Origin: Candidatus Heimdallarchaeum endolithica
GTDB taxonomy: Archaea > Asgardarchaeota > Heimdallarchaeia > Heimdallarchaeales > Heimdallarchaeaceae
Assembly (NCBI GenBank): GCA_021513715.1
Contig: CP084167.1
Location: 1,344,001 to 1,408,000, forward strand
Length of the DNA stretch: 64,000 nt
Direction of reading: 5' to 3'
Shown here: piece after piece, positions 1 through 64,000 of the stretch
Position numbering within the stretch: position 1 is the stretch's first letter
Layout: the number at the start of each line of letters is the position of its first letter
The notes under the pieces: model-generated
What the model was told of the DNA's origin: nothing
Databases searched by the model: none
Seen by the model: the letters and a program-made list of their open reading frames with translations, nothing else
Program-made: the position numbers and the translations under genes

Positions 1-75
1 GTTAAAATTATAGGAGTTCATACTATCATTGGCGTGTTCTCAATTCATACTTTTTGAGATAATTCGGAAGTACTA
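1..75. mobile_element. MITE copy 1 (truncated by window start)
   Basis: Bases 1-75 are the reverse complement of 40240-40314 with 2 mismatches and end in the terminal repeat CGGAAGTACTA. Confidence 0.9.
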
Positions 76-168
76 TAAAATTAAACAAGCTTTAAATAGA
101 GCTATTCCACTTTGAAAAAGATTAAAAAGCTAAATGAGATAATAGCATTAAATATTCATGGTGATAAA

Positions 169-528
169 ATGAGTTTTCAAGATGAAATTCAGAGAGTAGC
201 AACAGAAGGAACTCTTGGAGTTGTATGGTTAATTGGTGATGATGGAAAAATCTATTATACTTATGGTGAATGGGCAGTAGACCCATTAGTTGCCTTTAAT
301 GCCTGGAAAGCACAGAATCCCGCAGTTAATTTGGGTGGAATCAAATTCACTGTAATTGCGATATCCCCCGAACGTCTGATTTCAAAAAATATGGGCGGTC
401 AAGGCTACGTTATTGTAGCTAAGTGCGCTAATTGGCCTGGTGCTATCGTTGCTTGGGCTCCTGCTACAGTTCAGATGGACTATGCATATGCAGCAGCAGC
501 AAGACTCGCTGCCAAAGTACAAGGTTAG
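169..528 (+). CDS. Profilin-like protein
   Basis: About 120 aa with a profilin-type pattern (LIGDDG...W...NLGGIKFTV...GQGYVIVAK...IVAW). ATG at 169 follows GGTGA. The ORF track start at 112 is probably too far upstream. Confidence 0.75.
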   Translation: MSFQDEIQRVATEGTLGVVWLIGDDGKIYYTYGEWAVDPLVAFNAWKAQNPAVNLGGIKFTVIAISPERLISKNMGGQGYVIVAKCANWPGAIVAWAPATVQMDYAYAAAARLAAKVQG

Positions 529-577
529 AAAATTGTTTTCCCACCCTTATTTTTCAATTAAAAAGCAATCTATTTTT

Positions 578-835
578 TTGAAAATTTATGTAAAGACTCG
601 TTCTCCAAAAGAGAAAATTGTAGTTGAAGAGGATAAAGTTGTTGTTTTTGTAAAAAAACCACCAGATAAAGGAAAAGCAAACAAAGAGATAATTTCTTTT
701 CTTTCAAAAGAATTAAATTGCTCATCAAATGATATAGAAATCGTATCAGGAATGAAATCGCACTTTAAAACTCTAAAAATAGATAATAAAAGCGAGGAAG
801 AAATTATTAAATTCTTAGAACGTTTTAAAGAATAA
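578..835 (+). CDS. DUF167/UPF0235 family protein
   Basis: KIYVKT...VKKPPDKGKANKEIISFLSK...IVSGMKSHFK motif. Likely TTG start at 578. Confidence 0.85.
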   Translation: MKIYVKTRSPKEKIVVEEDKVVVFVKKPPDKGKANKEIISFLSKELNCSSNDIEIVSGMKSHFKTLKIDNKSEEEIIKFLERFKE

Positions 836-872
836 AAAAAAACTATCTATTTTTTACTCAAACAAAGAAAGA

Positions 873-1466
873 CTATAATACCATTTTTTCAAATGCGCGA
901 ATTAACTCGTTTCTATCAGACAATGTCTGTTCAAAACTATTAACAATAGAACTAAGTATTTTAACATCATCTTCTGCATTTTCTAACATCATTTCTTCTA
1001 AGTTAGTATTAGCTTTTGCTACTCTTTCTTTAAGATCCACTGCTATATCAAGAATTTCGATTTCTAGAAGGTATAGAATTGAAAGGTCTATTCCATTTGG
1101 TCCTTCAACATCATCGATATCAAAAAATGTGCTTTTATGATAATCTGTATTTGCAACTTCTCTTCTTAACTTTTCCAATTTCTTCTTTATTTCACCAACC
1201 AAACCCCATGTAGTAATTAGTTGTGAGTGAATTAATAATTCATGAACTTTACTCATCCCATCAGAAGCGTTTCTAAGAAGTTCTAGTAAATGTTCTCTAA
1301 AAGCGATATCTGAAGATTGTCTTACATCTTTATTTTTATAACCATAGTAGTTTGAAATGTTTGCTCTTAATAACCTTAAAGCTTCGCTATCTCCTTCATC
1401 TACTATATCTTGCTTTTTACTTTTTTCTTTATCTTTTTCTTTTCTTTTATTTTTTCTTCCAAACAT
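873..1466 (-). CDS. Hypothetical helical protein
   Basis: 197-aa ORF directly downstream of the ligase gene. No family recognised. Confidence 0.7.
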   Translation of the reverse strand: MFGRKNKRKEKDKEKSKKQDIVDEGDSEALRLLRANISNYYGYKNKDVRQSSDIAFREHLLELLRNASDGMSKVHELLIHSQLITTWGLVGEIKKKLEKLRREVANTDYHKSTFFDIDDVEGPNGIDLSILYLLEIEILDIAVDLKERVAKANTNLEEMMLENAEDDVKILSSIVNSFEQTLSDRNELIRAFEKMVL

Positions 1467-1475
1467 ATTATCACC

Positions 1476-3251
1476 CTACGATTCTCCTTTCTGATTTAAA
1501 AAAATTGTTACAATTTCGTTTACAGTTGTAGCATCTTCAGGATTTTTATCTTCAACAATTCTTCCAGTAAAACGAGGAAAACGAAGCGCTAACCCATCAT
1601 TTAATCCTTTTAACCATCCTCTTGCACAAGTATGTAATTGACTTATAGTTATTTCAGCCCCAGTCACTTCTATCACTATTTTTGGTTCAAACCAAACTGA
1701 ACATTCAATTTCGCTCACTACTTCCTTTGGTTTGTTATTTAATTTGATATTACTAAGTTTCTGATAGAAAAAGTCTAAATCTTTATCTGAAAAACCAGTT
1801 GCGACTCTTGTAAAAGTTTTGAAATTTCCCTCTTCAGTATCGAAACATGCAAGCAAGAATGTACCATATTTTCCTGTTCTCTTTCCCTTCCCATAGTCTG
1901 CTCCTATTATTACTAAATCAAAAGAATCAGAAAGTTTGTCTACATAATCTGCTTTATACTTAACCCATAGCCAACCACGTGCCCCTGCTTGATAAATAGA
2001 ATCTTGATTAATTGACTTAACCATGATACCCTCACAATTATCTTCAAGAGCAGAATTAAAGAAAGTTTCAAGTTCATCTACTGATGAGACTATTGTTTGA
2101 TGGGAAAAACGAATTGTTTCTGTTTCATTTACTAATTCTTTCAAGAGTTTCCTACGTTCTAAATATAACTTATTAAGAGTAGAACAATTATTTGCAAACA
2201 AAACATCAAATAGAAAAACACGTACTGGTATCTCTTGTGCTTTTTCTTCAATATCATGCTTACGTTTCCGTCTAGAAATTGATTGAAAAGGAAGAATTTT
2301 GTTATTTTTCTCATCATAAGCAACAATTTCTCCCTCTACAATGAAATTCTGTTTTTTAGCAGCTTTAATTATCTCATTTTGAACATCAGGAAACTGATAA
2401 GTAATGTTTTCATTATTTCGAGAAAATATTTTGACTATATTATCCTTAACATGTATTTGCGCACGGATTCCATCATATTTATATTCAACAGCACACTTCT
2501 CCCCAAATTTTTCTAATATCTCTTCACTACTCGAAAGACGTTGAGCTAACATAACTTTAACAGGAGAAAAAACTCTGATGTCAATTTCTTTTACTTTTTC
2601 GATACCTCCCTTATATAGGGTTTCAGCAACGTATTCTATATCTGAACATCTATTGTATGCTTTTTCAAGAATATCCTTATTATCTCTATTTCCTGTTTTA
2701 GCAAGTGCAAGAGCTTCTAGAAGTAATTGTGTTGCTATACCTAAACGTAGTTTCGAACTAACTATTCTAACTATATATTTAGCTTCAATAGCAGAGACTC
2801 TAGAAAGCATACCAGCAAGTAAGTTAATTTTTTTATTAGAGGAACCTTCACCAGTTAACTTTGCCAGTTTATCAAAAAAAGACCACACTTCTAAAATTTC
2901 AGGCGCATATTCTGTTTCGCCAGTAAAACTGGAAAGCGTAGTTTGAGTTTTTTTAGATAATAACTTGTATGTGATGCTGCCAAGATCCCCTTTTTGTTCT
3001 AAAATTTGTTTAATATTGGAAGTACTTTTTCCCGTTGTAATTGAAAGTGCTTTGATTGTCATAGATTCAGCTAACATAAGCTCAATACCGACATAATTCG
3101 GATAGATTTTACCTAGAGTTAAAAGAGCAATCTTTCCTATTTCATCTGCATTTGCGTTACAAAGGGTTTCAGACAATATTTCGACCATCTCTATTTTACC
3201 AGAGATTTTTTCAACTTTGGAATATGTTCTACATAGCGTTTTGAACTTCAT
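1476..3251 (-). CDS. lig: ATP-dependent DNA ligase
   Basis: EYKYDGIR adenylation motif, EGIMVK, WVKYKADY and LRFPRF. Confidence 0.97.
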   Translation of the reverse strand: MKFKTLCRTYSKVEKISGKIEMVEILSETLCNANADEIGKIALLTLGKIYPNYVGIELMLAESMTIKALSITTGKSTSNIKQILEQKGDLGSITYKLLSKKTQTTLSSFTGETEYAPEILEVWSFFDKLAKLTGEGSSNKKINLLAGMLSRVSAIEAKYIVRIVSSKLRLGIATQLLLEALALAKTGNRDNKDILEKAYNRCSDIEYVAETLYKGGIEKVKEIDIRVFSPVKVMLAQRLSSSEEILEKFGEKCAVEYKYDGIRAQIHVKDNIVKIFSRNNENITYQFPDVQNEIIKAAKKQNFIVEGEIVAYDEKNNKILPFQSISRRKRKHDIEEKAQEIPVRVFLFDVLFANNCSTLNKLYLERRKLLKELVNETETIRFSHQTIVSSVDELETFFNSALEDNCEGIMVKSINQDSIYQAGARGWLWVKYKADYVDKLSDSFDLVIIGADYGKGKRTGKYGTFLLACFDTEEGNFKTFTRVATGFSDKDLDFFYQKLSNIKLNNKPKEVVSEIECSVWFEPKIVIEVTGAEITISQLHTCARGWLKGLNDGLALRFPRFTGRIVEDKNPEDATTVNEIVTIFLNQKGES

Positions 3252-3278
3252 TTATACACCCTTAGTCTAGTACTAAAG

Positions 3279-4637
3279 TCATTTCTTTTTTTCTTTTTCA
3301 AAGAGCTTAAGAATTGTTGAATTAAGCTGCTCAATACCTTTTCTAATTTCCTTTAGTTCAACTAGGATTTCATGTGCAACGTTATCAACACTTGTTTCTA
3401 CCTCACTAAACTCAACGTGTTTTTCAACTGGTTCTTGAACTGGAGAAGCCTTTTTGGGTGAGACTTTTTTAGTTTGCTCCAAAATAACACTTTCAGGTTC
3501 AATATATTGTGATTCTGATAATTGCTTTTGAATTTTATCAGTAACAATATATTCTTCTTTTGGTTGTTCTTGGGTAACTCTTTCTTTCTTTTTATCTTTT
3601 TCAGCTTCTTCTTTTTTCATTTGTAAGTATCTCTGAATCATAGCATAGTCTATTCCTCTTTTTCGAGCTAAATCAGTAATTATAATCTCCTTATAGGTTT
3701 GATCTACATTAAAAGTTTCAACTTCTGCTTCTATTTCTTTTATTTGAAGAAGAACTGAAGCTATATCAAGATCAGATATTTTCTCTGGTTTTGATAATAA
3801 TGTAGTAGAAACTGGCTCTTTTCTCTTTTTCTTTTCTACTTCAACTTCCTGCTTACTTATTCCTTCTTCCTTTTGTTTATCCTTTTTTGAAACTGAAACT
3901 TCTTCTTTTTTGGGTTCAATTTTTATTTCAATTTCCTTTTTCGAAGGTTTTTCTGTTATTTGTTTTTCAGCCCATTGGAACAAATTTCTAGCAAATTGCC
4001 TATTATCTCTATTTGTTATACCAGATTTTTTATTGGAAAAAACAGTATAAGAACCACAAACAAAAACCCAGCCATCCCCATATTGTGATAATGCCATAAT
4101 TGTTGCACTTGGAGGGTCACTTGTGTTTCTTGTTCTTGCAAGCTCTGTTACTTCATTATTAATATGAAGAGAACACCCAGAGCAATAAGTTATTTCTTTT
4201 ACCCCTTGTGTTATTGGATGAGGGTAAATTTTTGTTACCACAGGACATGATTCAAGTTGAAAATCGAAGCTTTGGAAGTCAAATATTTGATTTGGTATAA
4301 GTTCAATCCCAAAATGCTTCAACAAACTATTCATATTAGTGTTTAATCCCTTATCTCCGCCTGCGTTGCTAAAAATCATCAAGATATTACCTTCTTCAAC
4401 AAACCTAAGGATGTTTTTTACTTCATGTCCATAAAGTTTTGAGCCGTCAGGACACAAAAAAACTAGAATATCTGCAGAGTTAATAGAACTATACTTTATT
4501 GGAAAAGTATCTAAAACGGCAATTTTATGTCCAGCTTCAGTAAGATCAGCTTCTAAGATACTGAAATTGGAGAAAATTCGTCCTCTTTCTTTCTGTGTTT
4601 CATCAAACAATATTTTCATTATTTTCCCCAAGAACAA
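3279..4637 (-). CDS. GIFT/DUF4350 (IFT52 N-terminal-like) domain protein with charged C-terminal tail
   Basis: ILFDETQKE start, GG..LNTNMNSLLKHFGI, HPITQGV and DNRQFARNLFQW, followed by a Lys/Glu-rich tail. Confidence 0.7.
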   Translation of the reverse strand: MFLGKIMKILFDETQKERGRIFSNFSILEADLTEAGHKIAVLDTFPIKYSSINSADILVFLCPDGSKLYGHEVKNILRFVEEGNILMIFSNAGGDKGLNTNMNSLLKHFGIELIPNQIFDFQSFDFQLESCPVVTKIYPHPITQGVKEITYCSGCSLHINNEVTELARTRNTSDPPSATIMALSQYGDGWVFVCGSYTVFSNKKSGITNRDNRQFARNLFQWAEKQITEKPSKKEIEIKIEPKKEEVSVSKKDKQKEEGISKQEVEVEKKKRKEPVSTTLLSKPEKISDLDIASVLLQIKEIEAEVETFNVDQTYKEIIITDLARKRGIDYAMIQRYLQMKKEEAEKDKKKERVTQEQPKEEYIVTDKIQKQLSESQYIEPESVILEQTKKVSPKKASPVQEPVEKHVEFSEVETSVDNVAHEILVELKEIRKGIEQLNSTILKLFEKEKKK

Positions 4638-4729
4638 TTATTTCTGTTATTAAAATAGAGACGTAGTCCTTTTAAAACTATTCCCAATTTTTGTAAAGAT
4701 TTATAATACACAATTGCATATTAACACTA

Positions 4730-5701
4730 ATGAGTGTTGTACAATTAAAGTGTAAGATATGTGGAGCACCAATAGACATAAATCCAGAAGACGCGATCTA
4801 TAACTGCAATTCTTGTGGACAAGCTTTTACTGCTGATGGAAAAACATTTGAAAACCATTATTTTTTCCCAAACAGCCTAAATAAAGATAAGGTACATGAA
4901 ATCGTTGGCAGATTTATAAAAAAAAATTCTTTTCTTAGAGGAATAAAAAACTACTCCATAAAATCTATTAAGCCAATGTTACTACCATTTTGGATAGTAA
5001 GAACAAGAAGTAATACCCATTTTCTTGGTTATTTAAAATATTCAGAAACAAGAACTCGTACCTCAGGAAAAAGCACAACTTCTGAATCTGTTACTGTTTA
5101 TAGACCAATTGAAGAAGATATTAATGAAGATAGAACAGACGTGATTCTAGCTAGAAGAGCTACAGTTATCTTTGGTTATAAAAAAGTAAAGAAATTAATA
5201 GAAAGAAATATAGAAAATATGGTTCATTTTGATATTAATCTTTTGAAAGACAAAGAGCATGAATTTCAATATTTATCCACAGAATTTAGTGATATTGACG
5301 CTAACCAACTAATTAAAACAAAGATTTTTGATGAACATAGGAGGAAAGCTGAAAAAAAGTGTACAAAAGTTTTCGACTGTTATACACAAATAACTTTTCT
5401 TGGTACGTTTTTCACTCATTTTCCAGTATGGTTAGTAGAATATGATTTTAAAGGAGAAACATATCGTGTTGTAATAAATGGTAATAATGGTGAAATAATC
5501 AAAGGAGAAATACCTGTTACAAAGTTGTTTAGAATAATTAATTTTTCATTATCAATTCTCATGATTGCATTTGGAATTTTAATTAACTTCTTCTATGGAA
5601 AAAACACAAAACTTATTCCTTGGCTTAGTGGAGGGCTTGTTGCAGTACTATTGTTTTTCACGATTAATAACACTTTCAAACCACTGAGTGTGATAGAATA
5701 G
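4730..5701 (+). CDS. Zn-ribbon membrane protein (YdjG-like)
   Basis: CxxC...CxxC N-terminus, LPFW and FPVW motifs, INGNNGEIIKGEIP, two C-terminal TM helices. Confidence 0.75.
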   Translation: MSVVQLKCKICGAPIDINPEDAIYNCNSCGQAFTADGKTFENHYFFPNSLNKDKVHEIVGRFIKKNSFLRGIKNYSIKSIKPMLLPFWIVRTRSNTHFLGYLKYSETRTRTSGKSTTSESVTVYRPIEEDINEDRTDVILARRATVIFGYKKVKKLIERNIENMVHFDINLLKDKEHEFQYLSTEFSDIDANQLIKTKIFDEHRRKAEKKCTKVFDCYTQITFLGTFFTHFPVWLVEYDFKGETYRVVINGNNGEIIKGEIPVTKLFRIINFSLSILMIAFGILINFFYGKNTKLIPWLSGGLVAVLLFFTINNTFKPLSVIE

Positions 5702-5715
5702 GAGGAAGAAGGAAA

Positions 5716-6681
5716 ATGAATAAGAATATCAAAAAAATTACATGCCCTCAATGTTCTGCTCCTTTAGAAATTGAGGATACGCAAACAGTTTTTACATGTC
5801 CATATTGTCAGTTTACCTCAAAAATTGAAGAAAAAAAAGAAAAATTTGAACACTATATGCTCCCTGTAAAATACAATATACTAGATATTAGAAAAGAGTT
5901 AATTGGAGATTTAATGAAAAATCCAGGGGTTCCAGACAATTTACATAACAAACTCAAGATTGTTGAATATGAATTAAAATTTATCCCATATTGGATTATT
6001 TCAGTTCATAATCACACAGAATATACAGGAGAAGGAGAGTATGCTACATATTATGATAGATTCAAATCAGGTTGGAGAAAAATCAGATTTCACTTAAAAC
6101 CAGAACAAGGAGTTTTTGATGATGAAAGAGAGTTTACTATATATGCTGCAAAAGAGATAGACAAGGATCTCTTAAATTTCCAAATTTCAACAAGAGGAAA
6201 GAGATATTTCCAAAGACAAGAAATAGAAGAAGAGCAAGCAGTAATTGAGCCAAGCATTATTAATGTTGAACAAGCAAAACTTCAAGGAATTACACTGATT
6301 AGAGAGATACATAAGGGATTGATATTAAAGGAAATAGCACGCATTAATCAAGTAGTAGATAATCCAGAAGTTACAAGTGTTTTTCTTCTTCACATACCGT
6401 TCTATTTTATTAAATTTAAGGTCGGTCGAAGGTATTATCAAGCAAAAATGGAAGCAAACACTGGAAGAACTGTGGTTACACAGATACCAAAGAAGATAAC
6501 TTATACACTACAAGTTGTGTTTTTAGGTGTATTCTTTATTTTAGTCGCTTTATTATCAATTATTCTACTATTATCTAAAATTTCTCCAGTTGGACTCTTC
6601 TTATTAATGACATCTTCAATGTTCTCAATAAGGACATTTCAAGTAGGTTTAAGGCGAAGATATAAAGAAAAAGAAGACTAA
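5716..6681 (+). CDS. Zn-ribbon membrane protein (YdjG-like paralog)
   Basis: CPQC...CPYC, IPYW and IPFY motifs, two C-terminal TM helices. Same layout as the preceding gene. Confidence 0.75.
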   Translation: MNKNIKKITCPQCSAPLEIEDTQTVFTCPYCQFTSKIEEKKEKFEHYMLPVKYNILDIRKELIGDLMKNPGVPDNLHNKLKIVEYELKFIPYWIISVHNHTEYTGEGEYATYYDRFKSGWRKIRFHLKPEQGVFDDEREFTIYAAKEIDKDLLNFQISTRGKRYFQRQEIEEEQAVIEPSIINVEQAKLQGITLIREIHKGLILKEIARINQVVDNPEVTSVFLLHIPFYFIKFKVGRRYYQAKMEANTGRTVVTQIPKKITYTLQVVFLGVFFILVALLSIILLLSKISPVGLFLLMTSSMFSIRTFQVGLRRRYKEKED

Positions 6682-6733
6682 ACACTCCTTTTATTTCTAT
6701 TTTAATTTCATTTTTGTTAAAAAAATTAATTAA

Positions 6734-7273
6734 CTACAAGAAATTTTGTTTAAAAACTTCAAAATCACCGTGGGAATAAAGAACCATATATACTTCTCTA
6801 AGATAAGAAGAATGATTATTGAAAAAATCTTCAAAAACACTACGGATAATTTTTGCACACTCAATAAGTGAAAAACCTGCAATTCCTGTTCCTATTGCAG
6901 GAAAAGCTATACTAGATAATCTATATTGTTCTGCGATTTTTAGAGAATTAATTATAGAATCACGAAGGCTTGAAGCAGTAGTTTTTCCACCTAGGTGCAT
7001 TGAAGCAGCATGAATTACATATTTAGCTTTTAGGTTTCCTCCATTAGTAATAGTAGCTCCACCCAAAGGAATTCGCCCATGTTTATTACACTCTTCTTGA
7101 ATTGATGGTCCTCCTTTTAATCGAATTGCTCCAGCTACTCCTCCTCCAAGAAATAAGTCTGTATTTGCAGCATTAACTATAGCATCAACATCAAAATCAG
7201 TTATATCTCCTCTTGCTAGGTAAATTTTAGTGTTGTTGATTTTCATCGAATACATACTAAGAATATTAAACAA
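6734..7273 (-). CDS. Macro domain protein (ADP-ribose hydrolase, YmdB-like)
   Basis: GDIT, AIVNAAN..L..GGGVAGAI and AFPAIGTGIAGF. Confidence 0.95.
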   Translation of the reverse strand: MFNILSMYSMKINNTKIYLARGDITDFDVDAIVNAANTDLFLGGGVAGAIRLKGGPSIQEECNKHGRIPLGGATITNGGNLKAKYVIHAASMHLGGKTTASSLRDSIINSLKIAEQYRLSSIAFPAIGTGIAGFSLIECAKIIRSVFEDFFNNHSSYLREVYMVLYSHGDFEVFKQNFL

Positions 7274-7295
7274 GATTAATATTTTAGTGTTCTCA

Positions 7296-8111
7296 CTAGA
7301 TTTGTTCTTTATTAAAGGAGCATATTACAGAATAGACCTCATCTTTTATTTCAAATCCTAATTTTGAGTATACTTTAATAGCAGGTATATTGTCTTTTTC
7401 TACCCACAGAAATATCCTTTTTACACCTTGTTTAATAGCTTTTAAGCACAAGTGATAGGTTATTAATTTTCCATATCCTTTTCCTCTGTATTTTTCATTA
7501 ACCCAGATATCTCTAAACACACAAAGAGAAAACCTATCATTTGTTACTAAGTGAGGAATAAAACCTACAGCAACTAATTCATTGTCTATTATAATTCCAG
7601 AACCACCTAAGCCTTTACTAATCTTCATTATTCGCCTAAGATCCAGAATCTTTCCATGTTTTATTTCATCTAGATCCACAACATCAAGTTTCGGTAAATC
7701 AAATTTGGAATTCTGAAACTTTTCAATATTGAGCTCCATACATAGAAAACGGTTATATTTTCGTGTTGTTACAGATTTTTCTATCAAATTACATTTTGTA
7801 AAATGATCAAAGACTAATGACAACCATTTTTTATTAAAAGACAAAGAAAAAGAAGGATAATTATCTTTAATTTGGTAAACTAAATTTACATTTGGTTCTC
7901 CATAAAGGACTACATAGTGTTCATATGAACAAAATACTGATTGTCCTATAATTTGGAATTTCAACAATTCTGAAGACTTATAGTAATTATCAACCATATA
8001 GCAAAATCTTGGTAGATGCTTTTCTGCTAGATCTAAGAATTGCGAAACCAGAGTCATGTTTTTGCATTTATAGCTCTTGATTAAAAGTCTACCCCACGTA
8101 CTTCTTTTCAT
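7296..8111 (-). CDS. GNAT acetyltransferase
   Basis: C-terminal VNEKYRGKGYG and NIPAIKVYSKLGF. Confidence 0.88.
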   Translation of the reverse strand: MKRSTWGRLLIKSYKCKNMTLVSQFLDLAEKHLPRFCYMVDNYYKSSELLKFQIIGQSVFCSYEHYVVLYGEPNVNLVYQIKDNYPSFSLSFNKKWLSLVFDHFTKCNLIEKSVTTRKYNRFLCMELNIEKFQNSKFDLPKLDVVDLDEIKHGKILDLRRIMKISKGLGGSGIIIDNELVAVGFIPHLVTNDRFSLCVFRDIWVNEKYRGKGYGKLITYHLCLKAIKQGVKRIFLWVEKDNIPAIKVYSKLGFEIKDEVYSVICSFNKEQI

Positions 8112-8187
8112 CTTTTTCTAAAAAAATTTTTGTCATTCAAAAAAATACAAAAGGAATAAGGTTTTTATTATACAAAACGACAAATAG

Positions 8188-9171
8188 GTGATTGCAATGA
8201 TGTTATTAACACCAGACAAAGAAGAAGAAGAATCTTTTGAAATTAAAGAATATGATGTAGGAATAATAGGACTAGGTCCCGCAGGATTAACCTCTGCTAT
8301 CTATACTTCTCGTGCAGGTTTATCTGTGGTAGTTATAGGTAAAGATTATGGAGGACAAATGGGATTAGCTTTAGAAATAGAAAATTATCCTGGTTTTGAA
8401 AATATTTCAGGAATGGAACTCACAGATAGAATGAAAAACCAAGCTGAGAAATTCGGAGCAAAAATTGTTTTTGCAGAAGCAGATGACATTTATAGGAAAG
8501 AAGATAGGCGATTCTTAATCAAAACGGATATGGGTGAATATTTAGTAAAAGCACTCATTTTAGCAACAGGTGGAAGACATAGAGAACTAAACGTTCCAGG
8601 AGAAAAAGAGTTTATTGGAAGAGGAGTATCATATTGTGCTACTTGTGATGCCTCATTCTTTAAAGAAAAAACTGTAGTTGTGGTAGGTTCTGGAGATGCA
8701 GCAGCAACAGGAACTTTAGCTTTAAGTGATGTCGGAGCCAAAAAGATTTACTGGGTAAGTAGATCTGACTACATGAAATGTGAAAAAATATATTTAGAAC
8801 GAGCTGCACAAAGAGATAATATCGAAATACTATATAACAAACAAGTTGCAGAAATAAAAGGAACAAATACTGTTGAAGAGATAGTATTTAATGATGGAAC
8901 AACACTAAAAGCTGATGGGATATTTGCAGAAATAGGAAATATACCTAACACAGAGTTAGCTGCAAAACTTGGTATAGAACTAGAAGACAACCTTATCAAG
9001 ATAGATGACGAATGTAGAACAAACATTGAAGGAGTTTTTGCTGCAGGAGATGTGACTTCAAAGATAAAAAATCCATTATCAAGACAAGTTACAACATCAG
9101 TAGGATTAGCTACAATAGCAGCAATATCTACAGCGGATTATCTTCAAGCCAGATACACAATTCAAGGATAA
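8188..9171 (+). CDS. trxB: Thioredoxin reductase
   Basis: GLGPAGLTSAIY, GRGVSYCATCD and GVFAAGD. Confidence 0.95.
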   Translation: MIAMMLLTPDKEEEESFEIKEYDVGIIGLGPAGLTSAIYTSRAGLSVVVIGKDYGGQMGLALEIENYPGFENISGMELTDRMKNQAEKFGAKIVFAEADDIYRKEDRRFLIKTDMGEYLVKALILATGGRHRELNVPGEKEFIGRGVSYCATCDASFFKEKTVVVVGSGDAAATGTLALSDVGAKKIYWVSRSDYMKCEKIYLERAAQRDNIEILYNKQVAEIKGTNTVEEIVFNDGTTLKADGIFAEIGNIPNTELAAKLGIELEDNLIKIDDECRTNIEGVFAAGDVTSKIKNPLSRQVTTSVGLATIAAISTADYLQARYTIQG

Positions 9172-9203
9172 TCCTTCCTTTTTTTAATAAAAAAAAGAAA
9201 TTA

Positions 9204-9580
9204 CATAAGATACTTTTTATGTAAAAAACTAAATTTTTAGTTTGTGGGGATATTAGGCCAATAACAACCAGAACACATTTGCATTAATAAAGAATTCACG
9301 ATATTGGGGAGTGTCACAACTTTTCCGCTGTCTTTATACATTCAATTCTCATTTATCTAGTGTCTTGAGCTAGATGCTTAAAGACGTAGGTTTCATTCCT
9401 ACGACACCCGGTCTTCCCTGTGGGAGTTATGAGTGCCCGGGATCAGGAGATGAACCCCTTAGAGAACTTAATTAAGACTGTGTCTTTCATGTTCTCTTAA
9501 GCCAGTCTTCACAACTTTCGCTAAGTTTGTTGATTGGTTGGGTAGAGTCCTGAAGAAATTACGTAAAATTTCAACTCATA
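9204..9580. mobile_element. Non-coding structured mobile element without inverted repeats (CATA at both ends)
   Basis: GC-richer than its flanks and contains several hairpins. CATA occurs at 9204-9207 and 9577-9580. Removing the element restores GAT-ATG-TAA plus a T-tract for the gene at 9571-10227. Bases 9488-9580 recur inverted at 31193-31285. Confidence 0.75.
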
Positions 9581-10227
9581 TCTTCAACATCTAATAGAAA
9601 GACAGCAATAATATTAACAATCAGAACTATTTTTTGTGTTAAAGGCACTGAATAGTCTGGAATAGAGACCCCTACACGATCAAGGATAAATGTTAGTATA
9701 TGTAGAATCACTACTGCAAAGACAATAAAAACGAAAACTACATCAAAGCTTATATGTATCTTTCCTCTGTGCTTATCTTCTTTTCTCATTCTAAAGAATC
9801 TAAGAGCTTGACAATCAAAATCTAATCCCCCAAAACTTATTACAAAAGTAAAAGCCCCGATATAATGAAGGAAGTACAGACTAGAATGATCATAAGGGAT
9901 AGCTATTCCTGCTGCACCAATTGAGAGAATTAGTGTCCATGTAGCTTTTCTAAATCGATAAGTAAGCTCTTCTGTGACCAAGTAATCGATAAATATCGAG
10001 AATGAAATAACAGAAATAAGACTAAAACCTATAGTCATTATCAAAGAAGAGATACTATTTGAAATACCTGTTTCACTATTGATTCCTCCAAGATTGCTTA
10101 TTGCCTCGTTAAAGAAATCATAAGGTTCAGGATAGAAAAACCATGCTAAACCAATAGTAACAATAATTACTATGGCTATAGCCCAAATCAACCAACGAAC
10201 TATTTTTTGCTTATTCATAGAATTCAT
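9571..10227 (-). CDS. Multi-pass membrane protein (DUF998-like)
   Basis: About 6 TM helices, AISNLGG motif, LHYIGAF. The stop codon lies inside the inserted element. Confidence 0.7.
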   Translation of the reverse strand: MNSMNKQKIVRWLIWAIAIVIIVTIGLAWFFYPEPYDFFNEAISNLGGINSETGISNSISSLIMTIGFSLISVISFSIFIDYLVTEELTYRFRKATWTLILSIGAAGIAIPYDHSSLYFLHYIGAFTFVISFGGLDFDCQALRFFRMRKEDKHRGKIHISFDVVFVFIVFAVVILHILTFILDRVGVSIPDYSVPLTQKIVLIVNIIAVFLLDVEDMS

Positions 10228-10330
10228 AAGAAATTGTCACTTCAGAGTTTAAAATTTTATTGCATAAGTTTCAATCATTTCATTAATTCTGTGAATTAAA
10301 TTTATTAAGTACAAATTATTCTTTGAATTA

Positions 10331-11224
10331 ATGAAACAAACCTTTCAAAGGTATCCTGATTTAGAATCATATTTAGAAAGAACTGCACATGCAATCATTT
10401 CTCTTGTTGAAACTTATTCAGTGCTATCTTATGGTTGCTTAACTCTTGATGATTTTTCAAAAAAATATAGTACAATCGAGCTAATTACTATCCTTAAGAA
10501 AGGATTATGGGAGCAAGACTACGATAAAATTTCAGAAATTGTTGATTTTATACATTCAATAAATAAAGAATATGCAGAAAAAACTTTGATTTATTTTTTA
10601 CCTTTAGAAATGATAGAAAATCCGAGAGTGAAATTTGATAACTTGGAGGGTATGAAGATTCATGGAAATAAGGAAGAAATAATAACAACCTACCCTCTTT
10701 CTTCAGTAGAGGATTTCTTAGTTAGAGAAAAAGGAGAAACAATTGCAGGCGCAGAGATGAAAGAACTCTTCCCTTTACCGCCCACAGAATTTTTTTGGAA
10801 TGAATTTGTCGAAAATATTCCTTTGATAGAAAAATGGACAAAGGAGTATCCTTTTCAGCATGCTGCAAATCCAGATTATTTTAAAGCTGTAAACAGGTTG
10901 CTTTATTTTCCTAGGTTACTTTATTCAATAAAAGAAAAAGGAGTCATAGGGAAAACTAAAGTTGTATACTGGTTTTCTTCTGAATTTCATAACAATATAA
11001 GCGATTTTGTTGTTGAACTAGGTGTTAGCAGGAAAAAAGACTTACCTTTAGTAAATATTCTAGATGTTGAAGAAAAGAGTATGAAACTATTAGACTTTTG
11101 TATGAAAGAGATACTCACATCACATAAAGTCAAATATAACGGAATAAGCAATCTCATTATAAAAAAAGAAGATTCTTATGATTATTCTAGGTTTTTTATG
11201 GAAATCAGAAATTTGTTGATATAG
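10331..11224 (+). CDS. Nucleotidyltransferase-fold protein (aminoglycoside adenylyltransferase-like, degenerate)
   Basis: YGCLTLDDF...STIELI resembles YGS..LGDF...SDID. RLLYSIKEKGVIGK resembles DUF4111. Confidence 0.5.
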   Translation: MKQTFQRYPDLESYLERTAHAIISLVETYSVLSYGCLTLDDFSKKYSTIELITILKKGLWEQDYDKISEIVDFIHSINKEYAEKTLIYFLPLEMIENPRVKFDNLEGMKIHGNKEEIITTYPLSSVEDFLVREKGETIAGAEMKELFPLPPTEFFWNEFVENIPLIEKWTKEYPFQHAANPDYFKAVNRLLYFPRLLYSIKEKGVIGKTKVVYWFSSEFHNNISDFVVELGVSRKKDLPLVNILDVEEKSMKLLDFCMKEILTSHKVKYNGISNLIIKKEDSYDYSRFFMEIRNLLI

Positions 11225-11411
11225 AATAATCAAAAAATTTCCTAATTTGCATTATATCTAAAAATTAAGAAAACTATTCCTTAAAAAAAATAACCTCTTG
11301 AAATGAGAAAAAAACGGACTATTCTCCTTTAGAGAGGTTGTATACTCAAGATAATAGTAAAATTTATAAAAAAGATTCTTTTTTTTTAATTGATATAAGA
11401 AAGGAAATCCT

Positions 11412-12971
11412 ATGTTATCAAAAAATATTTTCTTGAAAAGAGAAATGTTTAACAAAAACTTGACCGATTTATTTAACTTTGCTGAAATTGGTTTATACAG
11501 AATAGCTATAAAGCCAAAAATCGAGATCTTATTTTGCAATGAAGTGATTAAGAATATTCTCGGAATTCATTATGAAAAAATTATAAATGACCCCTTAAAA
11601 ATCAAAGATTTTCTATCTAAATCTTCTATTCATAAAATTAAAAAAAGTTTAAAAACTAAAGCAGATTTTAATGAGATATTTTTAGAATGGGAGATAGACA
11701 AAGAAAAAATAATTTTGAGACATATCAATCATTTTGAATATACTGACTCAGGTGAAATTAAAGAAATTTTTGGCATGACACTAAATGAAACAGTTAATGT
11801 TCGATTATTAAATGAACTTGAAGATAATGAGAAAAGTTTGAAGATTCTAAACGAGCTTTCTTTAATCGAAAATAAAGCAAGAACAAAAGAGGAATATTTT
11901 CAATTTATGCTTGATTTATTAATAACTAAATTTAAATTTAATACAGGATGTGTGTATAAAAAATCTAATTATAACTCTGAATTTATTTTAGTTTATGAAT
12001 ATAATTCTACAAAATACTTTAACAACTTTTCATTTAGCAGTCATGATAAAAAGAGTAAAGGTTTAAACAAATTTTATTTTACAAATAAAATACAAAAAGA
12101 TAGTTTTAATGATACCAACAGAATTTTTAATATAACTAACTCTAAATTCAAGTTTTTTGTTTCTATCCCTATTATCTTTTCAAATTATCAATATGGTTTA
12201 GTTCTTTTAGTTGCAAATAGAAGAAATGTTTTATTCAAGCCAACATCAAAAGTAGAATTTTTGAAGAAAATTCAATACTGCATTTCTTCTGCAATTATGC
12301 GATATATCCTTTCAGAGAATTTAATTTTACTAAATAGAAAAACAGCTGATATTAACAAAGAATTAGTAGAATTTAATGAAACTGTTAGTCATGATATAAA
12401 AAATGGTCTATCATCTATAATTGGTTTTCTTGAGCTCTATGAATTGAAAAAGAATAGAGAGTTTTTAGACAAAGTTTATTCAAAAATTGAGTATTTAACT
12501 AAAATACTTGAGAAAAATCTTGAATTAGCAAAAGCTGGTTACTCTGCTAAATTAAGAAAAGTTAAAAATTTTGAAGAGGTTATCAAAGAAGTTGCTGAAA
12601 CCACCATTCCACATGGAATTGAGTATATTCAAGAAAATTTCACTATTGATCTCTTTTGTGATGAAGAAAAAATCAGACAAGTATTCACAAACATCTTTAA
12701 TAACGCAGTTAAACATGGGAATCCAACAAAAATAATAGTTGAATTTATTGAAAGAAAAACAGAAGTATTGTTTATTGTCTCAAATAACGGAAAATCCATC
12801 CCTGAAGAGAATATGAGATTAATTTTCGATCATGGTTTTTCTACAAATGGTGATAGCACAGGTCTTGGTTTATCCATAGTAAAGAAGATTTTAGAAACAC
12901 ATAGTGGGACAATTACTGTTGAGTCTTCTCCAGAGAGGACTTCTTTCATCATTTGTTTACCCAAACAATAG
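11412..12971 (+). CDS. Sensor histidine kinase
   Basis: H-box SHDIKN, N-box NIFNNAVKH, G-boxes GFST and TGLGLSIVK, with an upstream GAF-like region. Confidence 0.92.
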   Translation: MLSKNIFLKREMFNKNLTDLFNFAEIGLYRIAIKPKIEILFCNEVIKNILGIHYEKIINDPLKIKDFLSKSSIHKIKKSLKTKADFNEIFLEWEIDKEKIILRHINHFEYTDSGEIKEIFGMTLNETVNVRLLNELEDNEKSLKILNELSLIENKARTKEEYFQFMLDLLITKFKFNTGCVYKKSNYNSEFILVYEYNSTKYFNNFSFSSHDKKSKGLNKFYFTNKIQKDSFNDTNRIFNITNSKFKFFVSIPIIFSNYQYGLVLLVANRRNVLFKPTSKVEFLKKIQYCISSAIMRYILSENLILLNRKTADINKELVEFNETVSHDIKNGLSSIIGFLELYELKKNREFLDKVYSKIEYLTKILEKNLELAKAGYSAKLRKVKNFEEVIKEVAETTIPHGIEYIQENFTIDLFCDEEKIRQVFTNIFNNAVKHGNPTKIIVEFIERKTEVLFIVSNNGKSIPEENMRLIFDHGFSTNGDSTGLGLSIVKKILETHSGTITVESSPERTSFIICLPKQ

Positions 12972-13090
12972 ATTGGTTTTTCAAACTATGAGAGACTTTT
13001 ATTCATCCTTAGAATTTTATATCACCATTTATTAACATAAGTTTAAAAAGTACGAAGTAAAGAATGTAATAGAAAAAATATGAGGTAATA

Positions 13091-14083
13091 ATGATGCCAG
13101 AAGTTATAGATTGGTTAACTGGAAAGGGAGATGAAGTCATCTTTAGACACCCTCGGACAGAAATAAATTGGGGAGATACTGTTAATGTTCTTCCTAATCA
13201 ATTAGCGATTTTTATTAAAGATGCTAAAGTTTACGATGTTTTAGAACCAGGAAGACACTTGATGAAAACTCAAAATATTCCACTTTTAACAAGAGCCCTT
13301 TCTGCTATTGTAGGATACGATAAGAATCCATTCCATTGCAGCGTAATTTTTGTTAATATGAGCCAGTTCCAAGGAAAATTTGGAGGAAGAAGTCAAACTA
13401 AAGAGCTTGCTCCACTACAATTCTTTGGAGACTATTTCTGGAAAATTAAAGATCCAAATCTCTTTGCTTTTGAGATTGCAGGAAATAGAAATATTTTCAC
13501 TACTGCTTCTTTTAATGAATTTTTCAGAAATTTCTTTGTACAAGAGATTATGTCAGTATTGGCAGAAAAAAGTATAGTAGACATTCTTCAAGATCTTGAG
13601 TTAACAAGCAATGCAGTTGAAGATGCTGTTGCTCCTGAACTTGAAAAACTAGGAATAGAGTTGCTCAACTTAAAATTTGGTGGAATTGATACAACACCAG
13701 AATACAGAGACAGATTGTTCTGGATGAGAGCAGGTGTTGCACCAGAAAAAATACAACAATACTCTGGGATGGCTAAAGTTGCTGAAAAGTTACCAGAAGG
13801 TGGAGGAGGAGGACTTGCAGGAGCAGTTGTAATGAACAATCTTTTCAGCCAAAATCAAGTCCAAAAAGCGGAAGAAATTAAATCTAGTGGAAATGTGGAA
13901 GAAGCATTTTTAACTTGTAATCAATGTGGAGCAACGTTTTCACCTTCAGCGAAATTCTGTCCTCAATGTGGAGATCCTACAGATGATGAGAAAAAAGGCA
14001 AAGTAAAATTTTGTCCTAACTGCGGTGCTCAAGCTAGTCCAACTGCGAAATTCTGTGGTTCATGTGGTTTCAAACTCAAGTAA
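13091..14083 (+). CDS. SPFH domain protein with double Zn-ribbon (YdjI-like)
   Basis: NQLAIFIKD..V.DVLEPGRH...NIP SPFH signature and C-terminal KFCPQCG / KFCPNCG ribbons. Confidence 0.9.
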   Translation: MMPEVIDWLTGKGDEVIFRHPRTEINWGDTVNVLPNQLAIFIKDAKVYDVLEPGRHLMKTQNIPLLTRALSAIVGYDKNPFHCSVIFVNMSQFQGKFGGRSQTKELAPLQFFGDYFWKIKDPNLFAFEIAGNRNIFTTASFNEFFRNFFVQEIMSVLAEKSIVDILQDLELTSNAVEDAVAPELEKLGIELLNLKFGGIDTTPEYRDRLFWMRAGVAPEKIQQYSGMAKVAEKLPEGGGGGLAGAVVMNNLFSQNQVQKAEEIKSSGNVEEAFLTCNQCGATFSPSAKFCPQCGDPTDDEKKGKVKFCPNCGAQASPTAKFCGSCGFKLK

Positions 14084-14122
14084 CCAAATAATTATAATTT
14101 ACTTTTCTTATCTTTTTTAGAC

Positions 14123-15137
14123 TGTATACTCCACTCACATTGGTAACAAATAAATAGAAGTGGGTTACGTGGGTAAGTGATTAAATATGAATAAGACCGA
14201 ACGTAACCTGGAGAAACTAAGAAAAATTGTAGTTAAAAAAGCTTTGGATGGAGAGAAGATAAAAGAGATAGCTCACAAGTATATGGTGAGTAGGAAGTTT
14301 GTGTATAAGTGGTTGAAGAGGTTCAGAGAGAACCCTGAAGGAGAATGGTGGAAAGATAGATCCTCCAGACCAAAAACTATACACAGGAAAGTGGATGAGG
14401 AGTTAAAAGAGAGGATAAGGGAGTTAAGAATAAAACAAGGAATGAATGTGGAGAAGATAGCTTATTTGTTGAAGAGAGAAGGAAAAGCACTCTCTCAGAC
14501 GACAGTGACGAAAGTAATAAAAGAGTTAGGTCTTCCTTTATGGGTCAATAGAAAAAAGAGGAAGAGACCTCGATACAAGAGTTTTGAACGTCAAAAACCT
14601 AACGAACTCTGGCAAATAGATGTGAAAGGACCATTCTGGGTAGAAGAACAGGGACAACATCTCCATCTCATAACCTTGATAGACGACCACTCACGATTCT
14701 GTCTGGGAGCTAAATTCCACCCTTTTGCACCAAAAAAAGAGCAGATAATAAATCTACTAGAGGAAGCAATAAAAGAGTACGGTTACCCCGAGTCTATCCT
14801 CACGGACAATGGAGCACTCTTCTCTTCCGTTAGAGGAGGAACAAGTACCTTCTCCCGTTGGTGTCAAACAGAAGGAATAAAACACATCAGAGCTAGAGTT
14901 TTTCACCCCGAAACATGTGGAAAAGTAGAAAGACTACATGGGACCCAACAATCATCCGTGAGATGGAAAGATTAGGTCTAAAATACTGCAACGCAGATCT
15001 CTCCTACTACCGCTCTTACTACAATTTTAGTCGTCCTCACCAATCTCTTAACTTCCTCACCCCAGGAGAAAGATTTATGAATCACCCCTATGTTTCTCTA
15101 GTACCCAAAAGTGTAACCCAAGTCTATTGAGTAAACA
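14123..15137 (+). mobile_element. IS481-family insertion sequence
   Basis: TGT...ACA ends with imperfect 26-bp inverted repeats. Flanked by the 16-bp direct repeat CTTATCTTTTTTAGAC (14107-14122 and 15138-15153). Confidence 0.92.
14187..15130 (+). pseudogene. IS481 transposase, frameshifted near 14945
   Basis: HTH plus rve core (WQID, IDDHSR, TDNG, GKVERLHGT). The C-terminus (YNFSRPHQSL..LTP) continues in another frame. Confidence 0.88.
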
Positions 15138-15233
15138 CTTATCTTTTTTAGACAAAAAAATTTTTCTTCATTACAAGTAAATAGTTTGAAAATTTATTTC
15201 TAAAAAAAAAGATGACAAAAAAATGTGGGAAAA

Positions 15234-17045
15234 TTATAAAGTAAAAGTGAAGTCTTCCCAACCATCTAATTCTTCTATATAGAACGAAAAAGTGAACGTT
15301 TTTCCAACTACTTTATCATTCTCCTCAAACAGTATATTCAATTTAATTGATTGGCCGCTAGTTATAACTACACCTAAACCATCTCTAACAGGATGTTCTA
15401 CGTCTTCATCATATGGAGAGCTTGAACCATCCAACCATGTAACATCAGTACTATCAGTAATTTCATATACATCTGTTATTTGGGTGTCAGGGCTCCATGA
15501 AAACTTTATTTTTGTTACTGTTACATCTGTTAAGAGCATATTTTCCATGTAGAACCATACTTCTCCTCTTGAATAGAATAGGCCCAAAATTCTTTCACCA
15601 TCTTTACCTCCTTCTCCAGAGAATGTAAATACAACATTCTCTATTGAGATAAAGATTTCATCATAGTTGGAATTACCTGGGTTTCCAGTATCATCATATA
15701 CTATCACTGTCATTGAATAGTTACCATCAGCAAGTTGATAAGTATTAAATTCTAGTGTCCATTTCTTTGTGTTAGTGTTATAAGTAGCGTCAATATCTCC
15801 ATCAACTAGTTCAAATGAGAAAGTATAACCTGTAAAATTCATAAATACTATATCAAAGTAATTCTCGTTTATCCCTGATGGGTCTGATGCATATACTTCA
15901 ATTGTTATAGTAGCAGATAAATCCCAAGATTCATTTGCTGGAGTAATTATATTGACTGTTGGTCCATTATTGTCCTCTAGATTAAACGATCTTCCAGCAA
16001 TATTTACATTACCTGCTTCATCCACAACACGTAAGGTGAAAGTATATTGATCTTCTGGGAGATTAGATGTTTCTGTTCCTGACATAATATATTCTCTTGT
16101 GGTTTTTGTTATTCCTTCGATTGTTGTACCAGCAGAAGGATAGATATCTCCTTCTATAATTAGTTCTTGTAGATATAACCCTGCTCCATCAATGGTAAGA
16201 ACCCAAGACACGTTTACTGCTTGCCCCTGATTTACTGTGATAATACCTGATGTTGTATCATTCAGATATAGAGTTATCCCTATTGCATTATTATCTATTC
16301 CAAATAAATAGGTCTGCTCTATTGACTGATTGAGTGTATCATTTGTCTTAAACACTAATTTATAGTCATTGTCATCTGGATATAGACTAGTATTGATGTT
16401 TTGAGTTATATCTTGGTCTAGAGCAATTGCTGTATCATCAGGATAATAGAAGTCATAAGTTACTGCAGAAGCTTTAAATCCTCCCGTAGATACTGCTTGA
16501 GGATCAAGTATTCCACTTGTCCAACTATTATTTACTGGATTTATAACTGTTAAACTTAATGGTTCAATAGTATTAACATACTTCAAGTTATCTTCAGCAA
16601 GTACAAAAGAACCATCAATTAATGTTACTCTTATGCGGAAAGTATTGTCTCCCAATCTTATTAAAGGAACAGGGTTGAACGATACTGCTATATCAATTCG
16701 CTCTGAGACATCTACTTCTAAGGGATAAACTGCTCCAACAAGAGACGAACTATTTACATAAGCGTTACTATATTCAATATTTTGTATTGTAATATTTATT
16801 TTAGATATGACTGCCTGAGCAGTTCCTGTATTTTGCAATGTGATGTAAGTTATATCTACTGCGTCATCTGAGTTAGTATCAAACCATTGGGCAGTGATTA
16901 TAGAAATAGACGCGCTTCCTTGTATCATTGGGACAACTAAGAAATAGACCAGTGAACCAGCTACAACTACTAAACTAATAAGCAAAATTGTTGCAATGAC
17001 AGGAGAAACAGCTTTTCTTCTTTTTAATAATTTTATAAGCTTCAA
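15234..17045 (-). CDS. Large type IV pilin/archaellin-signal protein with Ig-like domains
   Basis: Class III signal RRKA^VSPVIATILLI, then beta-rich Ig-like repeats (DEAGN, YDDTGN). Confidence 0.85.
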   Translation of the reverse strand: MKLIKLLKRRKAVSPVIATILLISLVVVAGSLVYFLVVPMIQGSASISIITAQWFDTNSDDAVDITYITLQNTGTAQAVISKINITIQNIEYSNAYVNSSSLVGAVYPLEVDVSERIDIAVSFNPVPLIRLGDNTFRIRVTLIDGSFVLAEDNLKYVNTIEPLSLTVINPVNNSWTSGILDPQAVSTGGFKASAVTYDFYYPDDTAIALDQDITQNINTSLYPDDNDYKLVFKTNDTLNQSIEQTYLFGIDNNAIGITLYLNDTTSGIITVNQGQAVNVSWVLTIDGAGLYLQELIIEGDIYPSAGTTIEGITKTTREYIMSGTETSNLPEDQYTFTLRVVDEAGNVNIAGRSFNLEDNNGPTVNIITPANESWDLSATITIEVYASDPSGINENYFDIVFMNFTGYTFSFELVDGDIDATYNTNTKKWTLEFNTYQLADGNYSMTVIVYDDTGNPGNSNYDEIFISIENVVFTFSGEGGKDGERILGLFYSRGEVWFYMENMLLTDVTVTKIKFSWSPDTQITDVYEITDSTDVTWLDGSSSPYDEDVEHPVRDGLGVVITSGQSIKLNILFEENDKVVGKTFTFSFYIEELDGWEDFTFTL

Positions 17046-17186
17046 TTTTATTTACCTCTTTCAATACTATATTTTTCTCTACCTATATGATTTATTTTAC
17101 TCTATATATATTTTAGCCTAAATTAGAGATTCTAAATATTAGTTTATTATTAATCCTTATAAGTAGTATTTTCGTGCTAGTACATA

Positions 17187-17951
17187 ATGAAAAATGAAAA
17201 CTTTTTTCCCACAATTCAATCAGCAATCGATTATGATAATTTTATTAATTGGAATAAAAGGTTAGAAAGAGAAATTCCCTTCCTTTTGAGGTTTTTAGAA
17301 AATGGGACTATATTAGATATCGCTTGTGGTTCTGGAAGACACGCTATAGTTCTTTCAGAAAAAGGATTTAAAGTTGTAGGGATTGATTACTCTGAAAATA
17401 TTATCAAAATTGCCAATGATATTTCAAAAAATGTAAATAATGTTGAGTTTTTTGTTGTTGACGCCACAAGTTCAAAATTAAAGGATTTTTTCTTAAGTAA
17501 AGGAAATAAATCCTTTGATAATACCATAATTTTAGGAAATTCTATTGCAAATATGGGGAGTTTAGAAAAAGCAAAAAAAGTTATTGAAAACATTTATAGT
17601 ATTTTAAAAGAAGGAGGTAAATTTATCACACAAACGATAAATAGACCAATAGAACCTTACTTTTTACCTTTAAGGAAACTTAAAAGAGGTATAATGCAAA
17701 GAATAATGTTTCCAATTTCAAATTTTCAAGAAGAATATAATGTTGAGTTACATTTCAAGTTAATTGATACATACAATCTTTCTTATTTAGAAACAAAGAT
17801 AGATAGACTTTACATGTTTTCTGCTAAAGAATTCGAAAAATTAGTGGAAAGTGTAGGTTTCAAAGTTATCAAAAAATTCAGTGGATTTAACTATGAGCCT
17901 TTCTCTTCTGAGGAAACAAAAACTGTTGTTTGGATTTTTGAGAAGAACTAA
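17187..17951 (+). CDS. Class I SAM-dependent methyltransferase
   Basis: ILDIACGSGRH, GIDYS and LKEGG. Confidence 0.92.
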   Translation: MKNENFFPTIQSAIDYDNFINWNKRLEREIPFLLRFLENGTILDIACGSGRHAIVLSEKGFKVVGIDYSENIIKIANDISKNVNNVEFFVVDATSSKLKDFFLSKGNKSFDNTIILGNSIANMGSLEKAKKVIENIYSILKEGGKFITQTINRPIEPYFLPLRKLKRGIMQRIMFPISNFQEEYNVELHFKLIDTYNLSYLETKIDRLYMFSAKEFEKLVESVGFKVIKKFSGFNYEPFSSEETKTVVWIFEKN

Positions 17952-18008
17952 TTAATAGTCAAATCAATTAACTTAAAAGAGCATTGAAATTTATTCAATT
18001 GAAAAAAA

Positions 18009-18659
18009 ATGACTCAAGAAAAAAAAGTTTCTGTAAAGAAAAAAGCGTATGTTTTAAACGATGAACTTGCAGATAAAATTCGTCAAGAGATGAAAGCTAA
18101 AAATAAACGCTTTTTCAATGTAATGGGTTCTATTGGAGCAGGAAAAACTGCTATTCTTGAACAAATAGCTGAAAAGTTATCTAAAAAATATAAAGTATTT
18201 GTTATTAACGGAGATGTAGCAACCACAATTGATGCAGATAGAATCGCAGAGCATGGTGCAAAAACAGTTCAAATTAATACTGGAGGAGGTTGTCATCTCA
18301 ACGCTCAACTTATTCAAAATGAACTTTCTAAGATTAATATTGACGATTACGACATTTTCTTTGCAGAGAATGTAGGCAACTTAATCTGTCCAGCTAATTG
18401 GGATGTTGGTGCAGAACTAAACATAGTAGTAGTAAGCATTACAGAGGGACAATATGTTGTTAAAAAGCACCCTATTATGTTTAAAGGAGCTGATATTGCT
18501 CTTATAAATAAATGTGACCTTAACATACCTGGCTTTGATGCTGATACTCTTGTAAAAGACTGTTCTATGATTAAATCTGATATGAAGGTACTTAAAACAA
18601 GCGCTGTGACTGGAGAAGGAATAGAAGAGTTAATTGCCACTTTAGGTATAGAATTATAA
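18009..18659 (+). CDS. hypB: Hydrogenase nickel incorporation GTPase HypB
   Basis: GSIGAGKT, INTGGGCHL, ENVGNLICP and NKCD. Confidence 0.95.
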   Translation: MTQEKKVSVKKKAYVLNDELADKIRQEMKAKNKRFFNVMGSIGAGKTAILEQIAEKLSKKYKVFVINGDVATTIDADRIAEHGAKTVQINTGGGCHLNAQLIQNELSKINIDDYDIFFAENVGNLICPANWDVGAELNIVVVSITEGQYVVKKHPIMFKGADIALINKCDLNIPGFDADTLVKDCSMIKSDMKVLKTSAVTGEGIEELIATLGIEL

Positions 18660-18672
18660 AGGGATAATATAA

Positions 18673-19089
18673 ATGCATGAATATAGCTTAGCATCTGCAA
18701 TAGTTGAACAAGTTGAAAAAATAGCTTTAGAACACAAAGCTGTAAAAGTCAAGAAAATAATAGTTTCTGCAAGTCCTTATGAACTTATTATTCCTGAGCT
18801 TTTGTATGGTGCATATGAAATCATTGTTTCAGAAAATGAAATGTTTAAAGGTTCAACTTTAGAATATATAGTACAAAAAGCTGAAATTACTTGTTTAGAC
18901 TGTGGTTATCAAGGAGAACCTGATGAAGAAGGAGATCCTGAATTTGCATATAATTTCAAGTGTCCTAAATGCGGAGGAAGAGATACACACATTAACATGA
19001 AGAGTATGGTCATTGAATCAATTGATCTTGAAATCCCTTCAGAAACAGAAGAACAAGAGAAGAAAAAAGAAGAGAATATTGTTAATTAA
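18673..19089 (+). CDS. hypA: Hydrogenase nickel chaperone HypA
   Basis: MHEYSLA start with two CxxC motifs. Confidence 0.95.
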   Translation: MHEYSLASAIVEQVEKIALEHKAVKVKKIIVSASPYELIIPELLYGAYEIIVSENEMFKGSTLEYIVQKAEITCLDCGYQGEPDEEGDPEFAYNFKCPKCGGRDTHINMKSMVIESIDLEIPSETEEQEKKKEENIVN

Positions 19090-19852
19090 AATAGATAAAA
19101 CGTAGAACAGCTCTAGCTGAAGTTGTTATTTCCTCTTTAAGATCAATTTTTTCTTTTTTAATAAAATAGTCTAAAGAATTGATTGCTTTTTTGTGAACTT
19201 TATAAGGAACACTCCAAAATCTAGAAAGAACTTGATCTTTTATTATTGTGTAGATTTTCTCCAACCTTAATTTAGCACTAATTTCTTTGTTTTTTATTAG
19301 TTGTGCGCCCCATTTTTCTAGTTTTTCTTCTATTTTATCGATAGAATTGCATGATATAAAACAATTATTTTTTTCTAGTTCATTTATATAATAGGCAACA
19401 ATAACGTTATCATACAAACTTGTGTATAAATCTCCAATACAAACATGCTTTGAAACTGCTTTTAACTGTGTATAAAACTTCGTGATTGGCTTAACAAACT
19501 GTATAGTATGTATCATCGAGACCAAGTCAAAAGAATGGATGAAAGGTATTTCTAAAGCATTAGCCACACAAGTGTAAACAGTTCTATTTCTTTCTTTAGC
19601 AACTTTCAACATTTCTTTATTTATATCAATCCCGTACAATTCTACATTTTTTGACCAAAGAGAAAGTTCTGCTCTTCCTGTTCCTATTCCAATACTTAAT
19701 AGAGAATATCTTTTCTTTTCTCCACAATTAGTTTTCAAATAATTAGTGACTTCATTTCTAAAAAAAAGTAAAAGTTCTACTGGTACAGGACGAGTTTCGT
19801 CATATACAGACGCTATTTGATTAAATTTATGTGAATTCATTTCTTTTCCCAA
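19082..19852 (-). CDS. Class I SAM-dependent methyltransferase
   Basis: F...A..YD..RP, IGIGTGR and GIDIN..ML. Confidence 0.8.
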   Translation of the reverse strand: MGKEMNSHKFNQIASVYDETRPVPVELLLFFRNEVTNYLKTNCGEKKRYSLLSIGIGTGRAELSLWSKNVELYGIDINKEMLKVAKERNRTVYTCVANALEIPFIHSFDLVSMIHTIQFVKPITKFYTQLKAVSKHVCIGDLYTSLYDNVIVAYYINELEKNNCFISCNSIDKIEEKLEKWGAQLIKNKEISAKLRLEKIYTIIKDQVLSRFWSVPYKVHKKAINSLDYFIKKEKIDLKEEITTSARAVLRFIYFN

Positions 19853-20931
19853 AAGATACGATCAAATTCGTAGATTCTTTCACTTTTATCTTTTCTCACT
19901 ATCAAATCATCCTCGATTCTTATACCAAATTTTCCAGGCAAATAGATCCCTGGCTCATCAGTATGAACATTTCCATCCATTAGGGGCTGTTTATTTCCCT
20001 TAACAATATATGGATGTTCATGTACTTCTAATCCCAATCCATGTCCAAGTCTATGAGTGAAATATTTTCCATATCCTGCCTCATCTATAATCTTTCTTGC
20101 TTCAAAATCTACTTGCTCTGCAGGAACACCTTCTTTGGATGCCTCTAATGCTTTATCATTTGCTTTTTGAACTATATCGTATATTTCTAAAAACTTGCTA
20201 GAAGGCTTAGAAAATGTAGTTGTTATAGTAATATCGGAAAAATATCTATCACAACTTGTTCCAGAATCGATTAATATAACTGAATCTTCTCTCAGTTTCT
20301 TAGCTGATGCGCTACTATGAGGAATAGCGCTACTTTCATCAAATTGAATCAATGCCCAACTTGGTTCTCCAGAGATTTCACTCATTTTTTTTATAAGTTG
20401 GTTTTGAACTTCAATTTCAGTCATTCCTGGTTCTATTTCGTTTAAAAGAGTTTCAACAGATTTAACTGTAAATTCAGATGCTTTTCTAATTCTCTCGATC
20501 TCTGCATCAGTTTTACGTCCTCTCATATCATTGAATATAGCTGCAGCATTAAGAAAGTCTGAATTTGGGAATATTTCCTTAAATTTGAGGAAATTCTCAA
20601 AACGAGTAGTAGATTCAAGTGAAATCATCTTTGGCATGAAATCTAATGTTTCCTTTAATTTCAGATATGGATCCTCATCTTCTTTCCAACCCACTACATT
20701 CTTTATATTTGTAGAATTTTGCATGCGTTCCACTTCAAATTCTGGTGCAATAAGTAATGGTTCTTTATCTAGAACAATTGCAGCACAGATCAATCTCTCT
20801 CGCATATCTAAAAATCCTTTAAATAGATAACCGAAGTTCACAGAAGGCGTTAATAGAATCAAATCAACATTTTCTTTTTCCATTAATTTTTTAGTTTGTT
20901 CTAATCTTTTTCTATAATTTAGAGGTTGCAC
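19837..20931 (-). CDS. pepQ: Xaa-Pro peptidase (M24 family)
   Basis: HRLGHGLGLEVHE, DEPGIY and GIRIEDD. Confidence 0.93.
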   Translation of the reverse strand: MQPLNYRKRLEQTKKLMEKENVDLILLTPSVNFGYLFKGFLDMRERLICAAIVLDKEPLLIAPEFEVERMQNSTNIKNVVGWKEDEDPYLKLKETLDFMPKMISLESTTRFENFLKFKEIFPNSDFLNAAAIFNDMRGRKTDAEIERIRKASEFTVKSVETLLNEIEPGMTEIEVQNQLIKKMSEISGEPSWALIQFDESSAIPHSSASAKKLREDSVILIDSGTSCDRYFSDITITTTFSKPSSKFLEIYDIVQKANDKALEASKEGVPAEQVDFEARKIIDEAGYGKYFTHRLGHGLGLEVHEHPYIVKGNKQPLMDGNVHTDEPGIYLPGKFGIRIEDDLIVRKDKSERIYEFDRIFWEKK

Positions 20932-21014
20932 AATCAGAAATAAAAATTTGTTCTAAAAAATCTTTCCTTTAACAAACTAGTGTCTATTTTACCTAAATCA
21001 ATTACAATATAGAA

Positions 21015-21413
21015 TCAAAAAATTTCCCCTTTTTCTTTCAAAAAAGATTCCACCTCATTTAAGAATGACTCTAATTTATCACTAACACTCATTTCCTTGG
21101 CTTTTTCTTTAAGTTCTTCTCTATTTATAATCTCCATCCCTTCTTTGTAATAAATACTACAATGAGTCTGTTCATCAAATTCCTCAAAATCATTCAATGT
21201 TGCATCGAAATTATTGCTTTTTAAAAAATTGACGAAATCTTCTCTGTCTAGTTTTGTATGATCGACGATAATATCAATATCCATTGTTAATCGGGCTCTT
21301 CCAAGAATCAAAACAGAGACACCGCCGACTATTACATATGGAACATTACGTGAGTTGAAATATTCAACTAAGACTTTCAAACTTTCTGATATTGGATCAT
21401 TCAATCTAATCAT
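21015..21413 (-). CDS. Minimal nucleotidyltransferase (DUF6036-like), possibly internally deleted
   Basis: YVIVGG...GRARLTMDIDII motif. Only 132 aa long. Confidence 0.65.
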   Translation of the reverse strand: MIRLNDPISESLKVLVEYFNSRNVPYVIVGGVSVLILGRARLTMDIDIIVDHTKLDREDFVNFLKSNNFDATLNDFEEFDEQTHCSIYYKEGMEIINREELKEKAKEMSVSDKLESFLNEVESFLKEKGEIF

Positions 21414-21591
21414 CCTTTGAATTGTTTTCTATAATTTTGGTTTTCTTTAAAGATAAGGCAAATTTAATGAAATTCGATGCTTCTTTAGTAAGCTGTTCTA
21501 CTGTAAAATTTCTTGCACGATAAGCTGCTTCCATTACTTCTTTTCTTCGTTGCTTTACTCTTTTTTCATTTGGTTTTAGCGAAGTTTTCAT
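21406..21591 (-). CDS. Small basic protein coupled to the nucleotidyltransferase
   Basis: 61 aa. Its end overlaps the start of the downstream gene by 8 nt. Confidence 0.6.
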   Translation of the reverse strand: MKTSLKPNEKRVKQRRKEVMEAAYRARNFTVEQLTKEASNFIKFALSLKKTKIIENNSKDD

Positions 21592-21703
21592 TACTTACAA
21601 ATAGTTTTTTCACTAAATAAATGTTCTTTTGTTTATACCCACTAATTAAATTTTTATAGCTAACTAGCAAAAAATTTATTGAGTTCTAAACCAATTTTAA
21701 ATT

Positions 21704-24004
21704 ATGTATCTATCATTTTTTTATTCGCAACAAAAAACTAGGCCTTTCACAAAATTCGTAGAGATAGAACTAGAGAGAGATGAGCTGTATAAAGCATTCA
21801 CTGAACTGGATGAACCTGAAGAGATAAGTAAAAAGTGGATTGTTTTTGCTGAAGATTGTTCAAAACATTTGGCATCAATAAACAGTTTAGCTTCCATGGC
21901 TTTTGAAAGATTATCAGAAGCTTATTCAGTTGATGAAGAAGAAGACGAATCTGTTCTTCCTTTACATAGATTACTTTATGGTTCAATTGCTAATCAAATG
22001 CTTTCTTTAACCCAATTTCAGCTAAAACTTGGAGTTCTTATATATATTTATTCTCAAGTAAGAAATCGTGGAGTTTTCTCATATGCGCCTAAGGATTATC
22101 AATATTATTACTATATTCAAGCAAAGGAAACTTTAGACGATATATTGTATAGAATTATGGAGAAGAAACTTCCTGAGCCCGCGGAAGAAGGATTTATTCC
22201 CACTCCTACAGTAAATGATATGATGAATATAATTTTTCCTTTACTAAAACTTGAACAGAGAAAAAGGTTAATTCCAATTCTAAAACAAATCCCTGATCAT
22301 GACAAAAATCCTCTAATTATCAAAAAAATAGGAGACTATGACAGATTACAAGGTATAACTTTAATGTCAAACATTATAGAAATTATGGAAAATTCAGCTA
22401 TTGATTTCTGGTGGAAAGACCCTATTTCTACCCTTTCAATACTAGATCATGCTCTAGAACACTTTAATTTAGTAGTTGAACTTTGGAAAGAACAACCAGG
22501 AGAGCTTACTGCCCTCTCTTCTAGAATCGAGCAAGAGTATATTCCTATAGTGTATGGTTCTCGCTTTATTACACAATCACAGCATTTTACCTCATTAGCT
22601 GAAAGTGCTCTTGAGTCTTTTGACATTGACTATGCTTCCAAATATTATGACCAAGCAATGAAAAAACTTGAAGAAGCAAAAGAATATCTATTAAAATCTA
22701 ATAACCGTTTAGCAAACCAGCTTTATGAAACAATAAAAAATCAAGAACAGGAAGTTCAGATAATTTGTACTTTAACCAAACTGTCTAACTTATTTTCTTT
22801 AATTATGAATGATTTAGTAATAGAAAATGAAGAAAAAGCCATTGAATTATGCGAGAATATCAACCAATTAATTAAGCAGTTAGAAACTTTTATTCCAGTA
22901 CCTTATTTATATGGGATTTCAGTTAGCTATGCTGCAGCAGCATCAGCACTTGTTAAAGTGGTGGAGCAAGATGTTTCTTATTTAAATATTATAGATAGTT
23001 TTATGAGCCAATTTTCTTTTCCTCTCAACTCAATGAAAGAAGCTATCTCAAATATTAACTTAAATTTAATTCTCATTAATGATAATAACCCCAGATTAAG
23101 TTACTCTTTTCTTATAGAAATAGAAGAAAACCTCAAATACCTTAAGAAAGCTGTAGAAATGCTTCCTAAATTTCTCAACGAAAAAGTACTTCAACAAAAG
23201 AAAATCAGCGCTATATTGTACTATGTTAGGTCATATATTGCAGAGAACAAGGTTTACATTTATGCTGACAACAACATTGTACTAGATTTAATTTTAAGAG
23301 CTAGAGCCCACTACTTTGCAAAGAAAGCAGAACAGCAAATTGCAGATACTGATGAAAAAGACCTACTAAATTTAATAAAAAAACGAATTTTAGAAACAAA
23401 ATCTACAGGAATTGTAACAGAAACCAACTTATTATCTTTAGGGTTACAAACAGCTTATAGCAAAACAGTTCGAGATGTTATTGAGCAGATTCTTTTATTC
23501 TATGATCAAATTGAAAAACCACCTGAATTCATTCTAGAATCAGTAAAAAATCAATTTGAAAGCATGACTGAATTCCAAGAGTTACTCAATTTAATGGAAC
23601 TTGATAATAAAGAACTCCTTGCATTACGCCAAGAAATTACACTTAAAGGAAATGAAATTAACTGGGCTTTTGTTGAAAGAAGAGAAAGTTTTATACCAGC
23701 AACCAAAAAAATGTTCAAAACTATAGAATCTGTTCTTCTAGGAGAACTAGCAGCTGATATGAAAAAGAGAGATGCAGCTATTAATTACTATACAACAGCA
23801 AAAAAGAATCTTTACGAAATAAGTGATATATTAAGCAAAGTAGCAAGGTATATTGAAGATAATAAGGAATTACCTAGTTTAATTTATACTTTAGCTCTAT
23901 TTACACAAGAAAATTTGAATGCCATAAGAGACAGAAGAAAGAGAAATGAAGTTCCTTACAAAGAAATTGTAGGAATCTTAGATTATTTAATTCTTAACCT
24001 CTAG
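21704..24004 (+). CDS. Large all-alpha hypothetical protein
   Basis: 766 aa, helical, with TPR-like segments (A.KYYDQA...LEEA and AAINYYTTAKK). Confidence 0.7.
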   Translation: MYLSFFYSQQKTRPFTKFVEIELERDELYKAFTELDEPEEISKKWIVFAEDCSKHLASINSLASMAFERLSEAYSVDEEEDESVLPLHRLLYGSIANQMLSLTQFQLKLGVLIYIYSQVRNRGVFSYAPKDYQYYYYIQAKETLDDILYRIMEKKLPEPAEEGFIPTPTVNDMMNIIFPLLKLEQRKRLIPILKQIPDHDKNPLIIKKIGDYDRLQGITLMSNIIEIMENSAIDFWWKDPISTLSILDHALEHFNLVVELWKEQPGELTALSSRIEQEYIPIVYGSRFITQSQHFTSLAESALESFDIDYASKYYDQAMKKLEEAKEYLLKSNNRLANQLYETIKNQEQEVQIICTLTKLSNLFSLIMNDLVIENEEKAIELCENINQLIKQLETFIPVPYLYGISVSYAAAASALVKVVEQDVSYLNIIDSFMSQFSFPLNSMKEAISNINLNLILINDNNPRLSYSFLIEIEENLKYLKKAVEMLPKFLNEKVLQQKKISAILYYVRSYIAENKVYIYADNNIVLDLILRARAHYFAKKAEQQIADTDEKDLLNLIKKRILETKSTGIVTETNLLSLGLQTAYSKTVRDVIEQILLFYDQIEKPPEFILESVKNQFESMTEFQELLNLMELDNKELLALRQEITLKGNEINWAFVERRESFIPATKKMFKTIESVLLGELAADMKKRDAAINYYTTAKKNLYEISDILSKVARYIEDNKELPSLIYTLALFTQENLNAIRDRRKRNEVPYKEIVGILDYLILNL

Positions 24005-24026
24005 ATATTTGAAATAATGTGATACT

Positions 24027-24938
24027 ATGAACCCTGAACTTTCCGTTAAAAGAAAAAATGTCCCTGTAAGTATTATTGGTCTAGAATATTCTGGTAAAAC
24101 AACATTCCTTAATTGGCTGATTAAACAAAGATTCACTAGACCTAAACCTACTGTAGGATACAACTTTGAAGTTCTTGAAGTTGCAAATATGCATATCAAC
24201 ATTTTTGATCTTTCTGGTCATGAGAAATTCAGAGAGAATATCTGGAAAAACTTTGTTCAATCAAGTGTGGGTATAGTTTTTTTTGTTGACTCTTCTGATA
24301 AAAATAAACTAAAAAAATCTGCAAAATGGTTCTGGAAAGTTGTTAATGAATGGTTACAAGAAATTTACTCTGAGTATGCATTACTATTTATAGCAAATAA
24401 AGCAGATCTAAAAAACTCTTTAGATTTAGAAACAATAATAAGAACTTTTGATTTGTATAAAATGTCTAAGTATTCTAACATTTCTTTTCAAATTTTTAAA
24501 ACTTCAATAAAGGAAGAACTCAACATTAAGACTGCTTTTCAATGGTTAGTCAACAAGCTAAATTCTATCACAAAGAACCAGCAAGTAGACATTCATGCGC
24601 TCATCATCTCTGATAAATTTTCAAACACCCTATATTCATATGACCCCCACAATATTTCCTCAGATCACGAACTATTATCTGGTTTCGTTAATGCAATCAG
24701 CAGTTTTAGTAATGAATTACTTGGATATGAAAACCTTAAACTAGTTAGACTTGGCAAGTACTATGTTCTTATCTCTCAGGAACAATCCTATTCAGTTGCT
24801 ATATTTTCTTTAAGCGAAACAAACTTACCTGAAGCAAGAAGAATAATTTATAATATTCACAGAAAAATAAAAGAGTCTCAGAAAAAAATACTAAGCACAG
24901 AAGATTATCAAGCAATAGTCGAACAATTTATTTTTTAA
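24027..24938 (+). CDS. Arf/Sar1-like GTPase fused to a longin-like domain
   Basis: GLEYSGKTT, PTVG, DLSGH and NKAD. The C-terminus carries D.ELLSGFVNAISSFSNEL. Confidence 0.88.
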   Translation: MNPELSVKRKNVPVSIIGLEYSGKTTFLNWLIKQRFTRPKPTVGYNFEVLEVANMHINIFDLSGHEKFRENIWKNFVQSSVGIVFFVDSSDKNKLKKSAKWFWKVVNEWLQEIYSEYALLFIANKADLKNSLDLETIIRTFDLYKMSKYSNISFQIFKTSIKEELNIKTAFQWLVNKLNSITKNQQVDIHALIISDKFSNTLYSYDPHNISSDHELLSGFVNAISSFSNELLGYENLKLVRLGKYYVLISQEQSYSVAIFSLSETNLPEARRIIYNIHRKIKESQKKILSTEDYQAIVEQFIF

Positions 24939-25013
24939 AGAAGTTTCTTCCAAAAGAATTATAAAGACTTTTAGAAATGAAAGATTAAAGTATATTGTAT
25001 ATCAAATGAGAGT

Positions 25014-25601
25014 GTGACGATTATGGAATGTAGATTTTGTAAACTACGAGATATAGAAAACGTTGAAAAAAATGTTTATCACTGCAATCATTGTGGTTAC
25101 TCTTTTGAAGCGAGTAAGTGGGATATTTTCTACGATACACTTCTTCACATGCCTTTGTCTTCTTGGTTAGTTGCGAGTTTACTCTGGGGAAGTGCAATGT
25201 TAACTGGAATTGTTTTTGGTGTTGGATTCAATAGTAAATCATTATCAATTACCACATTATTTTTGTATTTATATGGTATCACAGCTGTTTTATATGGAGG
25301 ATCAAAGTCATCTGACTATTTCCAAGCAATTTGGTTATACTTCACACAATGGATAAGAAGAAAAAATCCCCAATGGAATGAGATCCTTGAAGTAATAAGA
25401 AAGAGAAGAAAGGAAAAAATGGCTAAAAAATCTACAGCATCTGTAGTAGCTACTTCTGGAACGCATATAGAAACAGATATTAGGCCATCAGAGATGAGAA
25501 TTCCTTACTTATCTGCTTCATTTAAAGCAGGTCTTATTACCACATTATTTGGTGTAATCTTTTCAATTGTTTATGGAGTTATTTTTGCTTCATCAATATA
25601 A
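25014..25601 (+). CDS. Zn-ribbon membrane protein
   Basis: CRFC...CNHC followed by about 3 TM helices. Confidence 0.7.
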   Translation: MTIMECRFCKLRDIENVEKNVYHCNHCGYSFEASKWDIFYDTLLHMPLSSWLVASLLWGSAMLTGIVFGVGFNSKSLSITTLFLYLYGITAVLYGGSKSSDYFQAIWLYFTQWIRRKNPQWNEILEVIRKRRKEKMAKKSTASVVATSGTHIETDIRPSEMRIPYLSASFKAGLITTLFGVIFSIVYGVIFASSI

Positions 25602-25658
25602 TTTCTTAACTTTCTTTTTTTTTAACTTCTTTTCTTTATAATTACAGACAAATATGTA

Positions 25659-25712
25659 GTCAAAACTTGTAACTCATAGCTAACTGTCAAAACTTGTAAC
25701 TCATAGCTAACT
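25659..25712. repeat. Perfect 27-bp tandem duplication
   Basis: GTCAAAACTTGTAACTCATAGCTAACT occurs twice and spans the stop codon of the gene at 25687-26688. Confidence 0.95.
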
Positions 25713-26688
25713 TAAGATATTTCAAAGAGATATTTCTAAGTTCGTTCTGAGCTTCATCCTCATAATTGTCTAAAGAATGTAGATACATTGAATAATAGAC
25801 CTTAGATCTTACATAAGCTCTGTACGATTTATAGAAATTAACAAACTCTTTTACTTTTGAGAGATTTTCATGCATCAAAGCTAAGTATTTCTCTAACAAG
25901 TATTTTGCTTCTTTTCTTTTGTTGTGATAATCTAAATCCATCGCTAGAAAAGAGATCTCTTCCAAGATATCTTGAATTCTTAAACTTTCATTAAATTCTA
26001 TACAATCAAAAATCACAATTTTTCCATTATCTACAAAGATATTTCGGAGTTGTAAATCTCCATGTCCATCGACAATTTTTCCTTCATTTTGCCTTTTATC
26101 CCAAAATGCCCTATTTTTTTCCATAAAACTATAGACTTTATTAGCAAAACTATTGTCAAAGGGAAAATTTTCATACTTTTGTGTGGTTCGAAAATTTTCA
26201 TCCCATTTCTCGAATATATTTTCAAAAACCTTAATTTCTTTTCTGTAAATGTTTTCCTTATGAAATTCTGATACTATCTCAACAATTTTACTTATTAGTG
26301 TCTTGTCTAAGGGGCGCTTCTGTATTAAATTAATCAAAAGTTTTTCTTGCTGAATTTCTTTCATTTTCACTAAATATTCAATAACATCTCCTTCTCCATC
26401 AATCTTTTTATCAGAAGTAAAAGACACTAATCCCACATATAATTCAGGAGCTAGTCTTCTATTAAGTTCGATTTCTTGCATACTTGCATTGTATCTTTTT
26501 TGTAAAGTTGAAAAATCTAGTACATCCCCAAATTTAATCGTTTTCTTCATTTTATATGCAAATTTTCCTGTAAGAAAAACCCAACTTACATTTGTTTCAA
26601 TAACCCTAATGGGTTCTTGAACATCATGGTTATATGTTTCAGGATTTGTTAATTCATCAACTATAGCCTTTTCTGATAACATTTTCAA
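25687..26688 (-). CDS. Aminoglycoside phosphotransferase-family protein (COG2187-like)
   Basis: IETNVSWVFLTG.FAYK.KK, ELNRRLAP, DGHGDL...NI and FDCIEFN. Confidence 0.9.
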   Translation of the reverse strand: MKMLSEKAIVDELTNPETYNHDVQEPIRVIETNVSWVFLTGKFAYKMKKTIKFGDVLDFSTLQKRYNASMQEIELNRRLAPELYVGLVSFTSDKKIDGEGDVIEYLVKMKEIQQEKLLINLIQKRPLDKTLISKIVEIVSEFHKENIYRKEIKVFENIFEKWDENFRTTQKYENFPFDNSFANKVYSFMEKNRAFWDKRQNEGKIVDGHGDLQLRNIFVDNGKIVIFDCIEFNESLRIQDILEEISFLAMDLDYHNKRKEAKYLLEKYLALMHENLSKVKEFVNFYKSYRAYVRSKVYYSMYLHSLDNYEDEAQNELRNISLKYLKLAMSYKF

Positions 26689-27217
26689 TCTTTTCCATTA
26701 TGGAATTTTTGTCATGAACTATATTCACTTTTATATAAGGAAGTTTTGTTGGCTGAAACCTCTCTTTTAAATTTAAATAAATATCATAATTTGCATCACT
26801 TAAAGTTCTTCCAGATCGTTTTTCTCTTTGTTGAAATCTTTGTTTTATTAAAGATTCGGGGCACTCTACAAAGACTAGAATGAATTTAGCATCAAATTTT
26901 TCTGCAATTCTCTTTATTTTTATTCGAAATGACTCTTTGTAAAAAGTGCCATCTATTACACATCCAACATTCCATCTCAACAACGTATATAAAAGATAAT
27001 TGATTACATTATAGACTACAAGTCTATTTTCAAAACTGTAGGAACCAGCACCGAAAGTGTTTTTTCTAACTGAAGGAAAAACTCTTTTTCTTACTGAATC
27101 TGTACTTATACGTTCTAATCTATATTTTTTTGACAATCTTCTTGCTAATGTGCTTTTCCCTGTCCCTGGTAGCCCTGACAAAAGGATGACAAGAGGTTGT
27201 TTTTTTTTCATACCCAC
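26657..27217 (-). CDS. P-loop kinase (AAA_33/COG0645-like)
   Basis: GLPGTGKST, STDSVRK, IDGTF and SDA. Confidence 0.9.
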   Translation of the reverse strand: MGMKKKQPLVILLSGLPGTGKSTLARRLSKKYRLERISTDSVRKRVFPSVRKNTFGAGSYSFENRLVVYNVINYLLYTLLRWNVGCVIDGTFYKESFRIKIKRIAEKFDAKFILVFVECPESLIKQRFQQREKRSGRTLSDANYDIYLNLKERFQPTKLPYIKVNIVHDKNSIMEKIENVIRKGYS

Positions 27218-27223
27218 CCATAA

Positions 27224-30200
27224 TCACCTTTTTTTCTTGTGATCTGGGCAAACAAAAACCTCTTCTGTTTTAAATAATCCTTTTTTGGTCACTTTGATCG
27301 CGTGTTTGGAACAAAGAACTTTTTCACAGACATCGCAACGAACAATATCATTATCGCACACTACGTTGTTGCAGAAAGCACATTGTTCTACATGTTCTGT
27401 TGATACAACTTCCTTACATACAGAACAAACTACAGCATGTTTATTACAGATTACATCTCCACTAATTGAGCAATGTATAGTATGATTTGCACATAATGTT
27501 CTTCCACAAACTTCACAATCATTTGACACTGATACTAATTGCATTTTAGGAGTTTTCTTTTCATAGCAAGAATCACACAAGATGCTTATACTTGTTCCTA
27601 ATGTTGATTCAGCTATTCCTCTAATAAGCAATTCATGTCCTTTTTCATTTACAATATTAATTTCTGCGATGGAAACGGGAATATATAATATTGCAGCATA
27701 GACATCTTGGATTTCATCCTGGTTAGGAATACTAAATGATTTTTTCTTAACTAATTTATCGAGGTCATCGAGTACCTCAACTTTTGTTTGAGATTTTATT
27801 TTTCTATCTAGATCTTTAACAATTTCCACATCTTTTTCTACTTCTGCCGTATAATTCTTTATTACTTGAGGGCCATATTTTAGAGTCTCCACTGCTTTTT
27901 TGTAACGTTTTACATCTGCATCTCTTTTGTATTTGTATTTATTCATCACTATTGGTTTTAATGTTGCGTAAATACTCTTTGCCTCCTCTATTTGTGCTTG
28001 AAACTTTCTTACTTTATCTCTTTTTTCGATCATTTTTGTGAAATATTCATCTCTTTGCTTAGTTAACTGACTAATCCATGACTCAATTTTTTCTTTATAT
28101 TTTTCCTCTATTTTCACCAATGAATCTTCAATATCACGCTTCCATTCATCTTCGTACATGCTTTTATCCATCCACAGTATGTCTTGGAATGATTCTAGAA
28201 TAGTTCTTGGTTTTCTTTGAACTTCTATAGTTTTGATATTCGCTGATGGTGGTGCTATCAAGCTTCCAAGATTTTTGAGGGGGAGTATAGAAAGAAGTTC
28301 TTCGAAAACATCTTCTGCTTGAAAAGGTATACTCTCTAATCCCCAAATTTTATCTTTTGAATCAAATTCTAATTTGTCTACTAGTGGAAAAATTCTTTTT
28401 ATTGGGAAATCTAAAATAATTTCTTCTTTTACTACTTCTTCACCTACCTTAACTTCTATTTCTCTTTTAGCATTTATATTAAAGTCAAGTAGCAAAAATG
28501 GAACATAAGCTAATTGAAGATAATTTGTTCCTAAATAACTAAACTTTTTATCACCGAAAAATTTAGATAAAAGTTCTTTTAAATCGATTTTATCGTATTT
28601 AAGGTATTGTTTTTTGATTGTTTTGATAGATTTACTAAGATCTATTTTCTTAAGCTTATGTTTTTTTTCATAATCTATCTCTTGTTCAGTGAAGTCACCA
28701 GGGGTAATTTCTGTTCCTATATCAAGGGTTTCAGAAGAGACATCTGGAAAGTCATCAAGTTCCTGCAATTTTACTTCTGTATCTAAAAGACTTTCAACCT
28801 CTGAGAACTCTTGTAACTTAGACATCTCTTTTTCGATATCGTCTAGACTTAGTTCTTTTTCAATATCAGAAAAGTCCATACTGTCAATATCGTAGCTATA
28901 TCCGTCTACTTCTTTACAAAGAGAAGGAGGTGGATTTTTATAAAGTTTGGATACATCATCATCAGACAAAGCTTTGTGCACTGAGTACAACCACCTAGTT
29001 TTAAAACGAACAGGTTTTGGGTAATTGTCAGGAGAGAGTAAATAAAATTCTCCTGGTTCAAAATTTGGGAGGTCATCAAGGATAAATCTTGCAGTTGGGT
29101 GAGATTGAATCATTTTTTCTACTGTTCTTAAGTCCTGTGGAGCCATAAAACGTCCAAAAAAGAAAGTAGAAACTTGGCCAAAAGCTTTGTAGTCTACATC
29201 ACTTATATTTTGTGTTGCAACTAACATTGAAACTCCATATTTCCTACCTTGTTTAAATAAAAGTTGCAACCATTTTTTTGTAGGAGGATTACGGGGATAT
29301 GGTGGGATTAAACCTGCTAATTCGTCAATATAAAAGATCAGTTGTGGTTCATGTGAGGGGTTTGAGAGCATATAGGTATAAAGTCTTTGAGAGATGGTAG
29401 AAATATAAAGGTTCTTCAATTTTTGTGTGTTTAGAGTATTAAGATAGATAATTGATATCCTGCATTTTCCTTCTTGAGAAGCATTTTTCAATGTTTGAAT
29501 GTTTAATTTTGGTCCTAAATTAAAGACTAAAGACTGCGCACCTACTGTTAAAAATTTAATATTCTTGACTAAAGTTTCTTTTTCTTTCTTTTCAAGGAGA
29601 GAACGATAAGATTCTGATAAATATGCTTCATCAGTGTTAATAAGATCCATTAACATCTTAAAGTCTTGTACCAAAATATTTCTTCTCATAAATTCTTCAA
29701 AAAGAGCTGTAAGATAAGCCTTTACTGCTTTTCCCTTATTTGAACTTAACTTATAGCCCAACACATCAACTAGATTAGTTGCCATTCCGTCAATAGCTAG
29801 TATTTTTTCTTCTCTATCAAGTTGTGTTGGGGGAGGAATTAATGGATTTATTGAAAGAGGAATACCCTTTTCTGATGCAGGAGTAAAAATCACTACTTCA
29901 ATTTTTTCTTTATACTCCTCGTAGAAGTCTTTATTTACACCATATTTTTTAAGAGCTTCCCATTCAGCAACCATTGAAAGACTGCTAATATCACCTTGGG
30001 GGTCTATAATTATAGCAGGAATATTATTTCTAATAGCTTCTTCAATCACGACCTTACAGGCTACTGTTTTTCCACTCCCTGATTGACCAAAAATAGCAAC
30101 ATGTTTTTTCAAAGCTTTAGTTGGGAGAGTAACATCTTCACCTGTTTCTTTACTTTTTCCTAAAGATAATATCGGTGCACTTTTCGCTTCATTCATATTC

Positions 30201-30241
30201 TTCAATATCAATGAGTGATTGTTATCCTTAAACCTTTCCAA
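27224..30241 (-). CDS. HerA/FtsK-family ATPase with coiled coil and C-terminal Zn-finger repeats
   Basis: GQSGSGKT, IIDPQGD, FYIDE, KQGRKYGV and ATQN, then repeated CxxC...CxxH units. Confidence 0.85.
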   Translation of the reverse strand: MERFKDNNHSLILKNMNEAKSAPILSLGKSKETGEDVTLPTKALKKHVAIFGQSGSGKTVACKVVIEEAIRNNIPAIIIDPQGDISSLSMVAEWEALKKYGVNKDFYEEYKEKIEVVIFTPASEKGIPLSINPLIPPPTQLDREEKILAIDGMATNLVDVLGYKLSSNKGKAVKAYLTALFEEFMRRNILVQDFKMLMDLINTDEAYLSESYRSLLEKKEKETLVKNIKFLTVGAQSLVFNLGPKLNIQTLKNASQEGKCRISIIYLNTLNTQKLKNLYISTISQRLYTYMLSNPSHEPQLIFYIDELAGLIPPYPRNPPTKKWLQLLFKQGRKYGVSMLVATQNISDVDYKAFGQVSTFFFGRFMAPQDLRTVEKMIQSHPTARFILDDLPNFEPGEFYLLSPDNYPKPVRFKTRWLYSVHKALSDDDVSKLYKNPPPSLCKEVDGYSYDIDSMDFSDIEKELSLDDIEKEMSKLQEFSEVESLLDTEVKLQELDDFPDVSSETLDIGTEITPGDFTEQEIDYEKKHKLKKIDLSKSIKTIKKQYLKYDKIDLKELLSKFFGDKKFSYLGTNYLQLAYVPFLLLDFNINAKREIEVKVGEEVVKEEIILDFPIKRIFPLVDKLEFDSKDKIWGLESIPFQAEDVFEELLSILPLKNLGSLIAPPSANIKTIEVQRKPRTILESFQDILWMDKSMYEDEWKRDIEDSLVKIEEKYKEKIESWISQLTKQRDEYFTKMIEKRDKVRKFQAQIEEAKSIYATLKPIVMNKYKYKRDADVKRYKKAVETLKYGPQVIKNYTAEVEKDVEIVKDLDRKIKSQTKVEVLDDLDKLVKKKSFSIPNQDEIQDVYAAILYIPVSIAEINIVNEKGHELLIRGIAESTLGTSISILCDSCYEKKTPKMQLVSVSNDCEVCGRTLCANHTIHCSISGDVICNKHAVVCSVCKEVVSTEHVEQCAFCNNVVCDNDIVRCDVCEKVLCSKHAIKVTKKGLFKTEEVFVCPDHKKKR

Positions 30242-30314
30242 AGAGTAAACATAGATATTCTAGTTCAAAACTAGCTGACAATTAAATAAAAAATTGGAAA
30301 TACAAGAAAAAAAA

Positions 30315-30971
30315 TTATTTTACAATTACCTTTGTTTGAATAATGTGAGGACTCACACTTTTATTAAAACGTACAATGACGTTTTTATCTCTTGACTTAC
30401 GTTTTCCATGTATGTGAGTGATTTTTCCAACCATTTTTAGATTATTTTCAGGATTAGTAACTATAGCTTTTCTACCAATATAACTTGCTAAAGGCATTTC
30501 AGTATTTAGTAATCTTACGATTATTGAATTATTAGATGATCTCCCGACTTTATCATGAACTAGAGACTGTACAACTCCATATGTCTGAGAAATAATTTTC
30601 TCTTTTTTTGGTTTTCCAGTTTTTGGTTTTTTAGTTTTGGTTTTTACTTTAAGAGTGACAGGTTGTGTCTTTTTAACTGGAGTAATCTTTTCTTTCTTAG
30701 CTTTAGGCTCTGCTTTCTTCTTAGGCTCTGCTTTAGGTTCTACTTTCTTCTTAGGTTCTTTTACAGGAGCAGTTTTTTCACTTGCTGATTCTAGAAGTTC
30801 TTTTGCAGCCCTTCGCATTTTATCAGCAGTTACCTTACCTACACCTGGGATATCTGTTAATTCTTCAAGAGAAGCATTAGCTATTTTTTCTACTGTATCA
30901 AATCCTCTCTTTTTTAGATCATCTGCTTTTTTAGCACCAATCCCCGGAATATCAGTAATTTTTGGTTCCAT
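30315..30971 (-). CDS. HhH domain fused to an eL33 (L35Ae)-like ribosomal protein domain
   Basis: IPGIG / IPGVG HhH pair, a Lys/Pro/Glu linker, then ASYIGRK...GKITHIHG...VIVRFNK as in L35Ae. Confidence 0.75.
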   Translation of the reverse strand: MEPKITDIPGIGAKKADDLKKRGFDTVEKIANASLEELTDIPGVGKVTADKMRRAAKELLESASEKTAPVKEPKKKVEPKAEPKKKAEPKAKKEKITPVKKTQPVTLKVKTKTKKPKTGKPKKEKIISQTYGVVQSLVHDKVGRSSNNSIIVRLLNTEMPLASYIGRKAIVTNPENNLKMVGKITHIHGKRKSRDKNVIVRFNKSVSPHIIQTKVIVK

Positions 30972-31119
30972 TCTCTACACCTTACTAACTCAGAACTCAA
31001 TCATTGTTTTAAAAATTTTTAGATTGATTTCAGAATAGAAACTAAAAAATTAATGATTTTTTAAAAAGAGATTTTTAATCTCAAAAACAGTTTTTAATAA
31101 TAAGTTTTTGCTTTATTTA

Positions 31120-31425
31120 ATGAGCGAAAAAAAAATTGTTTTAACAGGTTTTGAACCCTTTGGCGGATCTAAAGTAAACCCTACTGCTAAATTATGAGTT
31201 GAAATTTTACTTAATTTCTTCAGGACTCTCCCCAACCAATCAACAAACTTAGCGAAAGTTGTGAAGACTGGCTTAAGAGAACATGTCCCTTCTTTACCAG
31301 AACAAGTATTAGAAAAAAGGCTTCCTTCAATGTCATTCGAATTAATTGAAAAAGGAATTAAAGTAGCTATTAAAACTATTATTATGGAATTAAAAAATGT
31401 AGAGAATGAAAATTTAATAAAATAA
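31120..31425 (+). pseudogene. pcp: Pyrrolidone-carboxylate peptidase pseudogene (not in ORF track)
   Basis: N-terminus MSEKKIVLTGFEPFGGSKVNPT and C-terminus HVPSLPEQV..LPSMS remain. The middle is replaced by a 93-bp element fragment. Confidence 0.9.
31193..31285. mobile_element. Partial second copy of the 9204-9580 element
   Basis: 91/93 identical to the reverse complement of 9488-9580. Confidence 0.92.
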
Positions 31426-31472
31426 TCTTTATTGCCATTATTATTATCATAGAGTATTCTTAAGATGTATAC

Positions 31473-32549
31473 CTATTCAAACAACGGGTAATGAATGTTG
31501 CTATCTTCATTTATTGCTTTCAAAATAAGAGACATTTCATTTTGTACCCAGATATTTTCCTGTGTAAGTAAATTATAATTTACTAAATCCCTAAATGAGA
31601 AATAGCGTAACCTCTCTATTCTATTAGTTGCATACTCATGAGCCTCATTTATTAGTGATTTACGAGCAGATTTTTTGATTCTATCAACTGTCCAAGTTTC
31701 AGGAAGTATTGTTTTTTCATCTATATTTTTTACTATTTCTAGTAATTTAGCTGAAATTTGAAAAACTAGGAACCAATGTTTTTGATTCAATAAAATAGAC
31801 ATTAAATTTAACAACTGTTGAATTTTAAATTTCAGTATTTTTACAGGATTCACCACATAATCTCTAATTCCTTGAAACAAAGCAACTAGTTTTATAACTT
31901 CATTCTCTGATCGTTCGTTTTTTCTTTGCACTATCTTGAACAAAATAGAATTTTGTTCAATCTTTGAAATATCTACGTTTTGAAATTCTGTTATTATATC
32001 AAATTTTGATATTTTTAAAAAACAGCAGCTTGGAGAAATACGAAAGAGGTTTTCAATTGATTTTTGTTTGTTTTCTACAAGGATTCTAATTAACCATTTT
32101 GTCATCCATCTATTAAAACAGAAAATTTCACTTAATATATTTCCTACTTCATCTAAAAATGTAACAGTTGAGCAATCAGGTGTTTCAGTTATCAAGGACT
32201 TATACTGTGCTTGATTTATAAAGAATTTACCAGAAGTAATGAGTATATAATCATTAATGGCATGCTTCATGATTTTATTTAATATTTCAACATCTATTCT
32301 TTTTCTAATAGGTGGAATAACTTTAATAGGAGCACAATCTGTTTTTTTGTTAAATATTTGTCTTTCTTCATCATTTATAAAAAAATCAGTTATAAGATCA
32401 TTTGACAGATGTTTTAATTTTTGAACATGAGTTATTAACTGTTCTACATTTTCACAATTTAGAATAAATATTGAAACATTTGATTTATCTTTCTTTTTTG
32501 ATTCAAAGTGATGAACTGTACGTTCAAGTAATTTAACAATGTTACTCAA
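31473..32549 (-). CDS. Hypothetical protein, possibly degenerate MobA-like NTP-transferase fold
   Basis: Overlaps the mobB stop codon. Only weak fold resemblance. Confidence 0.45.
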   Translation of the reverse strand: MSNIVKLLERTVHHFESKKKDKSNVSIFILNCENVEQLITHVQKLKHLSNDLITDFFINDEERQIFNKKTDCAPIKVIPPIRKRIDVEILNKIMKHAINDYILITSGKFFINQAQYKSLITETPDCSTVTFLDEVGNILSEIFCFNRWMTKWLIRILVENKQKSIENLFRISPSCCFLKISKFDIITEFQNVDISKIEQNSILFKIVQRKNERSENEVIKLVALFQGIRDYVVNPVKILKFKIQQLLNLMSILLNQKHWFLVFQISAKLLEIVKNIDEKTILPETWTVDRIKKSARKSLINEAHEYATNRIERLRYFSFRDLVNYNLLTQENIWVQNEMSLILKAINEDSNIHYPLFE

Positions 32550-33136
32550 AGTTTAAATTCCTCCAATAGAAGTTCAATTATTTGCTCATCTGATTTAAAT
32601 AGATTAAAATTATATTTTTTCACAAATAGTTTAACATCTTTTTCATTTTCTTTGTAAATGTTCGATGGGCAATAAACACCAATTAAGTTATCTAAATTGA
32701 ATAACGACAAGTCAATGTTTTTTGTCCAAACAATAATTTTTGGAAAATCTAACTTTTTAAAACCTTCAATTATTATAAGATCAGAATTGGTATATTCATT
32801 TATAAGACCTATAGTTTGCTCAAGAGACAATTCACTAAAAGTGATCTGTGTACCATTAGAAAAGAGAACTGCAGTAGAGACACCTCCACTAAAGAAATTT
32901 TTATCAGAATCTTTTCCATGATCCTCTATTTTGTGAGTTGGAGCTGATTTAATTGTAGACACTTTAATTTTTTTGTTATTTAATTTTCTAATTATATTGG
33001 TAACTAAAGTCGTCTTTCCAGTGTTAGAAAAACCAACAATTTGGATAATTTTTTGTCTTTCAACTGAAATATTCATTATTAATGGAAAAAAATAATAATA
33101 AAATTTAAACTTACTTACCCAATAATTTTTTTGCAT
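32546..33136 (-). CDS. mobB: Molybdopterin-guanine dinucleotide biosynthesis protein MobB
   Basis: VGFSNTGKTT, GKDS and DLIIIEGFK...PKI. The real start is probably near 33076. Confidence 0.85.
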   Translation of the reverse strand: MQKNYWVSKFKFYYYFFPLIMNISVERQKIIQIVGFSNTGKTTLVTNIIRKLNNKKIKVSTIKSAPTHKIEDHGKDSDKNFFSGGVSTAVLFSNGTQITFSELSLEQTIGLINEYTNSDLIIIEGFKKLDFPKIIVWTKNIDLSLFNLDNLIGVYCPSNIYKENEKDVKLFVKKYNFNLFKSDEQIIELLLEEFKL

Positions 33137-34604
33137 TCGTGATATATTTTTCTGCTGTTGAAGGGCCTATTCCTTTGATTTTTACAAGCTCATCTATAGA
33201 TGCATTAACGAGTTTTTCTACATTTTCAATTCCTGCTTCTTTTAGTAATTTAGCTTTTGATTCTCCTATTCCTGGGACATCTACAAGCGAATATTGAGAT
33301 TCTTTGTCTACGTGTTCATCAATCTTCATTGAAGAAGGAATTTCTTCACTTACAGTTTTTTTGGCTTTAGATACATTTTCTAATTGTTTCTGTGTAGGTT
33401 TGCTAATCGAAAGAATTTTTTCTTGATGAGTTGAAGGAGTTTTAGTTGGTAATTGCTCTTTTTGTGATTCTTCTTTTTTCTTTTTTAGAATTTCACTAGG
33501 TTTTAACAATGTATGCTCTTTTTTTTCCTCTTGTACGTAATCTACAGTTCTTGAGATTACAGGGATTGCCTCCCTTTTTCTCAAATATTCTGAAGGTTTG
33601 AGTAGTCGTTCAGAAGGAGTGTTATCATCCCTTTCTTCAATATCAAACATTTTTCGTTCTTTATCAAAAATTGTTTCTCTTTCTTTAAGAACTTCACTAG
33701 GTTTCAAAAGACGCTTTTCTGGAGGGCTAGGTTTACTTTCTTCTCTTTTTAAAGGAGGTAATACTTTCACTTTTGGAGATCTTGTAGGCCCTTTATCTAG
33801 GATCTCGCTGGGCCTAGCTAACTTATTTTCTGGTGGCTTCAATCTTTTTTTTGGTAAAGGTAGAACATTTTCTTGAACAGGTGTTTTAACTTTTTTATCA
33901 ATAGGTTCTGAAGTTGTTTCGATTTGTCTAATATCTCTAAAACTTCCAGATGGTTGAAGTTTTCTGACTGAGGTCTCTTTTTTCTCAATTGGAGTTGAAA
34001 CAACTTTTGCTTCTCTGATAGGAACACCTGTAGGCTTTAATCGTGCTCTAACATCTGCAGCAGTTTCACCCAAAAAGTGTTCTTTTTCTTTTCTAGTAAC
34101 TGTAGGTTCAGGTTTCTTTTCATCAACTGGCTCATAATAAACAACCTTAGCTTCTTTTACAGGCACACCAGGAGAAGACAACAAACTTCTATAACTCGAA
34201 GGTTTTTCTGCAGAAGGTTTTACAGGTTCATCATAAACTACTTTAGCCTCTCTTATTCTATGGCCAGTTCGTTTTAAAGCAACACCAGTATTTAGAGGAA
34301 GTAATTCTTCTTCCAGTTTATCTTCATTTATATTTTGAATACCAAAATCACTTAAAAATTCTGAAAACCAAAAAGAAAATCTTCTGAAATTTAATTGGCC
34401 AGTAATAGTTCCTTCCCAGAAATTATAACACATTTTTGCTAATTGATCCAATGAACTAAATGAACGAGTTTCTATTGCATGTTTCCCATCAAAAAAATAA
34501 ACAGTTCCATTTATTGTGGGCGAGAAAGTAGTGGATTTAGGCTCTAGAGCTACCCCATATCTTGTAGAGCCAATCAATCTTTTAGGTCTTTGCGGAATAG
34601 ACAT
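33111..34604 (-). CDS. Repeat-rich, largely disordered protein with C-terminal HhH
   Basis: Internal repeats (V/I)(R/K)EAKVV and LLKPSE. C-terminal VPGIG / IKGIG. Confidence 0.8.
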   Translation of the reverse strand: MSIPQRPKRLIGSTRYGVALEPKSTTFSPTINGTVYFFDGKHAIETRSFSSLDQLAKMCYNFWEGTITGQLNFRRFSFWFSEFLSDFGIQNINEDKLEEELLPLNTGVALKRTGHRIREAKVVYDEPVKPSAEKPSSYRSLLSSPGVPVKEAKVVYYEPVDEKKPEPTVTRKEKEHFLGETAADVRARLKPTGVPIREAKVVSTPIEKKETSVRKLQPSGSFRDIRQIETTSEPIDKKVKTPVQENVLPLPKKRLKPPENKLARPSEILDKGPTRSPKVKVLPPLKREESKPSPPEKRLLKPSEVLKERETIFDKERKMFDIEERDDNTPSERLLKPSEYLRKREAIPVISRTVDYVQEEKKEHTLLKPSEILKKKKEESQKEQLPTKTPSTHQEKILSISKPTQKQLENVSKAKKTVSEEIPSSMKIDEHVDKESQYSLVDVPGIGESKAKLLKEAGIENVEKLVNASIDELVKIKGIGPSTAEKYITNAKKLLGK

Positions 34605-34711
34605 TTCTTATCAAATAATTAAATTCAATCAACTTATAAAAAATTTACCTATTGTATTAATCATTGAATTAAGTGATACTGAAAACGCAAAAAATAAAAA
34701 AAATAAAAAAA

Positions 34712-36220
34712 TTAAGTACTTTTAACTGGTTCTTCTTCTGTTTCTGCCTTTGCAATCCAAGACTCTCTTGATTCTTTATCGTAATCTTTCAAGACTCTTT
34801 CTTTCACTCTAGTAATATCTTTTTGTATGTCTTCAGACAATTGAGTTCTTCTTCCGCTCTTACCTCTAAATGGATCAGTCAAGTAGAAGAAGAGAATAGT
34901 CTTATAGGCTGTAGAAATAGGACGTAAAACTGCAGTCATTGGCAGATAACCAAAGAAGAAAAACATAATTGAAACTGCAATACCAAATATTGCAATATTA
35001 GTTACGCTTCCTAATATCTGATAACCTAGCCAATAATATCCAATGAAGAATCCACCTATAGTAAATATACTAAAAGTCATAAAAATGAATAATCCTTTAG
35101 CTATGTTAACTCCTGTTTTTTCAATGATAATATCTGCCCCAGAGTCTAATGATAGTTCAGATGAACGAGCTATACTTTTTATGAACCCCTGTTTTTCTAC
35201 CACAATGATTGTTAATGTATAATAGTTCAAGAATTTCAGAATCTTATAGAGCCATTTTATTAGAATTACGAATATAAAGAATATCACTGTTAGAATATTC
35301 TTTATAACATTCCAAACTTTGTAAAACTTAGAAGTTTCTTTTATCTTCTTCGCTGCGAAGTATTGAACAATAATAACTATCCAATTGAAGAAAGCCATAA
35401 ATGTACCAAAAAGAACAATGCTTCCTTTAACTTTCATGATTTCACGGAAAGCTTTTCTTATACTAGCATCTTTATAATTATTCCATCGCTTGAAAATACA
35501 GATATTGATTGCATCAGTGAAATATAGCATAGTCCAGTAAATATTCAAGTAAACGTAAATAACTAAGAAGAAGACTAAAGTTTGTACCCATGAACTCTTG
35601 TCAGTTAATATATCACCGATATTAAATGCAGTCCATACAGAAGCTCCTGTACCGAGAATGAAGAGTACAATACTAAAGAGGGCAAAGAAAATAATTGGTA
35701 AAATTGTTCTCCTATTTTCGTTAACTGCTTCACAACTTGTTTCGAATATTTTCGCTCCAAGAATAATTCTTCTTGAAACGAGTAAAACAATAACAATAAG
35801 AAAAGCTGTTGGAGCAAGAATTACTAGACCAATCCAGATTGGATCTATAAAAATAACAGAGTAAATTCCTCCGCCTAATAAGAGTAGAGGGACACCAAAA
35901 ATTGTCCCAATAACTGTTTCTGCGCCGAGGTAACTCATAAACCAGACTTCAATATAAGCCAAAATAATCCCAAACAAAAAAAGAACGCCAATAGTTCCAA
36001 GTACCCAATATTTGGTAGCAGAATCAACTGTGTATCCTGATAGATCACTAATAGAAAGTCCTTGAACTTTTCCAACAATCCAGTCAATAATTCCTTGATT
36101 GCTTTGATATAAGTCATATAAAGCAAAAACTCCAAAAGCTAATGCTCCTAGAGTAACAAGGAACCAAATGTAAAAAATTAATCCAAAATCTCTTACTTTT
36201 TCTTTATTATCTTTATTCAT
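34712..36220 (-). CDS. Choline transporter-like (CTL/SLC44) membrane protein
   Basis: About 10 TM helices with RRIILGAKIFETSCEAV, GSIVLFG and KILKFLNYY.L..IVVE..GFIKS, matching CTL-family motifs. Confidence 0.7.
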   Translation of the reverse strand: MNKDNKEKVRDFGLIFYIWFLVTLGALAFGVFALYDLYQSNQGIIDWIVGKVQGLSISDLSGYTVDSATKYWVLGTIGVLFLFGIILAYIEVWFMSYLGAETVIGTIFGVPLLLLGGGIYSVIFIDPIWIGLVILAPTAFLIVIVLLVSRRIILGAKIFETSCEAVNENRRTILPIIFFALFSIVLFILGTGASVWTAFNIGDILTDKSSWVQTLVFFLVIYVYLNIYWTMLYFTDAINICIFKRWNNYKDASIRKAFREIMKVKGSIVLFGTFMAFFNWIVIIVQYFAAKKIKETSKFYKVWNVIKNILTVIFFIFVILIKWLYKILKFLNYYTLTIIVVEKQGFIKSIARSSELSLDSGADIIIEKTGVNIAKGLFIFMTFSIFTIGGFFIGYYWLGYQILGSVTNIAIFGIAVSIMFFFFGYLPMTAVLRPISTAYKTILFFYLTDPFRGKSGRRTQLSEDIQKDITRVKERVLKDYDKESRESWIAKAETEEEPVKST

Positions 36221-36329
36221 ATGTTAAATAGCAAGTTATTATTGAAAAATGTTTTCCAAAGAATAAAATTACTAAAAAAATTAGTTCTGAAAACCTTATT
36301 AAGTCATTTTTTTTTAAAAAAATAGTCAA

Positions 36330-37226
36330 ATGAATCATAAAATAACTCTTATTAGTCATTTAGTTCTTGATGACAAAATATTTTTCAAGGAAGATAAAGT
36401 TAAAGAAGAATATAACCAATTGGGTGGTCCAGCAACTTATGGTTTGCTAGTTAGACCTTTTATTAAGCAGAAAATAAAATTACTAACTTCTTGTAGTAAA
36501 GATTTTCCTATTTCAAAAATACAAACTAACCCAAAAAACATAACTGTCATTCCTTCAAAAACCACAACAAGATTTAAACATGAGATTTTCCATAGTCACA
36601 GAAATTTATATTTAATAGACACTGCTAAAGAACTTAATACAAAAATCCAAACAATCAACACAGGAAAAGCGTGTTTATGCTCTCCTGTTTTTAAAGAAAT
36701 AAGTGTTGATTCTGTAAAACATCTCACACAAAATCATGAAATCACAGTTGTAGATATCCAGGGTTTCCTAAGATTTAGAGAAAAAAATAATCTAATCACC
36801 TTCAAATTCTCAAAAGATGAGATAACAGAGATTTTGAAAATAGCAGATTATGTTAAGCTATCCTATGAAGAAGCTTCAATAATAACTCAAGAAAATACTT
36901 TAACTAGAATATTTACTAAACTAGGTTATGAATCTGCAATCATTACTTTAGGTAAGGAAGGAGTTGCGTATAAAGAAGAAAAAAGAATTTTTAAGATCCA
37001 GGCCCCATTAGTGGAAGAAATAGATCCTACTGGAGCAGGAGATGTATTTATTACCGCTTTTCTTGGGAAATTGATTGAAACAGGAGAAATAGATTATGCA
37101 GTAGCTTTTGGAATAGCACTTGCATCTCATGCAGTAACAACAAAAGGAGCTGAACCATTACCAAAAGTAAACTATAAAGAAATTGCAGATGAATTGTTAA
37201 GTACAAAAAGAAAAATAGAAACTTAG
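36330..37226 (+). CDS. PfkB-family carbohydrate kinase
   Basis: GGPATY, DIQG, ITLGKEG and DPTGAGDVF. Confidence 0.92.
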   Translation: MNHKITLISHLVLDDKIFFKEDKVKEEYNQLGGPATYGLLVRPFIKQKIKLLTSCSKDFPISKIQTNPKNITVIPSKTTTRFKHEIFHSHRNLYLIDTAKELNTKIQTINTGKACLCSPVFKEISVDSVKHLTQNHEITVVDIQGFLRFREKNNLITFKFSKDEITEILKIADYVKLSYEEASIITQENTLTRIFTKLGYESAIITLGKEGVAYKEEKRIFKIQAPLVEEIDPTGAGDVFITAFLGKLIETGEIDYAVAFGIALASHAVTTKGAEPLPKVNYKEIADELLSTKRKIET

Positions 37227-37849
37227 TTAATATCTATAATTTTGAGAGAAGAAACACATTGATTAATTAGCTCAGAGTATTTAATTTTTAACTCTTCACT
37301 TTTCACTTTTTCTTCATTAGCTTGTGTAATTGGGTGTTTTGGTCCAAGAATGTCACAAACTTCTGGTCCAGAAGATATTTCAAAAGTTCCGATTTGTTTT
37401 GAATAATTAATTATTGTTTCTTTATCTATTGCTATCAAAGGCTTTAATACTCTGTATTTAGTAGCTTTTTCAATGACATTTATATTCATTAGAGTTTGGC
37501 TAGAAACTTGTCCTAAGCTTTCTCCTGTTATTATGTAACTTGCATTTTCTTTTTTTGCTATTTCTGAAGCTAGAACAAGAAGTAATCGTTTCATTAAAAC
37601 AAAAAAATAAGAGTGAGTACATTCATTTACAAATGTCTGTAAAGAATTAGCTATATCCATAACATACAATTTTGACCAATTGAACTTTTTTGCAATTTCA
37701 ATACATTTTTCTATTGTCCACTCCCCAACAAAATCTACATTTGATAAATGAAGAGGAATTATCTCAAATCCTTCTTTTTTTAATAAGTAACCTGCTACTC
37801 CGCTATCAAAACCTCCGCTTAACAGCAGTACTGCTTTTTCTTTTTTCAT
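37223..37849 (-). CDS. thiI: ThiI-like PP-loop sulfurtransferase (no THUMP domain)
   Basis: LLSGGFDS, TGESLGQVSSQT and PKHP. Confidence 0.85.
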   Translation of the reverse strand: MKKEKAVLLLSGGFDSGVAGYLLKKEGFEIIPLHLSNVDFVGEWTIEKCIEIAKKFNWSKLYVMDIANSLQTFVNECTHSYFFVLMKRLLLVLASEIAKKENASYIITGESLGQVSSQTLMNINVIEKATKYRVLKPLIAIDKETIINYSKQIGTFEISSGPEVCDILGPKHPITQANEEKVKSEELKIKYSELINQCVSSLKIIDIN

Positions 37850-37962
37850 TCAATTTTACATTTATTTGTTATTTTTTTAACCTTTGGATTTTTGAAAAAT
37901 TTTATTAATATTACCTTATTGTTGAGACAGAATATACATTTTATTAATAAAATGGTGATAAA

Positions 37963-38394
37963 ATGGAAATAAAGAACTTTTCTATGGATTATTACGATGA
38001 AGTTTATGAATTATGGAAGAAAACAGGGCTAACTGTTACTAAATCTGACTCTAGAGAAGGAGTTAAGATAATGCTTGAACGAAACCCTGATCTTTTCTTA
38101 ATTGGAATTGAAAATGACAAATTAGTTTGTGTTGTCTATGGTGGATTTGATGGAAGAAGAGGTTTCGTACATCATCTAGCTGTTGATCCACAATTTCAAA
38201 GAAAAGGATTAGGAAAAATGATGATGGAAGAACTAGAAAAAAGATTCAAAAGAATGAATGTTGAAAAGATACATCTTTTTATCGAAAAAAGAAATTTAGG
38301 TGTAATAGAATTTTATAAGAGATTAGGTTGGTATTTAAGAGACGATTTAGTTATAATGTCTTTTGTACCAGATGAAGAAAACGAAAAAGAATGA
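37963..38394 (+). CDS. GNAT acetyltransferase (YpeA-like)
   Basis: GGFDGRRG.VHHLAVDP..QRKGLG and FYKRLG. Confidence 0.92.
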   Translation: MEIKNFSMDYYDEVYELWKKTGLTVTKSDSREGVKIMLERNPDLFLIGIENDKLVCVVYGGFDGRRGFVHHLAVDPQFQRKGLGKMMMEELEKRFKRMNVEKIHLFIEKRNLGVIEFYKRLGWYLRDDLVIMSFVPDEENEKE

Positions 38395-38399
38395 AAATG

Positions 38400-40172
38400 C
38401 TATTCTTCTTTTTTCTCCTCTTGAACTAAGGGGGGAGACAAAACAGCTGTTGATTCAATACTTAACGTTCCTTTATCCATTGCCTTTTTAATATATCCGA
38501 AATAGTCTAGCTCGTAAATATATTTCATTAAAATTTCTTTACGCATGCTTAGTATTTTTGATAATTCTTCAACTGTTAGAGCTCTTGAGAAATCGTTTAG
38601 GATATAAAGAATCCTGTATTTAGGATCTGTATTCAAAAATCCTTCAAGACTCTTCAAGGATGTACTTAAAGTATCTATCTTCTTCCTTAATTTCTGGATA
38701 TCCAATTCATATTGATATTTTTCTTCACTACTTATTGTTCCTTGTTTCTCAATTTTGTCGAGTGTCACTTTTGTATTTATTAGTTCATTTTCTGTTTCTT
38801 TGAGTTTTGAAGTTAATTCTTTGATCTTTTCTTGTTGTGCTTCCAGTTCCTTCTGTATCTTTTCTTTTTCTTCAGAAAGATTATTAGCTCTTTCCTGAAG
38901 TTCTCTTGATTCAGCATCTTTTTCTGCTATTTTGAGCATAAATTCATCTATTTGGGTTTGAACTGCATGAAGTTCTCTTTCTTTTCCACTTATTTCTTGC
39001 TGAAGTTCGATCATTGTCTCTGCTAAACGTTCAATGTCTGAATCTTTCTCTTTCAATTGTACTTGAAGTTCAGTAACTTGATTTTCAAGTGTTTCAATCT
39101 TTGATTGTTGTTCAAGAATAATTTTATCTTTTTCTTCAATTTGTTGTTTTAACTCTTTCTCGAGTTCACCTAATTCAGATATCTTAGAAGTGTCACTCTC
39201 TTGTTCCTTCATTTTCTCTTGTATCAACTTTAATTCATTCTTAAGATGAGTATTCTCCTCTTTCAGTTTATTGATTTCCTCCTTTGAATGATCGAGATCA
39301 ATCTTTAGAGCCTCAATTTGATTTGCTTTTTGAGATATGTCTATTTTCTGATTTCTTATAGTATCTTCATTTTCAGCTATCTGATTTCGTAGATTGAAAA
39401 TAGTTAATCTAGCTTTTTCTAACTGTTTCTGAAGTTCTTCAAAAAACTGATCCTCTTTTGATGCACTTTCTGAACGAATCACCCTAAGCTTGCTTTCTAA
39501 TCCTTCTATTTGTTTTGCATAAGAATCACGTTCAATTTTTATTCTGTTGAATTCAGATTGTAGATTAGTTTTCTCAAGAGTTAACTTTTGTATTTCCCTA
39601 TCCTTATCTCTGATCACTTCGTCACGTTCTTTTATTAGAGTCTCATCAATCTTTGGAATTGCTGCTGTTTCTGCTAATTCAGATATTTTTCCTTCTATAT
39701 TCTGAATATATGCTTGAGCTTCAGCGAGTTCTTTCTGCAGAAGAGCATTTTCTTTATTTAACTGTTTAACTTTACTATTTAGCTCATCTCTCTCTTTTTC
39801 TAATGAAGGAATTCTTTCTGACTCTTTTTTATATCTCTGAAGTTGATCTAGCATTTCTTCAGTAATAAATTCACCTTTAACAAATCCTTGTTCAATTGCT
39901 GTTCTAATCTTTGTTGTTCCTTCTGTTACAATCATCAAATGTACATCATTCAAAACTTGGGAATAACTAGATTTGAAATTTTTAATGATAGCATCAACTT
40001 CACTTACTGAATATTGAGATTTTCCAGGAGCTAAAGATTGACTTTTAATTTCTTCAGCTTTTGCTTTAACTTGTTCTTGAGCACTAACTCTTAAAACTCT
40101 CATTTCATTTAAGAACTTTTGAAGTTGATCTCTTACAATTTTAAATGGACTGTCGGCCATTGCTGATGCCAT
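38400..40172 (-). CDS. Long coiled-coil protein with C-terminal winged-helix-like domain
   Basis: About 400 aa of heptad repeats, then DPKYRIL.IL...LTVEELSKIL...YIYELDYFGYI. Confidence 0.8.
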   Translation of the reverse strand: MASAMADSPFKIVRDQLQKFLNEMRVLRVSAQEQVKAKAEEIKSQSLAPGKSQYSVSEVDAIIKNFKSSYSQVLNDVHLMIVTEGTTKIRTAIEQGFVKGEFITEEMLDQLQRYKKESERIPSLEKERDELNSKVKQLNKENALLQKELAEAQAYIQNIEGKISELAETAAIPKIDETLIKERDEVIRDKDREIQKLTLEKTNLQSEFNRIKIERDSYAKQIEGLESKLRVIRSESASKEDQFFEELQKQLEKARLTIFNLRNQIAENEDTIRNQKIDISQKANQIEALKIDLDHSKEEINKLKEENTHLKNELKLIQEKMKEQESDTSKISELGELEKELKQQIEEKDKIILEQQSKIETLENQVTELQVQLKEKDSDIERLAETMIELQQEISGKERELHAVQTQIDEFMLKIAEKDAESRELQERANNLSEEKEKIQKELEAQQEKIKELTSKLKETENELINTKVTLDKIEKQGTISSEEKYQYELDIQKLRKKIDTLSTSLKSLEGFLNTDPKYRILYILNDFSRALTVEELSKILSMRKEILMKYIYELDYFGYIKKAMDKGTLSIESTAVLSPPLVQEEKKEE

Positions 40173-40239
40173 GTTTATTTCCCTTAACTTTTTTATAGAA
40201 TAAGATATATTCTATATATAAATAGGTTTCTTCTAAGAA

Positions 40240-40349
40240 TAGTACTTCCGAATTATCTCAAAAAGTATGAATTGAGAACACGCCAATGATAGTATGGACG
40301 CCTATAATTTTAACCTATAGAAATCGGTCAACTTATTGCGGAAGTACTA
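40240..40349. mobile_element. 110-bp MITE copy 2
   Basis: 11-bp perfect terminal inverted repeat TAGTACTTCCG / CGGAAGTACTA and a 6-bp duplication TAAGAA (40234-40239 and 40350-40355). Confidence 0.93.
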
Positions 40350-41035
40350 TAAGAAATAGAAAAAGAAAATTTGTAAATTTCATCCTCAAATTCATCGATT
40401 TCTTTTAAAAAACTAGATAATTTAAATAAAGGAACAATTGGAACACCATCAGATATTTTAATAGGAACATTTTTCCAAGAAACAACGAGAGCAATTAATT
40501 TTACTACATTTCTTACTGGTAAACCCAATCTAGTTATCAAATCAGAATATATTTCAGGAAAAACTTCAATTAGATAATCCAATCTTTTTTTCTGTAAAAC
40601 AGCTGCTTTTGAATAATAACTTGGTGGGCTTTTCTTGTGGTACTTACAATCAATCAAAAAAAGGAAAGGAAATTTAAAAGCTATTACATCTATTTCGATA
40701 TTGCTTTTGTTCTCCGTTTTTATTCTATAATTATGTAGAGTTGAATATCCACTATAATCAAAAGCACTGGACACTATTATTTCAAAATCTTTCCAGTTTA
40801 TATTATTAAGAACTAAATCTGGGTTTGAACAGTGAAATAACAAGTTACAAAGAAGAGACCCTCTCTCTTTTTCAGTAAAAATGACATCAGAATAAAATCG
40901 TTCTATAGACATATTACTCTTCATCAAAATTGTATTAAGTTTAGCTTTATTTAATTCATGAAGTAAATTACTTTCATTTGTTAATCCGTTTTTTAAACGG
41001 TTTAAAATAAACTTCGATACTTTATCAATTTCCAA
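40328..41035 (-). CDS. Mrr/NERD-like PD-(D/E)xK nuclease
   Basis: W.DFE.IV, EIDVIA and IDCK. Confidence 0.8.
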   Translation of the reverse strand: MEIDKVSKFILNRLKNGLTNESNLLHELNKAKLNTILMKSNMSIERFYSDVIFTEKERGSLLCNLLFHCSNPDLVLNNINWKDFEIIVSSAFDYSGYSTLHNYRIKTENKSNIEIDVIAFKFPFLFLIDCKYHKKSPPSYYSKAAVLQKKRLDYLIEVFPEIYSDLITRLGLPVRNVVKLIALVVSWKNVPIKISDGVPIVPLFKLSSFLKEIDEFEDEIYKFSFSISYSTSAIS

Positions 41036-41052
41036 AAATTACACCATTTAGA

Positions 41053-41820
41053 TTAAGCTGAACCTTTTGCAACTTTTATTCGATGAATAATTATTTCTCT
41101 TGTTAATTGTTCTATTGGTTGAGCTACTTTCTGAACATTTGGTGGTCTTTCACCTTTCTTTAATCGACCATATTCATCTAGTTTTTCTTTTACATTTGGA
41201 CTACGAAGGAGTGTCATTAGTTCATTTCTAGCATTTAAACAAGAGATTTCCATTACTCTCATATATGCATCTCCTTTATTTTGAGCCAAGCCTTTTTCTA
41301 CTACCAAATCTAGAAAATCATCTGTAGGTCTTCTTTTTTCTGTAGGAAGATCTATTTTGTTTAACACAATTAAGAAAGGTAGAGAATTTCCGAGTTCATC
41401 ACCTTTTAATTCAATTAGCTCGTCAAGACTCTCAACATTATCTTGCCACATTTCTTTAGAAGGATCAAACATGAAAATTAGTCCATCTGCGCCTTCAAGA
41501 ACTACTTTTCTTTGTATATGATGTCTTTTTTGACCTGCTACTGTCCAAACTTGATACCTTAGTTTAGGAACACTTACTCCTTGACCTTTTGGCAATTCAA
41601 AAGTACTTTGGTCATAGAATATTGTTCTCCCTGAAGGGTCATCAATTTTCTTTAATGATGAATAAATTGTTTCTGGATCTTCTACTTTCCTTAACACATT
41701 ATAAACTGTTAACATACTAGTTTTTCCTGCTAAAGATGGCCCAAAAATAACGATTTTAAGATAAGGAACACCAGAAGCATCCACTTTGAAGATATCGCTA
41801 ATTGATAATTTACTTGACAT
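41053..41820 (-). CDS. MglA-like small GTPase
   Basis: GPSLAGKTS, GRTIFYD, WTVAGQ, LEGADG and NKIDL. Confidence 0.85.
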   Translation of the reverse strand: MSSKLSISDIFKVDASGVPYLKIVIFGPSLAGKTSMLTVYNVLRKVEDPETIYSSLKKIDDPSGRTIFYDQSTFELPKGQGVSVPKLRYQVWTVAGQKRHHIQRKVVLEGADGLIFMFDPSKEMWQDNVESLDELIELKGDELGNSLPFLIVLNKIDLPTEKRRPTDDFLDLVVEKGLAQNKGDAYMRVMEISCLNARNELMTLLRSPNVKEKLDEYGRLKKGERPPNVQKVAQPIEQLTREIIIHRIKVAKGSA

Positions 41821-42216
41821 ACTAACCTTTCCGTTAACTGTTCTTTTTTTTTAATTCGTTATTAGAGTTATAAAAATTTTGTTGGTTAGGTTTCTATAAT
41901 ATTTTCTTTCTTATTAAGTTATCGGCAATTTCAGCGAATAATAAGGCATTATTTAAAAAATTAAATACAAAAAGTGGAATGGACATATCTACTCTTAAAA
42001 GAAAATAATTAAGTACAAGAAATAGAATTTAAGTTTAATAGAAATTTTAAAATATCATTACAATAATCAGTTTGATGAAAAATTTATATACCAAGTTGTA
42101 AATATGTACGAAATATAGATAGTTCAAAACGAAAAAGATAAAATCCATCATGTTCTATCTAGATAGAATAAATGAGAGCAATGATAATTGTTGATGAATA
42201 TAGTTAAGGTGAATTA

Positions 42217-43236
42217 ATGTCATTTTACGAATTTAGACGTAGAATATTAGAAGAAAAAAAACGACAGCAAAAACAACAAAGTAAAATTGGAGAAAAAAGA
42301 ACTTCATCTTTTTCACAACCAGAATTAGAGACAGGTAGAACAAAATATAGTGTAGCTTTACTAGGATTGGAAAGAGCTGGAAAAACTTCTTTAGTCAAGA
42401 AATTATTAAAACAAGACGATATCGTTACACGACCAACTTACGGGGTAAACATTGAGTCATACCATTATAGAGACTTAAATTTTACGTGTTTTGATCTTGG
42501 TGGTCACGCTCCTTTCAGACTAAGTTTGTGGAAAAAATTTATTGAAAGAGCAGATGGAATCCTTTATTTAGTTGATTCTGCAGATAATTCGAAATTTGAA
42601 GAGTCAAAGCAAACTTTTTGGCATTACATTAATTTTGCTAAACCTAATAGCCCTGTATTATTTCTAGCAAATAAGAGTGATTTACCTAATTCTAAAGAAT
42701 TATCAGAAATAAATGAATACTTTGAGTTAGATAAATTTTTAAGAAATCTCAGACCTTTTAATGTTAAAAAAATCTCTGCAAAAACAGGTCAAGGAGTTTA
42801 TGAGGCATGGGATTGGATGGTTGAAATTCTTTGTGGAGCCCAGCAATGGAAAGTTAAAATTGCAGCTGCTGTATTAACAGATGTTTCTGGAAACATTCTC
42901 TCAGAGGCTATGTTTGGAAGACCTGATGATCAAGCTCATTTAGCCTCAGATTTCAGAAAACTAAAAGAATTAGCTAAACTATTTGCTATTGAAGCAAAGG
43001 ACAGTATCCAAAGCGTAAAACTTGAAAGTTTATTTAAAAAACATGTCAGCCATGTCAAACGAGGGGCCTATGCGCTATCAGTAATGATTGACCCAATTGA
43101 TCCTGTTACAAGAGCACAGCAAATTCAACTCCGGATATTGGAATATTTTAGTAGAAACGCAACTATCACACAAGATTCATTAGAAGAAGTATTCATCAGC
43201 AAGTTCCCGCTTGAAGTTGAGAGAGGGATAAGATAA
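42217..43236 (+). CDS. Arf/Sar1-like GTPase with C-terminal longin/roadblock-like domain
   Basis: GLERAGKTS, PTYG, DLGGH, NKSD and SAK. Confidence 0.88.
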   Translation: MSFYEFRRRILEEKKRQQKQQSKIGEKRTSSFSQPELETGRTKYSVALLGLERAGKTSLVKKLLKQDDIVTRPTYGVNIESYHYRDLNFTCFDLGGHAPFRLSLWKKFIERADGILYLVDSADNSKFEESKQTFWHYINFAKPNSPVLFLANKSDLPNSKELSEINEYFELDKFLRNLRPFNVKKISAKTGQGVYEAWDWMVEILCGAQQWKVKIAAAVLTDVSGNILSEAMFGRPDDQAHLASDFRKLKELAKLFAIEAKDSIQSVKLESLFKKHVSHVKRGAYALSVMIDPIDPVTRAQQIQLRILEYFSRNATITQDSLEEVFISKFPLEVERGIR

Positions 43237-43239
43237 AAA

Positions 43240-44241
43240 GTGAGAAAAATGAGTAGTTACCTATCATTCTTAAGAGATAAAGTTTTCTCCAAAAAAGGAG
43301 AAAAAACACCACGTATAGCTATTTTAGGTTTAGATAAATCAGGAAAGTCTACGACAGTCAATAGATTACTTTTTGGAACTGTATCAGATGCTAATCCTCC
43401 TCAATCAACTTGCTTCATTAATATTTACTATGGTAAATCACTTATTAGTATTTTAGAAGCAGATGAGGAGACTTCAAGAGAAAGCCCCTATTTTCAAGAT
43501 ATTCTTTCTCAAATTGATGGAGTAATTTTTATCATCGATACTGAAACAAAGCGACATGTAGAAGCTTCTTTTGAGTATATATACAGTTTATTAGATAAAA
43601 TTCCTCAACAAACACCAATGCTATTCCTAGCTAACAAAATGGATATTGAAAATGCTATTCCTTTTGAGGAGATATTACTAGACCCTGCATTTCAAGTAAT
43701 AACTGATGACATTAACCGTTCAGTTTCAATTTACGATATTAGCGCAAAAACAGGTGAAAACTTTTACACTGCTTTTGATTGGATAATATCTCGAATTACA
43801 GGAAGAACGCCTTTAAGAGAAGAAGTCACTTTAAAGAGGGTAATTATTCTTCAAGAAGGAGGTGTTCCAGCTTTTGATCACACTTTCGATACTAAAATAG
43901 AGGAGCATGATAGTACATTACTTGGAGGATTAATTAGTGCTTTGAATATCATGGCAACAACAATTTTCGAAAGCGAGTCTGTAATGGATATAATTAAACT
44001 CGGACACTTCAAGCTAGTTATCAGAAAAATGCAAGGTTGGACTGGTGTTTTATTTGTAAATAGAGATGATAGTGAATCAAAAGCTCAATCTCTCTCAGAA
44101 GAAATATTAAAAGCTTTTATTGAAGAAAAAAATAGAAAACCAGATCAAGAACTAGCAAGAGAAACAAAGTATGAACTATTGCATAAAATACCAGAAATTG
44201 CAATATTATTAGATCAAGAATTAGATCAAGAAATTAATTAA
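43240..44241 (+). CDS. Degenerate Arf-like GTPase with longin-like domain
   Basis: GLDKSGKST, NKMD and SAK are present, but the G2 Thr and G3 DxxG are not recognisable. C-terminal DSTLLGGLISAL. Confidence 0.82.
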   Translation: MRKMSSYLSFLRDKVFSKKGEKTPRIAILGLDKSGKSTTVNRLLFGTVSDANPPQSTCFINIYYGKSLISILEADEETSRESPYFQDILSQIDGVIFIIDTETKRHVEASFEYIYSLLDKIPQQTPMLFLANKMDIENAIPFEEILLDPAFQVITDDINRSVSIYDISAKTGENFYTAFDWIISRITGRTPLREEVTLKRVIILQEGGVPAFDHTFDTKIEEHDSTLLGGLISALNIMATTIFESESVMDIIKLGHFKLVIRKMQGWTGVLFVNRDDSESKAQSLSEEILKAFIEEKNRKPDQELARETKYELLHKIPEIAILLDQELDQEIN

Positions 44242-44253
44242 GGAGTTAGAAAA

Positions 44254-45021
44254 ATGATAAATCCAAGTCAAATGAGAGCACCAAAGATGGTCTTTAGCAT
44301 CTTTAAAGATTATGGACCAGAAATTGAATTTAACAACACAACTCTTTCAGAAGAGCAGGCTTTAGCACTAGTTATGAGTGGTTTTACACTTGTGGAAATG
44401 AATAAAGACTACAAAGGAAGGTTAGATGGATCAAAGATGCCCAGAATGTTAGGCCCCATTCCAGTTCCAGATACAACAATGAAAGCGATAGCTATTCCTT
44501 TTGAAACAAAGATAACTTCTTCTGAGGATGAAAGAATTGCAGAAGCAGGATATAGAGACTGTGTTGTTTTCTTCATTTTTGAAGGTAGTAAATTAAGAGA
44601 AGTATTAGATAGTTACGGGATTGTTGAGCCCTATTTCTCAATGATCGCTCGAAGTTTAAATGAAGAAAAGTCTATCACACCAAGCAATTTGAAAAAGGTT
44701 TACGAACGTATGGTCGATATGTTTACAGGAAGGATTCCTCGTATTTTCAAGATAAATAACGACAATTCAGTGAAAGAGATCATTGGTAAGAGACTTGAAC
44801 ACGCAGATGCGTATTTAATATGCGATTTAGAAAGAAAAAACATGTATGTATTATTGTATAACAGTGATATTGATATTTGGAGAAAAAGAGAAATAGAAAA
44901 AGTTTCTTCAGAAGTAAATTCAAAGATGTTTAGAAGCGCATTGAGAAGAAAATTTATCACAGATATTGGAGAGATATCACAAATCTTGAATTTACTTAAT
45001 ATCGAAATTGCTCCTGTATAA
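44254..45021 (+). CDS. Putative uDENN/longin plus gelsolin-like domain protein
   Basis: FSIFKDYGP...GPIPVP...DER...GYRDCVVFF, then RIFKI...VKEI...DAYLICD..RKNMYV. Confidence 0.5.
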   Translation: MINPSQMRAPKMVFSIFKDYGPEIEFNNTTLSEEQALALVMSGFTLVEMNKDYKGRLDGSKMPRMLGPIPVPDTTMKAIAIPFETKITSSEDERIAEAGYRDCVVFFIFEGSKLREVLDSYGIVEPYFSMIARSLNEEKSITPSNLKKVYERMVDMFTGRIPRIFKINNDNSVKEIIGKRLEHADAYLICDLERKNMYVLLYNSDIDIWRKREIEKVSSEVNSKMFRSALRRKFITDIGEISQILNLLNIEIAPV

Positions 45022-45134
45022 TTTTGTTTTTCTTGATTTACTTCTCCTCTATTTTTATTTATTAAATAATATACTATTTATACTATACAATTTGATGTAA
45101 AAAGTTAAAAACTATATAATAAAGTGAAAATAAT

Positions 45135-45683
45135 GTGAAATTGATGAGTGAACAAAACAACGAATTGGAAATACATGACGAACGTAGTAAACTAGAAAAA
45201 ATAGCCAATAGAATCAGTTCAATCTCATATCTACAATCTGTTAGATCATTTTTGTCTAGAGAAAAAAAAATAGCAGTTATAGTAGATGCCCCTAATTTCT
45301 TAAGAAAAGTGAAAAATAAGCAAGTAAAACTTGATGATATTGAAGATAAAATCAAAGATGAAGGAAAAATTGTTATTAGAAAAGTGTTATTAAATGAATT
45401 TGCAAGTGAAAGTCTGTTACAAGCAGTTTTCAATAGTGGATATGAACCAATTGTAGCAGCTCATGATATTTACATCCAAATGGCTATTGAAGTAACAAAA
45501 TTATTATCAGAAAAAATTGATTTAATATTTTTTGCTACTCGTCATGCACGAGCAGTACCTATTGTTCAAAAATTGAAAGAGAGAGGAGTAGAAGTTGCTT
45601 TAGTCACTTATGAAAGCGGTTTAAGCATTGCTCTAAAAAAAACAATCGACAAAATCTACTTTATTGAAATCGACAAAAGTTAA
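45135..45683 (+). CDS. NYN domain protein (TIGR00288-like)
   Basis: IAVIVDAPNFLRK, L.QAVFNSGYEP and GLSIALK. Confidence 0.85.
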   Translation: MKLMSEQNNELEIHDERSKLEKIANRISSISYLQSVRSFLSREKKIAVIVDAPNFLRKVKNKQVKLDDIEDKIKDEGKIVIRKVLLNEFASESLLQAVFNSGYEPIVAAHDIYIQMAIEVTKLLSEKIDLIFFATRHARAVPIVQKLKERGVEVALVTYESGLSIALKKTIDKIYFIEIDKS

Positions 45684-45698
45684 CTAATTGTTAAAAAC

Positions 45699-46961
45699 TT
45701 ACAATTCTTCCTTTTGTCTTGTAAAAGAATTAAGTTTTACTCTCCTTTCTTTTTTACTAAATTCAGTTATAAGATATAAATCCGCTATAGTGCTTAGAGC
45801 TGAATTCAATTTATAGTAAGCTTTTCTGTTTAATGTTCTTTTAACTATAATGTTTTTCTTTAATAATTGAGATAGATGATAGGATATCGTCGTTTTTTGG
45901 ATATTTAAATTAGAAACTAGCTCTTCATAACTTATACCTATATCTAAACCAACTGATTTTAATGTAATTAGAGTTAATAAAAAAACACGAGAACTGTCTT
46001 CTTCATTTGTATAGCTACGAAATTCATCAAAAGAAGTGTAATCCAAAAGAGAGGAAATATCATTAACAAGTTCAATGTACGCTTTATCATAACCATTATA
46101 GAAACATTCCTTGCAAACTAGAGAAGTAAGATGTATAGCATTATGTAAATTAAGTAAAGAATTTTCTGCAATTACTTCAACAATTTCTGAATTGAATGGT
46201 TGTTGAATATTACCATTAACAGATAGTCTTACTGACAAAATTTCATAAATTGCTTTCTTATCTAATGGACTCAATTCTATTGCAGGCAAGGTAGAATTAT
46301 AAAATTGATCTGTGTAGTTAATTGTCGTAATTAAACTTTTTAATCTAATCCAAGCAGGAAAGGAAAAAACAAATAGAATTGAGGTTTTAGGAAAGCGATA
46401 CTTAAACGATTCTAAAAAAGTTACAAAAATATCTATTAAATAATCAGCATGATCAATTATTACTAGAGGAATCTCTTCATCATGAATATCATGTTTTGCA
46501 ACTTCATTAATAATATTATTAAAAGAAAACGTAGGTTGAGAACTTAAATTTTTGATTGTAACATTTTTTTTGGCATCAATAATTAGGGAATTTTGCATTT
46601 CTGTTATTTCATTTTTTACAAGTTCATGTGCTTTTTCCACTAACGTTGACACTCCACTACCCCTGTATCCAAACAAAACAGCATCAAGAAAAAAGTTGTT
46701 TTGTCTACTTTTATCAATATCAGCGATTAAAGTAATTATTTTACGAAGATTTATATTAATTATTCCTTTTTCCAAAAGAATGTTTATCTCATCAAAACTC
46801 ACTTTTTTCTCAAAGGGATTTTTTTGAAAACCAAATGCTCTGAAAGGGTCTTGAGAGGAAAATTCTATAGCCTTCGCTCTATTTATCGTCTCTTTTACAA
46901 ATTTGCGAAGGTTTTCTGGAATGTCCATATTTTTTCCTCTATTGTAATATCTAGAAAACAT
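45699..46961 (-). CDS. AAA+ / winged-helix protein (Cdc6/Orc1-like architecture, degenerate Walker A)
   Basis: FGFQKNPF, GYRGSGVST and VIIDHAD, with a C-terminal wHTH (KTTISYHLSQL). Confidence 0.7.
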   Translation of the reverse strand: MFSRYYNRGKNMDIPENLRKFVKETINRAKAIEFSSQDPFRAFGFQKNPFEKKVSFDEINILLEKGIININLRKIITLIADIDKSRQNNFFLDAVLFGYRGSGVSTLVEKAHELVKNEITEMQNSLIIDAKKNVTIKNLSSQPTFSFNNIINEVAKHDIHDEEIPLVIIDHADYLIDIFVTFLESFKYRFPKTSILFVFSFPAWIRLKSLITTINYTDQFYNSTLPAIELSPLDKKAIYEILSVRLSVNGNIQQPFNSEIVEVIAENSLLNLHNAIHLTSLVCKECFYNGYDKAYIELVNDISSLLDYTSFDEFRSYTNEEDSSRVFLLTLITLKSVGLDIGISYEELVSNLNIQKTTISYHLSQLLKKNIIVKRTLNRKAYYKLNSALSTIADLYLITEFSKKERRVKLNSFTRQKEEL

Positions 46962-46976
46962 CTAACCTTTAAACTT

Positions 46977-47036
46977 TTTCGAAATGTTCGAATATTTCGA
47001 ATTTTCGACAAAAAAACAAGAAATTACGACAAAAAA
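46977..47036. promoter_or_regulatory. Tandem TTCGA repeats upstream of the AAA-wHTH gene
   Basis: TCGA at 46979, 46988, 46997 and 47005. CGACAAAAAA occurs twice (47006 and 47027). Confidence 0.45.
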
Positions 47037-47098
47037 GGAAACAACCCAAAAAACATTTTTTTAAGCAGAAAATATAGATTTTGTTCAAACAGAAAGTA

Positions 47099-47869
47099 GG
47101 TAGTGTCTAGTTTTTATACCACCTCCTAGGCAAAAAGGAACTAAGGGGAGGATGTCCCAAGCTCTGATGAGGACGAACGAAATTATAATGGAGCATAAAG
47201 AGAGTAAGGAAACCAGAAAGATGACTAGAGCCATAGACGGCACGGATAGGACAAGTGTAGTGCATTGGAGAATAGAATGAAACCAACGATAACTCTTAAG
47301 GGTGGCATTAAAACGTTCAATATAGGAGCCTAAACCACCTTTTGTAACGGAAATTTTGATACCTAGACGAAGTAAGACAGGATACCATACCCCTGCATCT
47401 GTAACGACAATACGGGGCTTAAAACCCTATACCAACATTTGAGCCAATAACGGAAAGTTAGTAAACATTCAAGATTACTCCGTCCCTTAGTAATACTAAA
47501 ACCCAGTAAAGTCTTATTGTAAGGATCTAACGCGAACCACAGATACATTGAGCCTTGAGAGGTCCTAATCTCTGTTTCATTTACTACTATACTTTCTGGT
47601 ATTCCCCTTCTCTCTGCTACAACTCTATGTAAACTTTCCCTAAAGAGTCTGAACTTCTTTACCCAATACCATAATGTTTGGTGTGTTAAACCATTCTTCC
47701 AAGCTACTGTCCTCAAACCATTCTTTGAACCAATATATTCCTAAATAGCTTTTATTATTATCTTTTTGGGGATCCTGCTTCGAATAAATAATTTGTTTAG
47801 TTTATTGAATTTCATATTATACTCTTAGCAAGTCCCCTAATTTTTTTTGTCGGAAAACTAGACACCACC
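47099..47869 (-). mobile_element. IS6-family insertion sequence (decayed)
   Basis: 16-bp inverted repeat GGT(A/G)GTGTCTAGTTTT and a 10-bp duplication ACAGAAAGTA. Transposase remnants V(N)ETE, YLWFALD, VTDAG and IERFN carry an in-frame TAG and a frameshift. Confidence 0.88.
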
Positions 47870-48013
47870 ACAGAAAGTATATAGAAAAATTCAAATTATT
47901 ATTATATGATCAAATAATCTGAGAAAATTTATAAGTGCATCAATGAAGTAAAAACCAGAGAATGAAAAGATTTATAAGTGGGTGATTAGGCGCTGAGCTT
48001 TCGTGACCGAGAA

Positions 48014-48556
48014 ATGGATGAATGGCAGGTAAGAGCAAGAATAGATCAAGCCCTAAATAATTCTACAAAAGTATATGCCATGGAAAATGGAAGGTTAGTG
48101 CGATTACATGATGTTATAAAAGTAAGAGAGCTCAACGCATTTCTTGGCTTAATTATTGCTTATTCTGCTGGAAGTTTTATGACAATTGATCGTTTTTATT
48201 TAGATAGTTTTCACCCAATAAGGCAAAAAAGAATAATCAACAGGTTAAATAGTCATAGCGGTCAAATAAATACTGCTCTGTTGTTAGAGTTACTTAGGTT
48301 ACGAGATAGGACAAAGCTTAGTAAGTATGATATTATCAGAAAAGTCCAAAACAAATATTTTATTAGTCAACCAATAGGTACAAAAGACATTACAGAATCT
48401 CTCAACAGAATGCTAAGGAAGACTATGGTTGACTATTTCTGGTTTGAAGGAAAATATTTTAGAAGATCAAATTTTGATTTACGTTTAATTGAACTTCCAA
48501 ATAATGCTAATTATGATTTTATCAAAATAAATATTGACAATATTATTCAATTCTAA
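48014..48556 (+). CDS. Hypothetical basic protein
   Basis: 180-aa ORF with TATA-like TTTATAAG upstream. Confidence 0.65.
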   Translation: MDEWQVRARIDQALNNSTKVYAMENGRLVRLHDVIKVRELNAFLGLIIAYSAGSFMTIDRFYLDSFHPIRQKRIINRLNSHSGQINTALLLELLRLRDRTKLSKYDIIRKVQNKYFISQPIGTKDITESLNRMLRKTMVDYFWFEGKYFRRSNFDLRLIELPNNANYDFIKINIDNIIQF

Positions 48557-48602
48557 GCTAGTTTTCTTTTAACTCTAAAGAATAAAAAAAGAGAAGAAAT
48601 TT

Positions 48603-49070
48603 CTATTTTTCATTATTATTTTCTTGTTTTATAGAAGGTGCAATTATGTTTACAGATTGCCAAATATCTTCTTTGTCCAAAAGCAAAACAGGAAGACCTC
48701 TTATCAGATCTGGTTCTTTTTCTAGTTCATTCTGCAAAAAAGGTGGATAAAAACCTACAAATTTAAAATCATGTTCCTCCAATTCACCTAACAATATTCC
48801 TAATAACATGTTATTTGTATCCAATCCCAATATTAGAAAGAAACTATGTTTTGAGAAATCTTCTCCTTCAGGACTAGATAACTTCACTAATCCACCTGAT
48901 AGATGGTAGTTATCCTTATTTTTTGATTTTTCTATTATACTTTGAAAATACTCTGTTTTCAATATTATATTTGTGTTTGTAGCATCATAATAATCTACAA
49001 ATTCGAGATCAATAATTGCTTCCTTCCCTTCTTTATCTTTACTTGCTACAGAAGCTTTCCATACTTTCAT
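48603..49070 (-). CDS. Hypothetical protein
   Basis: 155-aa ORF. No family recognised. Confidence 0.65.
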   Translation of the reverse strand: MKVWKASVASKDKEGKEAIIDLEFVDYYDATNTNIILKTEYFQSIIEKSKNKDNYHLSGGLVKLSSPEGEDFSKHSFFLILGLDTNNMLLGILLGELEEHDFKFVGFYPPFLQNELEKEPDLIRGLPVLLLDKEDIWQSVNIIAPSIKQENNNEK

Positions 49071-49256
49071 TTGAGAAGTTTCTCAAACACCAATAAATAC
49101 TTTTAGAAAGAAACGATTTCGAAGAGTTATAAAAAATTATTACTTTTTTTCTTTAAATATTTTAAGTACAAAAAACAACTCTTGAACCAAAGATAAGTCC
49201 AGCAGTCTGATTTTTACAGATAATAATCCTTATGAATGCTTAACTATTCGCACTAG

Positions 49257-52200
49257 TTGATGATAAATCCAATAGATGAAACAAAAGCAAGAAAAGTTTT
49301 TCTCAAATCTCTATTTATTATTACGAGATCATTTTACTATAGATTTTTCCAATATTCAAAAGTTAAACAAAAGATTGAGAAAAATAAAAATATAAAATAT
49401 CTTTTTGGAGTACTTCTTTCAATAGTTTTTATTTGGCTAATTCCTTTCTTGCTTCTATTGGATTTTCTGTTAATTCTGTTCCTTCCCAGCCTTCACATTT
49501 TTAAGCCAATGTTCAAAGCTGGTTGGAAGTTTAATCTTATTACTACAGTAGGTGTCATTTTAGCTGTTTCAATTATCTCACAGTACGTATTCTTTATTTA
49601 CTCATATCAATATCAAGCTTTTGAATTATATCTAGAAGATGAACCACGAACATTCATTCAAGCACAAATAGACTCAGTTCATATTGAACCATCCTATACT
49701 CAGACATATCTTATTGACAGAATAGCTGATGTAACTATTCAAGAAATGAATCTTACAAATAACATTCTTCAAAGAGATCTTTTTTTCAAAAGAGGAACAT
49801 TTACTTCTACTTATGATCCAATTGCAAAACAAACCTATTTACCAAACTTACCATTAGTTGGATTAACAGATAGACTAAGTTTATTTTTATCAAATCACCT
49901 AACTCAAGGAAGATTTCCTGAGAATTTTGGAGAAGTCTTAGTCTTTCTTTCAAGCAATTTTTATAATCATTCAACAATTAGGGTTAATAGTACAATAAAT
50001 CTATACATCCCGATATCACTACTAAAACAAGCTTCACTTTCCGAACCTCAAGCTCAAACAGAAGTTACAGTTACAGGAATAGTTATTTCTGATAACTTAA
50101 CTGATTTTTCCGTAATTGGGAGTGATAAAGGTATTCCTTTTGATATTTTTCTTAATTTATATGAAGGAAATGCAGTTCTTTCTCCATGGACAATTGCAGC
50201 AAGAATTTTATCTTCAATTCAACTTACTTATGGATTTGCTTCGATTTACGAGAATTTGTTTTATGATATTGGAACTATTGATACTTTCAATCTAGATGGA
50301 GAAATTTCAAAACTTAAAGAGCTTGCTATTAATCTTAAAGATTCATATTTACAAATGGGGGGATACTCTGGAGTCGATATTAATTCTTATCTTCTTACAG
50401 CAATTGAAGAGTTTAAAGATGAATATAATTTATATCAAATCTTTATGTTTGCTTTTCTTGCGCCGATTATTATTTTAACCCTAATACTCACTGTTTATGC
50501 AGCTAATCTAGTTCGTAAAAAAAGAGAGAGACAACTTACAATTCTCTCGGAAAGAGGAACTACTAAGATTGAAATTGGTAGTTATTTAGCATTAGAATCA
50601 CTGATTTTTGGCATTATTGCGTTATTTTTGGGAATAGCTCTTGGGATACCGGTTTCTGCTCTTCTTACAAAAAGCTCAGGATTTCTTTCTTTTGGAAATC
50701 AAACATCCAGATTGCAAATAAAAATTCCTTCACTATCCCAAGCGTTATTTGGCAGTTTACTAGTCATTTTAATTATTCAAACATTCAACGTAATTACTCT
50801 ATTAAAAACTAGAAGTATTGAAGATTATGGTAAAGTAGAAAAAACATTGCCAAGCTTTTACCGCTATTATGTTGACATCATATTTATCAGTACAGGTGGG
50901 ATTTTGTGGGTAATTTATCAGCTTCCAATTTTAAGTGGTTTTAGGGATAAAACAACGAAAAGCATTGGAATTCCTGCAATGATTATCTTACTATTTGGAA
51001 TCGTTTTACTTATTCAGAGATTACTTCCTATATTTTCCAAATCAGTCTTAAAACTCACTCAGATCCCTAGTGACAAATTAAAGAAGAAACTCAGGCTAGA
51101 CATTTTTTCTTTAGGAATAAAAGAAATAACACGATATCAATCAAGTTTTGTTAGATCTTCTGTTATTCTTAGCCTTTCATTTGCAATTGTAGTTAGTGCA
51201 ATAGTTGTTCCTGCTTCTTATCAAAAATTTAACATTGATGGAGCTTATTATGATTTAGGCGCCGATATTGTTATTGAAAACTTTCCAATAGAAAATAAGT
51301 TTTTGATTGAAGAAATAGAGAATATTACTGAAATTCAGTCAACTTGTATTGTAAAATATGCGGCCCTTTCTGATATTTCGGGTGATTATGCTATCACACA
51401 TGCTATACTAGGAATAGATTTAAATAAATTCGCAGAAACAGCTTTTTTCAGAGAAGATTTCGTAGATCACTCACTTAAACAGCTACTATCACTTTTGAAA
51501 GAAGACACACGAGTAATTGCACAAGAAGACGAGATAAAAACCATAAACAGAGGAGTTGGAGATTCTTTAATAATGGGTTACCGTGCATACAATGAATCAA
51601 GAAGAGGGAGTGATGGTTCCCCATTTTACAGATCTAACATTTCAGTTGAAATTGTTGGATTGTTTAAATACTGGCCAATATTAGTTAAAGATATTTCGAC
51701 TACTAATACTTTGTCAATATTAAACCATTTTGTTGCTAACATTTCAATTTTCAATAAAATAGAGTTATCACCCCTTGAAATTAAAGATTATTTATTAATC
51801 AAAGTGAATCAAAAAGAAGACATTGAAGAAATTACCAACAAAATAAAAACAATTGCTGGTTCAAACGTTGAAAATGTGAATTCCAAGATTTTTGTTAGAG
51901 AAGGTAGTGCAAGATCATCTATTTTGTATTCTGCTATAAACTCTACTCTAATAATGTCTTTCACAATTAATTCATTAATTATTGCACTATATGCTTCTGT
52001 TCAACTAATTGAAAGATCTAGAGAGATAGCTACTATGAAAGCAATCGGTGTTTCCAAGTCTCAATTACTATTATTGTTTCTATCTGAGTATGCGACACTA
52101 CTCATTTTCTCCACAATAATGGGATTGTTAAGCGGACTATTTTCTTCGTGGATGTTGATGAATATAATCACAATAAATCGTTCTATTCCTCCTTTTATTA

Positions 52201-52331
52201 TGAAGTTTCCTATGTTTTATATTGTCTTAGTTGGTTTAATTTTACTTTTGACTGCATTTATAGGTGCTTTGATACCATCTTTAACTGCAACTAACAAAAA
52301 TATTGGAACAGATTTAAGACAATCTAGTTAA
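49257..52331 (+). CDS. FtsX/MacB-like ABC transporter permease
   Basis: Two permease repeats (RERQLTILSERG and RSREIATMKAIG) with large external loops. Confidence 0.9.
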   Translation: MMINPIDETKARKVFLKSLFIITRSFYYRFFQYSKVKQKIEKNKNIKYLFGVLLSIVFIWLIPFLLLLDFLLILFLPSLHIFKPMFKAGWKFNLITTVGVILAVSIISQYVFFIYSYQYQAFELYLEDEPRTFIQAQIDSVHIEPSYTQTYLIDRIADVTIQEMNLTNNILQRDLFFKRGTFTSTYDPIAKQTYLPNLPLVGLTDRLSLFLSNHLTQGRFPENFGEVLVFLSSNFYNHSTIRVNSTINLYIPISLLKQASLSEPQAQTEVTVTGIVISDNLTDFSVIGSDKGIPFDIFLNLYEGNAVLSPWTIAARILSSIQLTYGFASIYENLFYDIGTIDTFNLDGEISKLKELAINLKDSYLQMGGYSGVDINSYLLTAIEEFKDEYNLYQIFMFAFLAPIIILTLILTVYAANLVRKKRERQLTILSERGTTKIEIGSYLALESLIFGIIALFLGIALGIPVSALLTKSSGFLSFGNQTSRLQIKIPSLSQALFGSLLVILIIQTFNVITLLKTRSIEDYGKVEKTLPSFYRYYVDIIFISTGGILWVIYQLPILSGFRDKTTKSIGIPAMIILLFGIVLLIQRLLPIFSKSVLKLTQIPSDKLKKKLRLDIFSLGIKEITRYQSSFVRSSVILSLSFAIVVSAIVVPASYQKFNIDGAYYDLGADIVIENFPIENKFLIEEIENITEIQSTCIVKYAALSDISGDYAITHAILGIDLNKFAETAFFREDFVDHSLKQLLSLLKEDTRVIAQEDEIKTINRGVGDSLIMGYRAYNESRRGSDGSPFYRSNISVEIVGLFKYWPILVKDISTTNTLSILNHFVANISIFNKIELSPLEIKDYLLIKVNQKEDIEEITNKIKTIAGSNVENVNSKIFVREGSARSSILYSAINSTLIMSFTINSLIIALYASVQLIERSREIATMKAIGVSKSQLLLLFLSEYATLLIFSTIMGLLSGLFSSWMLMNIITINRSIPPFIMKFPMFYIVLVGLILLLTAFIGALIPSLTATNKNIGTDLRQSS

Positions 52332-52335
52332 AGGG

Positions 52336-53193
52336 GTGAAAAAATTGTCATTCATTGAAATTCAAGATTTAATCAAAATTTATGAAAGCAAAGAAACATT
52401 CATTCGAGTTCCAGCTCTTAGGGGAATAGAACTAGAAGTAAAAAAAGGGGAGTTTATTTCAATAATTGGTCCTTCAGGAAGTGGAAAAACAACATTACTT
52501 TTAATTTTAGCAGGTATGACAGAACCTTCTGCGGGTTATGTTAGAGTAGATGATATACAAATTGACAAACTAGACGATACTCAAAGAGCATATTATAGAA
52601 GAAATCACGTAGGTACTTTATGGCAACTACCAAGTAGGAATTTAATTTGGGAATTACCTATTATTGAAAATGTTGAACTTCCCATGCGATTACTTGGAGT
52701 ACCAAGAGAACAAAGAAAAAAACTTGCGAAAGAACTACTTAAAGAAGTAGGTCTAGAAACCAGAATGGAACATAAACCTTCCCAACTAAGTGGAGGAGAA
52801 GTTCAACGAGCAGGTTTAGCTACTGCCCTTGCTCATCAACCAAAACTTCTTCTTGCAGATGAACCAACTGGGGAACTAGATTCACATACAGCAGAAGAGC
52901 TTCTCATTTATTTCAGAGATCTTAATAAGAGTTATGGAATTACTGCTATAATGGTCACACATGATTACTTTGTAGCTTCTAAAACAAATAAGATCATTCA
53001 AATTGTTGACGGGAGAATTTCAGGATATAATCCTGCTAGAGAACTTGAATCACTAATCGATATGAACAAAGTATATATCGATAGATATGGTACTATTCAA
53101 CTACCAAAGCATATTGTTGAACAAATAGAAACACAAAAAGAGATCAAAGTATCGATGGAAAATGGTAAAATAATTTTAGAACAAAATAATTAA
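52336..53193 (+). CDS. ABC transporter ATP-binding protein (LolD-like)
   Basis: GPSGSGKT, LSGGE, LADEPTGELD and VTHD, with an AbrB-like tail. Confidence 0.95.
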   Translation: MKKLSFIEIQDLIKIYESKETFIRVPALRGIELEVKKGEFISIIGPSGSGKTTLLLILAGMTEPSAGYVRVDDIQIDKLDDTQRAYYRRNHVGTLWQLPSRNLIWELPIIENVELPMRLLGVPREQRKKLAKELLKEVGLETRMEHKPSQLSGGEVQRAGLATALAHQPKLLLADEPTGELDSHTAEELLIYFRDLNKSYGITAIMVTHDYFVASKTNKIIQIVDGRISGYNPARELESLIDMNKVYIDRYGTIQLPKHIVEQIETQKEIKVSMENGKIILEQNN

Positions 53194-53229
53194 ATTAACA
53201 TTAAAAAAAGAAGACACGAGCTGATAAAT

Positions 53230-53499
53230 ATGAAGCTTAAAAAAAGAGCTAAAAAAGAAAAAGATGAAAAAGAAAAACCAGATAGGTTACTTGATCTAGT
53301 TATAATCAAAATGATGTTAGCTCTTACATTAAGTGTCGTATTTTTATTCGGAGGTGGAACAATTTTTATTTATGCATCTTTTAATAGTATTGAAATTGAA
53401 GGATATAGTTTCATCTTTGGCTCAATTTTTGGAGTTCATATGGCGATTTTATTGCTTTATTATTCCATATCACTTTTCAAGTATATAGTTTCTGATTAG
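53230..53499 (+). CDS. Small 2-TM protein
   Basis: Basic N-terminus and two hydrophobic helices. Confidence 0.65.
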   Translation: MKLKKRAKKEKDEKEKPDRLLDLVIIKMMLALTLSVVFLFGGGTIFIYASFNSIEIEGYSFIFGSIFGVHMAILLLYYSISLFKYIVSD

Positions 53500-53511
53500 G
53501 AGAATAAAATA

Positions 53512-54243
53512 ATGTTTGGTAAAAGAAAAAAGAAAAGCAAAAAGGAAAAAAAAGAAACAGATTACATTCATTTAAGTAGAAACGAAAAAATAAGAGACAT
53601 AGTTTTTTTCACTATTAAATTCGATTTAGGAACTATAGCAACAATTATTGTGATAAGTGTTATATTATTCCTATTTCATTACGACCCGTTTTTCTTTTTT
53701 GAAAGATCTATCCTCATTATTGCTGCATTTATTCTTTTAACAGGAGGATGTATTGGAGGATTAGGTCGATATCATCCATCTCCTAAATTGAGAATAATTG
53801 AACCTGAAGATCAAGGTGTGATTCCGCCTTCTTTTAGAATCAAAATTAAATATGATAAAGATTTAATCCAAAAAGAAACAATAACAATTAAAGTAAATGA
53901 AAAAGAAATGCCAAAAAAAGAAGAAAAAGAGGATCTAATTTCTGTTCCTAAAATTTTCAAAACAGAACCAAAAAAAGCAATTCCTCTGGATATTGATGTT
54001 GTAGCTTTAAACAATAAAGGAAAAGAAGTCAAAGATCAAATTAAAGTTATATGTGATCCAAAAGAAGACCCAGAAGATTATGAAGATTACTGGGAATTTA
54101 AGAAAGACAATTATTGGACGAAAGAAACAGAATCTGCCAATAGATCTGCAAAACAGGGACTTCGAGCTTTAAAACTAATTAGTGTTTCTATTACTTTGCT
54201 TCTTATTAACGCTTTAGTTACTGCAATCAGAGGATGGGTATAG
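53512..54243 (+). CDS. Membrane protein with Ig-like insert
   Basis: 2 TM helices, a beta-rich domain and a C-terminal TM helix. Confidence 0.65.
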   Translation: MFGKRKKKSKKEKKETDYIHLSRNEKIRDIVFFTIKFDLGTIATIIVISVILFLFHYDPFFFFERSILIIAAFILLTGGCIGGLGRYHPSPKLRIIEPEDQGVIPPSFRIKIKYDKDLIQKETITIKVNEKEMPKKEEKEDLISVPKIFKTEPKKAIPLDIDVVALNNKGKEVKDQIKVICDPKEDPEDYEDYWEFKKDNYWTKETESANRSAKQGLRALKLISVSITLLLINALVTAIRGWV

Positions 54244-54363
54244 ACTTTTCATTTAATATGAAAAAACTTTATCTCAATTTTTGATATAAACATAGACACA
54301 CGTAATAAGCAACACTTTAAATATATTCTTTGAGGAATATATTTTAAGAATTAATCATATAAA

Positions 54364-56607
54364 ATGTTAAGAGGTCAAAAATTGAACAAAAAAAATTTTT
54401 ACATTGTAATCTGGAACTTATTATCAATTTGTGTTTTGGTTTCTTCTAGTTTATCATACCACAACACAATAGCTAATAATATAAGTCCAATAAACTCTAA
54501 AACGAGTGTTTCACCTGAGGATCTGTTCTTAAGAGATCCAACGAATCCCACTCAAGTGTTAAAAGCTGAACTAAACCAAAAACGAGACCAGTTAGTTAAC
54601 TTTTCTCCAAAAGTTTCCAATGAAAAGGAATTTTCTGACGCATTAGATGATGAAAGAAACTTTTGGACAATTCAAAGTTTTAGTAGCTACCCTTACACCT
54701 ATATTCAGATTACAGCTACATTATTAGCTGTTGGTGAGCATTCTTATGTCTATGTTGCGAATAGCATAATCAATAGCGAAGGTAAATCAGAAGCGCAATC
54801 AAAGGCTGAAACTTATAGAGATGAATTTGATGATGTTATCTATCCATCAGACACATTATATTTTGGTTCTCCAGATGGATATTTAGGAGATATTGACGGT
54901 GACTCAAAAGTAACAATGTTATTACTCTCTTTGGATGGTGGTGTCGCAGGTTATTTTGATCCTATCAACGAGTATGTTGATTCAAATTCTAATCAAAGAG
55001 AAATGATTTATGTTGATTATGGTATATCTGACATTCAATATAGTTTTGCAGTTATTGCACATGAGTTTCAACACTTGATACATTTTAACCATGATCAAGA
55101 TGAGCTATGGTTTATCGATGAAGGTTGTTCTGAATTTGCAACTTATGCTGCAGGTTATTGGGCTGGAAATGATAATCTAACATATTTCGCAGAGGATAAT
55201 TTTGCTAATAATCCTGAAGATTCTTTACTTTATTGGAATTATGATAGTGAAGGGGGTTATGACGTCAGAATCGATTATGGTGGAGCTTATTTGTTTATAT
55301 TTTATCTAGCAGAGAAATATGGGTTCCAAATAATTGAAACTTTAGTTGCTGAAACAGCAAATGGAGCTCAAGGAGTGGAAAATGCTCTTGTTGATGAAGA
55401 GATACCTCTCACATTCAATGATTTATACTTAAATTGGATAACTGCACTGACCATAGATGCTCCTGAAATTGGAGAAGGATTATATGGGTTTGTGAATTTA
55501 GACATTCAAATAAAAGTTGAGACTGAAATTTCAAATGTTCCAACAGAAAGTAATAATGAATTACATAGATATTATGGTATTCATGTAACTAAAATCACAT
55601 CAGGAAGTGACAACATATTTTTTGAGATTTCTGGTTCTGACCAATACGCAATAGGTTTTTCAATTGCAATTTTAGATTCTGAAGGATGGCACATTAATCA
55701 ATCAATAAGTGATGTATCAACTGAATCTAAGATGGAGATAATACAAGGAAAAGACATTTCACGCATTTATGCCATTACAAGCTTATTAGACTCTGATACA
55801 CCTTTTGTCGATAGTGATAATCAATTTGGTTTAGGCCCTTATGAATATTTGAATTTAAACTTATATGTAGGTAATCCATTAACTATAAAGAATGTGCAAT
55901 CAACATATGAAAAAGATACATGGACATACATTATTTCAGGAGCACGTGTTTATGATGTAAATAATACAGAACTCGATGACACTTCTCAAATTGATGTCTT
56001 CTTAGAATTCAAGGGAAGCGAAGGATTTAAAATGATAAAATCGCTAAATTATTCAGATACAGACTATTGGAATGGACAACTTTCATTACAAAGTTTTTCA
56101 GAGGATACTTATTCAGTAAAGCTTTTTGCTAAAAATAGTTCAGCTTTTGGAAAGATTAATCTCGCTGACATTGTTGTTGAACATATTATAACTGTAGAAA
56201 AACCATCTGTTGAAATTTCAGGGGATTACCTAGTCATAACCGTTGGAGCTTCTTACACTCAACTTAATGGGTGGGAAAACTTTACCAAATATGCAGAAGT
56301 AAAAGCCGTTATTTATGACCTTTCAACTAGTACTCCAGCAGATGTGATTGACTTAGTCTATGACTCTGGAATAGACAAATGGACTAGCGGAAGTTATTAT
56401 TATGGAAACCTTACTTATGGCGATTACTATGTTTCTGTAACTTTTAAATATGGTTACCGAACAGTTTCATCAGATAGTTCAGATATTTTTTCAATCGAGA
56501 CAACAAAGGATACAACATCACCTAGTTTTACTCCTTTCCCATTAATATCTACAACTTTGGCAATTGTTACTCTTGTAGCAGTTATAGCCTTTAAAAAACA
56601 GAAATAA
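54364..56607 (+). CDS. Secreted, membrane-anchored zinc metalloprotease (M30/M6-like)
   Basis: Signal peptide, AHEFQHLIH...W.DEG.SE and C-terminal TPFP-TM-basic tail. Confidence 0.85.
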   Translation: MLRGQKLNKKNFYIVIWNLLSICVLVSSSLSYHNTIANNISPINSKTSVSPEDLFLRDPTNPTQVLKAELNQKRDQLVNFSPKVSNEKEFSDALDDERNFWTIQSFSSYPYTYIQITATLLAVGEHSYVYVANSIINSEGKSEAQSKAETYRDEFDDVIYPSDTLYFGSPDGYLGDIDGDSKVTMLLLSLDGGVAGYFDPINEYVDSNSNQREMIYVDYGISDIQYSFAVIAHEFQHLIHFNHDQDELWFIDEGCSEFATYAAGYWAGNDNLTYFAEDNFANNPEDSLLYWNYDSEGGYDVRIDYGGAYLFIFYLAEKYGFQIIETLVAETANGAQGVENALVDEEIPLTFNDLYLNWITALTIDAPEIGEGLYGFVNLDIQIKVETEISNVPTESNNELHRYYGIHVTKITSGSDNIFFEISGSDQYAIGFSIAILDSEGWHINQSISDVSTESKMEIIQGKDISRIYAITSLLDSDTPFVDSDNQFGLGPYEYLNLNLYVGNPLTIKNVQSTYEKDTWTYIISGARVYDVNNTELDDTSQIDVFLEFKGSEGFKMIKSLNYSDTDYWNGQLSLQSFSEDTYSVKLFAKNSSAFGKINLADIVVEHIITVEKPSVEISGDYLVITVGASYTQLNGWENFTKYAEVKAVIYDLSTSTPADVIDLVYDSGIDKWTSGSYYYGNLTYGDYYVSVTFKYGYRTVSSDSSDIFSIETTKDTTSPSFTPFPLISTTLAIVTLVAVIAFKKQK

Positions 56608-56670
56608 CTTTTTCTTCTTTTTTTAAAGAAATCTAATAATGTTTAAATATACCGAAACTAATTTTTTATT

Positions 56671-57429
56671 ATGAGTCAATCAGAGCTCCAGTTATCAGAT
56701 ATTTTTAGCGTAGATAAAGATGGAAAACCTACAATTAAAATTGTTCTCTTTGGTCCTACTTTAGCTGGAAAAACGAGTATGCTTACTGTTTTTAATGCTT
56801 TAAGGAGAATGGAAGATCCTGATCTTATTGTAAGTTCTCTTACTAAAATTCAAGAATATGGACGAACAGTTTTTTTTGATCATTCTGTCTTTCAAACACC
56901 ACCATTCAAAGGTAAGAAATTTGATCGTCTTCGTTATCATTTATGGACAGTTCCCGGGGAAGAAAGACACAAGGCCCAGAGAGATATAGTTATGAGAGGC
57001 GTAGATGCTGTTTTACTATTCTTAAACTTTGAAAAAACTGCTTGGGATTTAAACGTTAAAACAGTAAAAGAAGCCAAAGCAAAAATCGGAGAGAAATTCG
57101 GTAAAAAGATTCCAGTTGTTGCTTATATTAACAAATCGGACCTTCCTCCAGAACAGCGTACAGATAAGCGTGCCTTTATCACATTTCTACAAGATATTGC
57201 GGCTATTCCAAAAGAGAATGTTGCAAACTATATTATGACTGGTAGTTGTCTTAATGCTCGTAATGATTTATTAACTATCTTAAAATCAGAAAATCGTGAT
57301 GAATACCTTGAAAATGAAAGATTGAAGACTAGTAAACGTCCTGATTCAGTTTGGTTAGTAGTACGTCCTATTCAAAAGCTTACACAACTAGTTGTACAAC
57401 AGAGAATGGAAGTTCTACAAGGCATATAA
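56671..57429 (+). CDS. MglA-like small GTPase (paralog of 41053-41820)
   Basis: GPTLAGKTS, GRTVFFD, WTVPGE and NKSDL. Confidence 0.85.
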   Translation: MSQSELQLSDIFSVDKDGKPTIKIVLFGPTLAGKTSMLTVFNALRRMEDPDLIVSSLTKIQEYGRTVFFDHSVFQTPPFKGKKFDRLRYHLWTVPGEERHKAQRDIVMRGVDAVLLFLNFEKTAWDLNVKTVKEAKAKIGEKFGKKIPVVAYINKSDLPPEQRTDKRAFITFLQDIAAIPKENVANYIMTGSCLNARNDLLTILKSENRDEYLENERLKTSKRPDSVWLVVRPIQKLTQLVVQQRMEVLQGI

Positions 57430-57542
57430 CCTTTTTTTATCTTTTTTTTCACGATGTTTATATAGTATTTTCTAGATTATTGTTTGAAGTAGATAAAGTG
57501 TCTAATTCGATACTGAAATTTAACTAAAAAGGAGTAGAAAAA

Positions 57543-58589
57543 ATGCCAATAGAACCAATGACAAAGGCAGTTGGACTAGATTTAGGTACATCAACAATTA
57601 AGCTAGTGAGTGGGAATCATTCGTATCGGATTCCTTCTGTAATTGGATCACCAAATCCTGGATGGTCAGGAATGGTGCAAGACAAAAGTTGGTTAAACAA
57701 CTTAATTATCGAGGATGCAAATGGAAATGACGTTTATATCGGAGAACTCGCTAGATTACAAAGTGAAATTCGAAAATCTTTAGCTAGCGAGGGTAAAATG
57801 AAATCTATTGATAATAGTATATTAGCCTTAAAAGCGATTTTAAGTTTAATTATGAAATCAAACTATGAACAATTTGTTGTTGCAACTGGAGTTCCAATAG
57901 CTACAGGAGTTGAAGAAAGTAAAGAACTCATTAGAGGACTTAAAGGAACTCATGAAATCAAGGTAAAAAATGATGCTACTGGTGAAACTAAACAAATGAA
58001 GATACTTGTAGAACAATCATTAGTTATGCCTGAGCCTTATGGAACTTATTATAATATATTAAAAACATTAGGAGTTACTACAGCTGTCGATTCAGTCATT
58101 GTAGACATAGGCCATGGTACTACAGATATTTTGTGTATGTATAATGGGCGTATCATGAGAGCTGCTTCAGGGTCACTAGAGGAAGCTACTGACAGCTTAA
58201 CGAGTGCACTTTCAAGAGCAATTCAAGAAAAAAGTGGAAAAATAATCAGACCCTTTGATCTCATGAAAACGATAGAACAAGGCAAGAGGACCATTCTTGC
58301 TGGAGGAAAAGTGTTAGATATCGGAAGTGCTGTAGATCAGTCAATTGAGACAATATCTGAAGTAATTATTGATGAAACAAACAGATTATTGAATAACCTT
58401 CCTCCTGATGCATGGATAGAAAAAGTAATGGTTACTGGTGGAGGAGCATATATCTTTGGTAAATACTTGAAACAAGCTTTCTTTGAAGCAGATATTGTAA
58501 AATCACCTGAAGGAGTAATTGTTCCTGAAGACGCAGTAATGTCTAACGCTATTGGTTTCGAAATGATTGCTAAAACAAAAATGAAATAA
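57543..58589 (+). CDS. Actin-fold ATPase (ParM/StbA-like)
   Basis: GLDLGTSTIK, MPEP, VDIGHGTTD, VTGGGA and NAIGF. Confidence 0.88.
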   Translation: MPIEPMTKAVGLDLGTSTIKLVSGNHSYRIPSVIGSPNPGWSGMVQDKSWLNNLIIEDANGNDVYIGELARLQSEIRKSLASEGKMKSIDNSILALKAILSLIMKSNYEQFVVATGVPIATGVEESKELIRGLKGTHEIKVKNDATGETKQMKILVEQSLVMPEPYGTYYNILKTLGVTTAVDSVIVDIGHGTTDILCMYNGRIMRAASGSLEEATDSLTSALSRAIQEKSGKIIRPFDLMKTIEQGKRTILAGGKVLDIGSAVDQSIETISEVIIDETNRLLNNLPPDAWIEKVMVTGGGAYIFGKYLKQAFFEADIVKSPEGVIVPEDAVMSNAIGFEMIAKTKMK

Positions 58590-58596
58590 AAAATAA

Positions 58597-59355
58597 TTAA
58601 CTATTTTTGCTCTTTCTTTTTTCTTCTAGTTTTAGTGCGTATTCTGGGCTAAAAATAAGATAAATAACCATATAAGCAGCTAAAAAGTAAGCAGGATATA
58701 CCATTATTGAAAAAGGAAAGAAAATAAAGCATAGTATAATAATAGTTGTACTTACAATCCAAAATAGGTCAAACTTACTGGGAACACCCTTAAAGGATGG
58801 AAAAGGTGTTTTTGAGATCATAAAACCAGAAATAACTAATGTAGCTATAATAAATTCCCAAGCAGGGGTTTCATGAAAAACAACAAGACAAGATAAGACT
58901 AAAGCAGCAAATGGGCTAGGAAGTCCTGTAAAGTATAAGGTATAAAGAGGGTCTCTTTTAACAAATCGGTATAATCTATACCAAACTGCTAATAAATAAA
59001 CTAGCCCTGTTATTACTCCTACAGCAATGTGAATTGAAGAAACTTCATAAGCTAGAAATATAGCTGGTAACACGCCAAAAGCTATGGCATCAACAATTGT
59101 ATCAATATCAACTGCGAGTTTCTTACTTCCACCTATTCTTGCTAGTTTTCCATCTGTAAAATCTAAAACTCCACAAATAGCAAGAATCTTGGCAAACCAA
59201 AGAATATAATTATTCACCTGCAAAAATATGAAAACTATCGAGAGAATAGCTAATGAAACATTTCCTAAAGTCATCAAATTTGCAAGGATAATTGCTGTTT
59301 TCTTAATCCAATCTTTCTGAAGAAATTCGATATCACTCCAAGTCATCAAATCCAC
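58597..59355 (-). CDS. pssA: Archaetidylserine synthase (CDP-alcohol phosphatidyltransferase)
   Basis: D.TDGKLAR...D...D.IAFGVLPA and FTGLPSP. Adjacent to psd. Confidence 0.85.
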   Translation of the reverse strand: MDLMTWSDIEFLQKDWIKKTAIILANLMTLGNVSLAILSIVFIFLQVNNYILWFAKILAICGVLDFTDGKLARIGGSKKLAVDIDTIVDAIAFGVLPAIFLAYEVSSIHIAVGVITGLVYLLAVWYRLYRFVKRDPLYTLYFTGLPSPFAALVLSCLVVFHETPAWEFIIATLVISGFMISKTPFPSFKGVPSKFDLFWIVSTTIIILCFIFFPFSIMVYPAYFLAAYMVIYLIFSPEYALKLEEKRKSKNS

Positions 59356-60009
59356 TCATTTATCGTTTAATTGTGCTAGGGCAGTTAATCCTGCACGTAC
59401 ACTTGTTGAAACAGAAATAGTTGTTAAAAAGTTTTTTCCACCTACAATTTTCAAATGTGTAATTGAGCCAAACCTTATCGTCCCAATTTTCTGTCCTTGT
59501 GTTATAACATCTCCAGGTTTAACATATGCAATTGTTCTTCTTGCAAAAATTCCTGAAACTTGAACAACATAAGCAATAACATCTAGTTCTTTGTTAACTA
59601 TCTTTATTGTATTTCTTTGATTCCTTTTTGCATAATTGGGAAAGTAAACCGGCCAATGAGATCCTTTTTGGAATTCCACGCTCTCTACAATCCCACTTAT
59701 TGGAGCTCTATTCATATGAACATCAAAAGGAGACATACGTATTGTGAAGTAAAGTTCATCTTCTTTTTTATCTACTTCCGACAATATTCCATCAGCAGGT
59801 GATAATACTTGCTTTTCATTTAACTTAACTGTTCTTTCAGGATCTCTAAATGACCAAACTAAAAACAAACAAATAACCACAATAGTCAAAGGAATTAAAG
59901 TGAACCAATAATATCCGAAAATAATTAAAAAAAAGAGAACAATTAATGATAGTGAACTTAAAATTAAGCACAAACAAACTATCTTTTCAGAACTTCTGGC
60001 AACTTTCAT
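59356..60009 (-). CDS. psd: Archaetidyl/phosphatidylserine decarboxylase
   Basis: FRDPER, SPADG, DVHMNRAP and IRFGS autocleavage motif. Confidence 0.93.
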   Translation of the reverse strand: MKVARSSEKIVCLCLILSSLSLIVLFFLIIFGYYWFTLIPLTIVVICLFLVWSFRDPERTVKLNEKQVLSPADGILSEVDKKEDELYFTIRMSPFDVHMNRAPISGIVESVEFQKGSHWPVYFPNYAKRNQRNTIKIVNKELDVIAYVVQVSGIFARRTIAYVKPGDVITQGQKIGTIRFGSITHLKIVGGKNFLTTISVSTSVRAGLTALAQLNDK

Positions 60010-60124
60010 TTTAACCGATTTACAAATTTGATAAAGGAATTTAGTTTATCCTTTGAATCCAATCACACTTTTTGAAATAAAAACATTCTGATATATTATT
60101 TTTAAAAAAAAGAAAGAGGTAGAA

Positions 60125-63100
60125 TTAAAATTGTTTTCTTCTTAAAACATAAACCAAAGCCAATAGACTCATAAGTCCAACAAATATTGATGGATAAGGT
60201 GTACTTGATGTTTCAGTATCTGTATGTTCAGGAGCAGCAGTCTTATACAGTACATAATCAGCATCTAACACGTTACCAAAATCATCTACTGCATATACAT
60301 GAATAATATTCTTTTCTAGCGTTAGATGATAAGGATATATTCTAAATGAAGCAGATTTTGCTCCAATTGAGAGTTGCACTTCTTCTCCATTTAATGTTAC
60401 TGAGTAGTTATGTGCTGAACTTAACTCATCCTTGATTGTAAAGTCCATATAAGTCCCAGTCATTGCAGAACCATTTGTCCATCCTCCACTGCCAATAAGT
60501 ATTGGAGGAGTACTGTCTCTGATAAATAGACCTAGATATTTGTCATCAGAGGTTAATATTGTAAAGATGTATTTTCCATCTTTGTCTAGTGTCATTGAAT
60601 AGGTATATTTTCCAGTTCCTGCACTTGTTAGACTAACTTCTGTCATTGTTTCTGTGCCATTTGCGTCAACATAGATTAATGAAGCACTTAATGATGTTGA
60701 AGAAGGTACTGCTGTTATATCAAAATCAACTTTATTATCAGATCTTGTTGTATGAACTACAACTTTATTATCTGCAAGTAACCAATGGATGAGATTGTCT
60801 GCAAAAATAGCGTTTGTAGTTCCATCATTATAGTTTTCAACAAAACCTTCTGTGTCTATAAAGAAGTTAGTTGTACAAACAACAACTCGTCCTCCATTCT
60901 CATTTTCAAATGCTGCAGCTGTTGCTTCACCTTCAAATTCTAATAATTCAACAGCAGTTCCTGTAGTTGTCAATGAAGTTCCATAATGATCTACTTTTGT
61001 TACATTTTCAGTAATTCTGTGAAGATTCCTTACATATGAAATTAAAGGTTCTTCAAAACTGTAATAACCTGTATCTACTTGAATGTCGTAAGGCTCAATA
61101 AGTTTGTTTACAACTGAAACATTGTTTCCAATAACTAAACTATAATCAGGATCTTTTGTGGCTCCTAAAAGATCAATGAATAATGAACCTCCATTTTCTA
61201 CATAATCCTGAATAGCTGTAATCTCATCAGCTGTTAGTGCTCCATATGTTTCTGCTTTAGTAGATGGAAAATTAGGATACATAATATTAAATGGATCAGC
61301 GAACCAAAGAGCATCATAATCAGCTAACAATTCTGAAGTTATTTCTCCTTTAGTTACTTCACTAACTGCTATTCCCTTGCTGTTTAGATCTTCAATAAAG
61401 TAAATGTATTGACCTAGTAAGTGATCTGTTCCCCAGTTTGTATGCATCTTTGCGAGTAAAATTCTCTTTTCTCCGGGTATAACTTTTACTTTAATTATTG
61501 TTTCTGCTGTAACTCCTTTAGCTGTTTCAAAAGTTATTTTTCCTTCGTAATCGCCTACAGCAGCGTTTTGAGGAACATCAAAAACAAGTTCATAATTCTT
61601 GTCCCACGGATCAGTTGCAGGAGTAGTGTTTAATGTTGCTATTTGGGTAATTGTACCAGATAAGACTGGAGCCTTATCTTCCCAAGGAGTGGAAGATACA
61701 GATTTAACATAAATAGAAGCTTGGAATCCTTGATTCATCTGTTGATAAAATGGCACGTCAATTTCTGGAATGGCCCACAAAAGTACTGGAAAATCACTAT
61801 CATTTTTTGGAGCTGCTTCTATTATATCTAATGCTTTTCCTAGATCAGGAACCCCTGCACCAAATTTTAAGTAGTCTAATCCTTGATCATCTGCTGAAAG
61901 CATCATTGCAGTTTTTACCATTCCTGCATCATAAGCAATTCCTTCCCCTTTTAAAGCATCGATAAGAACAGCAGCTGCACCAGTAATTGCAGGAGTTGCC
62001 ATTGATGTCCCTTGCATGGAAACATAGGCAGTAGAACTTGCAATACCACAACTCATAATACCCATACCAGGAGCAGCCAAATCAGGTTTAACATATCCGT
62101 CAGCAGTAGGACCTACAGAACTGAAATAAGCTTGTCCTTGCCCTGTTTGCTTAGTTGCAGCAACAGAAATACTTTGAGCTTCAGCTCCAGGAGACTCTAC
62201 TGTGTAGTAGTTTGTTCCACTGTTTCCTGCGGCAACAGCTACAAGAATATTGTTAAAGTAAAGCTCTCTAATCATTGCTTCTTCAACATCTTGTCCTTCA
62301 GTATCTGGTCCACCCCAACTAAGGTTTATAACATTAATATCAGTTCCATTTTCCTTTAATTCTAAAGCATATTCAAAAGCAGCAATAAAAGCTTCAGGTG
62401 GAGCAGGACTACCTAAACGCCCAACAAGTATCTTTGCTTCAGGAGCCATTCCGATGTAGGCTGGATTTGCTATACCTGCACCAGCCATAATTCCTGCTGT
62501 GTGAGTACCATGTCCGTCTTCATCTTCTATACTAGGATCATTAATATCGTATCCGTTCTCTTTGGTAATGAAAGATTTACTTTCTCCCATTATTCTCCCC
62601 TGAAAATCTACATGGTTAATATTAATTCCAGAATCGATATCATAGGCTATAATACTATCTCCTTCGTATCCTAAGTCCCATAAGAAACTAACATTTAAAA
62701 TGTCTGCAGTTTGTTGAGTAAATTTAATTTTTTCAGCATTGGACACAAGATAGACTGGATTTTCAGGTGGTTTAATTTGTGTATATCTAGTATTAGTTAC
62801 ATCAAAAACGTTTATTACGCCGTCAATTGATTTCAAGTTTTCCTTTTCACTTAGCATATCTTCAACAATCACCATTTTCAGATGAGGATAGACTCGTTTT
62901 ACATTATATTGAAAAACAAAATTCTCCAAAGCTCTATGATTTGAGAAGTGAATAACATATTTTCTCAAAGAATCTATAAATGGTTGTTGAATTTCAATTT
63001 TTCTAGGTTCAATTGACATTTCAGAACTTTTTTGTTCTGTATTTGCATGAAGAATTGAACCAGATTGAACTAAAATAAGCAATATTGTTATTGTACTGAA

Positions 63101-63166
63101 CACATAAATTATCTTTTTGTGGTTCATGATACAAACTTTTTTGGAATATTCATAAAGTTTACTCAA
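60125..63166 (-). CDS. S8 subtilase with GIFT-like domain and C-terminal membrane anchor (Site-1-protease-like)
   Basis: Catalytic triad in DSG, HGTHTAG and GTSMAT, plus NLSWGGPD. KVKVIP..KRIL begins a GIFT-like region. TPYP-TM-RRK tail. Likely start at 63127. Confidence 0.88.
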   Translation of the reverse strand: MSKLYEYSKKVCIMNHKKIIYVFSTITILLILVQSGSILHANTEQKSSEMSIEPRKIEIQQPFIDSLRKYVIHFSNHRALENFVFQYNVKRVYPHLKMVIVEDMLSEKENLKSIDGVINVFDVTNTRYTQIKPPENPVYLVSNAEKIKFTQQTADILNVSFLWDLGYEGDSIIAYDIDSGININHVDFQGRIMGESKSFITKENGYDINDPSIEDEDGHGTHTAGIMAGAGIANPAYIGMAPEAKILVGRLGSPAPPEAFIAAFEYALELKENGTDINVINLSWGGPDTEGQDVEEAMIRELYFNNILVAVAAGNSGTNYYTVESPGAEAQSISVAATKQTGQGQAYFSSVGPTADGYVKPDLAAPGMGIMSCGIASSTAYVSMQGTSMATPAITGAAAVLIDALKGEGIAYDAGMVKTAMMLSADDQGLDYLKFGAGVPDLGKALDIIEAAPKNDSDFPVLLWAIPEIDVPFYQQMNQGFQASIYVKSVSSTPWEDKAPVLSGTITQIATLNTTPATDPWDKNYELVFDVPQNAAVGDYEGKITFETAKGVTAETIIKVKVIPGEKRILLAKMHTNWGTDHLLGQYIYFIEDLNSKGIAVSEVTKGEITSELLADYDALWFADPFNIMYPNFPSTKAETYGALTADEITAIQDYVENGGSLFIDLLGATKDPDYSLVIGNNVSVVNKLIEPYDIQVDTGYYSFEEPLISYVRNLHRITENVTKVDHYGTSLTTTGTAVELLEFEGEATAAAFENENGGRVVVCTTNFFIDTEGFVENYNDGTTNAIFADNLIHWLLADNKVVVHTTRSDNKVDFDITAVPSSTSLSASLIYVDANGTETMTEVSLTSAGTGKYTYSMTLDKDGKYIFTILTSDDKYLGLFIRDSTPPILIGSGGWTNGSAMTGTYMDFTIKDELSSAHNYSVTLNGEEVQLSIGAKSASFRIYPYHLTLEKNIIHVYAVDDFGNVLDADYVLYKTAAPEHTDTETSSTPYPSIFVGLMSLLALVYVLRRKQF

Positions 63167-63344
63167 AAAAGTGCTTTTAATTATCTAAATAAATTGCTAA
63201 GTAAATATCTATTGATAAAAAAGTCGTACCAAAATTTTAAAAAATACCATTAAAACCTACATATTAGCATCTAGTAACTATTGTATCTATTATTTAAGAA
63301 TTTAACTATTAAATTAACAATAAGAATTTAACAGAAGTGGAAAA

Positions 63345-64000
63345 ATGAGTGAAAAAATAGGAATCGTTGCTTATGGAGTATATATTCCAAGAAATAGGAT
63401 TACTGTCGATGAGATCGCCAGTGTATGGGGAGAAGATGCAAACGAAATAAAAATGCAATTACAAGTTTTTGAAAAATCAGTTCCTTTCCCAGATGAAGAC
63501 GTAGCAACCATGGCTGTTGAGGCAGCTCGTAATGCAATAAAACAATGGAGAGGAGAATCAGAAAAAATAGGTGCAATATATGTTGGAAGTGAATCCCATC
63601 CATATGCAGTTAAGCCAACAGCAACAATTGTAGCTGCTGCTATAGGGGCAGAAGGACAAACAACTGCAGCGGATCTAGAATTTGCATGTAAAGCAGGAAC
63701 TGCAGGAATGCAAATGTGTTTTGGATTAATGCAATCAAACATGATTAAAGTTGGTCTAGCTATAGGTTCTGATAGTAGTCAAGCTAAACCAAAAGACCCG
63801 TTAGAATACACTGCTGGAGCAGGAAGTGCCGCATTCTTAATTGGTAAGCAGAATGTGATTGCAGAACTTGAGGGGATGTATTCCTATACTTCTGACACTC
63901 CAGACTTTTGGAGAAGAGAAGGAGCAACTTTTCCATCCCATGGGCAAAGGTTTACTGGTATGCCTGCATATTTTGATCACATTATCAAAGCAACAAAGGG
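63345..64000 (+). CDS. Archaeal HMG-CoA synthase (runs off the window; not in ORF track)
   Basis: [52 protein letters not shown] and DTPDFWRR. Confidence 0.93.

Follow-up and report, generated by a model that had tools for sequence, protein, structure and literature searches.

The window analysed here, a 64,000-nucleotide stretch of the single 3,326,783-bp contig of Candidatus Heimdallarchaeum endolithica (genome G000), carries a protein-free mobile element of 375 bp. Comparison with its relatives makes it very probable that this mini-element is an internal-deletion derivative of a clade of tnpB-only transposons of the Heimdallarchaeaceae, in which tnpB is gone and both ends, a TATA box and the omegaRNA scaffold remain. 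With this content (ends, TATA box, omegaRNA) it is a PATE/MITE-like element. The original prediction had taken it for a bridge-RNA-only element of the IS110 family, a reading that is now largely refuted. Its broader claim of a non-autonomous element with a structured RNA, a short core and precise excision, moved in trans, is supported, and the alternative that it had named, an IS607/IS605-type TnpB derivative, is the reading that the data support.

Copies of the mini-element and their empty sites

A search of the H. endolithica genome led to the recovery of 18 full-length copies, 15 of them at 92–100% identity and three more diverged, together with one left half and six right-end fragments. 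The sister genome (G001, Ca. Heimdallarchaeum aukensis PM71) gave 12 matches and vent metagenomes gave 10. Both Heimdallarchaeum genomes are closed (3.32 and 3.08 Mbp, PMC8813620); abundant repeats and 11 transposase families are reported there, and the passages of that paper that were searched do not describe the mini-element. Some copies at separate sites are one base apart, and movement must therefore have been recent. As had been predicted, the block is non-coding (longest ORF, 34 aa) and richer in GC than the genome (37% vs 31%). It has no match in Rfam and no viral match was found; a housekeeping RNA, expected as a single syntenic copy with an Rfam match, is ruled out by the missing Rfam match, the multiple copies and the empty site in the sister genome. 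An unrelated repeat of about 110 bp, also in near-identical copies, was noticed near 314230-314340 of G000 and at about 20 other sites.

The locus in the window is empty in H. aukensis (...aattaCATAtcttc), where the host gene end reads back to ...EDM-stop, the clean end that excision was expected to restore. Seven further empty sites, of miniatures and of tnpB elements, contain a single AT each.

Features of the mini-element and of its host site. Coordinates are those of the window.
9205..9579, + strand: complete mini-element of 375 bp, bounded by the two AT cores, one of which is the target's (from copy boundaries and single-AT empty sites)
9205..9224, + strand: left end, AT core and subterminal arm (here TTTTTATGTAA, consensus TTTTTTACGTAA), with the geometry of tnpB-only left ends
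9230..9325, + strand: spacer, poorly conserved (39–49% identity to diverged copies)
9333..9340, + strand: archaeal TATA-like box, putative promoter (consensus TTTATATA), upstream of the RNA with constant spacing in 15 of 15 copies examined
9360..9579, + strand: TnpB omegaRNA scaffold, whose 5' start corresponds to the terminal tnpB codons (VLSQW) of the parent clade (from covariance model, conservation and fold)
9429..9434, + strand: ATGAGT, the loop strand of the pseudoknot, within the CCCGG/CCGGG stem module; pairs with the right-end ACTCAT
9555..9579, + strand: right end, terminal hairpin with arm TTACGTAAAA at 9559-9568, ACTCAT at 9574-9579 and AT core at 9578-9579
9580..9599, + strand: predicted guide segment, host flank read through, whose expected counterpart in the empty allele follows a ...CAT motif (from TnpB biology; PMC10711439, bioRxiv 2023.03.14.532601)
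9571..10227, − strand: host membrane-protein gene, whose last codon is the insertion point; its end changes from DM-stop to DMS-stop

Boundaries, core and inverted arms

The element extends from 9205 to 9579, one base less on either side than first proposed. CATA is indeed present at both ends of this copy, but the repeated core is AT: the seven empty sites hold one AT, the base to its left is mostly C with G possible, and in 4 of 16 copies the two ends disagree at the fourth base. To the right of the AT, G was counted 40 times, A 17, T 4 and C 3 in a set of 64 right-end pattern matches that includes a few chance ones, and targets have only ~C-AT-(G) in common. The description of the ends as lacking terminal inverted repeats was misleading, since the two halves of the consensus circle junction mirror each other around AT (positions 1-4 and 11-20; arms TTTTACGTAA); it is the left arm of this particular copy that is worn. 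The joined ends would read ...CAACTC-AT-GAGATAC.... An AT at both junctions with a single AT in the empty site corresponds to the dinucleotide arrangement of the IS607 family, whose members show a 2-bp core, subterminal imperfect inverted repeats, phased motifs and excision as circles (PMC6188088; bioRxiv 2023.11.20.567912).

At 24 junction sites, the bases following the left and the right AT tended to be identical (Fisher p 0.03), which may reflect either a short heteroduplex that extends past the core or mutation linked to CATG.

The scaffold is homologous to the 3' ends of tnpB elements

Conservation was found to be concentrated in the 3' 220 nt, which retain 83–86% identity in diverged copies vs 39–49% for the spacer, in which a tnpB remnant was sought and none was recognisable. 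The scaffold folds with a z score of -3.2. The predicted hairpin at 9385-9403 was confirmed, as were the stems of two stem modules (9407-9441 and 9461-9497); the TGT triloop said to be common to both is a feature of this copy only, the first loop being TTT in 13 of 16 copies. The selective conservation of the putative promoter and of the scaffold supports their continued use.

A covariance model built from 15 mini-element copies alone matched the 3' non-coding ends of tnpB in sister genera over positions 1-220 (best match 52.5 bits, E 1.3e-13). These matches lie directly at the tnpB 3' end and begin at the codons of the conserved terminal VLSQW. The resident TnpB families A and B were matched weakly, the IS607 tnpA loci included were not matched, and among 151 genomes of the phylum the matches are confined to the Heimdallarchaeaceae. 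Long motifs are also common to the mini-element and to the 3' non-coding regions of more distant TnpB homologues, and family B shares the terminal AACTCAT. Both in this 3' homology to tnpB elements and in stopping at the right end, the scaffold is as expected of an omegaRNA.

The ends tell the same story. A left-end scan located the left end of the mini-element before a 483-aa TnpB, and at least two 353-bp elements of genome G002 have the parent left end and promoter joined straight to the omegaRNA start, beside full tnpB copies. The H. endolithica genome itself contains at least four tnpB-only families built alike, each around an AT core with inverted arms ~9-20 bp away from the centre, but with arm sequences that differ. 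In the 31 genomes of the family, nothing but tnpB or miniatures was found inside matching ends, and a search for any further gene enclosed by symmetric AT ends returned just tnpB elements and apparent chance pairs. A close-parent tnpB, with the omegaRNA of this exact mini-element, was found in neither Heimdallarchaeum genome, the nearest RNA matches being in other genera. Parent TnpBs have kept D, an alternative E and D; the alternative RuvC-II glutamate lies six residues before CxxC and is a feature seen in IS607 TnpBs, though not exclusive to them (PMC10711439).

Two related observations were made. A second protein-free miniature of ~355 bp, derived from TnpB family C, is present in six copies (G000 699973-700327 and five more; L182), with right end AAGTTGAT and the same AT core. 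In a sister tnpB clade (L114-L123), a long conserved structured region lies upstream of tnpB, at the left end (GGTTCCTCT/AGAGGAACC hairpin).

The conserved part of the internal match is a computed pseudoknot

The first loop contains TTATGAGT at 9427-9434, as described in the original prediction, and for one copy this 8-nt match to the element's own joined ends is above chance (1.2% of shuffles). As a match to the junction it does not hold, being exact in only 4 of 18 copies: the conserved part is 6 nt long and lies entirely within the right end, and the two additional bases are not tied to the left end in tnpB elements. In contrast to the 8-nt match, the pairing of ATGAGT with ACTCAT, the terminal hexamer of the right end, is maintained in the copies (97.8% of cells paired), and TnpB family A shows a compensatory change to ATGATT/AATCAT at the same distance (144–151 nt; 140–151 nt for the two pairings taken together). 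Covariation within the mini-element copies is weak, with two pairs showing two-sided change, and was not taken as independent proof. A conserved pseudoknot between the pre-guide bases and an upstream loop is required in TnpB RNAs and for IS607 TnpB activity (PMC10711439), and the same arrangement, bases before the guide with an internal loop, was found here by computation. As read from the alignments, the conserved 6-nt match is the omegaRNA pseudoknot. The pairing being made in cis, a donor-binding loop is therefore unnecessary to explain the match.

Remnants and rearrangements

A second insertion had been proposed in pcp. It is present, but as a 93-bp right-end fragment that starts at the internal CATG of the element; pcp (31121-31426) is a pseudogene which has lost ~424 bp relative to H. 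aukensis.

9488..9491, + strand: internal CATG, breakpoint of at least four independent 93-bp right-end remnants
31193..31285, − strand: 93-bp right-end remnant in pcp, replacing ~424 bp of the gene

At one site, a CATG-start remnant is present without loss of flank. We infer that such flank-to-internal joints, which involve no element end, are more easily explained by conservative exchange at a symmetric AT than by a DDE reaction. In two metagenome contigs (L021:3834-3974 and L025:1777-2155), the segment bounded by the internal ATGAGT (ACTCATA when inverted) and the right end is in reverse orientation, for which an assembly artefact is possible; together with the CATG joints, this inversion would be compatible with conservative exchange at a symmetric AT. 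In H. aukensis (L046:703-855), a family C tnpB element was found at the internal CTCAT of a mini-element whose left half is lost.

Predicted use of the RNA in trans

Taking as given the copy number, the boundaries, the AT core, the empty sites, the omegaRNA homology, the pseudoknot pairing and the end geometry of tnpB-only elements, a mode of action can be proposed. Transcription from the TATA box through the right end would produce the scaffold followed by a guide copied from the flank. TnpB made elsewhere could load this RNA and cut empty alleles that carry the CAT motif and the guide sequence, which would favour retention of the element by recombination repair; by analogy with characterised TnpBs, the RNA would thus guide TnpB in trans against the empty allele. 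Protein-free elements which keep omegaRNAs have been described for TnpB transposons (bioRxiv 2023.03.14.532601). The element itself would move as a circle, by conservative recombination at AT with a preference for C-AT-G, catalysed in trans.

Candidate movers

The movement looks like conservative recombination at AT of the IS607 kind. However, no recombinase gene was found inside any of the ~60 tnpB elements inspected, and IS607 TnpA (MerR-HTH serine; NF033518) was below the cut-off in both closed genomes. A serine-type enzyme accounts for about half of the probability that we assign, a DDE transposase for a minor share and a Y1 transposase for a much smaller one, other enzymes taking the rest.

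The IS607 TnpA of relatives was rejected as the mover, as these elements have other ends (ACCG-type) and no covariance-model match. In genus g4, IS607 tnpA elements starting with ACCG (L051, L052, L053, L054, L057, L068) carry as second gene an unusually long TnpB-like protein.

In the H. endolithica genome, two stand-alone serine recombinases of 240–249 aa (G000 316728-317450 and 405348-406097; L028:1213-1935 and L029:1201-1950) were the sole serine candidates found. Proteins of this kind occur in 29 of 31 family genomes, in 17 of 17 with the tnpB clade and in 0 of 52 others of the class, a co-distribution that is one lineage-level coincidence. One of the genes was examined and has a fixed chromosomal context; one follows a cluster of small GTPase genes. 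A dif-like site with the geometry of the junction was not found on the chromosome, and the idea of a host recombinase is therefore weaker; neither did the neighbourhoods of distant TnpB relatives and of serine recombinases reveal a pairing of both. IMEX elements borrow Xer. That an Asgard TnpB family and its guide-RNA-only miniatures, without a transposase of their own, would in a comparable manner borrow a conserved chromosomal small serine recombinase (two paralogues) is a tentative proposal, to which we give a low probability.

A DDE transposase moving the same omegaRNA mini-element, with the arms as TIRs and AT as a 2-bp duplication, would account for the symmetric ends, the AT on both sides and the preference for a palindromic CATG, and DDE-linked TnpBs with inverted ends, common to solo TnpBs, are known (PMC10691335). 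This MITE-like explanation is nonetheless unlikely: the arms differ among co-resident families, and joints between flank and internal CATG without an element end are not readily given by a DDE reaction. Resident multi-copy DDE families have unrelated TIRs and longer duplications, and none with the ends of the mini-element was found among the multi-copy families compared; IS5-like (345-aa family), IS481, IS6 and ISH3-like elements were rejected on their ends. The window also contains, at 14187-15130, one copy of an IS481-family transposase, with an apparent frameshift close to the 3' end; there are ~24 copies in the genome.

Even less probable is mobilisation by a Y1 HUH transposase, which would make the element a PATE of the IS200/IS605 type, with CAT as its left target motif and TCAT as its right terminal motif. 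The sole Y1 gene of H. endolithica belongs to a canonical IS605 element and is broken by a mini-element copy (G000 925509-925884; L087), which splits this tnpA after its second codon. Y1 was found neither in H. aukensis nor in 14 of the 17 genomes with the tnpB clade, and no left-end hairpin is conserved in relatives, so that neither an available Y1 TnpA nor subterminal hairpins at both ends could be recognised. In favour of Y1 are its linkage to most TnpBs, the existence of omegaRNA-carrying PATEs (bioRxiv 2023.03.14.532601), a hairpin 7 nt before the right end and the precise empty sites.

Other enzymes were also considered. The one tyrosine recombinase gene of the genome (G000 29372-30277) showed no link to the mini-element; strong matches to Cas1-type integrases resemble ordinary CRISPR Cas1 and one weak match is unrelated, while a very divergent aCas1 would escape this search. 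A search for IS91 Y2 gave no match, yet its control was likewise without a match.

The bridge-RNA reading

In the IS110/IS1111 reading, the two stem modules would be the target- and donor-binding loops of a bridge RNA, and a DEDD recombinase would act in trans. A short core, precise excision and, in this copy, the 8-nt junction match had suggested it, and the subterminal inverted arms, which resemble those of the IS1111 group, could be added in its favour. We consider it almost certainly wrong. Neither the DEDD (PF01548) nor the Tnp20 (PF02371) recombinase domain is present in the H. endolithica or H. aukensis genome. Three of the 31 genomes of the family contain PF01548, but these three lack the related tnpB clade, and in the 17 genomes that have the clade PF01548 was detected in 0; because many genomes of relatives are incomplete, the weight of this absence rests on the two closed ones. 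The covariation between loops and ends or targets that a bridge RNA should show was looked for in the copies and the loops were found to track neither. No donor loop covaries with both sides of the circle junction, only the right-end 6-mer being conserved, and the loop bases of the first module do not follow the left end. Nor does any loop specify ~11-14 nt of target: the loops of the second module vary freely and its internal loop collapses in diverged copies. The bridge RNA was rejected on these grounds and on the homology of the RNA to tnpB omegaRNAs.

Significance and comparison with known systems

Protein-free carriers of omegaRNA are already known and the element itself is a modest finding. 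Its analysis removes a false bridge-RNA candidate and adds a new omegaRNA family, without Rfam match, for compact Heimdall TnpBs, with clear ends, a core and a predicted CAT target motif. A symmetric junction centred on AT is common to dozens of recently active elements, tnpB-only and RNA-only, and the closed genomes that contain them yielded neither an IS607 or IS110 transposase nor an intact Y1 transposase. If a borrowed serine recombinase moved these elements, the miniatures would be mobile guide cassettes programming TnpB in trans.

Compared with the IS110/IS1111 bridge-RNA elements (IS621; PMC11208160), the mini-element has neither a DEDD recombinase nor programmable target and donor loops, and its RNA is a TnpB omegaRNA homologue; the short core, scarless excision and a structured RNA are alike. 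It resembles the DDE-associated and solo TnpB elements (PMC10691335) in its inverted ends, in a TnpB 3' end within ~250 bp of the right end and in mobilisation in trans, but no DDE gene with matching ends was found and the rearrangements look conservative.

Likeness is more extensive to the IS607 family (IS607, IS1535, ISC1926, ISXfa1, CboIStron; PMC6188088, PMC10711439, bioRxiv 2023.11.20.567912), with a 2-bp core at both ends that involves no true duplication of the target, subterminal repeats both inverted and phased, a TnpB with the alternative RuvC-II glutamate and a pseudoknotted right-end RNA. The differences are an AT core vs the usual GG, arms equidistant from both ends, and the absence of a MerR-serine TnpA from every element and from either closed genome, so that the mini-element works like an IS607 miniature for which no IS607 transposase was found. 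The PATE-like derivatives of ISGst (bioRxiv 2023.03.14.532601) are of the IS200/IS605 type, with Y1 and hairpin ends, whereas here the junction is symmetric about AT and no Y1 accompanies the family; in both cases, the ends and an omegaRNA are kept without any protein, and transposase and TnpB act in trans.
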